In this document: positions 1 through 64,000 of the stretch, in pieces
How positions within the stretch are numbered: the stretch's first letter is position 1
Layout of the letters: each line of letters opens with the position of its first letter
NCBI GenBank assembly: GCA_965637545.1
Contig: OZ281497.1
Location: 17,670,001-17,734,000, forward strand
DNA from: Phallusia mammillata
Taxonomy: Eukaryota
Direction of reading: 5' to 3'
Length of the DNA stretch: 64,000 nucleotides
The notes under the pieces: model-generated
What the model saw: the letters and a program-made list of their open reading frames with translations, nothing else
Databases searched by the model: none
What the model was told of the DNA's origin: nothing
Translations under genes and position numbers: made by a program

Positions 1-604
1 GACCCAGAAGACACGATTGTCCAAGCCTTCAAACTGCTTGACCCTGAACAAAAGGGAGTCCTCCACAAAGATTAGTGAGTTTCGCTGTCCAAAACCAAGT
101 ATTTTTCAATTATGTGTAACACGACTAACATTATGTACTTTCACAGTATTTCCGGCCTTCTGATGTCACAAGCTGACAAATTCACCAAAGAAGAGGTAAG
201 TTTTTAAAATAAATTCAGATATTTAACTCGAACGTATGATAATAATGCTACGCCGCTAGGTGGCAGCAAGCACAAAACATACGAATACCGTCGACCCATA
301 ACAAAACAAAGTTGTTTGAAGTTGGTACATCCGCTAGGGTTCAAACCGTACAAACAGGATTAAACCAAATGTTATCCAAGTTTGAAATGTAATGCTGTAA
401 TCATGGTTTTAGTTGTTGCGATTTTCAATCCAACTTAAAAGTAGTCGTTTGGCAAGTATGAACCCAAATTTACTTTAACAATAAGGCTCATTATTTTATT
501 CACAGATCGATCAAATGCTGGAAATTGCTCCCGTTGATGTTGCTGGTAACCTTGACTACAAGTCACTGTGTTACATCATTACTCATGGTCAAGAGGAGGA
601 GTAG
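1..604 (+). CDS. Myosin regulatory light chain, copy 1 (5'-truncated by the window edge; exons <1-74, 147-195, 506-604)
   Basis: Spliced translation [73 protein letters not shown] is the C-lobe of a myosin RLC. Donors GTGAGT (75) and GTAAGT (196); CAG acceptors ending at 146 and 505; phases are consistent. Confidence 0.95.
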
Positions 605-900
605 ATTTGCTAAAGCAAAACGCAACCATTTCGCTTCTACGTTTAGCTCGTTTAACTTTGTTTACCTGTATATAAGTTTGTACAAATGTTTTGTCGGCAA
701 GTGGCAGAACTTAAACCTGCTGTAACAAGTAACTTTCGAAGAAACCAAGTTCAGAACCGCAGGGATGGCATTAAAACAGCGGATGGCGCTGTGCGATACG
801 GATGTATTGTGCAGTGCGCAACCGTTGTCTGTCAGTGAATTTCCCGGACGAAGAACGCATGTTGTGTTGTGTAGCTGTTGTTGTGTGACTCGCTAGTCAA

Positions 901-906
901 AATAAA
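901..906 (+). terminator. Candidate polyadenylation signal of RLC copy 1
   Basis: AATAAA about 300 nt after the stop codon at 602-604. Confidence 0.5.
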
Positions 907-2206
907 ACTTGCCACAAAATCTGACTGACCTCGTTTTTTAACACCAGGATTTTAAAGTAAAAAATCGACCTCAAGTTAATTTGAAAACAAATAGGATACC
1001 ATTCAAAACACAATTTAACAACCTTTTTCAATAGATACAAAAAAAACACTGCCAATATTTAAAGTGATTAAAGAACAAACAAATTTTGAAAGCAGCGGAG
1101 TGAAAGCAGACATATTTCTTCAAGCCAAGCAATGATTTGTTTTTTTATATAATTTTGACTTGATAGTATAACAGTTGCAAACAAATTAACATCACCATAA
1201 TAGCAGCTGGCCACACGTTAAATAGAAGTTCAGTGCCGAAAAAAAAACTATTCAAAATTTTTAAGGTTTGATGAAAATGCATTCGATTTCGGCGGTCAAC
1301 CTAAAATTGTTTGATCTATTTGTCAGTGATTACACGGGTTTTCTTGTACCGGCACCTTTTAAGTTTTGTGTCGGCCAGCTTTGATTGGGGGCGATCACAG
1401 GATCCCACGTTTCCACAGCTTGATACCTGAATTTCGGAATGTAGTCGCGTGTTTACCCTCAAAACAAGCGTGAAACAATGTCGGCGCAGAACCAGGCTTT
1501 ATCCAAGCAAAGTGGCCATGGAGGCGGTGGGTTTGATCACGTAACCTAACCCGCTTGCCAGCCAGTTGATACAAATCATCCCAAATCGGGCGAGGGAGAA
1601 TCATTGGGCGCATAATTAGCCGTCGCAATTCTATGGTGCAGTGTGCGCCGATCGCGGTGAGCTATGTTTATGGTATAAACTCGCGACAAGGGAAAGCGGA
1701 CAATGACGCGGCTTAGGAATCATCGACGGTGAAAGATTACCCTGCTGTCGAAGCACCTTTTGCTAACAGTTTTTTTTAAACTGATGTGTCCTTCCGTTGC
1801 TCAAGAATCCGCGAACAATCAATAGTGACGCCGGGTTAGGGCACCCAGCAGCCACGTCCATAACAACGAGAATGTCGTTGCTTTTTGGTCCATCTCAAAT
1901 ACCTTTTGTTGCCAGCCTGTCGAGCCACGTACCCACAGCACTAGCAGCATTCATTTACCGATAAACAACGCGATCTGTTACCAAACATGTCGCAGTATTT
2001 GTGGATGCTCTGCAGTTTCCTTGCCGCCAGCAACGCGGAGTCGTTTACCCTTGAAACCGTGGCGTTTGTTCTGCGTTGTTACGCCAACTGGTTTTTATTC
2101 GCCGGGCACTTGTAAGTCGCGGTGTACACCACCGATTCCGCTGATGTGTAAATCGTGGCTAATGTTTTGCAACCCTGGTTTAACATACTTTAGACAACGG
2201 CGGGAA

Positions 2207-2567
2207 ACTGTTGTGAATCAACGGAGCTGTGGCTGGTAACACACATCGATTATTATCAAAACTCTTTGTAATTGAAAATTGAAACCTTTGGCTAGACTAG
2301 ACAAAATCAACTTTTTACTGAATTGTGTGTGTTTAAAAGTCGTCCAATACACGAACAATATTCTAATTAAAACCATTTTAGTCAAGTGCGAGAGACTGTT
2401 GTGAATCAACGGAGATGTGGTTGGTAACACACGTCAACTATCAAAATTCTTTGCGGTTGGAAAATAAAACATTTTGCTTAAGTAGATAAAATCTTTTTTT
2501 ACTGAATTGTTGGTGTTTTAAAAATCGCTTTATACGAGAACAAAAAACATTATTCTAATTGAAACCC
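2207..2567. repeat. Diverged two-copy direct repeat, period 188 bp
   Basis: ACTGTTGTGAATCAACGGAG...GGTAACACAC...TACTGAATTGT...TATTCTAATT starts at 2207 and again at 2395, with scattered substitutions and indels. Confidence 0.85.
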
Positions 2568-4618
2568 CGACATTAATAGCTTGCGTCCAGTTAGAAACGG
2601 AAAAATGGGAATTGTTTTACTGACATAAAGCTTAAAACAGCAACGTAAGTTATCCCAGTTCAAAAACATCACCTCACACAAATAACTGACAGTGGCAAAC
2701 GCCAGACTTCGCAAAGTGGGTCCAGTAAGATAACAAACATTCACAGATAAACCAACCTGCATTGGCACAGGGATATTGAAGCCACTCATTTTGTGGAGGC
2801 TGCACAATAAGGGACACGTCGGGACGGAATCTACAAAAAATGAAGAAGGTATCGTGAATAGTTTATTTTATGCGATAATTTTTGTACATGTGACGACTGC
2901 TGAAAAGTTTTACTTCTGAACTATCACTGAGATGTGGAATGTTATTTGTAAAATTCGCATAACCAATAGAGCAAAAAAAGGTGCAACAGACTGATGCAAA
3001 ACTTAGACTAATTTAACATCGCAAAGTTACGTTACAGAAAGTGAATCGTTGTAAAGTTAAAACATAATGTTTATCTTTTTTATTATGACGTCATTGTAGC
3101 TAGAAGCAGTAAAGAATTAATCAGTGTAAACATAACAAGGCAAACGGAAGCGTTTGTTTTTGAATGAAATCATTCTCACCTCCTACAAGTAACGATAGTT
3201 TCGAATCAACAGAGCTAGGAACAGCAATACAAGACAAACATTTAATACGCATACTAAGTTGGGGGATACTTGCGAGCTTATTGTTAAATTTGCGTAAGGG
3301 ATCGCCACTTGAAACAAAAGTGTGCCTCTAGCGATAGAAACGTCACGTTACTTGCAAGTTATTATGGGTAAACAATTTAAATAAAAGCGAAAGTTAAGGA
3401 TTTTTTTACATGTAGATTTGCTGTAAGCCAATATACATGAGTAATAATGAACTGCTCGGATTCGTAATATATACAACGCGTTAAATATATGCCGCGATGA
3501 GTCAAACAAAAAGCGCTTTGTGAATGAAACAACACAGTTTTCAGCGAACTTCCGGCACTGACGTCGACGTTGCAATTTTATCAATGACAGCTGGGCTACT
3601 GGTGGAAATGACGTGCCTTGGTCAATACTAAGACAGCGGAATGCATGTATACAAGCAGTATATGTTAAAACACAAATTCCACAAGACTGTATGTTGCAGA
3701 CTATTGTCATTGTCGTAAAATATCATATTCCCAAATGAATTATACTCATTCACTAAGAGTTTCAAACACCAAGCTGGAAATATGACCCTACACAAAAATT
3801 TGGTGGTTCATTCCCGTACGCATTCCATTGTCTGATGAAACTTGATGCGATGATAATAATAATAATTAATCGATGTGGCGTATAACCTTGATCTTTTGGC
3901 TGTAAACTAATACGGGTAGAAATTCATCATTTGTTCGCATCCTGAAACTGTTTATTGTCAACTGATTGATAGACTATTTTTGCAGCGTTCGGTTTCATGT
4001 TAACAATGAGTGATTGGTATTCAGGCGTACATAATAATTGCATTTGCTGCTGCACGGGATAACTTACCCTCCAATTTTTAAACGGTTCGACATTGTGAGT
4101 CCGAATCGGAAGATATCTTAACTGGGGCCGGGTGGGTTAATCCTGTTAGGACAGCACAATACGGATATATAACCGACCATGTGTCTATGCACGCAATACA
4201 GAACATTGTGTTTCGTATGTGGCGACGGCTGTTTGCGTCTACACTCTAAATGCAAGGCGAGCATGTGTTTGGCCGCTCAACGATGCTTGTGACGTAGGGT
4301 AGCAGGTCCCAAGGGATGAAAGTTGTTCGGTCTCTTAGCCACTTATGCGCGCTCCAAGAGCAAACGATAAAGCAAGCAGATGCGGGCGTGTGCTCTCCGT
4401 AACAGCTGTAGCGCCGGTATCCTTAAAAGGCAGCGGTGGTTCCACACACGCTCTCTGATCCCCCTCTGACGAAGAACTAAATATATCGGCACGCCACTTA
4501 GGTCCGTCAGTTTTTCGGTCGTCGAACGATACGAGCCCATCAGTCTAGCTGATAAGCACCCGACGAGCCTTGCAAGGGATTCTGCTGTTTTACCACAGGC
4601 AACTTTTTGCAATCAAAA

Positions 4619-7600
4619 ATGGTGAGTCGCGCCGTTGTTTACCTCGACGTCCGCCCGGTCGTCCGGGCAAGCGGGCGTTAGCTTAGTGAAGGAAGCGGAT
4701 GGTCACACAGGAGAAGTCGTTAGTCAATTTGGGGGTGATCCCGGACAAACACTCGGGCCAAACGTTGATCGTCCTAAGTGATACGTGACATTCGCATATT
4801 GATAAAGGGAAATCGGTAATTGGTAAAGACGGCAACCACAAACAACATTTTAATTGTGACAGCTCTATACAATTTATGGGCTAAGGCAGATTTGACAGCA
4901 CATTTATTCTGACCGAAAAAAGTTACAGCGCTTGTAAACGAGAAAATTTTCCGCACAGGCCAGCCGTAAAACAAAGAAGAAGGAAGGGAGCAAGCAGAGG
5001 TCGCATCGTGCAACTTCCAATGTCTTCTCTATGTTCGATCAATCCCAAATCCAGGAGTTCAAAGAGGTTTGTTGCATGTATTGATTTGCTTGCCCCACCA
5101 AAAAAAAGCGAAGAGTGGCATGTCGGGCAGAGTTTTGCTCGATGTTTGCAGCGGTTGGTGTTGGGATGCGTGACGGTGTGTCGTGATCCGGTACGTGACG
5201 CTCAATGATCGATACCCACCCAGTGGGTGCACAAAGGGATAATATTTTGTTACGTTTCGCCCGCCACTGCCAACATTGACATGTCTATCCCATCCAGGCA
5301 GGGGGGTAGGGACGCCTCGCCAAAGCAGAATCACTTTTAACGGAAACGACAGCTTTGCTAAGGGATGTTCCTGCATCGGGAGCGTGGATTGATAGGCGCC
5401 TATAATGGTAACCACAAACGCCAGTCATAAATCGCCGACCGGTAAATTTGCGGCATCGCTGCTGATAGCCTAACGTAAACACCGCCCAGGCATAGTTGTT
5501 TACGTTAGGCCCGATCACTGATTCAGTGTTAACGCTTTGCGACGCGCCTGGAAGTTGCATGACAAACCTATAAGCGCGGACTTCGTAGAAACTGTTGAGC
5601 GTCGCAAATACAAAAGGCAGCCCAGCGCTGGAAGAACAACGCATATACGGCGAGCCATTGGCGTAAACAACACGGGTGACTTCATCGTGGCGGCAAATCA
5701 CCACGCAAACACAAATAAACATAGTCCAGTGCTCGGAAGACAGGGAAGGACGTAGCGCCGTAGCGAATAACGCCGGAACTACGTATTCACGGCTGAACCG
5801 CGTACAAGAAACCGGATAACACGACTTGTAGAATTTGGGAAAACCAGGCGATGTTACAAGCAAGCGAAGCTGGTGCCGGATAAAGCGCAACAAAACAATA
5901 CCCGAAATAGAGGCTCGGAGTTTCACAAACCGTTTCAGGCACTTGAAGTGCAAACTTATAGGTGGCTGAAATGCGAACATGAAAGTCGTACGAACGGGTG
6001 ATCAGCTCTGTCGATCTTTATTTTCCGCCATCACATTGTGAGCAAACCGAAACTGGCTCAGCTTCAATTTAACGCAAGCCTGATGTTCCACTGGAACCGG
6101 GCAACAATACACCGGACGCAATAGTGACGTAATGACGTATCTTTAAGTTGAACTGATGCACATGCGCATCCTTTTGCCTTGTGTGCACGCGCTTTAAATG
6201 AAGGCTCTCGGGAAGCATAACTACTTGCTCGGTGGAATTGTTCCCAGTCGCAGAAATCGTAACAGCTTCCTGGAAGCATTATTAAATGGCCTTAGGTTAA
6301 TATAATAATGGCAGTAAACTTATGCAGTGTTCATTAACCTACATTGGTGTTGTTACCTTCGACAAAACCAAACTTTATTTCCTATTTTGCACATTGCGTA
6401 ATGGCTACAAGTTACATAGCTGCGGTGGTTTCTGTGTAAATTCCCTTCACCGAATTCCGAAGTATATCTTTAAACACACTACGATTCGCGCAGGCTTTCA
6501 CCATGATTGATGCTAACAGAGACGGGTTCATCGATAAAGAGGATCTCGCCGACACATACGCCTCCTTGGGTAAGTGCGCCGTGCATTAGGGATTACGCAA
6601 GCCGCGCCAGCTGCGACGAGCAGTGCGGGTGCGGCTTCGTCGGTTCCTTTTAGCCTGTGCTATTTAAACTGTTGTACTAAAATGTAAAAACGGTCACCTT
6701 TATGGCTAAAATGCGTGGATGTGTCAGTGACGTATACCCACGCGCACCGAAATACTTTAAGCGATTGCAACCAAATGTTGATTGCAAATTAATAGGTTAA
6801 ATTTAACATGACCAAAGCAGACTGGAAGACTTTTTTCTATACGATATAAATCGTTTAATTAGGAAACATTGCTATGTGGTAACCGAAACTGCTAGAGATA
6901 GACATGTTTGAGGCATATTTTGGGATACGAATTGGTGTTTCACAGTAGGAACTGAATCTAAAAATGAAGCACTAAGTTTTACGACGGTCTGCTTAGGTCG
7001 TGCTGTTGCCGACGACAAAATAGCTGCCATGCTTGAAGAAGGCAAGGGGCCAATCAACTTCCAAGTGTTCCTCGGAATGTTCGGTGACAAAATATCGGGT
7101 AAACCAATTTGTCACCGAAATGCCCCATGCAGCCATTCCATTATTTAATACGTCATTCACCAGTCAACAGATTAACTTATTGCGTCGCCACATTTTCCAC
7201 AGTTCAAAGTCCAAGAACAAGCGTTTTGTTGTTGTACGCAGAAAAGTACAAAACAAAACCGCGTTCTGTCATAACGTTTCACTTCATTTGTCATAAGCAT
7301 CATTGTGATTTGCAAAAAAACAGGAACCACCAGAAGTGACAAAGATCTTGAAGAAATGCTGCAACAGGCGCCTGGTCAACTTAACTTTACAGTTTTTCTG
7401 TCTATGATGGGTGATAAGATTAAAGGTAGCCACGAAACTTAAACTACGCCACTGTTCAAACAGAATGCAACACATAAGGCGGAAGGTTTTGTCCATTATT
7501 ATCAGCGAACACAAACCAAATGAACACAAATGCACGCTTATTTCCGTTTTTGCATGAAATACTACATCACAGATGCGCAACAGAATGTCGCGTTTATATC

Positions 7601-8195
7601 GAAGCCCACAAATTCATTTTTGTCGCAAATTCACTTTGTAAGTTTTTATTACTTGATATAAAGCGTGTTAATCACTTTACGTAACAGGTACGGATCCTGA
7701 GGAAACAATATTAGCGGCGTTCAAGCTTCTTGATGCAGATGACAAAGGGGTGCTTAATAAGAAACTGTAAGTTTGTTTTTGTGTAGCGATATTTATGTTG
7801 ATAGTTTTACTAACGTCAAAAATATTTTTAAGGCTGGCTGACATCCTGACAACTCAAGCTGACCGGTTCAACACATCTGAGGTAAACATTGTAATGTCAG
7901 AAATAATAAATTTTTCCCGGGCGAAAAAGATCTCTTTTGGTAGCCGACAAAGGAGAAGTTTGTCGCGTGCTTTTGGCAGCCTGCAATACCGGAAATAAAA
8001 TACATATGTTTCCTGGTGAAAGTACGCATTGTGTAGCACAGAAGAAAACATTTTGTGGCACTTTCACCTCATGTAACTTCCTTGTTTTGATCTCAGCTTG
8101 CCCAGATGTTTGAAATTGCTCCCATCGATGCAGCCGGCAACCTGGACTACAAGTCGCTCTGTTACATCGTTACGCACGGCCAGGAGGAGGAATAA
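4619..8195 (+). CDS. Myosin regulatory light chain, copy 2 (exons 4619-4621, 4959-5066, 6494-6569, [6997-7098 or 7324-7425], 7688-7766, 7833-7881, 8097-8195; 171 aa with one alternative exon)
   Basis: ATG-only first coding exon followed by GTGAGT. Translation [63 protein letters not shown]/.../[15 protein letters not shown].../[19 protein letters not shown]. Canonical EF-hand 1 loop [12 protein letters not shown]. All junctions are GT-AG and in phase; 516 nt total. Confidence 0.95.
6997..7098 (+). CDS. RLC copy 2 alternative exon 4a (EF-hand 2 region)
   Basis: TTAG|GT CGT...ATA TCG G|GTAAAC; encodes [35 protein letters not shown]; 102 nt, phase 1-1. Confidence 0.85.
7324..7425 (+). CDS. RLC copy 2 alternative exon 4b (EF-hand 2 region, homologous to 4a)
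   Basis: CAG|GA ACC...ATT AAA G|GTAGCC; encodes [35 protein letters not shown]; 102 nt, phase 1-1; aligns without gaps to exon 4a. Confidence 0.85.
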
Positions 8196-10192
8196 ACAGC
8201 CAAACCGGATCAAATAGACTCGTCGTGCGCTTTGCGTACGTCGCAAATCCCTAATATTTTAAAATTTATAGTTGTACGTTTTGTTGCTCAATTTCGGACG
8301 GGGTCATCCCCAAAGTGAAAACGCCCCGCACCTTATATGTTTATGCTTTGACGTGTCACACCCCTTACTCTACTCATTGTCGCAGGTTTAGCGAGTCGTT
8401 ATATGAAATAAGCCTACATGTTTGGACTACACCACCGTTTAAAGTCCCACGTTAAAGGAGCATGCTCAGTCGGACAGGCTTTCTGTATCGTTTTGTCAGG
8501 CAATAAAAGATTTAACTGTTGTCGGGCGCTTGCTTGGCCGGTGTTGGTGGGCCAAGATGGAAGCGCGGGGGTCGGTGTGATCTGTAGGAGTCTTGCCCAC
8601 TTGCAACCTCGCAGGAAATCTTGTCGCTGTGGAGAATTCTTTCCAAATCCAAAACCCAAAACAAGATGACACATGCACTGTGCAGACGGTGTTGGACAGT
8701 GAAGGTGCCGCGAGAACCACCAGCTGCGTTAGTACTGCGCAGCGTTTGGAAATTAGAGATAAAGGAAAACTCTTTTCCGCTCATAGGGTTTTAAACGGCC
8801 GGTGAATCAACGCACGACGCCGAATATCGATCATACGCATTATATAGGTGGGATCGGGTATATTTGAAAAACAAATCGTTTACTGAAAACTTAAAATAAT
8901 AAGAGCCAATCTGTATTTTTTGAAAACCCACTGCTAAAAATGAGCAAAAACGATAGCGATGTTCGAAAATTCGACGCCGTTAAATGGGTGGCTGTCACTG
9001 ACATAAAGAGAAATTAAATGATAACTGCAATGTGGTAGGAGCAAAAAAGATACAGCCACAGAGCAGAGCAAGAGAAAAAAGACAAGACGAAGCACTTCCG
9101 CTGCGCGCACGCTTCCGCTTTTGAATTTTCACAGCGATTGGTGCGCGGCTTATTGTTACGCTCCCTGCTGCGCATGAAACGTTGGGAAGGTAAATGTTGG
9201 GGCGTGATGAAGCGGCGAAACTGGCGGGGCGGGCTAATCGGCGCCCAATATTTTCGCAATGGCGGGATATTTACAATCCGTAGTCCTCTAACGTGGTAGT
9301 GTTGGAAATAGATGTGTGGTATATTTGCCGCACACTTTCGGTGGTTTTGTTCACTAATGTAATCACACAATGAAATTGTATGGAGGCGTTACAATACCAT
9401 GATCAGTATAGGCGGCTCTCGCTGCTGAGAGCAACGAGGGCACGTTACATACGCAAAAGGAAATGAGTCGACGTGCAGCAGGCGAAGGCCGGTAGCGTAC
9501 GAAGAAGCGCACACGCACAAAGATGGGCGCCCAGCAGCAGCAGAATAGTATAGGCAGCCGGTTGCATGCAAATGGTTGGTAAGCGAGAGATAGATCGCAC
9601 AGCAGCATATGTCGCCATCGCGACTGCGGAACAAAGGCAGCGGTAGAGCAGAGGCCGGCTGCGACAAACTGCAGGACAAGGTGGATGTTGGCAATGCGAC
9701 CAACTAATAATATTTTTTTCTTGATTTCATGTTCACGCAGGTTATGTAAGATAGAAAGGTGGAGAGTTTGCTGGTAAACTGCGAATGGCATCTTCACGCA
9801 CGTGTATTTAATTAACAGTTTTTGCAGCACAAAAATGAAATAAAAGGTAAGCTAATAGAATCTTTATACAATTACATTTGCAAAACGAAGGACACATTTA
9901 CAAACTTTTAAACAAAGATAAAGAAACGTCAATAAATGGGCAGGAGCGATATTAACTAAGAGCAATAGCTCCAATTGTTCCGCGTTTATGTAACGATTTC
10001 AATGTATTGCAATATTTTGTTTTCTATTGCGCAGTTTTTTCCTGTAACATGAATGAATCAGGAAGACCGTGCAAAAAAGCAACCCAACCATAACGTACTG
10101 AAATTGGATGTATATTTGAGCGCTAAAAAGAAAGAAAGTCGCAGAAAAGCGGGAACTTCACGTCCAAAAAAATTTGCGGTTTTTAGAACAAA

Positions 10193-13100
10193 ATGGCCGA
10201 GACGGCATCTTTGTATGGAAGCAACCTCGGTCTTAACGGGTGTGGATCATTGGACATTGGAAACAACGTAAGCTGTAGGAACAACTCCTGCTCGGTTTTG
10301 CACCCGCTCGAATTCAACGAATCGCCAGTCGACAAGAAGCCGTCTGTGGGTGATACGCCAAGCGGCGGAGGTGTGCAGATGATTCAGCTTGACACGGTCC
10401 GTTCGCGAAAGGCCGAACAACCTAACATGAACAGTTGCTACAGTTTTCGAGGTGCAACTTTTCCGTTCGGGACGTCAATGCCTGATGGATCTTTTGACGG
10501 TAGTTTAGCGGGTCTTCCAGACAATGAGTCCTCATCCCAAGTTCATCACAGTGGCAAGGCGTGGGAGTCAGCTCACAAGTTTGAGTCTATGTCTCGACAA
10601 AGCTCTTGCAGCGGTTTTTCAGACCCTGGAGCCGACCTCAGCACGAACGGGCCACCCATCAGCGGCCCGTACGTATCGCACCAGCAGTCGGGGGCACCCT
10701 TCCCGTCAATGTTCGCCAGTTCCTGTCAGTTTGAAACGCAGCCTACCAAAGCTTACGAACCGAACATTCAACCGCTAGGGACAAGTCGGGATCCTCGTAA
10801 TGTAATTCACACCAACTTCATGTACGGCGATCGACAAGTTGCATTGGGCTCCGATTATCGCATTCTTGAATCCTCACCAGATGGTGCGCTTTCTTCGTTG
10901 TCAAAGCAAGCAGATTTTGACTGGAACATGCGGCGAAACAGTTTGCATTCAGTATCATCCGGACGTTCAAACTCTAGTTCTGGCCTAACGCCGAACGGCC
11001 GTTTGCCATCGCCAGATCAAGACCAATCGGTGCTACAACAAATGTACCAATTCCCCGATCAGTGTGCGCAAGAGCCCAGTCTTTCGCCCCTGTTAGAATG
11101 TATTACAAGCATACAGGACGTGCCGACCAGTCATAGCGTCGATAGCAACCAGATTCCTAGTCCTGTGGACGGTCTGCAGTGCAGCATGAAGGAGCGAGAC
11201 TTTTTTGGCAAATCTAACGTGTTTTGTTGGGACAATTTGGGTCCGAACTACAGCGATCAGAAATCCGTTACATTTACAAGCCTGGCTGACATTAGTCGGT
11301 CCGAATACGTGAACATGGAAACCTCATCGCAGGCCGAGGACTCCTATAATGTTTACGGCAACATTCGTGATCAAAACTTCATGGGGGTGAATGAACAACA
11401 TAGCGTTGGCGCACAAACTCAGTTGACTACGGACGGAAGCATGACGTGCATCGGCAGCCAAGACGACGGTAGTTTCTCCAGTAGCCTGGCCTCTAAGTTG
11501 CCGTTACTGCTGTACGTCGGTGGCGTGGGCGAATCTAACGATGAACAGTCATTTTCCGGTTTCCAAACGCAATATGGCTCAAGCGGCGCGTCAGCACCAA
11601 ATTCTGCACCCGTAAAATCTGAGACTTTCGATACACATGTGTTCCCAGATAGCAGAATTTCCTTCCCAAACGAAAGCAGGTCTGTTCCCATTGCTTCGTC
11701 CTCGTACAAAGGGCATAGCCACTTGCAAGATGAAGAAGACAGCCGATCGCCAATAGACGAGAGCGAGGGTTTGGGCGATGCCAAGGGCAACCAATTGGTG
11801 CCGGTGCGCTCCAATGAGGACGAGGATGGCAGCAGTCGGCCGCCATATTCCTATTCGGCGTTGATCGCCCTTGCCATACAAAGCAACCCGCGGAAGCGCA
11901 TGACTCTACGGCAAATCTACCACTACGTCACCACGTACTTTCCGTTTTACAAAAACAGCAAAGCAGGGTGGCGCAACTCGATTCGACACAACCTCTCACT
12001 CAACGACTGCTTTAAGAAGGTGCCACGCCACGACAGCGATCCGGGAAAGGGAAATTACTGGACTCTTGATCCTGGTAGTGAAAAGATGTTCGATAATGGA
12101 AACTTCAGGTAAATAGTTGTGCGTATTTTTTAACGTAATTCAACCCATGATTTTAATTTTCAATTGCTGAAATGATATCAGCCGCTCATGGGAGTGCTTG
12201 AAAAAATCCGACCCGAAATTCGCACAATCAGCGAAGTCAAGTTACTTTCACTTGTACAGCGCTTGTGGCATACCAATTCAGTCGTCACCACATACGCTCA
12301 ATCATCCTGCATTTCCATTGGCTTGTGTCGCGAACTGGCCAGGCAGGAAGCAGATAACGAACGGAAATGTGACGCTCATTCGAACTGTTACGGCTAGCAC
12401 GTAACCGGGTCTACAAATCCGGCTGCCGTTCGTGCGATTTACTTAGTATTCTGTGACGCATCCATCCTATTCTGTATGGCATTAAGACTGGGTTAGGGAT
12501 TAACACAATTCACTCTCCCATCAAGTGAAAGCGAGTCGACTCTACGGCTGTTAAGAGCGATGTGCCGTGTGTCTCTAAGCCTTTGTCTATGTTAACCTTA
12601 CTTGCAGTTGCACCGCACACCTATGTGGTCCGTACTGATAAAACGACGACGGATGTTGATCGTGGTTTAAACGTGCTACCCGAAAACGAAATTACGTTAC
12701 CGTTTTAATATTACCACGCCCAACATTTGTTAGTTGAATAGTGAACATATTTGAGATCGATTTATTTTCGTTTTTCTTTGGAATGCCATGATATTAGTTT
12801 GAAAACAGATTTGAGTTGCAATTAACACAAACCAAGAAAGAATGAATTTCGTCTGCAGTTGCCTTTGGTAACGACGCAAACGCTTTACAAATATTGTATT
12901 GACATGAACAGCTTCATTTAACCAAAAATTGTGTGTATGATTTTATGTACATGATTGTACTAGCTAATATTTAATGTAAAAATGAAGTCGCCTTGTTCTG
13001 CTTAGAAGCTACATTTATCAGTGTGTCTGTGCATGGTATAACTTGAAATAAACCCTTCCCTTCGTCAAAATATCGAATTATTTCACTACAAAGCCTCTGT

Positions 13101-13577
13101 TGTAGGCAACAATGACGATACAATAATATCAGCACCCCCCAGTAAGCACGACCATAACCAGTCTCGTTTCGTTACAGACGGAGGCGGCGCAGAAGGGTGG
13201 AAATACGGGAAGTGAGTTGCAACCAGCAACAGCAGCGGGCGAGCAGCAACGTGCTAACGAGTTGCCAGCAGCAAAACGTTATCAACGGCTCAGCGCTGGT
13301 AGGCGGTAACGGAATTCACCCGGTGGACGGCGAGCATCCAATGAAAAGCGAGGTAAAGCGGGAATTCCCCCCCGACCTCCTGGACGAGTCCGCCTTCGGT
13401 CCTCTGTACACCATAAACAGGGACAACAGTCCAGAAACTCCCACGAAGTACGCTCACACAGCTGCTTCGGCAACGGAACTCGAATTAGGGAGTCGTCTTT
13501 CCGGGGAGAAGGCCGACAATGGCTGCCAGGCGGCGACGTTCGATCACTTACCGTACGAAAACGGTAAAAGCGCTTGA
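10193..13577 (+). CDS. FoxI: Forkhead box I-class transcription factor, divergent paralog (exons 10193-12108, 13178-13577; 771 aa)
   Basis: Forkhead domain [31 protein letters not shown]...[27 protein letters not shown]. The KMFDNGNFR wing is FoxI-diagnostic. Phase-2 intron TTC AG|GTAAAT...TTACAG|A CGG at the position typical of FoxI genes. Confidence 0.88.
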
Positions 13578-16500
13578 AATACACTAGCGTGCAAAGCCAA
13601 TTATTAGTTTACCTCTAGCAAACACTAAATAGTTCTATTTGACATGTTCCCGAGGGTGCCCAGTGTGATTTCGAAGTCGTTCAATTGTGACCAAACCACA
13701 TTTAATGACCAAACATCCGTCGCCATAACATTTTAATCTACGTCGTTCAAACAAATCCTGTAGCAACTGCATGTGCGTCAAAAGCAGCACAAGTTGCTAG
13801 CCCTTGTACATTGTCCGTTACGTCTACATCTGACTTTTATCGCAACACAAAAATTTCGTGCTTTTCTTGTGCAATAACCAGAGTTCGGGAGGAAAATGCA
13901 AATTCTTGCAACTTTGCCTCTCAGTTTATCGAAGCCTTGTAAATACTACTCGCCCACAGGCGTTCCGTCTGATGTGTAATATTTCGTAGCAATGACATGT
14001 GGTTTTGCACAGCTTCCAACAATGTTGAGGCCGACCGTTTCTTCTCCTTGTACGCATAATCGTTTTTTAACCGCGCCTTGCAGAATATTTAAGCTTTATT
14101 TTGTGTTAGAAAAACAGCGAAGTATTATGTTTGATATAGTTTCGGGATTGTTTAGTGTCCTGTCAAATTGTTTGCGGTCGGGTTATTGTCACTAGCGGCG
14201 TGGTTGTGTTTGTGGCCTGGTGCGCGATAAAAGAATTCGTAGTTATGCCAAGTTTTGTGGGCAAGATAATTAAATTCATACCTAACTTGTAAACCAAATA
14301 CCCATTGTCACCCTGTTTATTTGTATAAAAATTGTTTCATGGTGGCTAGGCACATATGCCGTAAATCAAACGCAAAATTACTCTACTCCTTGAGAAGTGT
14401 AGTACAAAGCAAACTCGCCTGCTGTATATGTATGTGGTATGTACATGCACCGGCGCGCCAAACACAAGCAAACAATTCGCCGTGGCGCTGCATAACTGAT
14501 TACCTCTGCCACCAAGTGATCGAGCAGCGTTCGCCCATCAGCAGTGTAGTTTTAGCGCCTTCTTATTTTGTCAGCGTTTTCGACACTTACGTCCGTTTTG
14601 AAGCACTTCGTGCGGAATAATCGTGATTGGATGCATCTTTTACAGTGTTACCGCTTGTACAGCTGTATATATAGATTAAAATTGTCGTTGCTCCCCGCCT
14701 TTTAGATAATTCTTATATTTTGATGCGTTGTTGAACAAGTCGCACTCTCTTTTTTCACATTTTTTTTCTTTTACCGACAAACATGTCGCCGCTTACATGG
14801 ATGCTAATCACTTTGCCGATGATCAAAGTTCCCCAAAATATATACATACTTATATATACGATTATACTCTACGCTTGTTTCCTGGGACGCGTTTTGGTTT
14901 CGCACGTTCAATAAAGAATCGACACAACATCACCGTCTTGATATTTGCAGGAAAGAATAAAATATTTCTGTCTGGAAGGCACAGCAGACTTTAAAGGTCA
15001 ACAATTAGAAAAAAACAGACAGAGCGTTTAGAAGAGTCATTCAAAATTTCGCTGTCGTTTTTCAGACGGAAAACGCTCAATGTCTGATATGTTGTTTTAA
15101 TACTGGAACGATACATAGTCTTTACTATCGCAGAGCAGCTGGTAATGACATTTGTAAGTAAAACGAATTCGAAGATAGTGCCACTATGAAGAACAATCTG
15201 TTAGTACTGGAAAACCGGTTACTATGGCTACGCTTACCGGCAAAAATAACATCGACCCGTGTGGGGAACATCGCTATCAGGCCGGGATTTCCTGCCTGAT
15301 ATTCCTACGCACCGCAGGTAATGAACATTCCCATATAGATGAGCCGTTTTGGGAACAAAGCGCGTCTAAGAATGACGTAACGGCTGCCCGCAATGCGTTT
15401 GGGGTTTCGAGGCAGCGCCGGACGGGCGTAAGGGAAATGAGATATCGTGTTTGCTGGAGCGGAACCACACGGGTAGCTACGAGGTATCGTCATCACACAC
15501 GTCATTTCTATATTGTTAGAATCGAACACATACACTGCGTAAGATACATCAAGCCGGTAAATTTTCCCGGCAAATGCAGCGTTTTAAGTGCGAGATGTAA
15601 TTGGGTGTAAATGGTGAATGGGCGACACGCGCTGAAGCTTTGATCTCGGCGGCAAGCTTTGATAGCGAGCGCATCTCTAATCACTTGCCTAAATAACAAG
15701 TAGCGGTTAATTGAATGGGATCAAAGCGGGTGAGTATTTTAGGGGTGAATTTATGTAGCTTTTAATCGGAAGAAAAACTTTCCCTATTTAATTTGCAGCG
15801 TGGGAAAGTCAACCTGCGGCTAGCATAGGGAAAACGACCCTCGATAAAAAACGATTTTTACACAAACAGCAAAAGTCTATAAACCACACCCAAAAAAATT
15901 ACTTTCTCTGTGCGTACTGATGTGTTACCAAACGAATTTTTAACCGGCATACAAAAATGCTATAAAAATATTCAATATATCCGCAAGGTGGCATCAGAGG
16001 ACAAACATGTTCCATAGACACAGATACACTGTCCAAAGGCAGCTCTGGGCAACCTAAACCAATATCTGTCAGCTAAAATCATACGGGACAGAGTTTGGGT
16101 GTGTTGGGGTCGCTTCAACAGAAAAAAACGCATGTGGCGTAATTACAAGGAGTCATCGGTAACGAAAAATTACTTTCGTAAAAATGTCAAAGCACATATT
16201 GTTTTAAAAAGGTAAACTTGAAGAGCTTGAGACTTTTTCTGTGCACAAGTCTTCATGTCAAAGTGCGTGAAGCTATAGCTATGACTGTTGGCTGGTCTCG
16301 TGGTTGGTTCGGGGGTATCAGGTGTCTTTACGAGTATCGCGGTTGCGGCGAGAAAGGTGGCTGCTTCGCCAAACCCGAGTGGAAAGAAAGGGTACCAGGG
16401 AGCGCAATTTAATAAACAGCGTTTTCGTGGCAGTCGGAGATGAAATGCGAGCGAAGTTGGCAAGCAAGTAATTCAGCAATTCGTACAGGTTTCATTTCAT

Positions 16501-16596
16501 ATGTTTACTGACGGGATATCTATAATTTTGTTATTCAGAAAACGAATACAGGAATCATAGGCAAAAATTAGAATAGTGCAATTAGTGCATAAAATA

Positions 16597-19500
16597 ATGG
16601 TGTTGGTCGACCGGCATATTAGCCAAGTGACAGCCGCGATGAACTCGACGTTTCCACCGACGCCAGGCCATGCGCCTACAGCGCAGGATATGATGGATAT
16701 GCCATCGATGTACGAAAACTTATACCAGGCTGGGAACGTGCACATGACCGGGTCTCGACCGTCGCACGCCGGCCATTATCCGCTCGAATACTCGAACGGC
16801 GCCCCGACAAACCCGTACCTTTGGGCAGCCACTAACCCTTATAACTCTTCCTATATGCAAGGCTATGGCAGCTCACACCACCACGCTGCGGCTGTAGCTG
16901 CAGCAGGACAACGGCAACTATTTGGTCATCATCCACCTCCTCACCATACATCAGGATTTGGGTGCGATTTTCCGTGGCTTTCCTTATCAAGTCAGACCGA
17001 GCTTTTTAAGATGGTACGGCCGCCTTACTCCTATTCCGCATTGATCGCCATGTCAATCCAAAACTCTAAGGAAAAGAAACTGACTCTATCCGGAATCTAC
17101 AATTACGTAGCCGAAAACTTTCCGTTTTACAAACGAAGTCGCGCGGGTTGGCAAAACTCAATTCGTCACAACTTGTCGCTAAACGACTGCTTCAAGAAGG
17201 TGGCGAGGGACGAGGACGACCCCGGCAAGGGCAACTACTGGGCGCTTGATCCTAACTGTGAAAAGATGTTCGACAACGGAAATTTCAGGTATACATTAAA
17301 TCACAAATGGTAACATAATTTTTGCCAAAAATACCAACCAATCTTGCATACTATACGTATGGTTGTGTTTAAATTAAATTTAACAAAACGATCGCCAACT
17401 GAAACCGCCGCGCTTGGATATGGATCCTCGTGATGGGAATAATATTATTGTCGCCATTTTGTCGTCTCTCTCATGGGATGGCGATATCGATACACGATAG
17501 CTCTTGTTAATCCAAATGTCACTTTTACGCCGCATTACGGAGATTCGCAGGCCTTTGGCATCAGTGCGGATCTTTGTCTTAAAAATAAATATAAGCCAAG
17601 CACGACATAGCAAGGTGACGTATAGTGTGACGTAAATGCGCGGCAAACTCGGAATTCCTCCGCGCCGCAAATCGCCCGATCGCGCGCTCGATAAACAAAA
17701 TCGCCAAACTCAGGAAATTTAAACGTAAACAATTTACCAGCGAGGTAAGAGGATTAGATCTCGGCAGCGCCGCGATCGCACCTTATCTCGAAGTCCATCG
17801 AAAAGTCTTATGGGCGCTAATATTTAGCAAAAGAATGACAAGCGCCAAGTTGGTGACGCGATAGGAATCAGCATCTTCGAGTTATTTGGGTTTAATTACG
17901 GTGTTCGATGAATTGCGGCTCTATGGACGCGCACACAGGTACGCTATCCGCCGGTATGAAACTATTATGGTCTTGTAATGTATATCTGCACAACACCGTT
18001 TTTATCGAAAACATGCCCATCGCGTTAAATACCGGCGTTAGCGGTTGGATTTGTGGTAAAACAATGGCGTTCTTGCTTCACAACGTGTATTTGATAATTA
18101 AACCGTATGTTGTTGATGTTATGATCTCGACAACGTGTTAAACTACCTACATCAGCGTTAACACTGCAAATATCGCTGTCAGCTCTGAAAACGTGTAATT
18201 TTGTAAAGTCAAAATAATAAAACAACTTTAACAGGACCCTCAAAATTTGAAATAAGGAAAATCTGCGGCAACAAGTGAAACACTGTGTAAACGTTTACCA
18301 ACATTTAAACCACACGATTCGTTAAACTTATAAACCGACGCTTATCATGTCATTGCTTTTAAAGCGGTTTTGATAGAATCAAGTCTTAGTTGGTACCAAA
18401 CAAAAGCGATTGTGCTACTAGGCAACAAAGCACAGGAAGGGCGTTTGTAATGCAAGTCGGCGTTGATTTAGCGGTCGCAGGCGCAGGTTAAAGGCGACTG
18501 GCGACAGTTAAGGCAAGAAAACAATTGTGACATGTGATACACCGGCACGGACAGTATATGGGATTTCTTGCAACCAGTTTCAGGTGCGCAGAAAACAAAA
18601 CAGTTAAAACTTTTTGACAGCACGGAGCGACCGCTACAAACAAACAAGGGATAATTTTACGTGCGCATTGTTGCGGAGCATTAACACATTTATACCAAGG
18701 GCAGCTACTCAAATGACAGTTGGAAACAGTGGTACACATTGCAATCTGTTGCTATAAATTGTCCCAAACAAGGTCGTTACGGCTTGCTCCCACATAACTA
18801 CAAGGCTTTGAACTAAAACGTAAATTTGCGGCGGATTTCGGCTTTAGTAGCCTGTTTGCCCAACAGATAAATCTCCAATTGGTTTCGTGCTAATCAAACC
18901 TCATTCAAATTGCCGATGGGTAATTTAATCAAAACGTTGCGCCGTATACAGCTATAAAGGCTGGCATCCAGCACGTACAAAAAGTCGCAGCATCCTAGGA
19001 CTGTAAGAACCCCAAATTAAGCGACGGGCGAAGATTAGACGCATAGTTTTCGCGCTTGGTCGGCTTTCAATTAGGGTTAGTCATCGAATTTTGTCCCAGG
19101 TTCAACCAGACTCTTGTAGCGTCTGTGCGAGTCTCAGTGGAATTCAGATTGGCGACAATTTCATACGATGGTACTTGCCGTCGTATCATTCACCGTCGCC
19201 CAGCGTATCGCAATAGCAAATCGTCCCGTGAAGGACAGGTGTCGGCCGGCCCAAGTCGCGTTTGTTGCTTCCGCTTTTCCCACGTTCAAACTCGTCCTGG
19301 CCGCAAATCTCAAAACACCCCAGACTCCCAAATCCTGATACGAAGTCGCGGTTGTTTTGAAACGCCCCCAGACGAGCCGTGGTTATCCTTGACCCACGTT
19401 GGCTGTATTTGATCCAGCGCAAAACCAGTGACAATGAACAGATTGCCCTTTACAGGTTGGCCAAAACGTGGGAACAAAACCTAAAATGATCGCTCCAAAT

Positions 19501-21609
19501 AATAATAAAATATGGTTCATGTCACGTGTACCCTCAAAATAGGTCAAAGTTTGATACTTGAAATTTACGTAACGAGAGTGTAAATAGCCTGCTTTTTTGG
19601 CTGTAACTGTTGATTCCAAACCGACCATGACATACAAAACAATTTACAGCGCCGGTTCAGGCATCTCAACACCACATAAAAGCACTGGTATAAATGTAGT
19701 TTCAAAGGAAAGCCGTGGTTTCATGCAAGAGCGGAGCGTTCCACATGGCAGAGCATAGCTGCAATCTGGCGTTGATGGTCGACAGAGCAATGCTTTCGCG
19801 GCTCGACCATCATCGGGTATAGTTTCAATTGTTCGAAAACACCGTACAACGCATAAACGCATAAATGGGCACTAATAGGCTCGATATATTGGGACAACTG
19901 CCACTTCACTATACGTCGATCATACAAGCCAAAATAGAATCGGATGTTGATGCCAAATACTAGCGTTTATCATCTTTCGCGTGCATTTGACGTTGAAGGT
20001 ACCAGGGAAACAAAAAATAGTTCGTTTTTGCTTCACTTGGATAAACTGTGATACTGATTAACGAGCGTTTGGCGCTTGATTGCAAAACAATGCATGATTA
20101 ACGACGCACGTTGCGAACTGGCTGTGGGACGCACTGTTATCAATGCAAATATAGGCAACCGAGACCTGACATTTGCAACAAGTAGCAGACAGTTTATAAT
20201 CGCTGGCCATCTTCAATTGCATCGTTATCTGGCGCTGATGAACAGTTTGCCCCACAGGTCGCTTACACCGGGCAGAAACGGGCATTTGAATACAGCTTAA
20301 GCGAACGGCTACGCCGCTGTTGGGGCAATAAACTATCAAGCTAAGCACGGATTATCGCACATCGCTGGCGCGCAGACTCCGAAGATTCCACCACCGTCGT
20401 TCAGTGATACTAAGCGTGAACTTTGCTCCGCGGCGACTTTGCGCGAACCTGCTGCGATGGCGTGTCGCGATAAGGCTGTTGGCGTAAACATTGCAGTTAT
20501 GAAAGTCGGTTGATAATAATTAGGCTCGGCCTTGGCCCGTCACTCAGGCCAACCTCGGCGGATTTTGCTGCCGCTTCGGCACCACTGATTTACAAGCGCT
20601 CCGACGTTTATCTGGCTCCTAACCTCTACCTTGTACTGTTTATATTCTGACTAATTATTTTAACGCTCGTTTACTTATTGGTGACAGTAATGAACAAGAA
20701 GTTCGCGGTAATAATTTGAGTGTGGTGCTCGACGTGGTTCAGATATATTCAATCACACTTAGCTATTACGACTTAAATTATCTTCTTTTATAGCGTTCTT
20801 ATCCTTTAGTAAATGAATGTTTGGTTTTTAGGCGAAGACGTAAGCGTCGGGATATTCAAGCCGAAAGCAAATCCGACCGACCGGAAGACTTCAATTTGCC
20901 TAAGATCCCTCACTGTTACTCGACAGCAGCCTCATTCGCGGCATCCTCGCTTTCCCACAAATTTACCACGTCACCAGATACAATGAGTTATGGGAGCGAC
21001 GTACAGCAGCAAAGGAGAGAAGACAGCGGGAGCTTGCAACACCATCAGGCACAAATGTCTTCGCCCATCCTCGGTTCGGCGATGTCTGCTGCAACGGACC
21101 AGTCCAACGGAGTGCCTCAAAACGCCGAAATGCCTCTCCATGAACAGCAAGCTCTCACTTCGCCTCATGCTCAAAACAGCTCGCATTCGGACGGTTCAAG
21201 CGTGGACATGATGTCGCAAGAAATCAAACAACAACAGCAATACCAGAGCGCTACTTCACAGGCACAGCAGATAACCCCGACCTCACCAAACGGTGTGGGT
21301 AGCAGTAGCCTCAGCGCAGCCGTGGCGGCCAGCATCCTTCCCGAGTTCCGGCCGCCTGCCAGTCAGTCGCAGCTGGAAGTTGCCCGATACGCCAATTTCG
21401 CACACAGTTCCTCATCTGCTTTGAGTCACCAGAGCGCTGCCCAGTATCCCGGACATTACGCCCTAGGGCATACGTTTCCCGCCTCATCTGGACCCTTCAG
21501 TGGACAATCCAATCAGTACTCGCCCCATCTTACCCCGCCGCAAAGCGCCCAACGCCAATTCAATTTCAGTGTGAATAACTTAATCCAACGCCCATACACC
21601 AGGATGTGA
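16597..21609 (+). CDS. FoxI: Forkhead box I transcription factor (exons 16597 or 16639-17288, 20832-21609; about 475-489 aa)
   Basis: [42 protein letters not shown]...[20 protein letters not shown]. Phase-2 intron AG|GTATAC...TTTTAG|G. C-terminal eh1-like FSVNNLI. Start codon ambiguous between two in-frame ATGs. Confidence 0.93.
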
Positions 21610-21702
21610 TACCACTCACGAGGGTGCTCAACTGTTCAAATGCCACCGTTTCCCATTCCGCCATACTAACGGAAACGCGAAACATTCTCCCGTGACGCTC
21701 CG

Positions 21703-21708
21703 AATAAA
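21703..21708 (+). terminator. Candidate polyadenylation signal of the second FoxI gene
   Basis: AATAAA 94 nt after the TGA ending at 21609. Confidence 0.5.
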
Positions 21709-24700
21709 TTAGCGGCTTGGGCGAGGATACGCGTGGACAGGAAATGACGTCATTGTGCAATGTCAACCAGAAATGTTCAAAAATATCCATGTTAACCGAT
21801 TACCGTATAAATGTTAAAAATGCAACCTATTTAAAGCAGTATGAACAAGTTTCTCGGTACTCGACTGTGGCAACCGCAAATCAATCGAGCAAGAGACAAC
21901 AGATCCATCCACGCTACGGTTTATTAACACTATTTCCGGAGTTACGGGGCGCAACCAATTAGTCGCTCGGATGACTGGACGTGATTTTGAACTCGTTCTT
22001 CCATGCGACCTAAACCAAAGGCCCATCTCTAAGAGTCCACGCGATGTGCAAGTAAAGCGAAATGATAAACTATTTCAAAAATGTTTCGTGTATTTTACCT
22101 TAATTCCATGTTCGATTTTATATGTCTGTACATGTAAATACAAATACTGTTCCGTTAAACAATGTAGCTTATTTTTGGTTTTCTCCTGTGGCACATAAAA
22201 TTTTTGATAGCAACTGTATTGTCGTCAAAAACGCTGCATCTGCCACAGCTGCTGTCGTTTCAAGGAAGAGTGGCCAATCGAAATTTTAGTGTCAACTTAC
22301 AGTTTCGCAAAAAGGATTTTACAATTTACCTTGGACCAGGCTCCATAGTTTTTAGTGCCTTAACGGCACTAAGAGCAGCAGTCTGAAACTTAAGATTGGA
22401 ACAAGTTATTATTTAGCTCAAGACTCGCAACTGGCAAGACAGGGTTACCCCGAGGTTTTCCGCTTTGTGACGAAGGCGAAATATAAATTACGATATATGA
22501 AGCCGTCTCGAGTAGGAACAGAACATAAGCGCGCAATCAATTGAAGTCTGTCACCTTGCCGGGTAGGTGAACATCGGTCGTTACTGGACCCAAGGTGTTG
22601 AGTACGCCCCCGCCGCATGCTTCCCAGCATGGCTCGAGTTGCACGAACAAGCAGGAAACGAACAACCAAGGTGAAATCGTTAACGCCGAGTCGATGATGT
22701 TGCTGCATAAACTTCGTACTTTTGCTTTGGGTCATTGGACGATGTGGCGGCTGTTGACAAGGGCCTCCACACTAAGGTGTCGCATTGCGTCGTACGTTTA
22801 ATATCGACCGCAACGGACCAAGGTTGACAGCAGGCGATATAGAGGCAGAAGGGGGTCGGAGGGTCAGGACTTTATACTGAGTTGCGAATGCCACACCCAG
22901 CCAATAAGCGATATTCGGTTGCAAAGTTGAAGTGGTGGCGCCATGAGAACATGTAATAAGGTGACGTAATGTAGTAAAAGCACACACGATGGAATCAAGT
23001 CTGTTGGTTAATAACATGCTCCTATTTTTCAGTATTTTTCAAAACGTGATTTTGACGAAGAATTTCAAGGAAGATTTTTTTACAACAATTTTTCAATACG
23101 ATTTGTTTCACTTCGTTAGGTAGATAAATTGGGTGTTTTCGAAATTTAACACGGGTCCCAGGTAAAATTCTTTCCAACTTTAGCCGTGTAACGAATCATA
23201 ATCTTTCAATAAGCTTAAACGGGTAATGGACTGTAAGGTATTTCTCCTAGGGTAGTTTGGTTCACTAAAGTAGCAAAATAGAGTTCTAACTTTTCACGGA
23301 AACTTCCCTGGGAAGAAACAACAAAAGCTGGCAACGCACTTTGTGGTTTTCTTTTTTGAGATCGCTATCAGGGTTGGTTGGTTAGACCTACTTTGTGCAA
23401 ATCATAGAATATAAATTTATAAACCACTTGTTACTGTTTTTCGAAATCGTTGGTTGTGAGGATCCTACTTTCAGCAATTCATAGAATACAAATTTATCAA
23501 CCACACAATATTAGAACGCTACATCTGTCAATCACACACTCAAAACGTTTACTGCACGTCTACAACCAAAACGTTTTTTGATCTTCTCACCAGCAGCAGC
23601 ATGTTACACGGGTCGCGTGTTGACGACAGAAAATCCTGTTTGTTGTCACACGGCACGCAAAATTGAGCTTGCAATACGGCGAGACGTTGCATCAACAGCG
23701 AGTACCAAAAACTGCCACAGGTTTAAGGAAATCTATAACAACTTGTTTGCGGCAGAAAACACCTTCCCGTTATTCTAACGATCGATTCTAAAAGCGGCCA
23801 GTGTGAGTCACTTGACTTGTACCAACAGCAACATAAGTTATATTAGTCAACTTACACGAAGAAAGAAAACATTTTACTTATTATATGTTGGTAGATGCAA
23901 GTTATCACGTCTGATGAACATTTTCTGGAAACCAAACCTTAGGGGATATACTGCTCGGTTTGAAAACGCCATCAATCGTCATTTATCATCAGCATGATAT
24001 GTCGTACCGATGACGTTTTACGATAAAATGGCAAAGGACATTATTATACAAGTTTTATACAATGAGACGTTAAATTAACACAAACCAGCCAACGAAAGTT
24101 ATCATAAGAGCGAAACTATGTTGAAAATAAGAAAGACATTTATACACTTGTAATGTTTTCGTCACAAACGAGTAGGCTATATTTGTTAATTATATTATCC
24201 CCATAGCAATAAAGGTATATTTAGGTTACTGGTATATGAGTATAATAAGCGAATTTGAACCAACAAACCGTATTTTGCTGGACATAACAACAAAGAATAG
24301 CAGAAGTTTAATGATACATTTTTTCTGATTTGACTGTTTTGCGGTGAGCGGCATGAGGAAGCATCTTGTCGAAATTTGGCACGGATGCTTGCGACTGTTT
24401 ATTGATCGTCGCCGTAAAAGCGAAAACGTGTTGCTGTCCGCGCCGAAGAAAAATAAACTGCCCGGGCGAAAACAAAACAATGTATGATGGACGTTTCGAC
24501 TGCTCAACGTTGTCAGCAACTTTCTCGTACCCGTATGAGATGGGGAGATAGGAAAGGGCCAACATACGCTTATCCCTGAGGAACAAGGGCGACGCGTGCT
24601 TCACGTCAAGGCGACGACACAAAACAAGGTTTTCATATCGATTATAATATAATTATCGTTTCGTCAATATTCATGTGGGGGTTAACAACCTTATTAATGA

Positions 24701-27700
24701 ACTGTAGCTTTTTGATTTATTTTGATTCAAAATGTTTGTTCAAAGAAAAAAATGCAATGCTGTACAAGAAGTAAACCGTTTGCTGTATGTTACTTGCCTT
24801 TCAATAAATAATAACAACGGTCCGCGGTCTTCCCGGTACGGTCCGCAATTATATTACAGTTAACACGACAGTATATCAAATAAATAAAGGCAAATGTATA
24901 CACAAAATCGCAAAGGATTGTTACGTATTTTCTAGAACTATTCGACCAGAACAGATAACGCCAGTATCAGTGAAGCGTGGCGAGCAATTTACCTTCAAAG
25001 GCGCCTTTGATTACGATTTTTTTCGCACCTGTGTGAGTTGATTAGTAAGTTAAACATAGGTACAGGTGCAAAGTAGCGAGAACCCTAAAAGACCAAAAAT
25101 CTGCGAGCGTCTTAACCCAATCGAATTGCCGTTCCGCGAGATCAATTGCATCCCAAACAACTACCAGGGTCACCGCCAATCAAGCATGGACTTCTGCTGT
25201 GAACAGGTGATTATCCACAAGCGCCAAAGCATAAGACGCTGTCAAATCCAAGCGCTACTTTGTCCGTGAAAAGACGTAAAGACCGGTAACTAATTTCCAG
25301 TTGCTTTTTTATTTGTTACACATTGGTTCAATCGCTTTTCGACGTCCACGATAAACTCGAATAGCTTGGACGCGTAACCTGTGAGTTATCGATATACTCG
25401 GTACAATCGTTTGCTTGTAATTTGATTTGATTCACGTCCAGTAGTACAAGTTACAACTATAGGTTTAGCTCAATCTTTGTGTTGCACTATCACAGCGTTG
25501 GTGGCATAACAAGAGATTAGCAGGCGATGACGTCACTACAGTGTGACGTGTGCCATAGAAGCGTCGCCAGTTCGCAGTGACTGTACTCGATGTTGAGTGG
25601 CGTGAGCAGCTCATCACCAGGTAATCAGATTAGACGCATGGCGGTGGACAGGTCACTTCCGCATTTCGAAGGTCACTCTTTCCAATGAGCTTGTTTGTTG
25701 GCGTCACCGATCAACGCAGATTAAGTCTCGCGACGCTTGGCCAATTACAAGTGAGCGTAGAATTATAAACTTGCACTTCACTTTAATCCGTATGCGACCG
25801 GTATGCAGTCCGGAGCGCTGTGTTCCGGCTGTGGGTAACGCGTCGCTGCGAGCGCTCACCAGCGGTTTAGCATGTATATGCGTTCATCCACAAGGTGTCA
25901 CTGTTCGTAACTGAGTCCAGATGTTCAGATAATGGTATTAAAATAAATATTTATAAAGTATATCCAAACTGGAAATAAAACGAGAAAGGAAAAAGGTTAA
26001 AAGCAAACGTTGCATAAGGCGGTTTGCTAATGAGTTACGCAACTGCACCACAGACAAACAAAGGATTAATGGCAAAACGGGTTATGGTGGGACTTTGACC
26101 AAATCACACACACCTGTAGAAAATTATGAGGAATAAAAAATTATGTAAAGAACTGCAGTAAACAAACCTTTATGATTTCAAATCTATCAATGGTAACACA
26201 TTACAAAGTCCTTCTGCACACGTTTATTTTGCATTATTATGTAACGTAAAGACCGTAAGGCGTCTCTTTTATGTTTGACGGACATTACAGAAAACCTGTT
26301 TCTCCCATGAACGACGCAAGATAAATGTGCTAACACGCGGTTACGGTATATTACAGCACTTTGACCTTTGACATGACATTGCAATGACAGTGTTCGAGAG
26401 GGCAAAAGTAACTGCGGATGGCGCCAAAAAGGCGAATCGCCTGCTCTATGGGTTTTGATTCAGGAAGCGGCCGTCGATGATTGACGCACAAAGCAAAATG
26501 GCAATCGATCGGAAGTTCGAAATAACCTAAATCGCGGCGTACACATAATAGCCCAGGCGCTAACGACAAATAAAATGTTGCGCGGTAACACCTTTAAAAT
26601 TGGGCAAGTAATCGTTTGCAACCAATGCTTTGTTATAATTACGTTCCCACAGCCTTGCAAACCATACATTTTATTTTTTTGCGAAGAGTGTATTTAACAT
26701 TGACCATTTATGTAGAAATCCCGTTCTGTTTGCACCCATTGTAACTGTAACCATGTACACGCCGGTTGGACTTTGCAGGGTTGGTTTTGGTTGTAACGTC
26801 CATCTTATGCTACTGGTATCAGTGCCGGATTAAGGTTCTGCTGACCTGTAGGCACATTTTATAAGTGTCCCGAAAATCAGGGTTGCCAACTAAAAAATTA
26901 AAATTATCAATTTTTGACTGGCCTGTAGGCACGTGCCTGCTTTGCCTAATGGTTAATCCAGCACTGGCTGGCATGAAGAGCAATGTACAAAATGTAAAAA
27001 CTTCCTTCGGGTAAGTATACAGGCAATATGAGTACGTTACAGTTATGAAACAAGGTGCATTTACCACCAGCACTAAGCGGTGTTATATCACAACACAGAT
27101 TGGTATCTCGATTATCACAGTCCGGGCTGTTGCTGTTAAACAAAGTTGCTTCAAGCAATGGAGCAGCTATGATTAATTTTTACCGTGAGGCACCGTTCCT
27201 GGCACGTCATAAACCAAGACATCAAGCTAAGTTGACAGCTTAGGTCAAGCCTCGTCGGCAGTAGCAAATGCACAAGGGAGCTGTGTGCCTCCAGTCATAT
27301 TTTGGTTGAGGACAAGACGACCGAACCAAATATGGAATGCGCCTCGCCATACCAAAGAAAATTCATTTGCTTGACCAGAGTTTATAAGCACACAAGTAAG
27401 TTATAACACTACTGAGATGCTTTCAAAAGATCGATTTTAAAGAGAAAAAAATATTACATGTTTTGAAAAAAACTAAGTTCAATGTTTGTTATACGATCAA
27501 TTTCTTTGTTATTGTCCATGTATCTGCGTGACACAGATAGTTTTGACGTGTGATAACGCTGTCGCGAAGTGGAAGCGTCATTGAACTTGGGCTGTGGCGA
27601 CAACAAGCTAAGCACTGTGCAATTTGTTTGGCAACAAATGGAAGGAGGACGGTGGCGCGCGTTCACTCATTGGTTTTCCTGAGTCCTCTCATTCCAGTCA

Positions 27701-30700
27701 ATTACCATCCAGCGTGGAGGCGAGAAACCAATAGGAAAGGATACGAAAGCGCGAAAAAGTTTGATTTCTTGTCAGTGACCCGATGCATCCTGTCGGCCGA
27801 ACTAGCGGTTGTGGGAAAAGGAAGCAACTTTTCATAAACACAAACGAAAAAACAGAGGCGTTTTCTGTAAACCACACTTACAGCCCGGAAATAGAATTGC
27901 CACAAAGGTGGAATCTGGTTGATGGTTTGGACGACGAAAAGTAGCTAATACACACAAATTTACAAGAAACGCCATCCGCGCAAAATGTACCAAAAAGTTC
28001 TGAAATAATTTTGTTTCGTTGTAACTGAAGATGCAATAGGATAACGGTTACGTTTGCAACCTTGTTTGACTATAAACCGTATTAGCTGCAAGGTCGCGGC
28101 AGTAAAGGCTTCCTGACTTACACGAACCCACCAGGTGAATCATATGCACATCCTCCAGTTTAAATTGCGACCGCAGAGCGAATGTATAAGATAGCGATAT
28201 TATATCGCGATTGACAATCGTGTAAGCTCCACCGATCGTCATAAATCGTGATATACTACGCCGCGATCGCAAAGCCTACAAACACAAACGAACGAGCAGC
28301 AGCCGACGACGCGCGGCACTGCGATGCTAATCTGCTTACCCGGGACAGCTTATTATGACAACTGTTGCAACAAAACGTCTTGCCGAGCCGAAATATGCTA
28401 TTAATTTTTATTGCATGAAGGTACGAGGTGCGACTAGCTCACCTTCGCGGGACTCGTGATTATGAAAGCAAAGGTTTCGTACTTACTTAACCGACCTTTA
28501 AATTGTTTGGGAGAACGATGAGGCAACGCAAAATTTGGTGTCCCGAGGCCTTATTCCGTTTACTTCAGATTCGTCGATTATGCAAGACAGCATATAAACG
28601 AAAACACGGAGAAAAATAATGTAATAGGCCTGTATCACTTTTCGAGACAAAAACCAACGTTACGAAAAGAGCAAAATGACTGACAAATTGTAACCCCGGC
28701 ACAGCGACGTGAAATCTGAATTTCTTCACGTTACAGCAGTCGTAAGCTGAGCAGTAATATTTATAATGATGACAGATTACGCGTCAAACAACCAAGCCGT
28801 CCGTGCCGTGAACTCAGGTGCTGCTGGGTCAGGCAAACTGCAGGACCAACGGTGAGTCTGATACCTTGGACGATAAACAGGATTTGATATGCGGTCACTA
28901 ATTAATTCCCGACAAGTGGTGACGATCTAGCAGGTGTGACGCAAATGCAGTAAACGTCTCCGTGTAATGGGTTACACGCGCATGACACATTTGTAAACAA
29001 ATACAACAACCGCAAAGCGCAAATTAGTTGAACAATTTGCCTTTTCAAGTAAAAGTAGTTAGAACTAAAAGTAGTAGGAATCACTTTGTTTTGAATGTTG
29101 GATAATAAACAAAATAAAAAGAATTTGTCGGAAAAGAGCATGGAGTCCTCTATGTCAATCAGCGGCAACACAATGATGGCCATCATTTCAAAGCAAAACA
29201 TAAACTACACTCGTTTAGTCCAAACACTCGGGGTCGGTAAAGTGCGGTAGCGGTGTGTTACAGTTTTACAACACAAACGGATGATTTACAACACTCGGTT
29301 TCTATTCCGGACTTTTACTTAATTAGAAAAACTTCTAGTATTATATATGTTGCTCGTTTATTGCAGGGCGGCTAACTGATTAACGTATGCGCCATTTTTG
29401 ATGTTTTACTCAGATGCACCACACACAAACACTAGTTACGGATAAAAATGGGAAAGCAAAACCATGCAAATATAATGAATGGAACATGGTGTAAAAATTT
29501 GTATACAATTCACGACAAACTTTCTGCTCCAAGTGGAATTTTTAGCAGTGGAGTTTTTATCGATTTTTATCTTAGGAGATATCGTGTCACTTACAAAATT
29601 AAACAATGTTCCATTGCAGTTGTGCACACCTGGTTTCGGGGAAAACAGTACAAATATAACACATATTGTTTGATGTCAGTTAAACAACGCCTTCGATATG
29701 GCTGCCAAATATTTTTTGTCAAGGTGAGGTGACTGACTTGTGACTTTTCAGTGTCCCGCACCCTTTATAGTGTTATGCCCGGGATTTACCAAATGCTGTG
29801 CCGCTATAACTTGGCGGCTTCACCAAAAGCGTCGCCCTTCATCGACACAAAATGCGCGTTGCGCGAGATGTTATGACTAAACAAGGATTGTCGGTTTCCA
29901 TTGACACTTGCGACATGAAGACTTAACGATGGCTGGCAGCGTCGTAAGATACGCTAGAGTACCAAATGGCGTCGCAATGCTGTGTCAAAGCAAAACAAGG
30001 CGAGCAAAAATTCACCGAAGCCCGACCGATACAACTGCAATCGGCCGGTTCGCCCTTGAAGTGTACCGAGTGTGTTTTCAATATACGCGAGTAACGCGTC
30101 GACAGTAAACAGCGATTTGCACGCAAAGACAAAACATCCGACGCTTGTTTGGTTGCAAAACCCTGAGTAGCGGCCACTGGAGCGCTCTGCAATGCCTAGT
30201 TTGTTTTCACAGTCAATATTTTATAGCAAACAGCGGCATGTTGCAAGTACGGCGCAACATAACCTCAGTGTCCGCTTAATTTGGGGTTCATTCGCTCGGT
30301 TGAGTGCGAAGAAATCACGGCGGCGCGCGCGTACAAGTGCGTTATTAGCTGCCTGTAAATAATCATCATGTTTAATGTCAACATATTCAGGGCAGCTAGC
30401 GCGGTGAGCGCATCAGACATATCCACAGGTGCTGGGAGAGCGGAGATTGACAGGCTTATAAATGGAGTCAAGCTCTCATCGGGCTTTTGCGCAGTGTTTG
30501 CTAGTCCGGTAATGGGCATATGAGACAAGGGCGCATACAATACATCACGCAAAAGTGTTTGCGCGCGTTGGTTGGTTGGTGTTGTTACAAAATCATGTAC
30601 AAACAGCATTCCATTCCAGATGGACAATTCGAGCAAATGACTTTCGTGAATCACAGCTCCGGCAGCTGAACTATCGTCAATTTAAATTGTTGCTTCCCAC

Positions 30701-33700
30701 ACTGAGTCACTCATTAGGCGGACTATTTTAGGTCCACGTAAGTGCTGATTGCGGCGAGGCAGGCACGGTAGAACGGGCTCCTTTTGAATTTTCGTCTCCT
30801 CCTCTTGTCTCTTGTAGACTTCGAGTGTTTCCCAGAGCTGAAGATCTAGTTATCCATCGCTCCTCGCGACAACCTCCGACAGTTACCGGGATCGTTCGCT
30901 GTTTGCTCAATAACCGAACCTGAAACCAGCAAGTTGCCAAAATTTTCCTCTTCGATCCATACGAGCGCGCACAGGCCGCACCGTAAACAGTGCCCGTCGA
31001 CCTCTGGCGATCGCTGGGTGATGTCGACAACAAGAGAAATTGCACAAGGGGGCGATGGGTTGAACCTTTTCGTAAGTGGTTAGTCGTTTTGGCGTCATCC
31101 ACGTCAGAGTAAGGTTATTTAGGAGTCTCCTTATAAAGGCACGGGGTGGTGTCTCAAAAGCGGTTGAAGACCAGAATATAGCGTGACGAGCAATTAGATA
31201 CTTGCTTCCCGCCGCAGCTCAACGACCTGAAAAGACGGAACCCAGGTGGCCTCCGCGAAATGCCATGTAACGCAACCGCTCTGGGCCTCCACAGACACGC
31301 TCGTCAACAGGCGGAGTTGGGAAAACAGTCGGTGCGGAAGTCGTGCCTCATCAAGCTCCAGCGAGCACCGAATGTGGGAACGTCCTAACGACTCGCGGTA
31401 ATTGAAAAGAACGCCCGACTCCTGCCAGTCTCTGCAGTGGGCGAACAATGCGTCCCCGAAGTACAAACAGAGAAGGGTCGTGTTGAGGCTTCTGGCCCGA
31501 TGCGTGTGTTCAGTTAAAAATTTTAAATCAGCGCCTGCGCTTGGTTTGCATGCAAACACGTTAAGGTACGGTTTCTTGTTATCCGATACCAAGGATTGGC
31601 GGATGAGGACTGAGGACTGTCTCTCAAAAACGGATTCATCCCCGCTCCCACATTCTTATCCATTGTCGCATGTGTACGTGCAAAATTGCCAGCTCATTGT
31701 CGGCAGCACTTGTTAATTTGAAGTGAGTTGATTATGGGTCCGTGCATGTCAAGCCGTCGATGAGACACCACAAAGGCCGTGTGGGCTTTCCGTTGTAGAA
31801 TCAGTGTATAGGAAACGACGGGACAATGGAGATATTTAGCGACAACCATGTTTTCCATTTCGATACAGGCGGAGACACGATGAATGCCCGCTAGAAATTC
31901 CCACATTTTCCAATAGAAACTGTGCTCCCACATGAGTGCAGTAGACACATCTTTGTGATCGGACGGTTACAATGAATTTTATTCCAATAAGACTTGGGAT
32001 CATAAAAATCCATGACCATGTTTTGAAACATATTGCTAAAATTCCTTCTGAAGTACAATAATTACAACGCAACAAGTAACTAACGGCAACAAGATTTTGT
32101 CTGTACAACAAGAATTTTAAATATATAATACATATTTCAACAAAATTTAAATGTAATACAATATTTCAACAAAAATCAAATCGCAGCGCAAATGGTGTTA
32201 ATGCTAAAAACTTTTTGTTTAATTGATAAATTAAAATTAAACACGTATTTAGAAAACAGAGGATTGAAAATCTTGTCCAAAACCTAAATGTGAAAACTGA
32301 TTCTCCGAATACAAATCGAATTTTGCTATCCCTGGAAATCACCCTACAATTAACCATTAGTTCCGGCCTTTCCCCTATCGAGACCTAATCTACAAGTATT
32401 TGGGTGTAATCGCGTTATTCGATAAAGCGACGAATTGCGTGCCTGTCAACACGTGAGGTAATCCCAATTTTTGATTCACAAGCGAAGATTTGTATCTTAT
32501 TTTGGGTCGATCCGGGTGCGTCGTCGAGGTGAAAGATTTGTCAGTCACCGGGAATTACCGTTGTTTTATGCTGTGTCGCTTACGTTTACCAGGGCAACAA
32601 GGGGCGAGGCGTGGCGGACTAGTCGCAGCACAATTAACCCGCCAGCCCATTGCGATGTTTAAACGCGTAAAAGCTAGAGCGAATAGACTAATGCTGGGGT
32701 TCCCACTGTCGGTTTGTTGTGGTTCACAATATTCGTATGGAACGGGGGCGGGGGGACGACAGTCGCTAACGGGAACAGAAAAGCGCATCGCCTCGCAGTG
32801 AGTGTGATGACAACAAGCGAAGGCCTCCTAATGGACGGCTGTTGCGCTCGACAATTACCCAGCAAGCACTTTTTCGCGATTCTTCGCGCCTTGCGACCCA
32901 TACGTAGACAGTATTAATTGGCGCTTTGAATGATTTATGCCCGCTCGGCGTACATTAATAATCAATAAGCGAGCATTAGTAACTGAAATAGACTAATTCC
33001 TTGAGTGAAAAGACGCGGGAACGCTGTATTTTACACCTTCAAATTTATTTCTCGCGGACGTACATTTAACGATACCCTGATTTTTAAAACGCAAGTTATG
33101 TACGCAGAATTCCACTGGGAACACGGAATAAAATACCATGCATGGCACGTGCTCCATTTGCAAATGTGTCATTTTGACCAAACAAAGCTAAATGTTTCAA
33201 GTAAAACATTTTTGAGATCAATAAAATGGTGGACGCGTTTTTTGGCAGGTGGCAATGCGACAGCGGACGCGGACCAACGACTGCTGGTCCGAAATTCGTA
33301 AACTCGTCGTCGTTGACGTGTTTACAAATAATAGAAAGTGTTTTCGAGCGATGTGCGGGCGATATGTTCTTCAGGGGCCCTAATAAACAAGGGAAGTGAC
33401 ATGTGTCGACCGTACCGTGGTCACGAGAGGGAAATCTGTGTTTTCGTGAAAGAAGTGACCGTTATTGATATAATAACGAACGAGCAGCGGACAAACGAGG
33501 CAACCATAGTTTCAATACAAACAAGGTCATTAAAATTTAAAAATAAAACAACAAAGGAAAAGAATCACCCGGCACCGGTCCGCCGGATCGACTGTGTATG
33601 TAGGCTTAACGCCTGAGTTGGGCTGTACACACAGGGATTCAAGGATACAAGCAAAGCACACGGACAGTTAACGTGTCGAACAGCTCGTAATGTTTGTGTC

Positions 33701-33985
33701 TGTTGCAGGCTGGAAAATAAACCTGACATGTTAACCTGGCGTTTGGATGTTTTCCGGAATGACGACATACCGGTGTCCACACTAAGCTGTTGCCGGACGC
33801 ACACGCATAAGCCTAAAAATCACGCAGTTCACCAAAAAAGCTGTCAAAAGTGCCCTCTAATAGCAAAAGCTGTTGATATAACAAGCAATTAATTGTCACC
33901 AGGTCTCCTAGATCACCTAATATATGTACATGCGGTCACTATAAAGAATGATATCTATTATGTGCACGTTAGCAACTAGCCGCAC

Positions 33986-34033
33986 ATTTCGTTAGGTCTT
34001 CAGAAACAAATTTCGTTAGGCCGTCAGAAACAA
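33986..34033. repeat. 24-bp tandem duplication
   Basis: ATTTCGTTAGGTCTTCAGAAACAA followed directly by ATTTCGTTAGGCCGTCAGAAACAA. Confidence 0.8.
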
Positions 34034-36564
34034 ACAGTGTTAATATTTCAAAAAATTAGCATTGTTTTCGATGGATAGTTGCTTTACCAGTGGCATTTCA
34101 GTGGTATTAGTGGTATTTTATATTTATTTAAATCCTCTTTTTATGTATTTAAATCAATTACAACTAAATCGGAAAGCTTTTTCCACAGAACTGATATAAT
34201 TTGAATCGTACTGACCATCAAAGTATAGACAAGAAAAGACATAGAAACCTATGTCTAACTACAAAATTTGTACTTTTTTAAAGACAAATTTGCTCTAAAA
34301 CATAACCTTACTGTCAACGCGCATGCTAACGTAGAAAAATGTCAATAAACAATTAAAACCCGTTAAAAAATCTTCAACTTATCGCGACACAGGAATTTGA
34401 CTTTTCCGGCCATTGACGTCACAATTTCTGCGACTGTTTGTTTTAGTTTTCGCGTTACACAAAATGCCGGAAAATTTACCATCGCGCTACACTCAAACAT
34501 GTAATTTAAAATTATCTGCTATCAGACAAAAATACGCCTAATGGAAGTCTTGATGAGCTTGGCCCAAATATTTACACAAAATTAATAATTATAACTTCGC
34601 TATCTTTTTAAAATTAATATCCAGACGTTTTTTTTTAAACAGGCCTAATTCTGTCAGTTAAGCGGAAACGAAAACTTGACTGTTAACACACACAAACGAA
34701 AAATTGACACTTGTATATAGACAAAGTACCGAACAAAAATCGATTGGATTATAACACTAATATCGTTGACGTTCCTGGCACGTGCGATCCGTTCGTTTGT
34801 AAACATTCAAATTGCGTGCTTGCACTTTGGAGGATGTTTGGTTTAGTTTCGGAAACAAATAGCCACTAATCGGGTACTTCGGGCGATGTGCCGCGTTTTA
34901 GCTGCGAAAATCGAGCTAGCAAAGTCAAAAAATTAGTACGAAAGCATAATAGTAATTATGAATCAAACCATCACTGATTTATTCGTTTGGGCACCGGTTT
35001 AACAAAATGAACAAAGATTTTTTTCCCGTTTTATTGTAAAACATTGATATTTTTATATTGAATCATGTATAAACTGCAGTAATTTTTAAGAATATCTGGT
35101 CCCGAAACAGAAATTGGTAAAATAATTTAGGCGCGGACTGATTTCGTAAGCGAGAGAAGCGAATTACCAACCGACGCGCCTCTCTCGGAAATACAGGAAA
35201 AAGGTAATCAGGCGTGATGAAATAAAACGAATCAAAGAGCTCAATCCAAGTCAGTTTCCGTATAGTAAACAGCCAATATTAGGATTGCACACTTACAGCA
35301 TGGAAGTCAGAGTAAAAACAAGCCGAGTTGTTGTAAATGCAATCGTTAGGGTTCTTGGTCGTCAATCTGCTTGTCGACGCCGAACAGAAGAAATCGTTTT
35401 GTGTAAACAGAGTATTACAGCCGCGCCTGAACTAACAAGAGGCAGCAAAATCAAGGTGCAAGTAAAAATATTTTCGGCATTTTAACGGTGGTTGCCTGAT
35501 TGGATTAGAACACAAAGTGGTAAAATCGGACCTTGAGCGTTTTGCAGGCCATAACACGGACTTTAAAAACTCGCCGCTTGGTGGATAATTAAAACTCTGT
35601 TGCACGCAGAGATTTTGGCGCGCAAACCATTATTGCAGAGAATCCGGCCGCTGCGAAGTTGCATTGTTCCCCTGAGGCGCCTGATAACGAAAATCTGTTT
35701 ACCTTTGCTTCGCCTCATTGTCCATCGCTCATTCGATCTCGCATAACTGACTAAAACATGATTCGATTGAAAAAAAATCCTGCGTTACCCGGCCTTTTCG
35801 CTAATAGCTGAAACTGCACTTGCAACATGAGCTTTAGCTCGCCAAATCTATACTTTGCTCTTGGCGTACCAGTTGCATGCTACTCTGCGTGTATGGGAAC
35901 CGTCGTAGGGCCAGTGTCCCCAACGAGTGAGTGGTTAAGCATGCCGAATAATTTAGGTAATAAACGCAGTATAATGCGTACTGTAAACAAGGGTTTCGCC
36001 GGCGCTAAAATCTGCTGCAATGGGGAAAACAGCCCCAGTTGGTGTTTACGTTCAAACCCGTTTACCGGCCGCGAGTTGCTGGTGACGACACGCGACGTTC
36101 GACAACGGCGTCAAAGAAACTCATGTGGAACGATGCATCGTGTGTTGATATGGCAGTGGTGCGGGTGTCGGGCACAGGCATAAACGAGCAGACCTGTTGC
36201 CGGTGACAACTCGCCGACAGTTTGTTACTGCAACGCATGTTAGCTGCCGACAAGGTTTGTTACTGCAACGATTCCGGGTTTGGGGTTTAAATACGGGCCG
36301 AGTGAGGTTTTGTTTTTGGCAAAAGACCCAGGCGAGTTACTGAAAATACCGGTGCGTATTATCGGAAAGAATTTTGCACGTGCAAAGAGCGGAACATAAA
36401 TGGTTGGTTTGGCAAACAAACAGTTGGTTGCAGTTGTCAGTAATTAGTCATTATCAGCAATACGAGTATTTGAGTGTGATCGTGTATTATTTCTTTACAG
36501 TTATTTGGAAATTTTGGTGCCGTACAGGCTAATAAAGTAATTTTGAATTTTTACTTTGTTTATT

Positions 36565-39500
36565 ATGGTCTTTGATGTAAACCCGTTCGAAACACCGGAA
36601 CAGGATTTCGAGAGTTCGAGACAGCATTCGTATTCCGAGAGCTACCAGCCGCCACGAACCCCAGTTTTACCACAACGACAATTTAGTTTTTTGGCAGGTG
36701 AAACCAACCGCATAGGCGTTAAGCGTGAATCTCACGAGTACATTAACTACAGCAACCCGTTTCCGCACTCTTCAGTGCCCCAGAATTCCCGGGCCCCAGA
36801 CGCCGACCAGGCAACCACGTCACGCTACTCGCAAAACCCAGCCTCCGTGCAGTTTGGAAGCATGATGAGTTCAATTCCACCTCATCATCACGGCAGTAGT
36901 CAGCAAGATATCATTGACGGAAGCGGAAGCAGTGCATGTGGTTCAATGTACGATAACTTTTACAATCAAAACGCCTTCGCGGCACAAGCTGCCGCCGCTG
37001 CCCGGGGACAACACCCGGCTGCAACAGGGCATCCCTACGCTTCAGCGCTCGAATACCCATCAGCCGCCAGTGCTTCCAATCCTTATCATCTCTGGTTGAA
37101 TCCAGCAGCTGCTGGATCTTCATCAATGGGGGCAGGTAGTCCGTTTAACTCAGCTACATCTTACATGCAATCTGCAACGTATGGTGCGGCAGCGGTGGCA
37201 GCAGCGGCCGGGCAGCGTCAATTATTTGGCCCGGGAAGTTTCGGTTCTGATTTCGCTTGGCTTTCGCTATCCAGTCAATCAGAGCTTTTCAAGATGGTGC
37301 GACCTCCTTACTCTTATTCCGCACTGATCGCCATGGCAATCCAAAATTCACCCGAGAAAAAGCTGACTCTGTCACAAATCTACCAATACGTGGCCGAAAA
37401 TTTTCCTTTTTACAAAAAGAGCCGCGCGGGTTGGCAAAACTCAATTCGTCACAACTTGTCGCTAAACGACTGCTTCAAGAAGGTGGCGAGGGACGAGGAC
37501 GACCCCGGTAAGGGCAACTACTGGGCGCTTGATCCTAACTGTGAAAAGATGTTCGACAATGGAAATTTCAGGTATATTACATCGCGACGCCATTTTGTAC
37601 GAACATGCAATTGTAGTGAATAATCTTGCAAAACGTCCCTCTCCGCCGGCGACAGCAACGAACCGTAGTCTCATGCGCGACAAAAGCAGTAAACAACTAA
37701 ATTATGCGGAAAACAAATACAGCGTTTAAAGCATTCGGTTCAATGTGTTTTCGAATGTAACATTTTTTTTAAATACTATGTATATTACAAATAGGAAATA
37801 AACTAGTATTGTTTACCAAAGTGCATAAGAAATAGGAATTTATTTCCTCAAAGGGTGCACATGCTTTCCAGTGAGATAGGCCATCGCAATCCACAACACT
37901 AACAACACATCAGTCAAACCCAACTTTCGCGCGAGCACAACTCCACGATTTTATCTCAATCATTTTAATCGTATTATGCTAGCGTGGCACACACAAACGG
38001 CCATCCGTCTGCATAGAGTCGCTAGCGATAATCCTCAACGAGTAGTCATGACGTTAAAGCTGGCATGTAGATTTAAGCTACAGTCGAAAACTGCGTTTTG
38101 GGGTCGGGACAACACAGTTTAGAAATTTACACAAAACATGCTCATGAATATGTGAGCGACACTATAACATCGTCGGGGCCGGCGTTTATCGTACGCGGTG
38201 TAAACCACGGTATCTTCCGATCAGGTTATAAGAGGCGAACATGCCCGTGCTGCTGCTGACGCACTAAGAGAAATGTCACAGGCGTGTTTGTGTGCGCTTA
38301 ATAAGCAATGAAATGTGCCACAATATCTCAAAAACACTTATTAATCATCTTCCTTCAATGTCGAAATAATCTTCTGAATAATACGCCACAGAAACAATTG
38401 TCCACAACAAATACATGACAATATGCTCCCGAGGCCGTAACGATGTACATATGTCGACCTTTTTGGAAAAAAACACCATTACCTTGCAAAGTGAAGGACC
38501 AAACAGGAAATTGCGGTCTGTTTCAAATGAAAATCGGTCAACCAACAGCGCTATTAAATACTTGCCAGCGATCCCTAACAAGCGTAACAAAAACACTTTA
38601 GTTGTGATTTGCACGCACCTGCCCACAACAGCTATTCAAAACGGCCTGGGTTGTTTGCGTTTTTAAGCTTGAAGATTCAGCGCTTGCAGAAACTCTACTA
38701 TTAATAACGATTTAAACCTGCAAATACATCTTAACCGTGCAAAAGTTTTAATTTCTTTAAAGTATGCAACAAAAAACAACATTTACAAAATTGTTCCGTC
38801 GTTTACGCAGGCGTGCTATCAAATGTCGCATCTTGAAATATCGGTAGGGTTCAAATCTGGGGTCGCCACGCCTGCTTTGGTATAAGACGATAAGTTGCTT
38901 CTGAATGCTGGTTGGCACCTTTTTGTTGTACCAAACAAAGCAACGAAACACCACAACATTCCAAACTATTTTCAATCCCAAAGCCTTTACATCGCAATCG
39001 CATTTCAAAGCATGTACTAACTTAATACACTAATTTATCAACCGCACAAAAAATGGATCAATTGATTTTCGTGTTCACAACGCGCAAACGCTATTGAATA
39101 GTTCAAATACACATGAAATACTACTCACGACTTTCTCCTCCTAGACCTAGACATTAAAACTACATATTTTACTGCAACTACTTTTTTGACTTCAACAAGC
39201 ATATGTGTGTGCAATATCTTGACCGCAACAAAATAATCCACGTATGAAATCAAGCTGTACATCTTTATGGATTCACAAATTCTGGTAAAGACAGTCAGTC
39301 GTTTATTAGAAAAAGTGTACAATGGCGTTGAACCCTTGTGAACTGTGCATGTTAACCGCCATGGCGCGCTTAGGGGGTAACTACAATAACGTTTGGCGAA
39401 AGTCTATTTGGAAACTGTTGACAGTGAAAACTTACAAAACATGTTTGTCGACAAGCCGGGCGATTTGCGTGATAGCCGACGCAGGCTAAAATGTCGAAAG

Positions 39501-41435
39501 AGCTGCTCCTGCGAAGCCATGTAGCGGTAGCTCCGCAGCACATATAGTTTCACATGACCCCGTTAGGGCAATTGGCAACTGTGAAGGGGCAGCACACAAG
39601 TTTTCGCACGCGAAGTGACTTTAATCGCGCTGTTATCAGTTACCGTAGCGGCCCCAACATCCTGACTTCGCCCGACCCCTTGACGTAGCTTGAGAAAGAG
39701 CCACGAAGGTGGGATGTGAGGCTTTATTAACAGGAAAGTAATTCTATATCTCGCAAAATCCTACATATTAAACGAACCATTCGAGCCCTTGTGTTCGGTC
39801 CGTTTATAACTAGAGTAGAATCAAGATGAACAAACTGGAAAAACAGAAACCAAAGACGGAAAAACTGTTGTAGTAGAACACAAGATAACATGGTACAGCC
39901 CTTGCAAAAACATATTGTAACTTACAAACAGTGATTAGGATCCCAGCACTTTCCCTAACCGTGTATAAAATAAATAGTTCTGTACATACCTTGATACTCT
40001 CGCTTTCCCTTTCTCGGTCGGTGTCTGGTTTGTTGGCGGCGCGTTCCGCCATTTTGAAACTCAGAAAACAACAACAGCAAGCCTGAACTACGTTGCAACA
40101 CCAGACTGTGGGTCGCCCAGAAAAGAAAGGATAATTTTACAATGTACACTACAGGCAACTGTCCAAACGTTGTTTAATCGTTAGTATATCTTCATATTTG
40201 CTCGACGACAAAAACTAATAGCGACCTTATATCATGGTGTCATGCTAAATTAAATTGATGATTTAACTTTATTCCGGCGGTTTGAGGCAGTTATGTGGGG
40301 TTAAATAAACGTTAAAGCACAATAAAGTCGGTTCAAGCAGAACAAAAGTTTGCAAGCACAATAAAATTAGTAGCAGTATAACTTACCACATAAATTTTAA
40401 CGAAACATGACGTTATTCTTTATTCTTTTTACCTTTATTCTTTTTTATATCCGGTTAAACGTAGATAAATTGCATAACATTATCAAAAATTGTTCATCAA
40501 ACTCAACCTACTACTCATTTCACCGTCAACACTGCACAATGTCAACCAAACTCCCCTGAAATAAGATTGGTAAACCAGTTTACCACCACGTGATAAAACT
40601 ACAATGCAATTACATCACAATCGTTTATTTGGTAACAATGAAAAACGGCTTTATTACATTTCTATGTGAAATCATTCTGGCTTAATTACGCTAACTTTAG
40701 TAAAATGGTAAATTTAGGATAAAAGTGTAATATATTTTGTTTAACAGGCGCAAGAGAAAACGTCGGGATCAGAGTGGAATGATGGGTAGTAAGGATAGCG
40801 TAGCTGAACGTCCACCAGATTTTAATCTTCCACAAATTCCACCTCCGATGTCACTTTTGAACGCAGTACACAGCACACACGACAACAGAATTGGTTCAGC
40901 ATCAAGTCCAAGTTCTTCCACACATCAGCAAAGCAACCATCAGCAGCAGCAAAACGGTTCGGCAGCGTTGGGAATGGACATGAAACACCAGCATCAAAGA
41001 AATGGTGGCGGCAACAGCTTGTATGGCAGTCATGATAGCATGGGAAGAAGCATGCACGTAAAACCAGAAATTCAGCATCAACATTCGACAGAGCAAATCG
41101 AAGATGCCAACCACGCTCGAAGCCCGATGACACCCGGGGTACAGCGAAGTCCGTTGGCGATGGGTTACATGGGAGGTTCTGGAAGCATCATGGATGCATG
41201 TTCGCGTTATGGCATTGGTGCAAGCGTCGATCTTGCATCGCCGGCTGCAACACCCACTAGCCCAGATGGTTCAAATCCAGCTGCTTACGAAAGCAGCAGT
41301 GCGACTGCAATGGCAATGGCGCAGAGCCAGCAGCATGGAAATCCGTATGCCGGTAGCAACCGCGCAATTGTATCTCCGCCAGGCAGCCATCCCTTCTTCA
41401 GCGTTAGCAATCTTATGAAACGCAAGCATTCTTGA
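36565..41435 (+). CDS. FoxI: Forkhead box I transcription factor (exons 36565-37571, 40748-41435; about 564 aa)
   Basis: [52 protein letters not shown]...[20 protein letters not shown], the closest of the three to the canonical FoxI domain. Phase-2 intron AG|GTATAT...AACAG|G. C-terminal eh1-like FSVSNLM. Confidence 0.95.
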
Positions 41436-41472
41436 TTTATAAAATCGTTTCAATGTTTGAGGAATGTGAAAC

Positions 41473-41478
41473 AATAAA
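41473..41478 (+). terminator. Candidate polyadenylation signal of the third FoxI gene
   Basis: AATAAA 38 nt after the stop codon. Confidence 0.45.
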
Positions 41479-42898
41479 TAACCCTGAAATTATAGGGTTA
41501 AAAATATCACCATTTAAATACCTATTACCACAAAATTACTGATTAAAAGTGTTCATAACCTCTCTATGGTTGATACGTACCGCCAAGCAAATCAAAGCGA
41601 TATTTTTCTGATGTTCCAAGTTCATGTTGTAATATGAGTGTGTTTTCTTTAAAAACTTGAAACGTGGTTAGGTCTATAATTTTTTTAAAGTTCCAGAAGA
41701 TGCTTTTTGGCCAAAGACTCCTTTTTGAAGTGAATCCAGAATGCTATGTTAGGTTTTATCTCGCGTGTGATTTTTCTCGAGTGTGAAAAAAATAATTTAT
41801 ATCCTTTGCGCGTGTTAGATCTTTTTTCAACGTGTGTTTTTTTGTCGGTGTGATTCTTGTGCCCTCCTCGTACACCTACTAGTTTGACCCTCTGCACAAC
41901 TTTGTTTGCTGTGAAACTGTCCTGTGGCTTTTGACTACAGCTGGTCTTAATACAAGTAGCGATGTTTGATCGCATGCATTGTCTTTACTGGTATAAGGTG
42001 TCTTGTTCACAAGTGATCACACCACACCCGGACAATCACAGTCAATTGTGTATTGCACTGCAAACTGCACGGCGCGAAACCAAAACATACCCGCACATGG
42101 CACACGAACTGATGCAGCGATGAAGGTTTTATTGGACGGGGTCCCAGGACAGATTAACGCTGCCGCGCAGTCAAGGTTATCACGGTGAAAGTAGGTGTGT
42201 TCGGACAAGGGCAGTGATGAGCAATGCGCACGGATAAACCGCGAATCGTAAACATCCAAGCAACTACGGCATACAGTTTTAACCGCGGATAACATTAACA
42301 GCGATACGGCTGCCTCAGCGCGGTGAACTGCACGCTGGCTGCTTGTTTCAGTGCGCAGCTATGGGCCGACCGTAATCGGATCAGCGCAGTGCAACTCTCG
42401 GGCGATGATTAATCAGTGGCATATTAGCCATATATGTATTGGGAGTCGTGCTCTAGTGGTATGCGGCATGACGGAGGCGGGCGCGCGACGCAGGACTTTG
42501 AACGGGATAAACAGAAAACAAAATCGCAAAGGTGCGGCATCGCGCGGATTCAACGGGCATTGCTAATTATACGCAAATGAGATAAGCGGAATTTCCCACG
42601 ACCGGAAACGTTACTGGGTGAGATATTTATACCGTCCGGAAGACGAACTGACCTCCGGCAAATATTTTTTAAGGGCGTCAAATGGTACGAAATACAAATG
42701 CAAGAAACGAAAGAAATATGAAGAGAAAGAGTCACGGCAAAACAAAACGAGTATCACAATGCATACTTCAAGGCAAGTGATGTGTCGCAACTCGCAAAAC
42801 AAGTTGGAGAAAAAAAACGTAGTGAACTTCCGTGTTTTGTGAAGGCCTGGCCTAGACACAGTTGATACACACCTATAGTGTGGGAAGATGCCCCAAAA

Positions 42899-45800
42899 TC
42901 AAGGGACAGCTTGAGTCATATGCAAGGGAGTGATCATCTCCTCAAATTTGGTTCCTTTAACGTTGCAACCACGTAAATTGGCTTCAAATAGGTCGCACCC
43001 GGACAAGTCGCAATTCTATGTACAGGAAAAAACGGTTTAGAAAAGCGGAGAATCAATTTAAAGTAGCCATAGCGCTCTGAAATAGATAAATTAATCACAA
43101 CTAAACGAAGACAAATCAATCTTTTCCAGGCCAGCAAGCACGCTAATACCCTCATCGACAGCACCACCTACGGGGGCGGCACACTAGGTAGAAGAAGAGA
43201 TGTATCAGTGAGGTAACGGTAATAGCTATTGGGTCAGCTTGCCCGCCCGGCGCTGAACCCCTTGATGGGATCTCCTGCACCCGGGAAAGGCAGTGTTTCC
43301 ACATGGGTGCCGTTGCACTTACGAGGCTATGCTGGGCAACACACACATCTAAGGGTTTGCCGTCGGTGCATCTGCCTCTGGGTTGTGGTTCTTGTGAACC
43401 TTGCTCGCTACGTTCAATTCCGTCAGGCCGTCGATGGTGGAGGTTCAGAGTTGCGTGCGGGGCCCAAGAATTTTCCCTCTACTTTTTAAGGCCCCGTGAC
43501 CTCGCGGTGCAACACATCAATTCGTTATCGAGTTTCTTCGCGATTCAAAGCTTTTCGTTAGAGCGGTTCGGCAAGTGTCTCAACCCGCTTTTATGGGTAT
43601 TGATTTACACAAGTCGGTTAGGAATGCATCAATTTTTCAGTCAGAAAATGTTAGCCATAAACCTTTTTTAGTGAGATAATTTTAACACAAAAGAAAACTG
43701 TATGAAACTGGCCAAATAGTCAATAAATCGTCTTTGGCTTCTACATCACACCAAAAATAAAACACACTATACTTGTTTCAAAGAAAAAAGTTTAATTGTT
43801 TAGTTAACAGGTCACCTCCAGGTCCGTGCCGGCCAAAATCGCACCACGCAGGTTGCAGTTTTTCAGGTTTGAGTTCTTCACAGTGGCGACTCGCAGATTG
43901 GCGCCTGCCATCAGACTGCCTTCGAAATTCACCCCTTTCATGTTGGCACCTACGGCGAGAAAAAACACAAAACCGCGTAATGAGCGACGCAAACAAATTA
44001 GAAGGCCGACCGAATTTCCGAACATGCATCAGCAACAGAGTGCAATCGCTGATGCGAGCTAGGGTATTACAAGGTGCAAACAGATATGACAATGCTAAAA
44101 ACTGAAAATGAAGTCCTTTCACGAACAATTAGTAGCCTATGCTTAAACTGTTTTGACAATGCACCTATCCTGGCAGAGTTGCCATACTGTCCTTGTTATA
44201 AGAACAGATGTTTGTCCTTATTTTTATGAAATGGTCTTATTTTGACCCTGCACCCTCATAACTTGCTAAATTAATTTGTAAAAAATACAAATATTTTTTG
44301 CTCCTTAACTCCTTTTTTTCTATTTTGGAAGGGAAATCGAAGTCTTTACCGGGCGTCCTTATTTTTTTGCTTCAAAATAATGGCAACCCTGCCTATATGC
44401 TATTTTAGTGTAGGCATATATTGAGGAAAATATTACTGGTATAAAGAAAAACTACTTGCCTTCCATATTTGCCTTTAGACCTGAAGGATCATCAAAGTTG
44501 CATCCCTTCATCGAACAACCCTCAGCATTGCAGCATATCATACGAACACCTTGCAAGTTGGCTCCCTGAAACGTAAACAGCAAAATTGTGTATCATCAAA
44601 CAAACTTTGTTACATGCATTCCATACAAATCTAAACCACGCACAATAAGTAAATGTTATGTAACGAAAAGCGTTAGTTTATACCAGGGCATTGGAAATGT
44701 ACTTAAATAATGGTTTATGGTACGGGCGTGTGGTTTTCGAAGAAAAGTCCGGTTTTATGTAGTTTAGTTTTTTTGTTTTGTTTAAAATGTTGAGAATGTT
44801 TACATTTCGTAAAATACAACATTCTCAAAATTAAATATGTAACTTTACTATGGTTGATCTTGGGTTATCGAGTACAAGGTAACCGAATGCCCGGTTTAAA
44901 CCTTGTTTAAAAAGTTATGCAACACAAGAGTGGGTCCCATGTAATCGTTTAGCCACAAATCTGTTTTTCAATTTCTATGCGACGTTAAACTTTCGACGGG
45001 GGCAAAAATCATGCAGCACTGATTAGCTTAAATTCATTGAGCGCCGTGACGACGAACAGAGATTGTTCAGGCAGATAACAACGCAACACCGTACATCGAG
45101 TATTGATCCGGTGAGGTCGGCCCGTTCCAATGAACAGCAGTACAGGTTGGCTTGAGCAAGGTTGCAGTGACTTAGGTTTGCAAGCTTGAAGTTGATGTAT
45201 CGCAGATCAAGCCGCGATAGATCAGCACCCGAAAAATTGATTCCCTGTGCAGAACAACATTGTAAGCGGTTAAGTTCATGGGCAAAGGTTTCGATGACCC
45301 TAAAGTGAGTTCGTTTCAAACAATTAATAAAAAAAATACGTTTGGCCTTTTGATCTCATACTACCGAAACGGCCTGCTACAAGAAATAAAATATTGTAAC
45401 ATTTTTACTTTTTATTCGGTAGCACCCAAAAATCAAACGCAATATTTCTAGAATTTTGGTAATCTCCGAAAAAATAAGTTTTCTTTTTCTTTCTTAACGG
45501 TTGTAACATATAGATTTAATGATGAAAAATTCTTCGTCGCAGTTGCATAATCTGTCCCAAGATCTGATTACAATCCACTGACGCAGAAATAAGTATGTAG
45601 CGCCCACCAGCGGATTTAGGTTTTACCAATTTAACGCCAAATGTTTTCAACCAAAAGGCGCCCACTTGGTTGTAGTCAAGTTTATTTTTGGTGAAAGAAC
45701 ACATGGCGACACAACTATACGGAACAACCACCAAGCCGGAAATAGCTGCGCAAGGTTAAAACGTTATATAGTGGATGAAATAATTGGTGTTTCATGACTA

Positions 45801-48494
45801 AACGCGGCAGCTCCACCTTATTATGAAGTGGCGAGAGCTCACAGATTAATTGAATTTGGTGCAGTGCAAGTAAAACATGACTGGGGAGAAAACGGTTTTC
45901 GGACAGTCATGTGCAGACCCTAGGAAACATCACACATATAAAACTTCAAAAAACAAACCTGAAATCGTAGTTCACATTTTGCAGGAGTAACTAGGAGTGC
46001 TTTAACCACCATACATCGAGTTAAAGGTTCCTCATAATTTTCTTTTTTTCTTTCCTGTAATAAGGAATAATGTTGTAATCTGTAACTTCATAATGGAAAC
46101 TCACTAGGGGTATCAAACTTTTTCAAGGCCCAAGATAAAACTCAAAGTAACTTGTTTTTACAGTAACATGACAACAAAAGTAATGCACCATAAATTTCTA
46201 AATTGTGCATTTCATTCTTACCATTAACTACATTAAGAACTATAAAGAAATTAATACAATATAGCAAACGTGAATAAACCAGTTGTACTATATATAACTT
46301 TAAAAACTAATCATGTAACAATCTCAAGAGATAATTCTCACCATTACAATCCATAAAAAAGTTCCATTAATTTCTTCCTATTACTAAGAAGCGATGTTTC
46401 ATGCTAACTCGCTGGTCAACACATGTTTCGGCCTCGAGTAAAACACATAGTTTGTAATTTACAAATCCTTCATGGGTCACACAAAATCACCACATTATTG
46501 ATGCACCCCTCCACCAACCACAACTTGCAAAACTATGATTTGACTAACACATGCAATTCACTACAAGGGACTTATATCCAATGGCACTTTCAAACTTTTT
46601 AGTTTTGTCAAAAACTATTTTTGGGGCTAGCTAGGGTCACTTGGGCTATCAAGTCAAGCTAAACATTCAATTTACTAGGTTTTCCAGCTATGAAAGTTTA
46701 AATGCCAAATGTAACTATTCTACATCATGCCATTGCAAGATATTTTTGCCCAAAATGCACTTATGTTTCATTAAAGTTAATAGTAAAAAGAAAGACAACG
46801 CCTTAACACTGAAGGACCAATGTCAAAATTAGGAAAAAACTTACTAACCCGTATAATATTCTGGACTTGTTTGGCCACAGTCATCATGCCAAAAAAGTTC
46901 GCTTCCTCCAAAACTCCTGTGTACAAGTAACAAACTGATGGGGTTTACAATACCAATACCCTCAATTCACTGTTTTAACTATTTTTTTGAATGTTTGGTT
47001 AAGGTAAAAGTAGGAACAACTGTCTTAAATACATTAACTAGCTCAATGTTGACAATTGTGAAACCTTAAGTGGCCAATTAAACAACCTTTCCATACCTCT
47101 GGGGTCAATTGAAGGTTCAATAATCATTTTGCCATGTCTTAGATAGCCGAGAATGGGTTCAAAGTATTTTGGACATCGATCAAGCAACACGTTCCCATTT
47201 CCATCCACAGTATTTCTCCATTGCTCTGCATGTTTAAAAGGTTGTCTTAACTTCAAAATAATGGTATTGTATGTGTTACTTTATACAAGGACATGTTTAA
47301 TCACATGGTATAACACAGTTTGTCTGTCACTAGCAGATATTTTTGTTACTTGTTTCTTTTTACAATTGTTAAACAGGTTAAACTTGAACAAAACTAAATT
47401 TATAAAATCAAACTGCTGTATTGCAGTAAACCAGGTTTTCTAGGCTTACTATGTCAAGTTAATTTTTAAAAGATGCAACATTTTGTTTAATATATACAGA
47501 ACATATCTTTATTGTAAAAACACAGAGCTACAATAGCTACAAACCAAACAAATACATACTTGAATCTTGAAACATCTTGGCAAGCATGCTGTTTGTTTCC
47601 CTGCCAATCAAAGTACTCCTGAAAAAAGTGTAAACAGTACATTACCTTTGACAGCTTTTAAGATAAGGGAAATCATTAATGAATATATTTTTTGAACAAA
47701 CCTGGTTGTTGAAAATATTGTTCCACCAACATTTAGATTTATCCAATCATTTGGACAATTTGCACTCCACTGGGAATTTTTCTTTTCTTCCATTTTCTCC
47801 AACAAACACAAGTAAAGCACTTCATCATTTCTTGGTAAAATATCCATGTAAAGCTTAGAGTTTGACACCAACAAATCAAACAAACAAATATATACTTACT
47901 GGATCAAATTAACATCACACATTTCAGCACCACTTTTTGTTTGTAACTTGATGTGTGTGTCTTCATCAAGTGAAAAGGCAACTCTTAGAGCTTGTACCAG
48001 TTCTTCTGTAGTTTCAGGCAGACAAAGGACCTGTCAAACAAATATCATTATTTTACATTTTGATGACCTCTACACCTGGAAATCAATGCATAACTAGCAT
48101 ATTTATAAGGAAATCTGTAAAATCTAAACCCACTCAATTTGGTAATGTTAACACTGCCTGTTAATCTAATCTATACATGTAAGTATAACATGTGTAATGA
48201 TACTATTTAAAAAAATGGATTTGTTGTGCTTGAGTCAAATGAATCCAGCAGATAAAACACCAAATTAAGCAGCAATCAAAAAAGCAGTAAAATAGACACT
48301 ACAGTCAATTTGACACATTAAATCTAACAAACTTTGTATCATAAACAGTAGAGTACTTATCAAACTTATCTGGGCTTGGTTGAAAGAAACAAAAATGGAG
48401 ATCAAATCACAGTGAAACAATAACTTACTTTTCCGACACTAGAAGAAGCACCTTCTTGCAAAAATACTTGCACTCGCCTTGGGTTAGCTGCCAT
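42899..48494 (-). CDS. KCTD9: BTB/POZ and pentapeptide-repeat protein KCTD9 (11 exons: 48494-48429, 48030-47900, 47830-47702, 47618-47560, 47225-47097, 46916-46849, 46054-45959, 45244-45095, 44565-44460, 43949-43816, 43015-42899; 394 aa)
   Basis: MAANPRRVQVFL N-terminus; BTB motifs WINLNVGGTIFSTTRSTL and LLDRCPKYFEPILGYLRHG; pentapeptide repeats GINFSGADLSRLDLRYINFKLANL; C-terminus TKFEEMITPLHMTQAVP*. All match vertebrate KCTD9. Exon phases sum to 1185 nt. Confidence 0.95.
44174..44391. mobile_element. Degenerate hAT-like MITE in a KCTD9 intron
   Basis: Ends CAGAGTTGCCA ... TGGCAACCCTG form an 11-bp terminal inverted repeat with 1 mismatch; no clean target-site duplication found. Confidence 0.45.
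46105..46510. mobile_element. Possible degenerate hAT-like MITE in a KCTD9 intron
   Basis: TAGGGGTATCAAACTTTT ... TTGATGCACCCCT imperfect inverted ends of the Charlie-like type; no TSD seen. Confidence 0.3.
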
Positions 48495-49796
48495 CTTTGC
48501 AAGGAATGAGGGCGTTTGGTTTGTTTGAAAACACACAAACAGAACCAATTCAGATCACAGCTTCCTTGTCAAGCCCTGATTAAGTTTTGTTCGCTGACCA
48601 ACAAGCGGTACTTTCCCTTGAGGTAACCAGACCATCTGCCCATAGAAGTCTTAGTGAAGTATGTTTTTGTCATACTGAAGTATATCACTGATGGTGCTGT
48701 TTTTAGGCAAAAGGCTCCAAAAATGTGCCTTTGTTTGCTACCTCTTTTCTTACAGTTTTCCATGAAAAGTTACTAGGTTTTCGGAGCTGTGTTCTGTTTT
48801 TTTCGTGTCACATTACCATAATGTGTATGTTTGTTGCGCCAAGGTGCATGTGAACAAGATACACTGCAATCAAACAAAATGATTTAAGAACAGTAACGTT
48901 CTCCCAACGAATGACCTCGGGTCCAGTACCTTCTGACACCCACATTATCGTAACAAAGCTACTACAGAGTTTGGTATTTAAACAATAGCTCCAATGGACA
49001 TAACTTTTGTTTAGGTTAAGACATGAAATCACTTGGCTTGCAACATAATATTAAGTTTTTATGTGACATGACATAACAACATTTATTTAAGGTAATGAAC
49101 AAAACTCGGTATCTCATACCACAGAATTGCCGAAAGTGCAACTTTCCAGCAACTTTTCATATGGGTGGCTTTGCAAACAAGATGGAGAACCAAAGAGTTA
49201 CAAACAAGTTCCACTGGGTTGCAGCAACGCAAATATACTTATTTACTAGTACTATCAAAACATGCACTTGTAGCATTTTTTATGAATGTCAGAAGCGCAG
49301 TAGCAAGCAAAAAACAACAACAAACAAATACACCATCTTTTCACAAAAAAGCATGGCAACTCTGATGTGCAGCAAAAACAGTAAAATATCCAACAAAAAT
49401 GGCTGCAAAATAAATCGAAGTCAAACAAATTTTGTCAATCACAAGTAGCTCTTTCATTGGGGATGTTAAATTTTGAACTAATACATTTTCAGTGCAAAAA
49501 AAAACAATAAAAAAACAACAAAAGCAACCACAAAACCGCTGCACAACAACACACATAAATTTGGTAAAAGTACCAAGAACAGTTCTTTACAGATAAAAAT
49601 GCAATAAATGTTTTTTTCAAAATCACAATGGTTTAAAAAGTGTATAGAATGGGGGAGGTACAAATAAATCTTTTGTTTTCATTTGCCATGCACGAAACAA
49701 AAGTTATATTTTTTTACTTTTTTTGGAAAAACTATGTTTCGACAATCAGCAAAAAATGGCCAAAGTAGTGTTCATGGTTTTCCAAACAGAGGATAC

Positions 49797-52204
49797 CTAC
49801 ACATTACACCACTTTTCAAAACGGCACCACAACAATTTAACCTAATTAAATGAAACAATAACACATTAAACATTGAGAACAGAAACAACAATAAGAAGAT
49901 CACCAATAAAAATTCTAAGAGTCGTATGTCTGCTAGGTTCCAAGGCCCATTAGCAACGAAGAAAGCATTGTATGTGAGCATTCTTTATCCTGTTAAAAAC
50001 ATACAACAGTTTCTTGTTGGTTTATTCTACACACATAGGAGATCCCCTCAACAGAGGGTAAACTATTATATTACACAAGTTTATGACAAAACCCCTTCCA
50101 GTGGCAAACATTTTGTTTTCAAAGGCCTTGAGCATTTTAACAATGAATATTGCTATTGTGCAAGCATTTGCTAGTTTGAATAAAAATTCCGCTTAACATA
50201 ACATTTTCACAGTTTTCGACATAAGGAGGGAATTCAGCACAATTAAAAGCAACATATGTTTGATGTTAAAATAAAATAAAAACCTACAAAGGCATGTACT
50301 TTTCATTAATTTGTTCAGAATAGTGGTTCCCATACCCAAGAAAAAAATGATTGTCTACTTAAACATGAGATAATTGTATGTGGGTTCACAAACTGAACAA
50401 AAAGGGGCCCATTAAACAAGCACTTGAGAATTACTGCTTTGGAAGCAAATCAACAATATAAAATACACATTTACCTCTAACTGAACAGCACCATTGGAAC
50501 GTTTTTGATCTGATGAGCTAGAAAAAAAATGGACACTGATTTACACTAACTTGCAATAATTTAGGGTTTTAAAATGTTAGTGTAAAGATATTTTGGTTTG
50601 AATTACAATCTTTCAGGCTAAACAAAAGGTATAAAACTAGCCTGCTTACTTCAATTTGGCAAAATCTTGTTTTATTGACTGTTGCATTTGGCGAATGTGT
50701 TCTTTTTCTTGTTCCAAATCCTGAACCATAAGTGGTTGTCTAGCATTGGGAATGTAGAAGGAAAACAAATCTAAAGATTTAGACAAATTTCAAATATTTA
50801 TTTCATGCCATGAAATAGTTCAACTGTAACGTTACTTGCAATAGATTTGATTGGATTAATTTTAACCATATATAAGGTGTTCACTTTACAACCAAGGAGC
50901 CATTACATGATAATTACGCTGCAGACAGAAACAGTGCACACATTCTGTGAGACATGACATTTTAGCATGTACTTCGAGCAAACCAGGGTGCTGAAGGCTT
51001 CACTAGTCCATAAAGCCAAAGTCTTGACACCAGCCACGCTGATAGGAACTTATATGTTGAAACAGTGTGCATCGTCTGCAGCTTACATAACATTATCTAA
51101 ATCAAATCATTTGCCTTTACCTCCATTAGAAATCCTTAAGTCTGGCTTCATTGAGTAGATAGCACTAGCAACATCAAACAGTATGGATGGAGATAATGCA
51201 AATGGTGTTTTTCGAACAACTCCTATGCATTCTAAACAAAATGTGTTAGACTGAGCACTCATGACTATAACCATGTGGTACTGACTCACCAATTACTAGT
51301 GGCGCATGAATTTCAACAAACAAAACTTTAAACAAGTCTAGTAATTTTTCCTCCATAGTTGTATGCAGCTTTGGTTTGACTAATGCACTGTTCTAAAACA
51401 CACAAAATAAACCATGGTTAGAAATATCTTACAATGCCTACATGGCAAGAAATGACGAGTTCCTGGAAAGATAACTACCTTGAGCTTCTTGTTTAAAGTT
51501 TAAATGTGCTGCAGTCAGCATCCCACAAATCAGTCTTTATTAAGTCAACCTACCAAATCAACAAACAGTGGAGAAACACTTTGAATAAATCGACCAAAGT
51601 TTTTAAGGTTGTTGTAAAACTGTTGCACATGATGACATGCACTTTCAAGACCAGGGTTCCCTGATGATAGCTGATCAAAAATCAATTGAGATTTACTAGT
51701 CAAATGATGACTGACAGTTTGCACAAGATTGCTGGCCAACTTTTCTCCATAACCATGTTGAATGCACTGTCTAAAACAGCTAAATGGGGAGAAAGTTGTA
51801 TATGTTTTAACTAATGAGCCTAATAACATAGGTGCAAAGAAACAATTTTTTCCTACAATTTTGTCTCCTGTGATGGTATGACACACATTGTGTCAATTTC
51901 TAGATGTTCTAAGATTGTATTCCTGATTTTGGGATAGTAGTCTTTTGCATATAAATCTGTTTAAAAATAAAATGAGTGTGATGATTATAAAAATATGCAA
52001 AAAGATTGTCACTTTTCAAATATTGTTATGATTTAAAGATAAACATTGAAAATTTTGACTAAATTATAAACCACGTTCACTGTGCAGAATACCTGAAAAG
52101 TCACTGCAAAACTTTTCCACTGAATGCAAATGCTCTTTAAATGTTTGTTGATATCCATTTGTTAGTCGCACAACACTTTTCATAGCTTTTTGACCTATTC
52201 TCAT
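49797..52204 (-). CDS. CACUL1: CACUL1-like (CDK2-associated cullin domain) protein (exons about 52204-52093, 51956-51857, 51779-51554, 51392-51290, 51231-51121, 50770-50650, 50517-50475, 49841-49797; about 286 aa; first and last exons uncertain)
   Basis: Spliced blocks DLYAKDYYPKIRNTI, CFRQCIQHGYGEKLASNLVQTVSHHL, QSVSPLFVDL/NSALVKPKL...DLFK, RKTPFALSPS...AIYSMKPD, DLFSFYIPN and SSDQKRS align in order, from memory, to human CACUL1 (DYKSTYWPKL, CVYKCVCQQHSEQM, QSIVPLFIYMNKFYIETKL, STPFQVTPS...LYTLRPE, LFSKFIPN, DQSRKR). Phases are consistent. Confidence 0.8.
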
Positions 52205-52521
52205 TGCTGAGTACAAAAAGTTTTTGGAAACCAGCTTTGTATATATCAAAGGAGTAAGAACTGCCCAAAAAAAATAACATATGCCATTCCTAAGGCCATG
52301 TACTGCAGAATGCAGATGCTGTCAGTGCCACTGCCATTAGACTTGTGTTACTGCTTGTGAACAAATTTTGTCAAAAATAATCCAGGGAACCATGACGATT
52401 GGCAAAAAATAGACAAACATTTTTGGTGCACAAGTCACACATTTTTATCAATGCTACATCATGTGTTTTTCTTTAGCAACATTACTGACTGTAGCTGCAA
52501 CAAAAAATAACTACCACTGAC

Positions 52522-53025
52522 TAGGGTTCCTCTATTTCCCGGATTTTTTCATTCCCGGGAATCGGGAAATAATTTTTTCATTTCCCGGGAATTCCCGGGA
52601 TTCCCGACCGAAAAAGTGCCTATTTTTTCGTGAATAATTACGTCATTGTAACTGCTAAAATTAGTTTATTTTTACTAGGGGCATCTAATTAGTCATGATT
52701 TTGTCGTTTAAAACTATATTTGCAAGCTTCTTTAACGTTAACAAGATTAGAAAATTACGAAAAATAAATTCGTTATTTCTAGTACCGCTAGGTAGCGCAT
52801 TTTCGCGAAAATAGTTTACCACCTCGTATAAAAACGTTTACTTACTTTGTGATTAAAATTACAAAACGCCATATTTTGGTAACAGTTAGCAGAAATTTGA
52901 ACATTTACGTTATTATTTCACAAAATTAACACGTTTTTGCTTAATTGTCTGTTTCCCGGGAATTCAAAACAAATTTCCCGGGATTCGGGAACGTAACTTT
53001 GCCGGGAAATCCCGGGAATTTCCCG
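52522..53025. mobile_element. Truncated hAT-like MITE with TTCCCGGGA subterminal repeats
   Basis: Starts TAGGGTTCC. Clusters of TTCCCGGGA occur at about 52537-52606 and 52953-53025. The expected right TIR (GGAACCCTA) is absent; the element ends at the edge of the palindrome. Confidence 0.6.
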
Positions 53026-53034
53026 TCGAGACAT

Positions 53035-55748
53035 ACCGAACCTGAACCCATATGACAAGCGGTTCGACTCCCTGGTTAAAACACGTCAAACTGTGCGAAA
53101 GTATTCCAAGCCATGCACTGGCGATTTGTACCGAGCGGTTTAATAACATGTACTAGGTCGTTGTTTACATCTCTGGATGAACTCCGAACTCATTTTACCA
53201 GACTGGTAGTGAACAGAACATATTCTGCGGTTGCAAAGACCTTTGCTCTATTTATCGCTAGAAATAAATCCAAATAGCGTGTCAAAGCTTACCTCAAAAT
53301 GTCATTTTTACATTGGTGGTTTTACCACATCCATACATTACAATTTACAAAGAAGTACATGCAGAGTCGCACATTTCGCGGGAGCATGTGCATCGTTATT
53401 TGTAAGTGCAACACTTCTTACTGGAAATTGCGGTGGGCATATTAAAAACATTTACGAATAGTGTCAAGCTAAGTAATGTTAAAGAAAGCCATGAACTTCT
53501 GTCGTATGTTATTGTGTTTATAGCAGCAAGCAACATATATCTCAAAAATTCACCATCATCATTTCGCCGAAATGGTAAGTGCGAAAAATTCGAAAATTGT
53601 TAATAAGCGTTACGCACCACTGCGTACAGTTTCCAAAAAAAAATTTTCATTTTTATTTTTTTTAAGCCATAGAGAGTGGTCAAGGTACGTACAAATCGAC
53701 ATTTTGAGGTATGGGAGAAAACGTTTCAGCTTATAAAGTCACATTTCTGGTCTCAAACAGTATTTTCCAATAAAATGTCTTTAACCGTTTACATAAGTCG
53801 CCCATATACAAATGCATACACAGTACATAGTCCAATGTTACGAAAGAAATAAAAAGACATTCCGAGCCTAATATTTTTCTATAAATTGGGACAGATGTAC
53901 GTTAGAGCAAGAAGTTTCACCTCGTAGAGTCACATTTCTGGTCTCAAACAGTATTTGCCAACGATATGACTTTAACCGATACTTGTTTACGTAGGTCGCA
54001 CATATACAAATGCATACATCGCTACGCCAATGTTACGATCAAATAAAAAGACATTCCGAGCCTAATATTTTTCTATAAATTGGCACAGATGTACGTTAGA
54101 GCAAGAAGTTTCACCTGATAGAGTCACATTTCTGGTCTCAAACAGTATTTGCCAACGAAATGACTTCAACCGATACTTGTTTACGTAGGTCGCACATATA
54201 CAAATGCATACATCGCTAAGCCAATGTTACGATCAAATAAAAAGACATTCCGAGCCTAATATTTTTCTATAAATTGGCACAGATGTACGTTAGAGCAAGA
54301 AGTTTCAGTTTGTAAAGTCACATTTCTGGTCTCAAACAGTATTTGCCAACGAAATGACTTCAACCGATACTTGTTTACGTAGGTCGCACATATACAAATG
54401 CATACATCGCTAAGCCAATGTTACGAAAGAAATAAAAAGACTATCCGAGCCTAATATTTTTCTATAAATTGGCACAGATGTACGTTAGAGCAAGAAGTTT
54501 CACCTCGTAGAGTCACATTTCTGGTCTCAAACAGTATGTCTTTTTATTTATTTCGTAACATTGGCTTACCGATGTATGCATTTGTATATGTGCGACCTAC
54601 GTAAACAAGTATCGGTTAAAGTCATTTCGTTGGCAAATACTGTTTGAGACCAGAAATGTGACTCTACGAGGTGAAACTTCTTGCTCTAACGTACATCTGT
54701 GCCAATTTATAGAAAAATATTAGGCTCGGATAGTATTTTTATTTCTTTCGTAACATTGGCGTAGCGATGTATGCATTTGTTTATGTGCGACCTATACGTA
54801 AACAAGTATCGGTTAAAGTCATTTCGTTGGCAAATACTGTTTGAGACCAGAAATGTGACTCTACGAGGTGAAACTTCTTGCTCTAACGTACATCTGTGCC
54901 AATTTATAGAAAAAATTTAGGCTCGGAATGTCTTTTTATTTGATCGTAACATTGGATTAGCGATGCATGCATTTGTATATGGGCGACTTATGTAAACAAG
55001 TATCGGTTAAAGTCATTTCATTGGCAAATACTGTTTGAAACAAGAAATGTGACTTTACAAGCTGAAACGTTTTCTCTCATACCTCAAAATGTCGATTTGT
55101 ACGTACCTTGACCACTCTCTATGGTTTAAAAAAAATAAAAATGAAAAACAAATTTTGGAAACTGTACGCAGTGGTGCGTAACGCTTATTAACAATTTTCG
55201 CACTTACCATTTCGGCGAAATGATGATGGTGAATTTTTGAGATATATGCTGCTTGCTGCTATAAACACAATAACATACGACAGAAGTTCATGGCTTTCTT
55301 TAACATTACTTAGCTTGACACTATTCGTAAATGTTTTTAATATGCCCACCGCAATTTCCAGTAAGAAGTGTTGCACTTACAAATAACGATGCACATGCTC
55401 CCGCGAAATGTGCGACTCTGCATGTACTTCTTTGTAAATTGTAATGTATGGATGTGGTAAAACCAACCAATGTAAAAATGACATTTTGAGGTAAGCTTTG
55501 ACACGCTATTTGGATTTATTTCTAGCGATAAATAGAGCAAAGGTCTTTGCAACCGCAGAATATGTTCTGTTCACTACCAGTCTGGTAAAATGAGTTCGGA
55601 GTTCATCCAGAGATGTAAACAACGACCTAGTACATGTTATTAAACCGCTCGGTACAAATCGCCAGTGCATGGCTTGGAATACTTTCGCACAGTTTGACGT
55701 GTTTTAACCAGGGAGTCGAACCGCTTGTCATATGGGTTCAGGTTCGGT
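53035..55748. repeat. Spacer-less long inverted repeat (palindrome); left arm 53035-about 54536, right arm about 54537-55748
   Basis: 53035-53736 is the reverse complement of about 55055-55748 with a few differences; the ORF track shows mirrored ORFs 53406..53603+ / 55188..55376- and 53231..53461+ / 55337..55552-. The inner parts are opposed tandem arrays meeting at about 54537. Confidence 0.95.
53737..55054. repeat. Tandem repeat of about 194 bp, about 4.1 copies on + then about 2.7 copies on -
   Basis: Unit marker AGTCACATTTCTGG starts at 53737, 53928, 54122, 54316 and 54511. The reverse-complement marker AGAAATGTGACT ends at 54663, 54860 and 55054. Confidence 0.95.
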
Positions 55749-56203
55749 TCGGGTTCACTTCGTTTTGTTTTTAAGGGTTCGGGTTCGGTTTAGGTTTTTA
55801 AAAATGTACATTTTCGGGTTCGGGTTTTGTTCCGGTTTGGGCAAATTATCCGGTCCAAACCGGTTTGCGGTTTTTGAACCGGTTCAAATTTTCGTTCGTT
55901 TCGATTTAATTCTACCCATCATCTACTTGGCCTTATCAAACCCCAAACTAATTTTGACCGTGCATTGTTATTTTTGACACGCCCTATAAGTGTCGCATAT
56001 TTTTCAGTGCGCTGTTTTGAATAAAAATCACAAAATATAAAACGGGCTGCATTTTTTACTGGTTCGGGACCAACGCCAAACAAAAAATAGGGTTCAACTC
56101 CGGTTCGGGTGTTTAGAAAATCGTAATTAGCGGTTCGGGTTTAATGAAATTAACCGCTCAAACCGGTTCGCGGGTTCGGGTTCAGTTCCGGTTCGACTCC
56201 CTG
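55709..56203. mobile_element. Complete hAT-type MITE (495 bp)
   Basis: Perfect 14-bp TIRs CAGGGAGTCGAACC / GGTTCGACTCCCTG; perfect 8-bp TSD GTTTTAAC at 55701-55708 and 56204-56211; GGTTCGG subterminal repeats; no coding capacity. Confidence 0.92.
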
Positions 56204-56759
56204 GTTTTAACTGCTGGTTACCGGACAGGCGGACACTAAACATTAAAGAAGAAAATTTGAAAAAATACTTTTCCGATTTTTGTACGTTACGTCCTAATCA
56301 AAACGCATTTCAGTTAAAATACCTTTTTCCCCTACGCTTTTTTGCTGTTCTGTTTATTTCTTTACAGATGGCGGTTTTTGCTGCCAAACGTTGTACCAAA
56401 GAATGTGTTTTTCTGTGTTCTTTGGTTTAAGCCGCCCTCAATTCAATCCACGTTAGGTTCTTCAGCAGCAGGTTAAGCTACTAGACGCTAAAATTCCGGG
56501 CATAAAAAGTGTTTTTGAATATTATTTCCGAACACAGATTTTACGTCAAAATTCCGGTCATGTCCGGGAACATCCGGACGCCTGGTAAGTGGTAACTGGT
56601 AACCCTTATCCACGTCAAATTTTGTACTTGATGTTAATTACTTTAAGGTGAGTTATACGAAAGACCGGACTGACAAGGATTTCTGTCGATCATAAGACAA
56701 TTGGGTTTAGCTTTATCTGTCCTTGTTTACAGAACTTGCATGCGGCCCGACACTGTGTT

Positions 56760-56765
56760 TTTATT
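56760..56765 (-). terminator. Candidate polyadenylation signal of MAK16
   Basis: TTTATT on the + strand (AATAAA on -), about 100 nt after the MAK16 stop. Confidence 0.5.
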
Positions 56766-56863
56766 CTATGTTGGGCTAAAAAAGAAGTCTGCACTTCAAC
56801 ATTTTTTAACTGAAAAACGAGGGCCCATGTACAAGGAAGGAAAACAGTGAAAACAATTTCGTG

Positions 56864-58805
56864 TCAATGTTTCAACTTAGTCCTGTGACTCGATGTCGAT
56901 TCCATTTCATATTCAATTTCAACTGCTGGTCGCTTGCGTTTGATCGTTTTAACCTCTGGCTCTTCTTCCTCGGACGATTCCTCATCAGATACATTATTGG
57001 CAATGTCCTATTTTACAAAGAGCGCAATGCATGTTAAGAAAAAACTGAAAATAAAATTCCACAGAAAAAACTACAAGTGAAAGTTTGCAGCTATCTCTTT
57101 TTATGCATAAGAAATGAATGTGAGAAAAAAAATCTTAACTAGTTAAAACTGTTGTTAATACTTTTACACACCACATTACACAAACAACATATTCCCAACA
57201 AGATTTGAAACATGATATTGTTAGCATACCTCTATGTCACTGGTGTCTGATTCATCAAAATCCTCTGCAGCCACATACTGGATGTCAGGCTGAAAATAAA
57301 AAAATGCTTTGGATATATTGTACCACTATGTTACAGTAAACACCACACAAATGTTCATGGTTTACTTCAGAATCAACTTCATCCTCCTTTTCATATTCAA
57401 CATCACTGTCAGACTCAACCTCTTCCTGTTCGAGTGCTCGATCAAAGGCAGTGGCAGGAAAATTGTAGATATCACCGTAGGTTCCTTGTTTTAACCTTTC
57501 CAATAACTCCTTTTCAATCGCTGTATCAAGTTGTGCAGCCACAAGTGCTTTTTGCTGCAATATACAACAGATGAGCAGGAGTGTTTGGAAAAATTTAAAA
57601 TTAAACCCCAAAAAACATTTCATAACTGTCAAGGTGTACAGTACATATGCTTTACTCCCTAAAATTCCCACACAAACAATATAGGCTTTAATAGCATAAG
57701 GATCATAATATTTATGATCAAATAATTTCAATTACATAGAGCTCTTCTGGCAATTTAGTTGATATTATGCCTGGCAGCAACAGCTTATAGATCAAGTACT
57801 TTGTTGGGGCTAAATGTATTCGAAGTAATATATTTTATTGCCTTACATCTGATAAGTCTGTTGTAATTAGAAAATATTTAAATACCAAACCAATAAACAA
57901 TTTACCTCCCGTTTTGCTTCTCTTCTTTCCACTTTCTGATTAATTGGTACAAGTTTTTTTCTATAGAAATATTTTCAGTATAGTTTAACAAAAAAGGTTT
58001 GTTGACAATCATTCACACAACTCACTGTCGTTTTAGTGTAAGCTTTCTTATTCGAATCAGATATTGGTATATTTTTGTGTATCGCTGCTTGCACTTGTGG
58101 CGTAAAAAATAAGGCCAATAAACAAGGTTCTCGTCAATCTGTTCCAAAGCCTTTTCATAGTTTCGAGACAGTTTTACTTTTTCCCACATGCGTGCAGGAA
58201 AAGCTGCTCGCTCAATAGTTTTCATGTACAAATAACAAATACCTGATAAAAAAGTGTACATGTTAACTTTATAGTTGATACTACTTATTTGTTTTAACAG
58301 CAATTCTACCTTTTTCTTCTCGAATTGTGGCATACTGGCTGTTGGATAATGGACATGAATTTCTGTTGCAAAGTCCTGTTACATTGTTTTCATTCTTACA
58401 AAACCGCTGTGTCTTTGATGTGCGAGCTCTAATGACAAAACAGACAACATATAAAATATATGATAAGGTTATCAATAACTAAAGATACATTTTAAATAAA
58501 CTTACTTTACTTTATAGGAACAATATTCAGTGTTTCCAATGACATCCCACAGGACCTAAAAAGAAACAAAGCATTTGTTATCATTTTAAGGATCACTTTT
58601 TAAACCAAATTTACTTCACAAATACAATTCAATGCCCAAAAAAGTACAAAGGTGGATTGGATACATAGAGATAGAAACGTATTGCGGTATTTGATAATGC
58701 TTAATGTGCTGAACGTTAATGAACCCCAATACACAATTGCGGGGTGCGAAAACAGTTATTTAAGCTTTACAGTACATATTAATTACTTACGTCGTCATGC
58801 TGCAT
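56864..58805 (-). CDS. MAK16: Ribosome biogenesis protein MAK16 (exons 58805-58791, 58555-58506, 58428-58310, 58242-58026, 57960-57906, 57554-57366, 57289-57230, 57007-56864; 282 aa)
   Basis: MQHDD/VLWDVIG...[60 protein letters not shown]...[15 protein letters not shown], acidic tail and [11 protein letters not shown] motif. GT-AG junctions in phase; 849 nt. Confidence 0.97.
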
Positions 58806-60931
58806 GATGCAGGCCCAGAAAACCTGCTACAAAACGGCACGTAAACTACTAGACTTACAGTACTTTCAACGGCGAAATAACTTTGCAACTAACACCCTGG
58901 AAATAAACAAATTTATTGGAGATTCTACAACCAGTAAATAGATGAACAAACTCATATTAAATATATTAAAGCCTTTCCTTACAAAATTCTCATGCCTCCG
59001 CTCCGCACATGAATATCTCGCCCTGCCACGTGCATGTTAAAGTAGGGCGAAATTATAAACCATTGGTGAAGATGAGATGAAGGTTGGTTTGTTTTAACAG
59101 AACGGTTGGTCACGACCACTTGAATATTTTGGACTTAAAAATGCTACATCTAAACTAGTGAAACTACGTATAATACAATTTAATAAAAGTCGACCTAATT
59201 TATTTTCGTCTGTAGAAATCCTACTTTTATTACATTAACAGTACCCGTTGTTGCCGATTTTTATTTAATATTTTTCAATAGTTTTGGGAGATACGGGCAA
59301 TGGTGAAAGTTAGCCGAAACTTCTTATTTTCCCGATAATCTTTAAAATATTTTAGTGATCGTACGTAGGCTTTAATTGTAATTTTCAATGTATTTCCCTT
59401 TTCTTTGTTACAATACTTTGTTACAAATTTCGAGACGATATTGACAAATCGTTCCGGCCAAAAAATGTTTTGCTTTTCCTATTAAATATAGCACAATATC
59501 AAAATTGTTTGGTCAAATCAAAATGAGCATGTAAATTAAAATCTGATTTTGTGCGGTTAACAACATTATAATTGTTTTGTTGAGAAATCAAACTCAATCA
59601 TCGGTTGTAAGTTTTTGTAAGTAAAAATGCTAATAAAAAGAGTTTGTTCTCTCTGTGACATAACCTGATTTAAGACGTCCCTTTAACCTAACGTCATTGG
59701 AATTAACGAATTTTAGGTCGCCAACAGCCTGGCTCTGCGACAAAAATCAATTAACTCATTCTAACAAAGCTTTTAGCTTCCACTAAAAGGGTCATCCAAT
59801 TTCCCATTGTGGTAATCGATAATGACGCTTTATTCGTTTTTGTCGAGATTCGCTGATATTGGTTAACTTGCCTGCCTTGATTAAACTACTGAACAAAATT
59901 TATCATTTGTAAAAACAGAAATTAGTATCTGAAAAAACAACCTGCGTGTAAACAAAAAAAATTCTGATCCTGTTAACAGCAACTTTTCGTAAAACAAAAC
60001 TTAGTTCATTGCTTTATTTCAATATGAAACTCCGCTGCAACCACGTCAAATCAAACTCATGTTACATTTCGTTTTTCGAAAAACAGGATCCCAATGAAAT
60101 GATGTAAAAAAAACGAGAAAGGAATAAAAAGCACAATATTCGTAGAGTAGGAATTTGTGTTTTGCGTTGGTTAGTTTGAATAAAATATATTCCTTTTCAA
60201 AATATTTTGAAACTATAACAAACATATAAAACTAAAAGCCAAGATTTGCCGTTGGAAAAATAGCGGCTATTTTGATCTTCCAAAATGCTGAAACGCGATA
60301 CGAAAACGAGGTCGGCAAAATGCAAAAGCAAAATAATTTTGAAACAATCCGCTGTCATGCAGCCCATATTAAATGTAGAGATGTAAATAACAACGAAAAG
60401 CGTAAAGCGCAACGAAACAATGTCCAAACGTTGATTGACATTTTGTTTCTTGCCATCATAGTTTTTGGTTGGCGATTTAGCCTACAGTGTCAAAGACATG
60501 CAGTATGCAAGCACCGCTTGTTGTGTTTCGTCAAATAAAGCAGTAGGTTGTTAAATAAATAATTAGCAGTGTAACAATATCAACACTGTAAAAAATAAGC
60601 AAGTTAAACAAGTTAGAAATACGTATGGTGGATTATTTAAGCTAATGTAAAACAGTTACATGCATTTGGTCCTCGCCACTACGAAAAAGCGGCAAATCTA
60701 TAATTACAATGTAAACATCATAAAATGCCGAAAGAAAAATCTTTACAATGTACAAGCTAGCACAAAACAAGCTTAAGGAAAAGGGAAAAGAAGTTCTCAA
60801 TATGAAACGTTCCCACAAAACTACTCAACTACAGTAAATGCTACATATTAGTGCTCAAGTATCGAAGCAACAGGGATATAAAAAACCAGCTGGCACGCCG
60901 GAACACAGCAAACCGAAAAAAGTCGGGTGCC

Positions 60932-63122
60932 CTAATTTTTCGCAGGTATTAGGCTCAACACTTCCACTGGTTCGCGTTTTTCGCTGAGCACTCTTGTGTT
61001 AGGGTCCTTCACTTCCAAAGCTGCCTTGATTCTCTGCAAATATGTTAAATGTTTTTAAGGCATGGGGCGTGTTACCTTTTTGGCATTGTATACCGTGTTA
61101 AAACTGAAATATATCGCGGACCAGCCTTCAAAAGCAGCAAATGTTCAACAATGAAAAATTAATACAGCTCATATAAGTTAGATTAGAGTTGTAAACGGCC
61201 CCAAAACTGCATGTATCCCAAACCCGGTTTGAACCCGAAAGTACAAGCCCGAAACCCGGCCCGCCAAACCCGAATCGTTTTTCAGTTTAGGCCCGAAAGT
61301 TTGATTGACAGGCCAATACATTGAAGCTTCAGTAAAGACCAAATGAACAAACAAATTAAATTACACAGTTGTTCTTAAACAAGGCGTAGCAACTGGCTAC
61401 TTGGCTAGTTAAATATATTTGAAAAAAATACTGACATAGAGTGTAAAGTCAGGCCCGATTCAAACCCATTTTTAAGTAACCTAAGCTTAAACCCGGCCCG
61501 AACCCGGCCCGAACCCAGCCCGAAAAGCGGGCCCGACTTACAACATTTAGTTAGATATTTGGATTTGACAACCCGACCGTATGGATAGAGTGATACAAAA
61601 ATGTTTTAAATCATATAACTAATTCTCACCGACCGGCATCAGACCGCGATTGTTTTAACATACTTCTATAAAATTTAAAAATACAACTGGTGTCACAAAT
61701 GAGGCTTCATCATAACTAAGCATTTGGCAAAGGTTCTGCATGATTTTTTTTTGAAAACCCTTTGTTTAAACGCTGAAGAATACAAGTGATATTTCAATCG
61801 TGACAAAGAAATAGTTTTGAACCAAATTTGACTACAAGACGGTGCTCGTCTACGCACGTGCGTTCATTAAATATTAACAGCAGAAAACGATTTTCTCCTG
61901 GTTAGGCCTAATCACACAAATGAAATTAATGTGTTTTACCAACGCAGTCGTTGCACAATGCGTTCGAAGAACCAACAGGGAGTCATGGTATAAATATATA
62001 AGTGGTTAGGTTAGTTACATGCATGTAAGCATTAATTACCAACATTTATTCGTTACCCGATAACGCATACAAGTGTATGAGTGCGCGAGCTTGATTAAAG
62101 AAACGCTCGGATTGAAACCTGATCCGCGTCCGGCTTTGCCACTAATAAAGCAGAAACGCCGTTGCGTCTATTGTTTGTTAAAGCCGAAGCTTGTGGGAAC
62201 AATGTTTTTGATTGAATGTTTAATTTGTATGAATAAACCAAAACACTTTATTTTGCATGTGCGCCACAATACAACGAGTTTGAGTTCAACAGCAGTTTTT
62301 ACGGATCGCCAATAAACTTAACAACACTTTCTGTTGCGCTTAATACCAAATGCCAATATCTGGTTTATTGTATCTGAGAGAGACAAGCAACTTTTTTAAG
62401 CAAACACTTGTTTTGAAACTTATTAAATGAATCATCCATGTGGTCGATAAATTCGTGGCATCAAAAATGGAAGTGTTGGGATTGCGCAGTGGTTTGTTGT
62501 TTTAACGTCCGTCCTGAGCCTACTGTTGTGTTAGAGCGGTGGTCGGCAACCGCCGGTCCGCGAGGAGTTCGTTACCGGGCCGTATAGGTTTTCAGGTTAA
62601 ATCTTATTAAACATTTTGCCCATGTATGCCGGGGATGATAAACTAATTTAGGCGTTTTTATTGCTAAATATATGTAGTTTTTTGAAGACCGGTCCGCGAT
62701 AAAATTTTAGTTTCAAAAACGGTCCGCATTGCAAAAAAGGTTGCCGACCCCTGTGTTACAGTGTTCGGACCATACGTCAGTTTCATATGATCTTTATTTC
62801 TTAAACCACTGGTTCATAAAAGAAAGCTGAACTCTTGACATAATAACGGAAGGAATTTATTGACTTAATAACGGGGAAAAAGGAATAGCTGTGAAAATGA
62901 AAGGGAATATATTTTCCATTTTATCGTGTTTATTTGAAAAAGAATGAACCCTACCTCTACGAATGAACCCTGTTTCCTCCACACACTGAAAGCAAACCAG
63001 CCAGGAACGCAGATCATCGATGTCAATGACAAACACCAGCCAATAACGTTTGCCCATAACGGGTACTCGTAGTCGCCCTGTTTCAGGGGTTTGGAGTTGA
63101 TGCAGTAAAACAGGAAAATGAA
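60932..63122 (-). CDS. SLC6 sodium:neurotransmitter symporter family, last two coding exons (63122-62955, 61033-60932); upstream exons not found in the window
   Basis: FIFLFYCINSKPLKQGDYEYPLWANVIGWCLSLTSMICVPGWF is the conserved EL6-TM12 segment of SLC6 (Y-x-YP-x-W...GW...S-M-x-C-x-P). It is followed in phase by RIKAALEVKDP...PAKN*. Subfamily cannot be assigned. Confidence 0.85.
61184..61548. mobile_element. hAT-type MITE in the last SLC6 intron
   Basis: Ends TAGAGTTGTAA ... TTACAACATTT (imperfect TIR); 8-bp TSD AGTTAGAT at 61176-61183 and 61549-61556; CCCGAA/GGCCCG subterminal repeats. Confidence 0.75.
62537..62753. mobile_element. hAT (Charlie-like) MITE in the last SLC6 intron
   Basis: Ends CGGTGGTCGGCAAC ... 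GTTGCCGACCCCTG; flanks TGTTAGAG / TGTTACAG (7 of 8 match, TSD); internal CGGTCCGC repeats. Confidence 0.8.
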
Positions 63123-64000
63123 CTGCAAAAAATGTATGTAGATTTTGGCCCATCTGAACGGGTTTTCAATCAGCATCCTAACAAAGGACTTGTGCCGCGT
63201 GTGTGAGAGTATGAAGAATAGGCGCCTTGCATGCGGCATCCGTTCGAGATAACATAGCTATATTTGGTTACATGTCCTCAGTAGAGCCCACGCGCTATCG
63301 AAGTTTTCCACAGGCCGTTTTGAAATGATAAAGTACGTCTTATAACAAAAGCATGGAGAGTGATCCATAATGCTTCTGCTGTGTATGTTCGCTTAAAACA
63401 AAAGCATTGCCACTAACGATGACAAAACAGCAACGTTAGTGGATGGTTATTCGGTGTAGCATCACGATTTGAACAAAGGGCACACTATTTTACATTCTTT
63501 GAAGTAACCACACAGAACAGAAGCGCAAGGCGTTTTGTTTTCGTACTTACAAGGTGCGTACAGCTCCCAAGGGAATGACGCACGATATGTAACCGCATAA
63601 CCATCACCGCCCATGCAATATTACTGCTGTTTTCAGCCTACATGACTCACTGTTTCTTTGAGAAATCAATGGTCATATTGATATGTTTCAAAGCAAGTTT
63701 GCCTGGAAACCAATCACGTTGCATTTCGCCAATCGCATGTTTCCTCCCTGTAAAAGCGTTGTTATGTCTCGGTGCCACGATAAATAAACGCATTCCTCCA
63801 AACAATCTAAACCAGTGGCCCACTGGTGGGCCATGGAAGCATTTTGATTGGGCCACAGACCAACCAAATAGAAAGCTTTTTTTAAGAATTTACTATCATT
63901 TGTGTCACTACACTCAATTTTACAAGAATAATGGCTAGGGGAGGAATTGAGAAGGAATGTTTTTATTTTGTTTTTTGTTCTGAACCTATTTTATAGTTGT

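Follow-up and report, generated by a model that had tools for sequence, protein, structure and literature searches.

Mutually exclusive exons are known from several contractile-protein genes, among them vertebrate MYL1 (MLC1/MLC3) and tropomyosin, and the isoforms of the scallop myosin regulatory light chain (RLC) probably arise by splicing. Vertebrate RLC diversity comes from separate genes (MYL2/5/7/9/10/12/MYLPF), whereas in the tunicate gene of the same family described here a single gene swaps one exon. In the arthropod myosin heavy chain, mutually exclusive exons have been traced to tandem exon duplication (PMC2257972). The tunicate locus resembles that system in its homologous exons, which lie next to each other, agree in length and phase and appear one per transcript, and it shares with contractile-protein exon systems the property that one gene supplies isoforms supplied elsewhere by paralogs; it differs from the arthropod gene in belonging to an RLC and in having an array of two members. 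Reviews of tunicate muscle genes name Mrlc1-5 without mention of exon 4 splicing (PMC6589888, PMC4417934).

We analyzed a 64-kb stretch of the Phallusia mammillata genome (64,000 nucleotides, GCA_965637545.1 OZ281497.1:17670001-17734000; hereafter the window) containing an RLC gene with two successive versions of its fourth exon, here termed exons 4a and 4b. We conclude that 4a and 4b are very probably a real, ancient and mutually exclusive exon pair, derived from a tandem duplication and accompanied by a conserved third isoform that lacks both. The evidence for exclusive use comes from the mRNAs and RefSeq isoforms of related tunicates; the RLC contig recovered from Phallusia contains neither copy. 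The pair is not new, as it is already recorded in the form of RefSeq/UniProt isoforms in four other tunicates. A first-pass annotation of the window had suggested that no such case was described for a chordate RLC, which agrees with the literature, where full-text searches found no paper describing a tunicate RLC exon 4a/4b pair, but not with RefSeq, where the isoforms already stand. To this record the window adds one more ortholog, the sighting of an exon-less transcript and a second first exon. Taken across the sampled tunicates, in all of which the pair is kept, the arrangement means that exon swapping, and not gene duplication, is how one chordate lineage varies a myosin light chain; it offers a natural experiment on the contribution of the second EF-hand in the RLC N-lobe to the regulation of myosin II.

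Structure of the gene and its two exon 4 copies

The RLC gene is complete on the plus strand of the window, with seven exons, a coding sequence from 4619 to 8195, and AG/GT dinucleotides bordering every exon (Table 1). Homology over the full length of the predicted protein places it among the myosin regulatory light chains of the EF-hand superfamily, and the gene is the ortholog of the tunicate RefSeq gene 'myosin regulatory light chain, smooth muscle'. The 171-amino-acid (aa) spliced products are identical to the RefSeq RLCs of Clavelina and Ciona at 147-152 of 171 residues (86-89%), with 77% identity to the orthologous Styela protein, and the closest vertebrate matches, among those listed, are MYL5-like. 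Hallmarks of the family are present, namely a predicted phosphorylatable ...HRATSNVF... motif in exon 2 and one canonical EF-hand 1 loop in exon 3; by homology, the IQ2 motif of the myosin II heavy chain is the predicted binding partner. Exons 3, 5 and 6 (76, 79 and 49 nt) probably have the same lengths in vertebrate RLC genes.

Table 1 Features of the RLC locus and its neighbors, with positions counted from the first nucleotide of the window
Feature	Position	Strand	Description
Tail-muscle-type RLC gene	1-603		Last three exons (3′ end), just upstream of the RLC gene
First exon e1a	2776-2848	+	5′ end is a minimum only; ATG 2840-2842, codes M-K-K; donor GT at 2849
First exon e1b	4538-4621	+	5′ end is a minimum only; 5′ UTR and ATG 4619-4621
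Exon 2	4959-5066	+	Basic N-terminus, RATSNVF phosphorylation motif
Exon 3	6494-6569	+	EF-hand 1 loop; phase 1 end
Exon 4a	6997-7098	+	102 nt, phase 1-1, AG before, GT after
Stem-loop I5	7080-7119	+	Perfect 12-bp stem, 7080-7091 with 7108-7119; 4a donor in the loop
Exon 4b	7324-7425	+	102 nt, phase 1-1, AG before, GT after
Exon 5	7688-7766	+	Run X1 contig joints 6569>7688 and 7766>7833
Exon 6	7833-7881	+	Run X1 contig
Exon 7	8097-8507	+	Coding to stop 8193-8195, then 3′ UTR; contigs extend to 8435, AATAAA at 8502-8507
Forkhead gene	10187-11998		Long ORF with a forkhead domain at its end; ~2 kb downstream of the RLC gene

Sequence and translation confirmed the two 102-nt, phase 1-1 exons proposed by the first-pass annotation, including their AG/GT borders, the 225 nt between them and the peptides that they encode. 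Its product lengths were likewise reproduced by in silico splicing, at 171 aa with one exon 4 copy and 205 aa with both; omission of both copies also preserves the frame and leaves 137 aa. A start in e1a adds two lysines, for 173 aa with one copy and 139 aa with none.

The copies are homologous and diverged, as had been proposed. They agree at 14 of 33 residues and at 50 of 102 bases (49% DNA identity), and the base differences fall 15/11/25 on the three codon positions, the third being the heaviest. In tblastn searches of the whole 64-kb window, each isoform matches the other exon with E = 1e-5 to 1e-7; because of these values, and because a common RLC segment is matched, the likeness goes beyond chance. 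Searched alone, either exon 4 peptide aligns to one common segment of solved RLC chains, at approximately residues 61-94 (E = 3e-7 to 2e-6), and its match to calmodulin is far weaker. Skeletal RLCs give slightly higher scores with exon 4a and smooth-muscle RLCs with 4b, by small margins in both cases. Judging from its position in the solved chains, the segment would span the N-lobe from helix C through an inactive (non-binding) EF-hand 2 loop to helix D.

Conservation of the exon pair among tunicates

The same arrangement, 4a followed by 4b, each of 102 nt with AG/GT ends, was found in Clavelina lepadiformis (L001), Styela clava (L003), Ciona intestinalis (L012) and a Tara Oceans metagenome scaffold from an uncultured marine taxon (L009). 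The genome comparison of both exons proposed in the first-pass annotation came out in its favor, with a 102-nt, AG/GT-bounded ortholog of each kept in Ciona, Clavelina, Styela and L009. Here and at these four other loci, the two homologous exons are neighbors, have the same length and phase, and are flanked by functional splice sites. The intron between the copies measures 132 nt in Clavelina, 130 nt in Styela, ~142 nt in Ciona and 240 nt in L009; at 225 nt, that of Phallusia is longer than in the three annotated species (130-142 nt). In L009 (positions 101-546) this intron is stop-free in the frame of the exons, and for that reason a gene caller produced a 194-aa read-through 'protein' with both exons (P0199).

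A mere error of assembly, or a recent local event without a biological role, is barely conceivable as the source of the duplication, and nothing was found in its favor. Every sampled word of 4400-8600 is present in two DNA runs, the copies are just 49% identical in DNA, and the idea is refuted by cross-species conservation, the same pair being present in four other genomes or scaffolds.

Orthologous exon 4 copies have 18-30 of 33 residues in common, compared with 10-14 of 33 between 4a and 4b. Phallusia 4b is identical to Clavelina 4b at 30 of 33 residues and 4a to its counterpart at 25 of 33, with synonymous sites saturated. Across the exon 4 orthologs of tunicates, pN is 0.05-0.31 and pS 0.66-1.0 (saturated); because pN lies far below saturated pS, both copies are under purifying selection, in line with the earlier claim. 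A tree of the 35-residue segment, whose resolution does not extend to deeper relations, has three monophyletic classes, 4a, 4b and tail-type (support 100/99, 96/90 and 98/96, respectively). In tunicates the 4a class is marked by an NFQ motif and a GDK.SG ending and the 4b class by AP..LNFT and MMG.K.KG motifs, and the class-fixed residues of 4a and 4b are NFQ versus NFT, F versus M before GDK, and S versus K in the penultimate position.

Single exon 4 copies are found in the RLC genes of the hemichordate Saccoglossus (L013) and of a catshark (MYL5-like, L014), and on the basis of this one hemichordate and one shark gene we rejected an origin of the duplication before tunicates. As far as sampled, the duplication would thus be tunicate-specific, and it is an ancient event that took place before the tunicates sampled here diverged.

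Gene order around the locus is kept as well, running from a tail-type RLC through this RLC to a forkhead gene. Ciona resembles the window in having a tail-muscle-type RLC paralog upstream of the exon-pair RLC, and a forkhead gene lies downstream of the latter in Clavelina, Styela and Ciona, a conserved microsynteny. Ciona and Clavelina are like Phallusia in their neighbors, in the 4a-then-4b order, in the two first exons and in the exon-less isoform.

Isoforms of relatives and transcripts of Phallusia mammillata

In RefSeq, the isoforms of one RLC gene differ only in the exon 4 segment and in the N-terminal start. The Ciona intestinalis models combine an MKK start with 4b (isoform X1), with 4a (X2) or with no exon 4 (X5, 139 aa), and an M start with 4b (X3) or 4a (X4). 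Those of Clavelina lepadiformis combine MKK with 4a (X1), with 4b (X2) or with no exon 4 (X4, 139 aa), and M with 4a (X3); those of Styela clava combine MSSQK with 4a (X1) or 4b (X2), and M with 4a (X3). The corresponding start junctions read MKK-ASRK and M-ASRK in Ciona and Clavelina, and MSSQK-ASRK in the longer form of Styela. RefSeq X-isoforms are automated models; several of the Ciona accessions belong to the XP_0021 series, which, by their numbering, we take to be long-standing RefSeq entries. Both exon 4 types are also present in Ciona savignyi (H2YXU8 and H2YXU9). The Halocynthia roretzi 'smooth muscle' RLC (UniRef MLR entry, P0201) is of the 4a type, with NFQ and GDK.SG, like Phallusia 4a; it is a single 153-aa entry, silent on 4b and on gene structure, and was presumably sequenced as protein from adult muscle.

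Spliced mRNAs from marine taxa are consistent with these models. Among the Tara metatranscriptome contigs, L004 has 4b alone and L005-L008 (a set that includes one Logan contig) have 4a alone, the encoded proteins being uninterrupted and 176 aa long; L004 and L005 are ~7% different outside exon 4 and hence represent related populations, not one individual. Mapped onto scaffold L009, the 4a mRNA runs from 4a straight to exon 5, with 4b left out, and the 4b mRNA joins 4b to exon 5; a second marine taxon provides a further pair, P0162 with 4a and P0311 with 4b. Each of the full-length mRNA contigs from marine taxa has exactly one exon 4 copy. The 4a form is far commoner in marine metatranscriptomes, with many clusters and contigs, versus one contig for each of the two 4b forms.

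These data bear on whether 4a and 4b could instead be independent cassette exons, all four outcomes occurring and the apparent exclusivity reflecting sparse annotation. With 102 nt in each exon, skipping or double inclusion would stay in frame, the intervening intron of 130-240 nt is too long for steric exclusion, and the form with both exons skipped is seen in run X1 (below) and annotated in Ciona and Clavelina. However, no double-inclusion protein of ~205-207 aa was present among the matches listed for the three annotated tunicates, in a length window that permitted it, and the marine full-length mRNA contigs hold one copy apiece. We therefore consider independent cassettes quite unlikely and favor a mutually exclusive pair.

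RNA from Phallusia mammillata itself came from a single run, X1 (presumed RNA, Logan contigs, origin sample unknown, depth ~6), no transcripts of the RLC gene being found in runs X4, X6 and X8. A 468-nt contig from X1 matches the window with 0 mismatches and has GT..AG joints at 5066>6494, 6569>7688, 7766>7833 and 7881>8097, so that exon 3 is joined directly to exon 5, with 4a and 4b both skipped. Because the contig is unbroken at the exon 3/exon 5 joint, the exon-less form was the dominant path in the X1 sample. No X1 contig lies over 6938-7501, the region of exons 4a and 4b, at depth ~6; since contig assembly loses rare variants and part of the contigs are filtered out, an absence of 4a or 4b is not established by this run. 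Of the junctions listed for an RNA check by the first-pass annotation, those predicted into and out of 4a and 4b were thus not seen at this depth, and the exon 3 to exon 5 junction (6569>7688) was found in their place. In having the exon-less form alone seen in RNA, Phallusia is unlike Ciona, Clavelina and Styela; since the X1 contig shows neither copy, the use of 4a and 4b in this species rests on orthology. A vertebrate-like fragment (P0016) has the same exon 3-exon 5 join as the exon-less mRNA.

One could argue from the X1 result that in Phallusia a single copy, with 4b the likeliest, has become an unused relic, or that both copies are vestigial and the main product is the transcript without them, given that the sole transcript contig is without both exons and that none lies on 6938-7501. 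That result, however, amounts to one contig at depth ~6 from an unknown sample, whereas open frames and AG/GT sites are kept in both copies, and 4b and 4a remain identical to Clavelina at 30 and 25 of 33 residues while synonymous sites are saturated; an unused exon would diverge. We regard both versions of this argument as highly improbable, and retain the reading of an exon pair in use.

The same run reveals a second first exon, e1a. The X1 contig stops precisely where exon 2 begins, a point at which two upstream exons are in competition. The first, e1b, is given by an X1 contig over 4538-4620 with a GT..AG joint 4621>4959; the second, e1a, by an X1 contig whose loose end of 71 letters is joined to exon 2, the last 30 letters of this loose end equalling 2817-2846, a unique match. 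Depths for the two first exons are similar (3.9 for e1a and 3.1 for e1b). They lie ~1.8 kb apart, presumably under two promoters, and yield N-termini of M-K-K-A... or M-A..., respectively.

Exclusivity, exon choice and putative roles

The mutual exclusivity proposed in the first-pass annotation holds insofar as the mRNAs and isoforms of relatives carry one copy, but it is not a strict either/or, as an exon-less transcript is seen in the RNA of Phallusia and annotated in Ciona and Clavelina. We propose that an ancient tandem duplication of exon 4 would have created two alternative versions of the segment at ~residues 61-94, and that the spliceosome would include either 4a or 4b to give RLCs of 171 aa (173 aa from e1a) that are identical elsewhere. 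Sometimes neither copy is included, with an in-frame form of 137/139 aa as the predicted product, and the two alternative first exons add or omit two lysines.

Exchange of the exon 4 segment may tune the packing of the N-lobe on EF-hand 1 and on the heavy-chain lever arm. A switch by tissue or stage and a changed grip on the heavy chain, as suggested in the first-pass annotation, would be putative roles of the pair. The 4a type of the Halocynthia 'smooth muscle' entry and the far greater abundance of 4a mRNAs in metatranscriptomes suggest that 4a is the abundant muscle form; 4b may serve a lower-abundance (minor or non-muscle) myosin II context. A more ambitious proposal would hold that splicing of this one gene makes the distinction between muscle and non-muscle (or muscle-type) RLCs for which vertebrates have separate paralogs, and at the same time that the conserved exon-less form of 137/139 aa is more than splicing noise, acting as a third isoform in its own right that has half an N-lobe and might be a regulatory or a dominant-negative light chain; this combined proposal we consider rather doubtful.

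As for how one copy is chosen, enforcement by reading frame or nonsense-mediated decay (NMD) was ruled out, 102 nt being a multiple of three, as was steric hindrance, given a 4a-4b intron of 130-240 nt with a plausible branch site ~50 nt before 4b. Incompatible spliceosomes are not supported, all introns being GT-AG. Since neither frame nor crowding can enforce exclusivity and the introns are all of this one type, exon choice would most likely be made by trans-acting splicing regulators. The locus thereby also differs from the arthropod myosin heavy chain in that the frame does not enforce exclusivity and in the lack of a docking/selector structure: no conserved RNA structure of that kind was found across 5 taxa. 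Many mutually exclusive exon pairs depend on regulators, and a missing mechanism of these kinds is therefore no argument against membership in this class.

Several inverted repeats, all of them short, touch the acceptors of 4a and 4b. At the 4a donor, the fold of 7080-7119 (stem-loop I5, Table 1) has a predicted energy of -19.9 kcal/mol (z -3.2), a stability reached by 0 of 200 shuffles. Among the other taxa, Styela alone has a similar hairpin at the 4a donor (z -2.3), and Clavelina, Ciona and the marine taxon do not, which makes two of five taxa including Phallusia. The hairpin thus appears lineage-restricted, and it could damp the use of 4a in Phallusia.

Follow-up and report, generated by a model that had tools for sequence, protein, structure and literature searches.

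Two tandem forkhead genes, FoxI-A and FoxI-B, carry forkhead boxes that have very probably been shaped by recurrent interlocus (non-allelic) gene conversion, with two tracts lying around a protected island. From forkhead codon 42 to the end of the exon, the two genes are kept near-identical within genomes and drift freely between genomes, and codons 18-41 together with all upstream sequence retain separate A and B lineages. We observed three features by which interlocus conversion is recognized, namely an over-long tract of identity, incongruent trees, and synonymous sites that are free to vary. The homogenisation appears to have arisen independently in the genome that contains the window and in at least four other sea-squirt genomes. 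Throughout, the window is the whole stretch of 64,000 nt that was analysed (G000:C4:17670001-17734000), which belongs to an assembly of 240 Mb in 312 contigs.

FoxI-A and FoxI-B share a near-identical tract

The window contains three tandem FoxI genes, all on the + strand and in the order C, A, B, with FoxI-A and FoxI-B ~20 kb apart in direct orientation. Exons were analysed one by one, with the following coordinates in the window (a slash marks a splice point here and below).

FoxI-C exon 1: 10193..12108, + strand, third tandem paralog.
FoxI-A exon 1: 16639..17288, + strand, open reading frame of 217 codons, the last split, with donor GT at 17289; Pfam Forkhead match (2.8e-39); orthologs P0001-P0006.
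FoxI-A exon 2: 20832..21609, + strand, acceptor TTTTTAG/G; starts with RRRKRRD and has the stop at its end.
FoxI-B exon 1: about 36565..37571, + strand, within the open reading frame 36556-37623; Pfam Forkhead match (7.4e-41); orthologs P0008, P0010-13 and P0017.
FoxI-B exon 2: 40748..41435, + strand, acceptor TTTAACAG/G.
Putative converted tract of FoxI-A (seg3): 17140..17293, + strand, forkhead codon 42 through the last exon base (17288), followed by donor GTATA; 152/154 identical to 37423-37576.
Putative converted tract of FoxI-B (seg3): 37423..37576, + strand, partner of 17140-17293.

A, B and C share one intron position, which follows NGNF and the first 2 bases of the adjoining Arg codon. 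For A and B, the splice joins agree with RefSeq/UniProt models (Styela clava, Clavelina lepadiformis and Ciona savignyi): the FoxI-A join, NGNFR/RRRKRRD, is the same as in the Styela clava RefSeq model P0126, and the FoxI-B join, NGNFR/RKRKRRD, agrees with the C. savignyi and Clavelina models. FoxI-B probably starts at MVFDV, judging from its likeness by eye to the MVF/MVY starts of P0012 and of Ciona savignyi H2YXT2; another possible Met lies at 36862. FoxI-C, whose forkhead box is 74% identical to those of A and B, lies outside the homogenisation and was used as an internal control.

The near-identical tract comprises 149 nt of exon (17140-17288) and the first 5 intron bases. The initial annotation had reported that the two copies differ at only two positions, both synonymous, in 154 nt, and this proved exact to the base (2/154; 17226/37509, GGC/GGT, and 17277/37560, AAC/AAT). 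Its count for the 45 codons just upstream, with 17 synonymous and 5 non-synonymous codon differences between A and B (28 nt in all), likewise matched ours exactly. Among degenerate codons for the same amino acid, 9/20 differed between A and B upstream vs 2/46 in the tract (Fisher p = 1.7e-4), and a GENECONV-style permutation of variable sites gave p = 5e-5 for the window pair. BLAST of the two loci limited A/B DNA similarity to 16957-17293 vs 37239-37576 (87.6% over 338 nt), with no further similarity in exon 2, introns or flanks; past GTATA, the introns gave no A/B alignment. No additional copy of the tract was detected genome-wide, where the other matches corresponded to paralog C and, at a distance of 11 Mb, a FoxA-like gene. 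The latter, the fourth forkhead match in the genome (L004), was set aside as unrelated. As a separate observation, the AAC/AAT difference at 17277/37560 corresponds to a CpG-to-TpG change.

FoxI-A and FoxI-B are ancient tandem paralogs

The forkhead (winged-helix) profile PF00250 is complete in both FoxI-A and FoxI-B, covering profile positions 2-87/88, and the two forkhead domains match the solved FOXC2, FOXL2 and FOXA domains (up to 8.5e-41). All of the named best matches are FoxI1, FoxI2, FoxI3 or FoxI1c proteins of vertebrates and amphioxus, together with the Styela clava 'forkhead box protein I1c-like'. On the basis of these closest named relatives, the two genes are placed in the FoxI subclass; members of this subclass (vertebrate FOXI1/2/3) carry the Pfam Forkhead domain, as A and B do.

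A word search of ENA, JGI and Logan assemblies recovered two sets of ascidian proteins, which align as two ortholog groups. The A type is characterized by DFPW, QTEL, K18, G26 and R40, and the B type by DFAW, QSEL, P18, Q26, Q29 and K40. In a tree of exon-1 proteins, the A types formed a clade with support of 100/100 that has the Styela clava protein inside it, and the B types took in the Clavelina lepadiformis and Ciona savignyi proteins. Given the two ortholog groups and this tree, the A/B duplication predates the divergence of all these ascidians, and FoxI-A and FoxI-B are thus ancient tandem paralogs. The gene order C-A-B was found again in the related loci L015, L017 and L019. The B protein of one of the other genomes, sp2, falls into one 90% cluster with Ciona savignyi H2YXT2, yet the two are 85% identical.

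Four FoxI genes have been described in Styela clava (PMC8122590), an ascidian FoxI expansion with which the C-A-B cluster is consistent. The FoxI literature that we found treats these genes as ordinary paralogs and makes no mention of partial concerted evolution, whereas A and B here are partly concerted.

The tract is homogenised within genomes and saturated between genomes

To compare the genes across genomes, we divided the sequence into four segments: 51 nt upstream of the forkhead box (seg0), forkhead codons 1-17 (seg1, 51 nt), forkhead codons 18-41 (seg2, 72 nt), and codon 42 to the exon end (seg3, 149 nt). A/B pairs could be assigned to one genome in five cases (window, sp1, sp2, sp3 and sp4). 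The sp2 pair and the sp3 pair each lie on one contig. The sp1 pair probably does as well; its A and B sequences each have an 80,321-bp longest contig, and both are present in ERZ27241786, ERZ27241785 and 3300001689. The sp4 pair is weaker, coming from two contigs of one metagenome sample and having been matched in part by the similarity itself. The unpaired sequences L022, L023, L019 and L021 served only as extra orthologs.

Within seg3, the same-genome A/B pairs differed at 2, 5, 1, 3 and 3 of the 149 nt (2 in the window), and sequences from different genomes differed at 21-32/149, with A/A, B/B and A/B comparisons alike. Synonymous sites in seg3 are saturated between genomes (pS 0.78-1.0), as they are in both halves of the box (pS 0.7-1.0), and within genomes seg3 pS was 0.04-0.19 for the 4 pairs computed (window, sp1, sp2 and sp4). 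The pattern in seg2 was different. Here, the same-genome pairs differed at 19, 19, 25, 16 and 30 of 72 nt (19 in the window), and the between-genome means were 23.3 for A/B, 15.4 for A/A and 13.6 for B/B. In seg2, A and B are thus as far apart within a genome as across genomes, and mean A/B differences of 21.8-23.3 exceed those between orthologs; orthology has therefore been kept in this segment. The upstream segment, seg0, follows the seg2 pattern. In seg1, the pairs differed at 7, 4, 2, 3 and 5 of 51 nt vs a between-genome mean of 11-12 in every type of comparison.

These differences among segments were also evident when all 120 possible A-B pairings were compared. The true pairing was the unique minimum in seg1 and seg3, and ranked 10th in seg0 and 22nd in seg2. 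Permutation over 104 variable sites gave p = 5e-5 to 1.5e-4 for the 4 pairs tested; the same test on ortholog pairs revealed no significant tract. Across the five genomes, the 5´ end of the tract falls within forkhead codons 31-50, and its 3´ end coincides with the exon-intron junction. GC3 in the tract is raised in the window genome (0.69-0.73 vs 0.49-0.54), as it is in sp4, whereas sp1 and sp2 show no such rise; GC-biased conversion therefore lacks consistent support.

The sp3 pair provided an out-of-sample prediction. The first A/B pair taken from ERZ25067582 (L017 with L022) differed at 28 positions, hence without homogenisation, and was rejected as mispaired, its members being on different contigs with different coverage. 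A B-type neighbour on the sp3 A contig (P0125, L024) was found by cluster look-up, and this same-contig pair differed at 3/149 positions in seg3 and 3/51 in seg1. The prediction that a same-contig pair would be homogenised thus held.

Trees built for the separate segments gave strongly incongruent groupings, as the initial annotation had proposed checking with separate trees for the 5´ and 3´ parts of the forkhead box: sequences grouped by orthology in seg2 and by genome in the tract. The seg2 tree (codons 18-41) contained an A clade (100/99), whereas in the seg3 tree the pairs clustered by genome (97/86 for the window, 96/97 for sp3, 96/95 for sp4), with the window and sp1 sequences forming a clade of four (94/91). 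In AU tests, monophyly of A was rejected for seg3 (p = 8e-77), and same-genome pairing was rejected for seg2 with 4 pairs (p = 1e-4 to 2e-3; p = 5e-4 for the window pair). The value for the sp3 pair in seg2 was p = 0.057, which is expected if the sp3 tract intrudes into the island.

Several explanations other than recurrent conversion bear on these data. Nucleotide constraint or a species codon preference, acting through a splicing enhancer, RNA structure, a small-RNA target or translational selection, could in principle keep the two copies alike with no copying of DNA, and the tract does adjoin the splice donor and encode a protein sequence that does not vary among the A and B copies of the genomes fetched. 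However, the same codons are saturated between genomes, and the internal control behaves differently: of the 37 tract codons whose amino acid is shared by all three paralogs, 1-2 differ between A and B, compared with 16-20 between C and either of them in the same genomes (17 for A/C and 2 for A/B in the window). Codons for the same amino acid in the adjacent island also differ within a genome, at 6-13 of 18-20. Constraint of this kind is thus extremely improbable, and the nucleotide-level conservation between species that the initial annotation had named as evidence against its claim is excluded by the between-genome seg3 values given above. Hardly more credible is an artefact of assembly or polishing in which one paralog was corrected with reads from the other. 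Short-read polishing can cross-map in an identical block of 150 nt, but the window tract contains two real differences and has unique flanks on both sides, the whole genome holds these copies only, the sp1 sequence is identical in at least 9 contigs from several JGI/ENA samples, and the pattern is repeated in four other independent assemblies made by different methods. A single recent conversion peculiar to the window genome would be enough for the 152/154 identity if the window is taken alone. We consider it very unlikely, given that five genomes have nearly the same tract limits, each with its own set of synonymous codons, and that seg1 is at a separate, older level of homogenisation. Private codon sets after saturation imply at least one conversion event per lineage after divergence. 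Of the earlier suggestion of a recent ectopic conversion, the conversion itself is therefore borne out by the trees, the permutation test and the between-genome saturation, but the single recent event is not, as at least 5 genomes are involved and the process is recurrent.

An island of paralog-specific residues lies between two tracts

The features on the 5´ side of the main tract are the following.

Divergence island of FoxI-A (seg2, codons 18-41): 17068..17139, + strand, with A-specific K18, G26, N29 and R40; 19/72 nt differ from B.
Divergence island of FoxI-B (seg2): 37351..37422, + strand, with B-specific P18, Q26, Q29 and K40.
Putative second converted tract of FoxI-A (seg1, codons 1-17, helix 1): 17017..17067, + strand, identified from same-genome differences and the pairing test.
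seg1 of FoxI-B: 37300..37350, + strand, partner of 17017-17067.

The helix 1 region appears to be a second, weaker conversion tract, older or less frequently converted than the main one; in the window, 7/51 nt differ in seg1 vs 2/149 in seg3. Between the two tracts, the island DNA differs within genomes at 16-30/72 nt (about 26-42%). K/P18 and G/Q26 are fixed in every A and every B for which DNA was fetched. At position 29, every B has Q, and A has N, M or L; the A-type model from Styela clava has H26 and Q29. On the two sides of the island, the encoded proteins are the same. At all 49/49 complete tract codons, A and B specify identical residues in each of the genomes fetched, and the same is true of seg1, except that window A has Ser for Ala at codon 13. 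Because the A and B proteins are identical across the tract, conversion there would homogenise synonymous sites only and leave the DNA-contacting surface unchanged.

On the standard forkhead fold, we take seg1 to be helix 1, seg2 to comprise strand S1, helix 2 and the turn before helix 3, and seg3 to comprise recognition helix 3, S2, wing 1, S3 and the start of wing 2. These labels draw on established forkhead knowledge and on the sequence match to the solved FOXC2, FOXL2 and FOXA domains; a single-sequence AlphaFold model of the domain (mean pLDDT 54) was too poor for mapping secondary structure. The label 'helix 3 and the wings' given to the homogenised part by the initial annotation is consequently right, but its picture of a homogenised DNA-contacting half does not hold, as the conversion is silent and the contact surface is unchanged.

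The sp3 tract reaches further 5´ than the others, to about codon 31, and the sp3 A gene has the B-type residue K40. The 5´ boundary is thus not mechanically fixed, and a transfer from B to A that changed one amino acid is suggested.

A possible mechanism and the limits of the tract

In the mechanism that we propose, a break in one copy would be repaired from the template of its partner, overwriting a short stretch. The 3´ edge of the tract would be the exon-intron junction because the introns lack homology, and the 5´ edge would be set by the last paralog-specific codon (R/K at position 40). Tracts entering the island would exchange K/P18, G/Q26 and N/Q29 and may be purged by selection; the load of mismatches in the island may also impede extension of the heteroduplex. 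Since the tract proteins are identical, conversion within the tract would be silent and fixation would occur by drift, and the restored identity would ease the next conversion.

Recurrent conversion might also be bounded at its 5´ side in a purely mechanical way, by mismatch density or by a break hotspot at a fixed place close to the end of the exon, with no selection on residues. The island divergence of 16-30/72 nt is sufficient to impede recombination, and the tract limits noted above are shared by 5/5 genomes, consistent with such a boundary. Nonetheless, the sp3 tract extends ~10 codons further 5´ and changes R40 to K, indicating that entry into the island is possible, helix 1 is converted too, such that the island is skipped from both sides, and K/P18 and G/Q26 are fixed in the A and B DNA fetched (position 29 being variable in A). 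We regard a boundary of this purely mechanical sort as doubtful, though still worth weighing.

Recurrent conversion limited by selection on the island residues leads to a tentative, rather speculative proposal. The island may have been protected from conversion at both of its edges from a time before the ascidian orders diverged, it may be the sole part of the domain to encode the functional difference between FoxI-A and FoxI-B, and K/P18, G/Q26 and N/Q29 may be specificity-determining. Work on HNF-3/forkhead proteins reportedly placed specificity determinants just N-terminal of helix 3, a placement that would fit the island. If the proposal is correct, conversion would amount to a natural mutagenesis screen for the residues of a winged-helix factor with an invariant recognition helix.

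Relation to known cases of concerted evolution

A full-text literature search returned no report of conversion among FoxI or tunicate Fox genes. The FoxI case is a known kind of concerted evolution, and the mechanism itself is not new, but the instance is new and unusually clean. Carson and Scherer are said to have described, in 2009, mammalian gene pairs converted for over 100 million years, and the hexapod engrailed/invected homeoboxes reportedly evolve in concert. Like FoxI, the mammalian pairs and engrailed/invected represent long-lasting, domain-restricted interlocus conversion of ancient paralogs, in other families and taxa. The primate L/M opsins resemble FoxI in that conversion wipes out divergence save for short patches with the amino acids that distinguish the copies; in the opsins, however, nearly the whole gene is homogenised, whereas in FoxI-A and FoxI-B only ~200 nt of an otherwise unalignable pair are affected.

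A close parallel comes from the linked Dlx pair of Capitella teleta, in which a GENECONV tract of ~150 bp lies in the homeobox, next to an intron, and gives a mosaic pattern (PMC3199776). Both cases involve linked paralogs encoding developmental transcription factors, with a tract restricted to the best-conserved portion of the DNA-binding domain. The Capitella pair was described for one species, is arranged tail to tail in inverted orientation and has a tract that includes the intron; the FoxI genes are in direct orientation, 20 kb apart, and their tract stops at the intron. Also unlike the Capitella genes, the FoxI pair is homogenised in five genomes and has an island of paralog-specific residues between two tracts. 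Other examples cited in the Capitella paper are engrailed/invected of hexapods and long-lived pairs of mammalian genes (PMC3199776).

The FoxI genes thus offer a replicated example of partial concerted evolution within a DNA-binding domain across deeply diverged ascidians, and a natural system for learning how selection and mismatch density limit conversion tracts. Three or four residues stand out as candidates for the distinction between FoxI-A and FoxI-B. For studies of the family, nucleotide trees of the forkhead box, or dating by dS, would falsely imply recent, lineage-specific FoxI duplications in every ascidian.

The FoxI cluster and its genomic surroundings

The third tandem FoxI paralog, FoxI-C, lies upstream of FoxI-A in the window, and one further forkhead match was found on the contig holding the window:

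Window 10193-12108, + strand: FoxI-C exon 1, 639 codons
G000:C4:6688206-6688466, - strand: L004, a FoxA-like gene, the genome's fourth forkhead match

The intron position of FoxI-C is identical to that in FoxI-A and FoxI-B, and the order C-A-B is kept at three loci from related genomes (L015, L017 and L019). FoxI-C takes no part in the homogenised A/B tract, which runs from forkhead codon 42 to the end of exon 1. L004 encodes a FoxA-like protein, reading KPPYSYIALITMSI...FVKIPREPGNPGKGNYW, and has no relation to the cluster.

Two other features were also recorded, one in the window and one at the sp4 locus L018:

Window 53035-55748: large near-perfect palindrome, arms of 289 nt and 271 nt, 99-100%
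L018:1039-3496, - strand: retrotransposon whose ORFs encode integrase, RNase H, reverse transcriptase and aspartic protease

The palindrome contains 194-nt tandem repeats. The sp4 retrotransposon lies ~6.5 kb upstream of FoxI-A, at the place held by paralog C in the other genomes.

Shown and possible sequence exchange among the paralogs

Over the opening 33 nt of the forkhead box, FoxI-A (window 17017-17049) and the upstream paralog C (11837-11869) show only 4 differences, and across the 5´ half of the box pS is 0.51 for A/C versus 0.72 for B/C. A small exchange between FoxI-A and FoxI-C may have taken place.

In sp3, the identical A/B block (L017:10421-10693 in FoxI-A, L024:10526-10798 in FoxI-B) reaches 5´ as far as approximately forkhead codon 31. 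FoxI-A of this genome carries K40, a B-type residue and an amino acid altered by conversion; the data suggest that conversion in sp3 ran from B to A. Within the helix-1 tract, the weaker converted block at forkhead codons 1-17, codon 13 of the window FoxI-A (17053-17055) is Ser (TCA) in place of the Ala found in every other A or B sequence. The Ser is a lineage-specific change that conversion has so far not erased.

What the first reader, a model, noticed from the sequence alone, without database searches (positions are those of the whole stretch)
53035..55748. A 2.7-kb spacer-less palindrome between MAK16 and CACUL1
Seen: arms of about 1.5 and 1.2 kb meet with no spacer at about 54537 (AAACAGT-AT-GTCTTTT, 2-nt overlap). 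The roughly 700-bp unique outer parts differ at several sites: a 1-nt indel at about 53321, A/G at about 53533, a 9-nt duplication at about 53582-53599, an altered A-tract at about 53637 and a substitution at about 53666. These differences argue against a simple foldback read artefact. Established: such palindromes extrude cruciforms, are recombinogenic, and give long dsRNA when transcribed. Inference: MAK16 read-through or the CACUL1 pre-mRNA would fold into a hairpin over 1 kb long, a substrate for Dicer or ADAR. It resembles modular Foldback elements but lacks its own TSD.
Basis: partly seen in the sequence, partly recalled or inferred. Interest (0 to 1): 0.75.

Follow-up and report, generated by a model that had tools for sequence, protein, structure and literature searches.

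The report
Foldback transposon with inverted-duplicated flank
The 2.7-kb palindrome is one copy of a common hairpin-shaped jumping element of this sea-squirt genome, and 517 bases of its right-hand neighbouring DNA were later copied, inverted, onto its left side, most likely during repair of a broken chromosome; it is a clear but ordinary example of a known kind of rearrangement.

Summary
It has two layers.

**Core (53552-55230, 1679 bp).** This is one copy of a multi-copy, non-coding foldback transposon family.
- Each end is a conserved terminus of about 165 nt, followed by inverted arrays of a 194-nt repeat.
- The spacer-less centre junction is identical in three other copies.
- At least 110 candidate termini occur in the genome.
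- Four of four complete copies elsewhere have perfect 8-bp target-site duplications.

**Outer layer (517 nt per side, 99.6% identical).** This layer is specific to this locus.
- It consists of 469 nt found nowhere else in the genome, an 8-bp duplication and the first 40 bp of a hAT-type MITE. That MITE is intact on the right side only.
- The left copy ends inside a second hAT-type MITE that has lost its last 18 bp.
- The foldback copy has no target-site duplication here.

**Best reading.** A break occurred left of the element. Its arms snapped back and primed synthesis into the right flank. The new strand was then end-joined to the other broken end.

**Support and limits.**
- Short-read contigs from three independent studies show the unique part at 1.6-2.0 times the depth of the single-copy flank.
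- No contig bridges the new junction.
- Eight other copies show no such flank duplication.
- MAK16 is confirmed; CACUL1 is not.
- Hairpin RNA is untested.

The scan had not found this on other DNA.

The parts
52522..53034 (+). MITE 'A' (hAT-type: TAGGGTTCC...GGAACCCTA ends, 8-bp target duplications in other copies). Here it is truncated and lacks its last 18 bp.
   Evidence: over 40 copies at 82-98% identity; eight full copies continue with TCCCGGGAAGGAACCCTA beyond the point where the window copy stops; six show clean 8-bp duplications.
53034..53035 (.). Novel junction: the broken MITE A joined to position 40 of the inverted MITE B. No microhomology at the joint.
   Evidence: Not bridged by any listed read contig.
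53035..53082 (-). Inverted copy of the first 40 bp of MITE B (53035-53074) plus B's 8-bp target duplication (53075-53082).
   Evidence: positions 1-48 match hundreds of B ends. One search gives the B terminus and its duplication.
53083..53551 (-). U': inverted duplicate of the unique right flank.
   Evidence: only two copies in the 240-Mb genome, both here; two differences from the right copy.
53552..53722 (+). Left terminal unit of the foldback transposon (starts ACCATCATCATTTCGCC). It carries a private 9-nt insertion at 53582-53590.
53723..54537 (+). Left array, 4.2 copies of the 194-nt unit.
54537..54538 (.). Spacer-less centre junction (CAGTAT|GTCTTTTTATTT), inherited by the family.
   Evidence: the same junction occurs in L003, L009 and L012/L028.
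54538..55068 (-). Right array, 2.7 copies of the unit, inverted.
55069..55230 (-). Right terminal unit of the foldback transposon. It is 99-100% identical to a 696-bp copy on C1.
55231..55700 (+). U: the original unique right flank. Its first 8 nt (GAATTTTT) are the presumed surviving half of the transposon's target duplication.
55701..56206 (+). Intact MITE 'B' (hAT-type: CAGGGAGTCGAACCG ends; body 55709-56198) with the 8-bp duplication GTTTTAAC on both sides. The palindrome edge at 55748 lies 40 bp inside it.
56866..58475 (-). MAK16 exons (neighbouring gene; its 3' end points towards the palindrome).
   Evidence: Pfam Ribosomal_L28e and Mak16 C-terminal region; last exon, stop codon and poly(A) signal.

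Best explanation
The object has two layers of different age.

(1) A non-autonomous foldback (FB-like) DNA transposon of 1679 bp (53552-55230) inserted next to unique DNA that was already followed by the hAT-type MITE B.

(2) Later a double-strand break occurred to the left of the element, or at its left end. After 5' resection, the left arm of the element annealed to its own right arm within one strand. Any non-matching 3' tail was trimmed back to the paired part. The 3' end was then extended outward along the right flank for 517 nt, through the unique DNA, B's target duplication and 40 bp of B. The new strand was released and joined without microhomology to the other broken end, which had been eroded into MITE A.

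The result is the loss of the transposon's left target duplication and of everything between MITE A and the element. That DNA is replaced by an inverted copy of the right flank.

Shown: the anatomy, the copy numbers, the truncation of A, the intact B, the missing duplication and the sharp step in arm identity. Inferred: the break, the snap-back priming and the end-joining.

No function is indicated. The locus is best seen as a young, probably neutral, structural scar that could form a long hairpin if transcribed.
For: Family status of the core:
- The terminus and the 194-nt unit recur genome-wide, often as inverted pairs.
- Four of four complete copies elsewhere have perfect 8-bp duplications and unrelated flanks.
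- The centre junction is identical in three other copies.

The outer layer is specific to this locus:
- U has exactly two copies in the genome.
- The window copy has no duplication, and its flanks are inverted copies of each other.
- None of eight other copies shows an inverted flank copy: four by direct flank comparison and four by genome search with the flank.

Direction of copying was right to left:
- B is intact with both duplications on the right; only its first 40 bp are on the left.
- MITE A is cut 18 bp short of its end.

A younger outer layer:
- There are 2 differences in 547 aligned nt outside 53582, against about 14 events in the next 249 nt (Fisher p = 4e-6).
- The left arm keeps its private 9-nt insertion at 53582-53590. 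So new synthesis began at the left terminus or within 38 nt of it.

Read support: in three DNA studies one contig covers 53053-53580, at 1.71, 1.60 and 2.03 times the depth of the single-copy flank contig.

Mechanistic precedent:
- Foldback priming at breaks near inverted repeats, with flap trimming and fill-in synthesis, is shown in yeast (PMC10622511) and proposed for human inverted duplications (PMC3907307).
- Snap-back synthesis followed by end joining is described in Drosophila (PMC5728401).
Against: - No read contig bridges the new junction 53034|53035. The 40-bp MITE end there has roughly a thousand copies, so short-read graphs break at it.
- The depth ratio rests on one single-copy contig per run and could be distorted by heterozygosity.
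- Classical foldback priming gives hairpin-capped ends and dicentric chromosomes. An interstitial 517-nt product needs the extra step of strand release and capture of the second end.
- The ancestral allele (full MITE A, intervening DNA, left target duplication) was not seen.
- Contigs in two runs join 53084 directly to 53552, skipping U. The assembly has no such joint. This is unexplained.
Confidence: 0.6

Rival explanations
1. Replication-based origin. A fork stalled at the hairpin-prone element, and the nascent strand switched template between the inverted arms (a 'U-turn'). It copied 517 nt of the flank in reverse and then switched again to resume at MITE A.
For: It gives the same product as the break model: an inverted flank copy that starts at the boundary of a pre-existing inverted repeat. 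Template exchange at nearby inverted repeats is an established route to palindromic chromosomes (my own knowledge; reviewed in PMC7999016).
Against: The second junction 53034|53035 has no microhomology, which template-switch models normally need. The event also deleted DNA and cut a MITE, as expected of eroded broken ends.
Confidence: 0.18
2. Assembly artefact. The left 517 nt (or the junction with MITE A) was created by a chimeric or foldback long read, or by a wrong path through the repeat graph. The genome has only one copy of U.
For: No listed contig bridges 53034|53035. Hairpin-forming elements are known sources of chimeric long reads (my own knowledge). The two differences between the U copies could be two alleles.
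Against: - U is at 1.6-2.0 times single-copy depth in three independent studies.
- The structure lies inside a chromosome-scale contig.
- The false join would need read support between two points without homology.
- The arms differ by about 6% and in repeat number inside the element, unlike a read folded on itself.
Confidence: 0.08
3. Aberrant ('alternative') transposition. The transposase acted on ends from sister chromatids or on one end only, producing a flanking inverted duplication plus a deletion, as described for Ac/Ds.
For: Alternative transposition of Ac/Ds yields inverted duplications and deletions next to the element (bioRxiv 10.1101/2020.01.07.897926). The family looks recently active: the right terminus is 100% identical over 100 nt to another copy.
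Against: In such events the new junction lies between a transposon terminus and a new target and carries a target duplication. Here both termini abut the same sequence symmetrically, and the only novel joint (MITE A to MITE B position 40) involves no foldback terminus.
Confidence: 0.05
4. The whole 2.7 kb is itself a mobile Foldback element with 1.2-1.5-kb inverted ends.
For: Known foldback elements such as Tetris have long unique outer domains, up to 866 bp, outside their tandem repeats (PMC4079207).
Against: - The outer 469 nt occur nowhere else.
- The outer edge falls 40 bp inside an otherwise intact MITE on one side and inside a broken MITE on the other.
- There is no target duplication.
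- The family's real termini lie at 53552 and 55230.
Confidence: 0.02
5. Functional reading: the palindrome is transcribed (MAK16 read-through or the left neighbour's pre-mRNA) and acts as a hairpin-RNA source for Dicer or ADAR. This would be independent of how it arose.
For: The strand folds into a near-continuous hairpin with 1176 pairs across the centre and a 283-bp perfect helix. Mu killer is a precedent: a transposon-derived inverted duplication proposed to be read through from a flanking gene (PMC3440606).
Against: - MAK16 has its own poly(A) signal about 1 kb away.
- The one run guessed to be RNA gives only a 162-nt contig at depth 5.5 in U and nothing over 53280-53760.
- No small-RNA data were available.
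- The Rfam hit at the centre is far below threshold, 85 against 195 bits.
Confidence: 0.1

Closest known systems
Tetris, foldback transposon of Drosophila virilis (PMC4079207)
   Same: Both are non-coding. Both have long inverted arms built from an outer domain plus a variable number of ~200-nt tandem repeats (220 nt in Tetris, 194 nt here). Both have 8-10-bp target duplications. In both, the internal repeat also occurs as long one-directional satellite-like arrays (here on C5 at 16.94-16.99 Mb).
   Different: There is no sequence relationship. Here the outer terminal domain is short (~165 nt) and most copies have no middle domain, only a fixed spacer-less centre. The host is an ascidian.
Drosophila FB and Galileo (P superfamily) foldback-type elements (PMC3573991, PMC4168063)
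   Same: Internally repetitive long inverted ends, structural dynamism and non-autonomous copies.
   Different: FB makes 9-bp and Galileo 7-bp duplications (my own knowledge); this family makes 8-bp ones. No transposase was found in the pieces available, so the superfamily is unknown.
Foldback-primed inverted duplications (foldback inversions) after double-strand breaks (PMC10622511, PMC3907307)
   Same: An inverted duplication starts at the edge of a pre-existing inverted repeat that serves as the snap-back primer. There is a 'spacer' between the copies and loss of DNA on the broken side.
   Different: Those products are chromosome-scale (hairpin-capped end, dicentric, terminal deletion). Here synthesis stopped after 517 nt and the end was rejoined locally, leaving an interstitial scar. 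The priming repeat is a transposon.
Synthesis-dependent end joining with snap-back synthesis (PMC5728401, PMC2943611)
   Same: Intrastrand secondary structure at a broken end primes synthesis before the end is joined to the other side.
   Different: The tracts described there are a few nucleotides long and create microhomology. Here the tract is 517 nt and the joint has none.
Mu killer of maize (PMC3440606)
   Same: A natural inverted duplication that includes a transposon end and forms a long hairpin if read through from a neighbouring gene.
   Different: Mu killer duplicates transposase sequence and silences its family. Here the duplicated part is unique flanking DNA, and no expression is shown.

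Membership tests
Foldback-type (FB-like) DNA transposons (structural class) | Long inverted arms that make up most or all of the element | tested here: met
   Arms 53552-54537 and 54538-55230 with no middle domain.
Foldback-type (FB-like) DNA transposons (structural class) | Arms built of tandem sub-repeats, variable in number | tested here: met
   The 194-nt unit has 4.2 and 2.7 copies here and from under 1 to more than 10 in other copies.
Foldback-type (FB-like) DNA transposons (structural class) | Many dispersed copies with the same termini | tested here: met
   110-114 candidate termini, with the 40 scored at 88-100% identity. Aligned ends all start ACCATCATCATTTCGCC.
Foldback-type (FB-like) DNA transposons (structural class) | Target-site duplication flanking each insertion | tested here: met
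   Perfect 8-bp duplications in 4 of 4 complete copies elsewhere. NOT met by the window copy, whose left flank was replaced.
Foldback-type (FB-like) DNA transposons (structural class) | A transposase-encoding autonomous partner | tested here: inconclusive
   No long reading frame was found in the internal parts of larger copies that could be read. The one domain hit is a GDSL-lipase-like frame, probably a nested element. Further genome letters could not be fetched.
Drosophila FB / Mutator-related foldback elements | 9-10-bp target duplication | tested here: not met
   The duplication is 8 bp in 4 of 4 copies; lengths of 7, 9 and 10 bp fail.
hAT or P superfamily (8-bp duplication) | 8-bp duplication together with superfamily-typical termini or transposase | tested here: inconclusive
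   The 8-bp duplication is met. The terminus ACCATCATC is not the YAGRG type seen in neighbouring MITEs A and B. No transposase was linked.
Foldback-primed inverted duplication | The duplication begins at the boundary of a pre-existing inverted repeat | tested here: met
   The high-identity tract runs from 53035 to 53581, ending within 30 nt of the transposon terminus at 53552. The step in identity has p = 4e-6.
Foldback-primed inverted duplication | Loss of DNA on the broken side and a non-homologous distal joint | tested here: met
   MITE A lacks 18 bp and the left target duplication is absent. The joint has 0 nt of microhomology. The size of the deletion is unknown.
Foldback-primed inverted duplication | Both copies physically present in real molecules | tested here: inconclusive
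   U is at 1.6-2.0 times single-copy depth in three studies, but no contig crosses 53034|53035.
Hairpin-RNA / endogenous siRNA locus | Transcription across both arms and small RNAs from both | not tested
   No small-RNA data were available. One possible RNA run shows almost nothing here. The reads tools were at their caps.

The most novel reading that the evidence does not exclude
Snap-back priming from the arms of a foldback transposon may be a general way in which such elements copy neighbouring DNA into both ends. It would then be the origin of the long unique 'flanking domains' of Tetris- and Galileo-type inverted ends. This locus would be a snapshot of the first step: flank captured symmetrically, not yet mobile.
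Probability: 0.08. Interest if true: 0.6.

Novelty: new member of a known kind. Interest (0 to 1): 0.3.

Why it matters
The locus turns a puzzling 'palindrome without target duplication' into two ordinary, separable events. It also gives a nucleotide-level natural example of a transposon's own inverted arms priming an inverted duplication of host DNA in a germ line.

It documents a foldback family with a satellite-forming 194-nt unit in an ascidian. The searchable literature returned nothing on foldback elements in this animal group.

For annotation, the start-codon-plus-splice-donor motif at 55200-55217, read elsewhere in the scan as a first exon, is part of the transposon terminus and is present in every copy.

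Tried and rejected
The survey of target duplications therefore rests on four complete copies. The flank test rests on eight copies: four by direct flank comparison and four by genome search with the flank.
- I looked for a transposase inside larger copies and found none. The only hit was a GDSL-lipase-like frame, probably a nested element.
- I tried to confirm CACUL1. All five searches were blank: Pfam on four minus-strand frames, the atlas, the word-based homologue search, a Cullin (PF00888) scan of the whole genome, and PDB sequences.
- I tried to confirm the new junction through two reading frames that cross it. Neither is on record.
- Insertion of the element into the centre of an older palindrome is rejected. 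The flanking 8-mers are reverse complements of each other, not a direct duplication.
- A de novo centre is rejected, because the same junction occurs in other copies.
- An unusually mutated left arm is rejected. Both arms fall within the family's range of distance from the consensus.
- The Rfam MIR8007 match is rejected as a generic long-hairpin hit far below threshold.
Full report
**Observation**

The repeat finder shows inverted arms from 53035 to 55748. The outer pairs 53035-53323/55460-55748 and 53317-53587/55195-55465 are 99-100% complementary. A mesh of 85-98% pairs lies further in.

Tandem Repeats Finder shows why the inner part is a mesh. It is built from a 194-197-nt unit, with 4.2 copies at 53723-54537 and 2.7 inverted copies at 54541-55068. 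The arrays abut at 54537|54538.

- a T indel at 53317;
- A/G at 53533;
- a 9-nt insertion at 53582-53590;
- a changed A/T run at 53639-53643;
- G/A at 53666.

The observation therefore stands.

**What the parts are**

I searched the window's own genome with each part. The genome is 240 Mb, and the window is C4:17670001-17734000.

- *The 194-nt unit and the ~170 nt outside it.* These recur at many loci, often as inverted pairs a few hundred bases to about 8 kb apart. The terminal 100-170 nt has 110-114 candidate places, and the 40 scored are 88-100% identical.
- *The family's termini.* Aligned ends place the terminus at window 53552 on the left and 55230 on the right. All ends start ACCATCATCATTTCGCC.
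- *Complete copies elsewhere.* Four copies could be read at both ends. All four have perfect 8-bp target-site duplications (GTGACGAC, AGAAAAAC, CACATGTA, GAAAAAAC). Their flanks are unrelated, with 23-33% ungapped identity when one flank is inverted.
- *The centre junction.* The window's junction (CAGTAT|GTCTTTTTATTT) is letter for letter the same in three other copies. A second centre type is shared by three further copies. The spacer-less centre is therefore inherited with the element and was not made at this locus.
- *Coding capacity.* No reading frame of note lies in the element. The internal parts of larger copies that I could read showed no transposase.

The core, 53552-55230 (1679 bp), is thus one copy of a non-autonomous foldback-type transposon family.

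**The outer 517 nt per arm is a different matter**

- Positions 53083-53551 and their mirror 55231-55700 occur exactly twice in the genome, both times here.
- The outermost 48 nt match hundreds of places. On the right they continue without a break into a repeat of about 500 bp.
- Aligning nine copies of that repeat shows a hAT-type MITE (B) with ends CAGGGAGTCGAACCG and 8-bp duplications. In the window its body is 55709-56198, with GTTTTAAC on both sides.
- The palindrome's right edge (55748) is therefore an arbitrary point 40 bp inside an intact MITE.
- On the left only those 40 bp and the 8-bp duplication are present, inverted (53035-53082).
- To the left of 53035 lies another repeat. Eight other copies of it continue for 18 more bases to a TAGGGTTCC/GGAACCCTA inverted end. 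Six of them show clean 8-bp duplications.
- The window copy of this MITE (A, 52522-53034) is cut short. It is joined to MITE B position 40 without microhomology.

**Order and direction of events**

MITE B is whole on the right and partial on the left. MITE A is truncated. The foldback copy has lost its target duplication: its two flanking 8-mers are reverse complements of each other, not a direct repeat. So the left 517 nt was copied from the right flank. It replaced whatever lay between MITE A and the element.

The two layers differ in age. There are 2 differences in the 547 aligned nt from 53035 to 53581. There are about 14 events in the next 249 nt. Fisher's exact test gives p = 4e-6.

The left arm keeps a private 9-nt insertion at 53582-53590 that no other copy has. 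So the newly made tract began at the left terminus or no more than 38 nt inside it. Both arms lie within the family's normal range of distance from the consensus. The right terminus is 100% identical over 100 nt to a 696-bp copy on C1, which suggests that the family was active recently.

**Mechanism**

The product is what foldback (snap-back) priming predicts:
1. A break occurs to the left of the element.
2. Resection exposes a single strand.
3. The two arms anneal within that strand.
4. The non-matching tail is trimmed.
5. The 3' end is extended outward along the right flank.

These steps are shown experimentally for breaks near natural inverted repeats in yeast (PMC10622511). The same mechanism is proposed for human inverted duplications, which carry a spacer between the copies (PMC3907307).

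Here synthesis ended after 517 nt and the end was joined locally to the other broken end. That resembles synthesis-dependent end joining after snap-back synthesis (PMC5728401), but with a far longer tract.

A replication template switch at the hairpin would give the same product. I rank it lower because the distal joint lacks microhomology. Aberrant transposition does not fit, since the only novel joint involves no foldback terminus.

These steps are inference. The anatomy is what is shown.

**Is it real DNA?**

I laid Logan contigs of four runs on 52300-53760 (1461 letters).
- In three DNA runs from three studies a single contig covers 53053-53580. That is exactly the block of words containing at least one base of U.
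- Its word depth is 729 against 426, 16.6 against 10.4 and 37.8 against 18.6 for the single-copy contig at 52300-52547. The ratios are 1.71, 1.60 and 2.03, as expected for two copies.
- Two runs carry the right-arm letters at 53316 and 53533. One run carries the left-arm letters.
- No listed contig bridges 53034|53035. The adjoining MITE end is far too abundant for a short-read graph.
- Two reading frames across the joint are not on record in public assemblies.

I therefore keep an 8% chance of an assembly artefact.

One thing remains unexplained. Contigs in two runs join 53084 directly to 53552, skipping U, with a shorter side of only 22 letters. The assembly has no such joint. The likeliest cause is a polymorphic insertion of the family next to another copy of MITE B, but I could not test that.

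**Is it recurrent?**

Of eight other copies, none has an inverted copy of its flank. Four were compared directly at both flanks. For four more I searched the genome with the 400 nt next to the terminus. The flank duplication is a one-off at this locus.

MAK16 is confirmed on the minus strand, by Pfam Ribosomal_L28e and Mak16 C-terminal hits. Its last coding exon ends near 56866, and a poly(A) signal lies near 56765, about 1 kb from the palindrome.

The gene on the left could not be identified as CACUL1. Pfam, the atlas, the homologue search, a Cullin scan of the whole genome and PDB sequences were all blank. I did not build a joined exon model.

As one strand the 2714 nt fold at -2116 kcal/mol, against about -620 to -640 for shuffles, with a 283-bp uninterrupted helix. 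A transcript would therefore be a long hairpin, but transcription is not shown. The one run guessed to be RNA has a 162-nt contig at depth 5.5 inside U and nothing over 53280-53760. The Rfam hit at the centre (MIR8007, 85 bits against a threshold of 195) is a generic hairpin match.

**Comparison with known elements, and verdict**

The closest described element is Tetris of Drosophila virilis. It is a non-coding foldback element with ~220-nt internal repeats, 8-10-bp duplications and satellite arrays of the same repeat (PMC4079207). The family here behaves alike, including long one-directional arrays on C5, but it is unrelated in sequence. Full-text searches found no paper on foldback elements in ascidians or tunicates.

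That the genome is a sea squirt's comes from earlier notes of this scan. I did not check it.

Verdict: this is a new member of known kinds. It is a foldback transposon copy plus a foldback-primed inverted duplication of its flank. It is of modest interest, chiefly as a clean natural example and as a caution for annotation.

Noticed in passing
G000 C5:16944747-16947081 and C5:16978385-16990575 (loci L022-L027, L033, L038, L040): The 194-nt unit of the foldback family also forms long one-directional, satellite-like arrays (2.3 kb, and about 12 kb with small interruptions) without terminal units. Tetris repeats do the same in Drosophila virilis.
   Followed up: partly
window 53084|53552 (equivalently 55230|55699): Contigs of two independent DNA runs (X3, X5) join the end of MITE B directly to the foldback terminus, skipping the 467 nt of U. 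Their depth is near single-copy. Run X2 and the assembly have no such joint. This may be a polymorphic insertion next to another B copy, or another allele of this locus.
   Followed up: partly
window 53566-53582 and 55200-55217: Every copy of the foldback terminus carries GCCGAAATG|GTAAGTGCG, a start codon followed by a consensus 5' splice site. Another first-stage note read this stretch as a duplicated promoter and first exon. It is transposon sequence, though each insertion could in principle offer a cryptic donor site.
   Followed up: partly
window 55709-56198 (and 53035-53074): MITE B (hAT-type, 8-bp duplications that are often GTTTTAAC-like) has ends resembling a tRNA T-arm (GGTTCGACTCC). 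From word depth its copy number is on the order of a thousand.
   Followed up: partly
window 52522-53034: MITE A family (hAT-type, about 531 bp when complete, full of TTCCCGGGAA motifs). A 581-nt contig of this family stands at depth 315 in the run guessed to be RNA, so some copy may be transcribed.
   Followed up: no
L039:2600-3040 (G000 C3:18450609-18451049), inside an 8.2-kb foldback copy: A 146-aa frame with a weak GDSL-lipase match (E = 2.5e-6, below Pfam's cut-off) lies in the middle of a large copy. It is probably a nested retroelement with an esterase domain, not the family's transposase.
   Followed up: no
window 43804-47883, minus strand: Exons with pentapeptide repeats (Pfam E = 1.9e-13). 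By eye there is also a BTB-like exon, which Pfam did not match. This suggests a KCTD9-like gene.
   Followed up: no
L011 flank, G000 C5:3357984-3358383: The 400 nt left of this foldback copy recur at 97% identity in direct orientation at C5:3323576 and C5:3372689. This looks like a local segmental repeat of 15-35 kb spacing.
   Followed up: no
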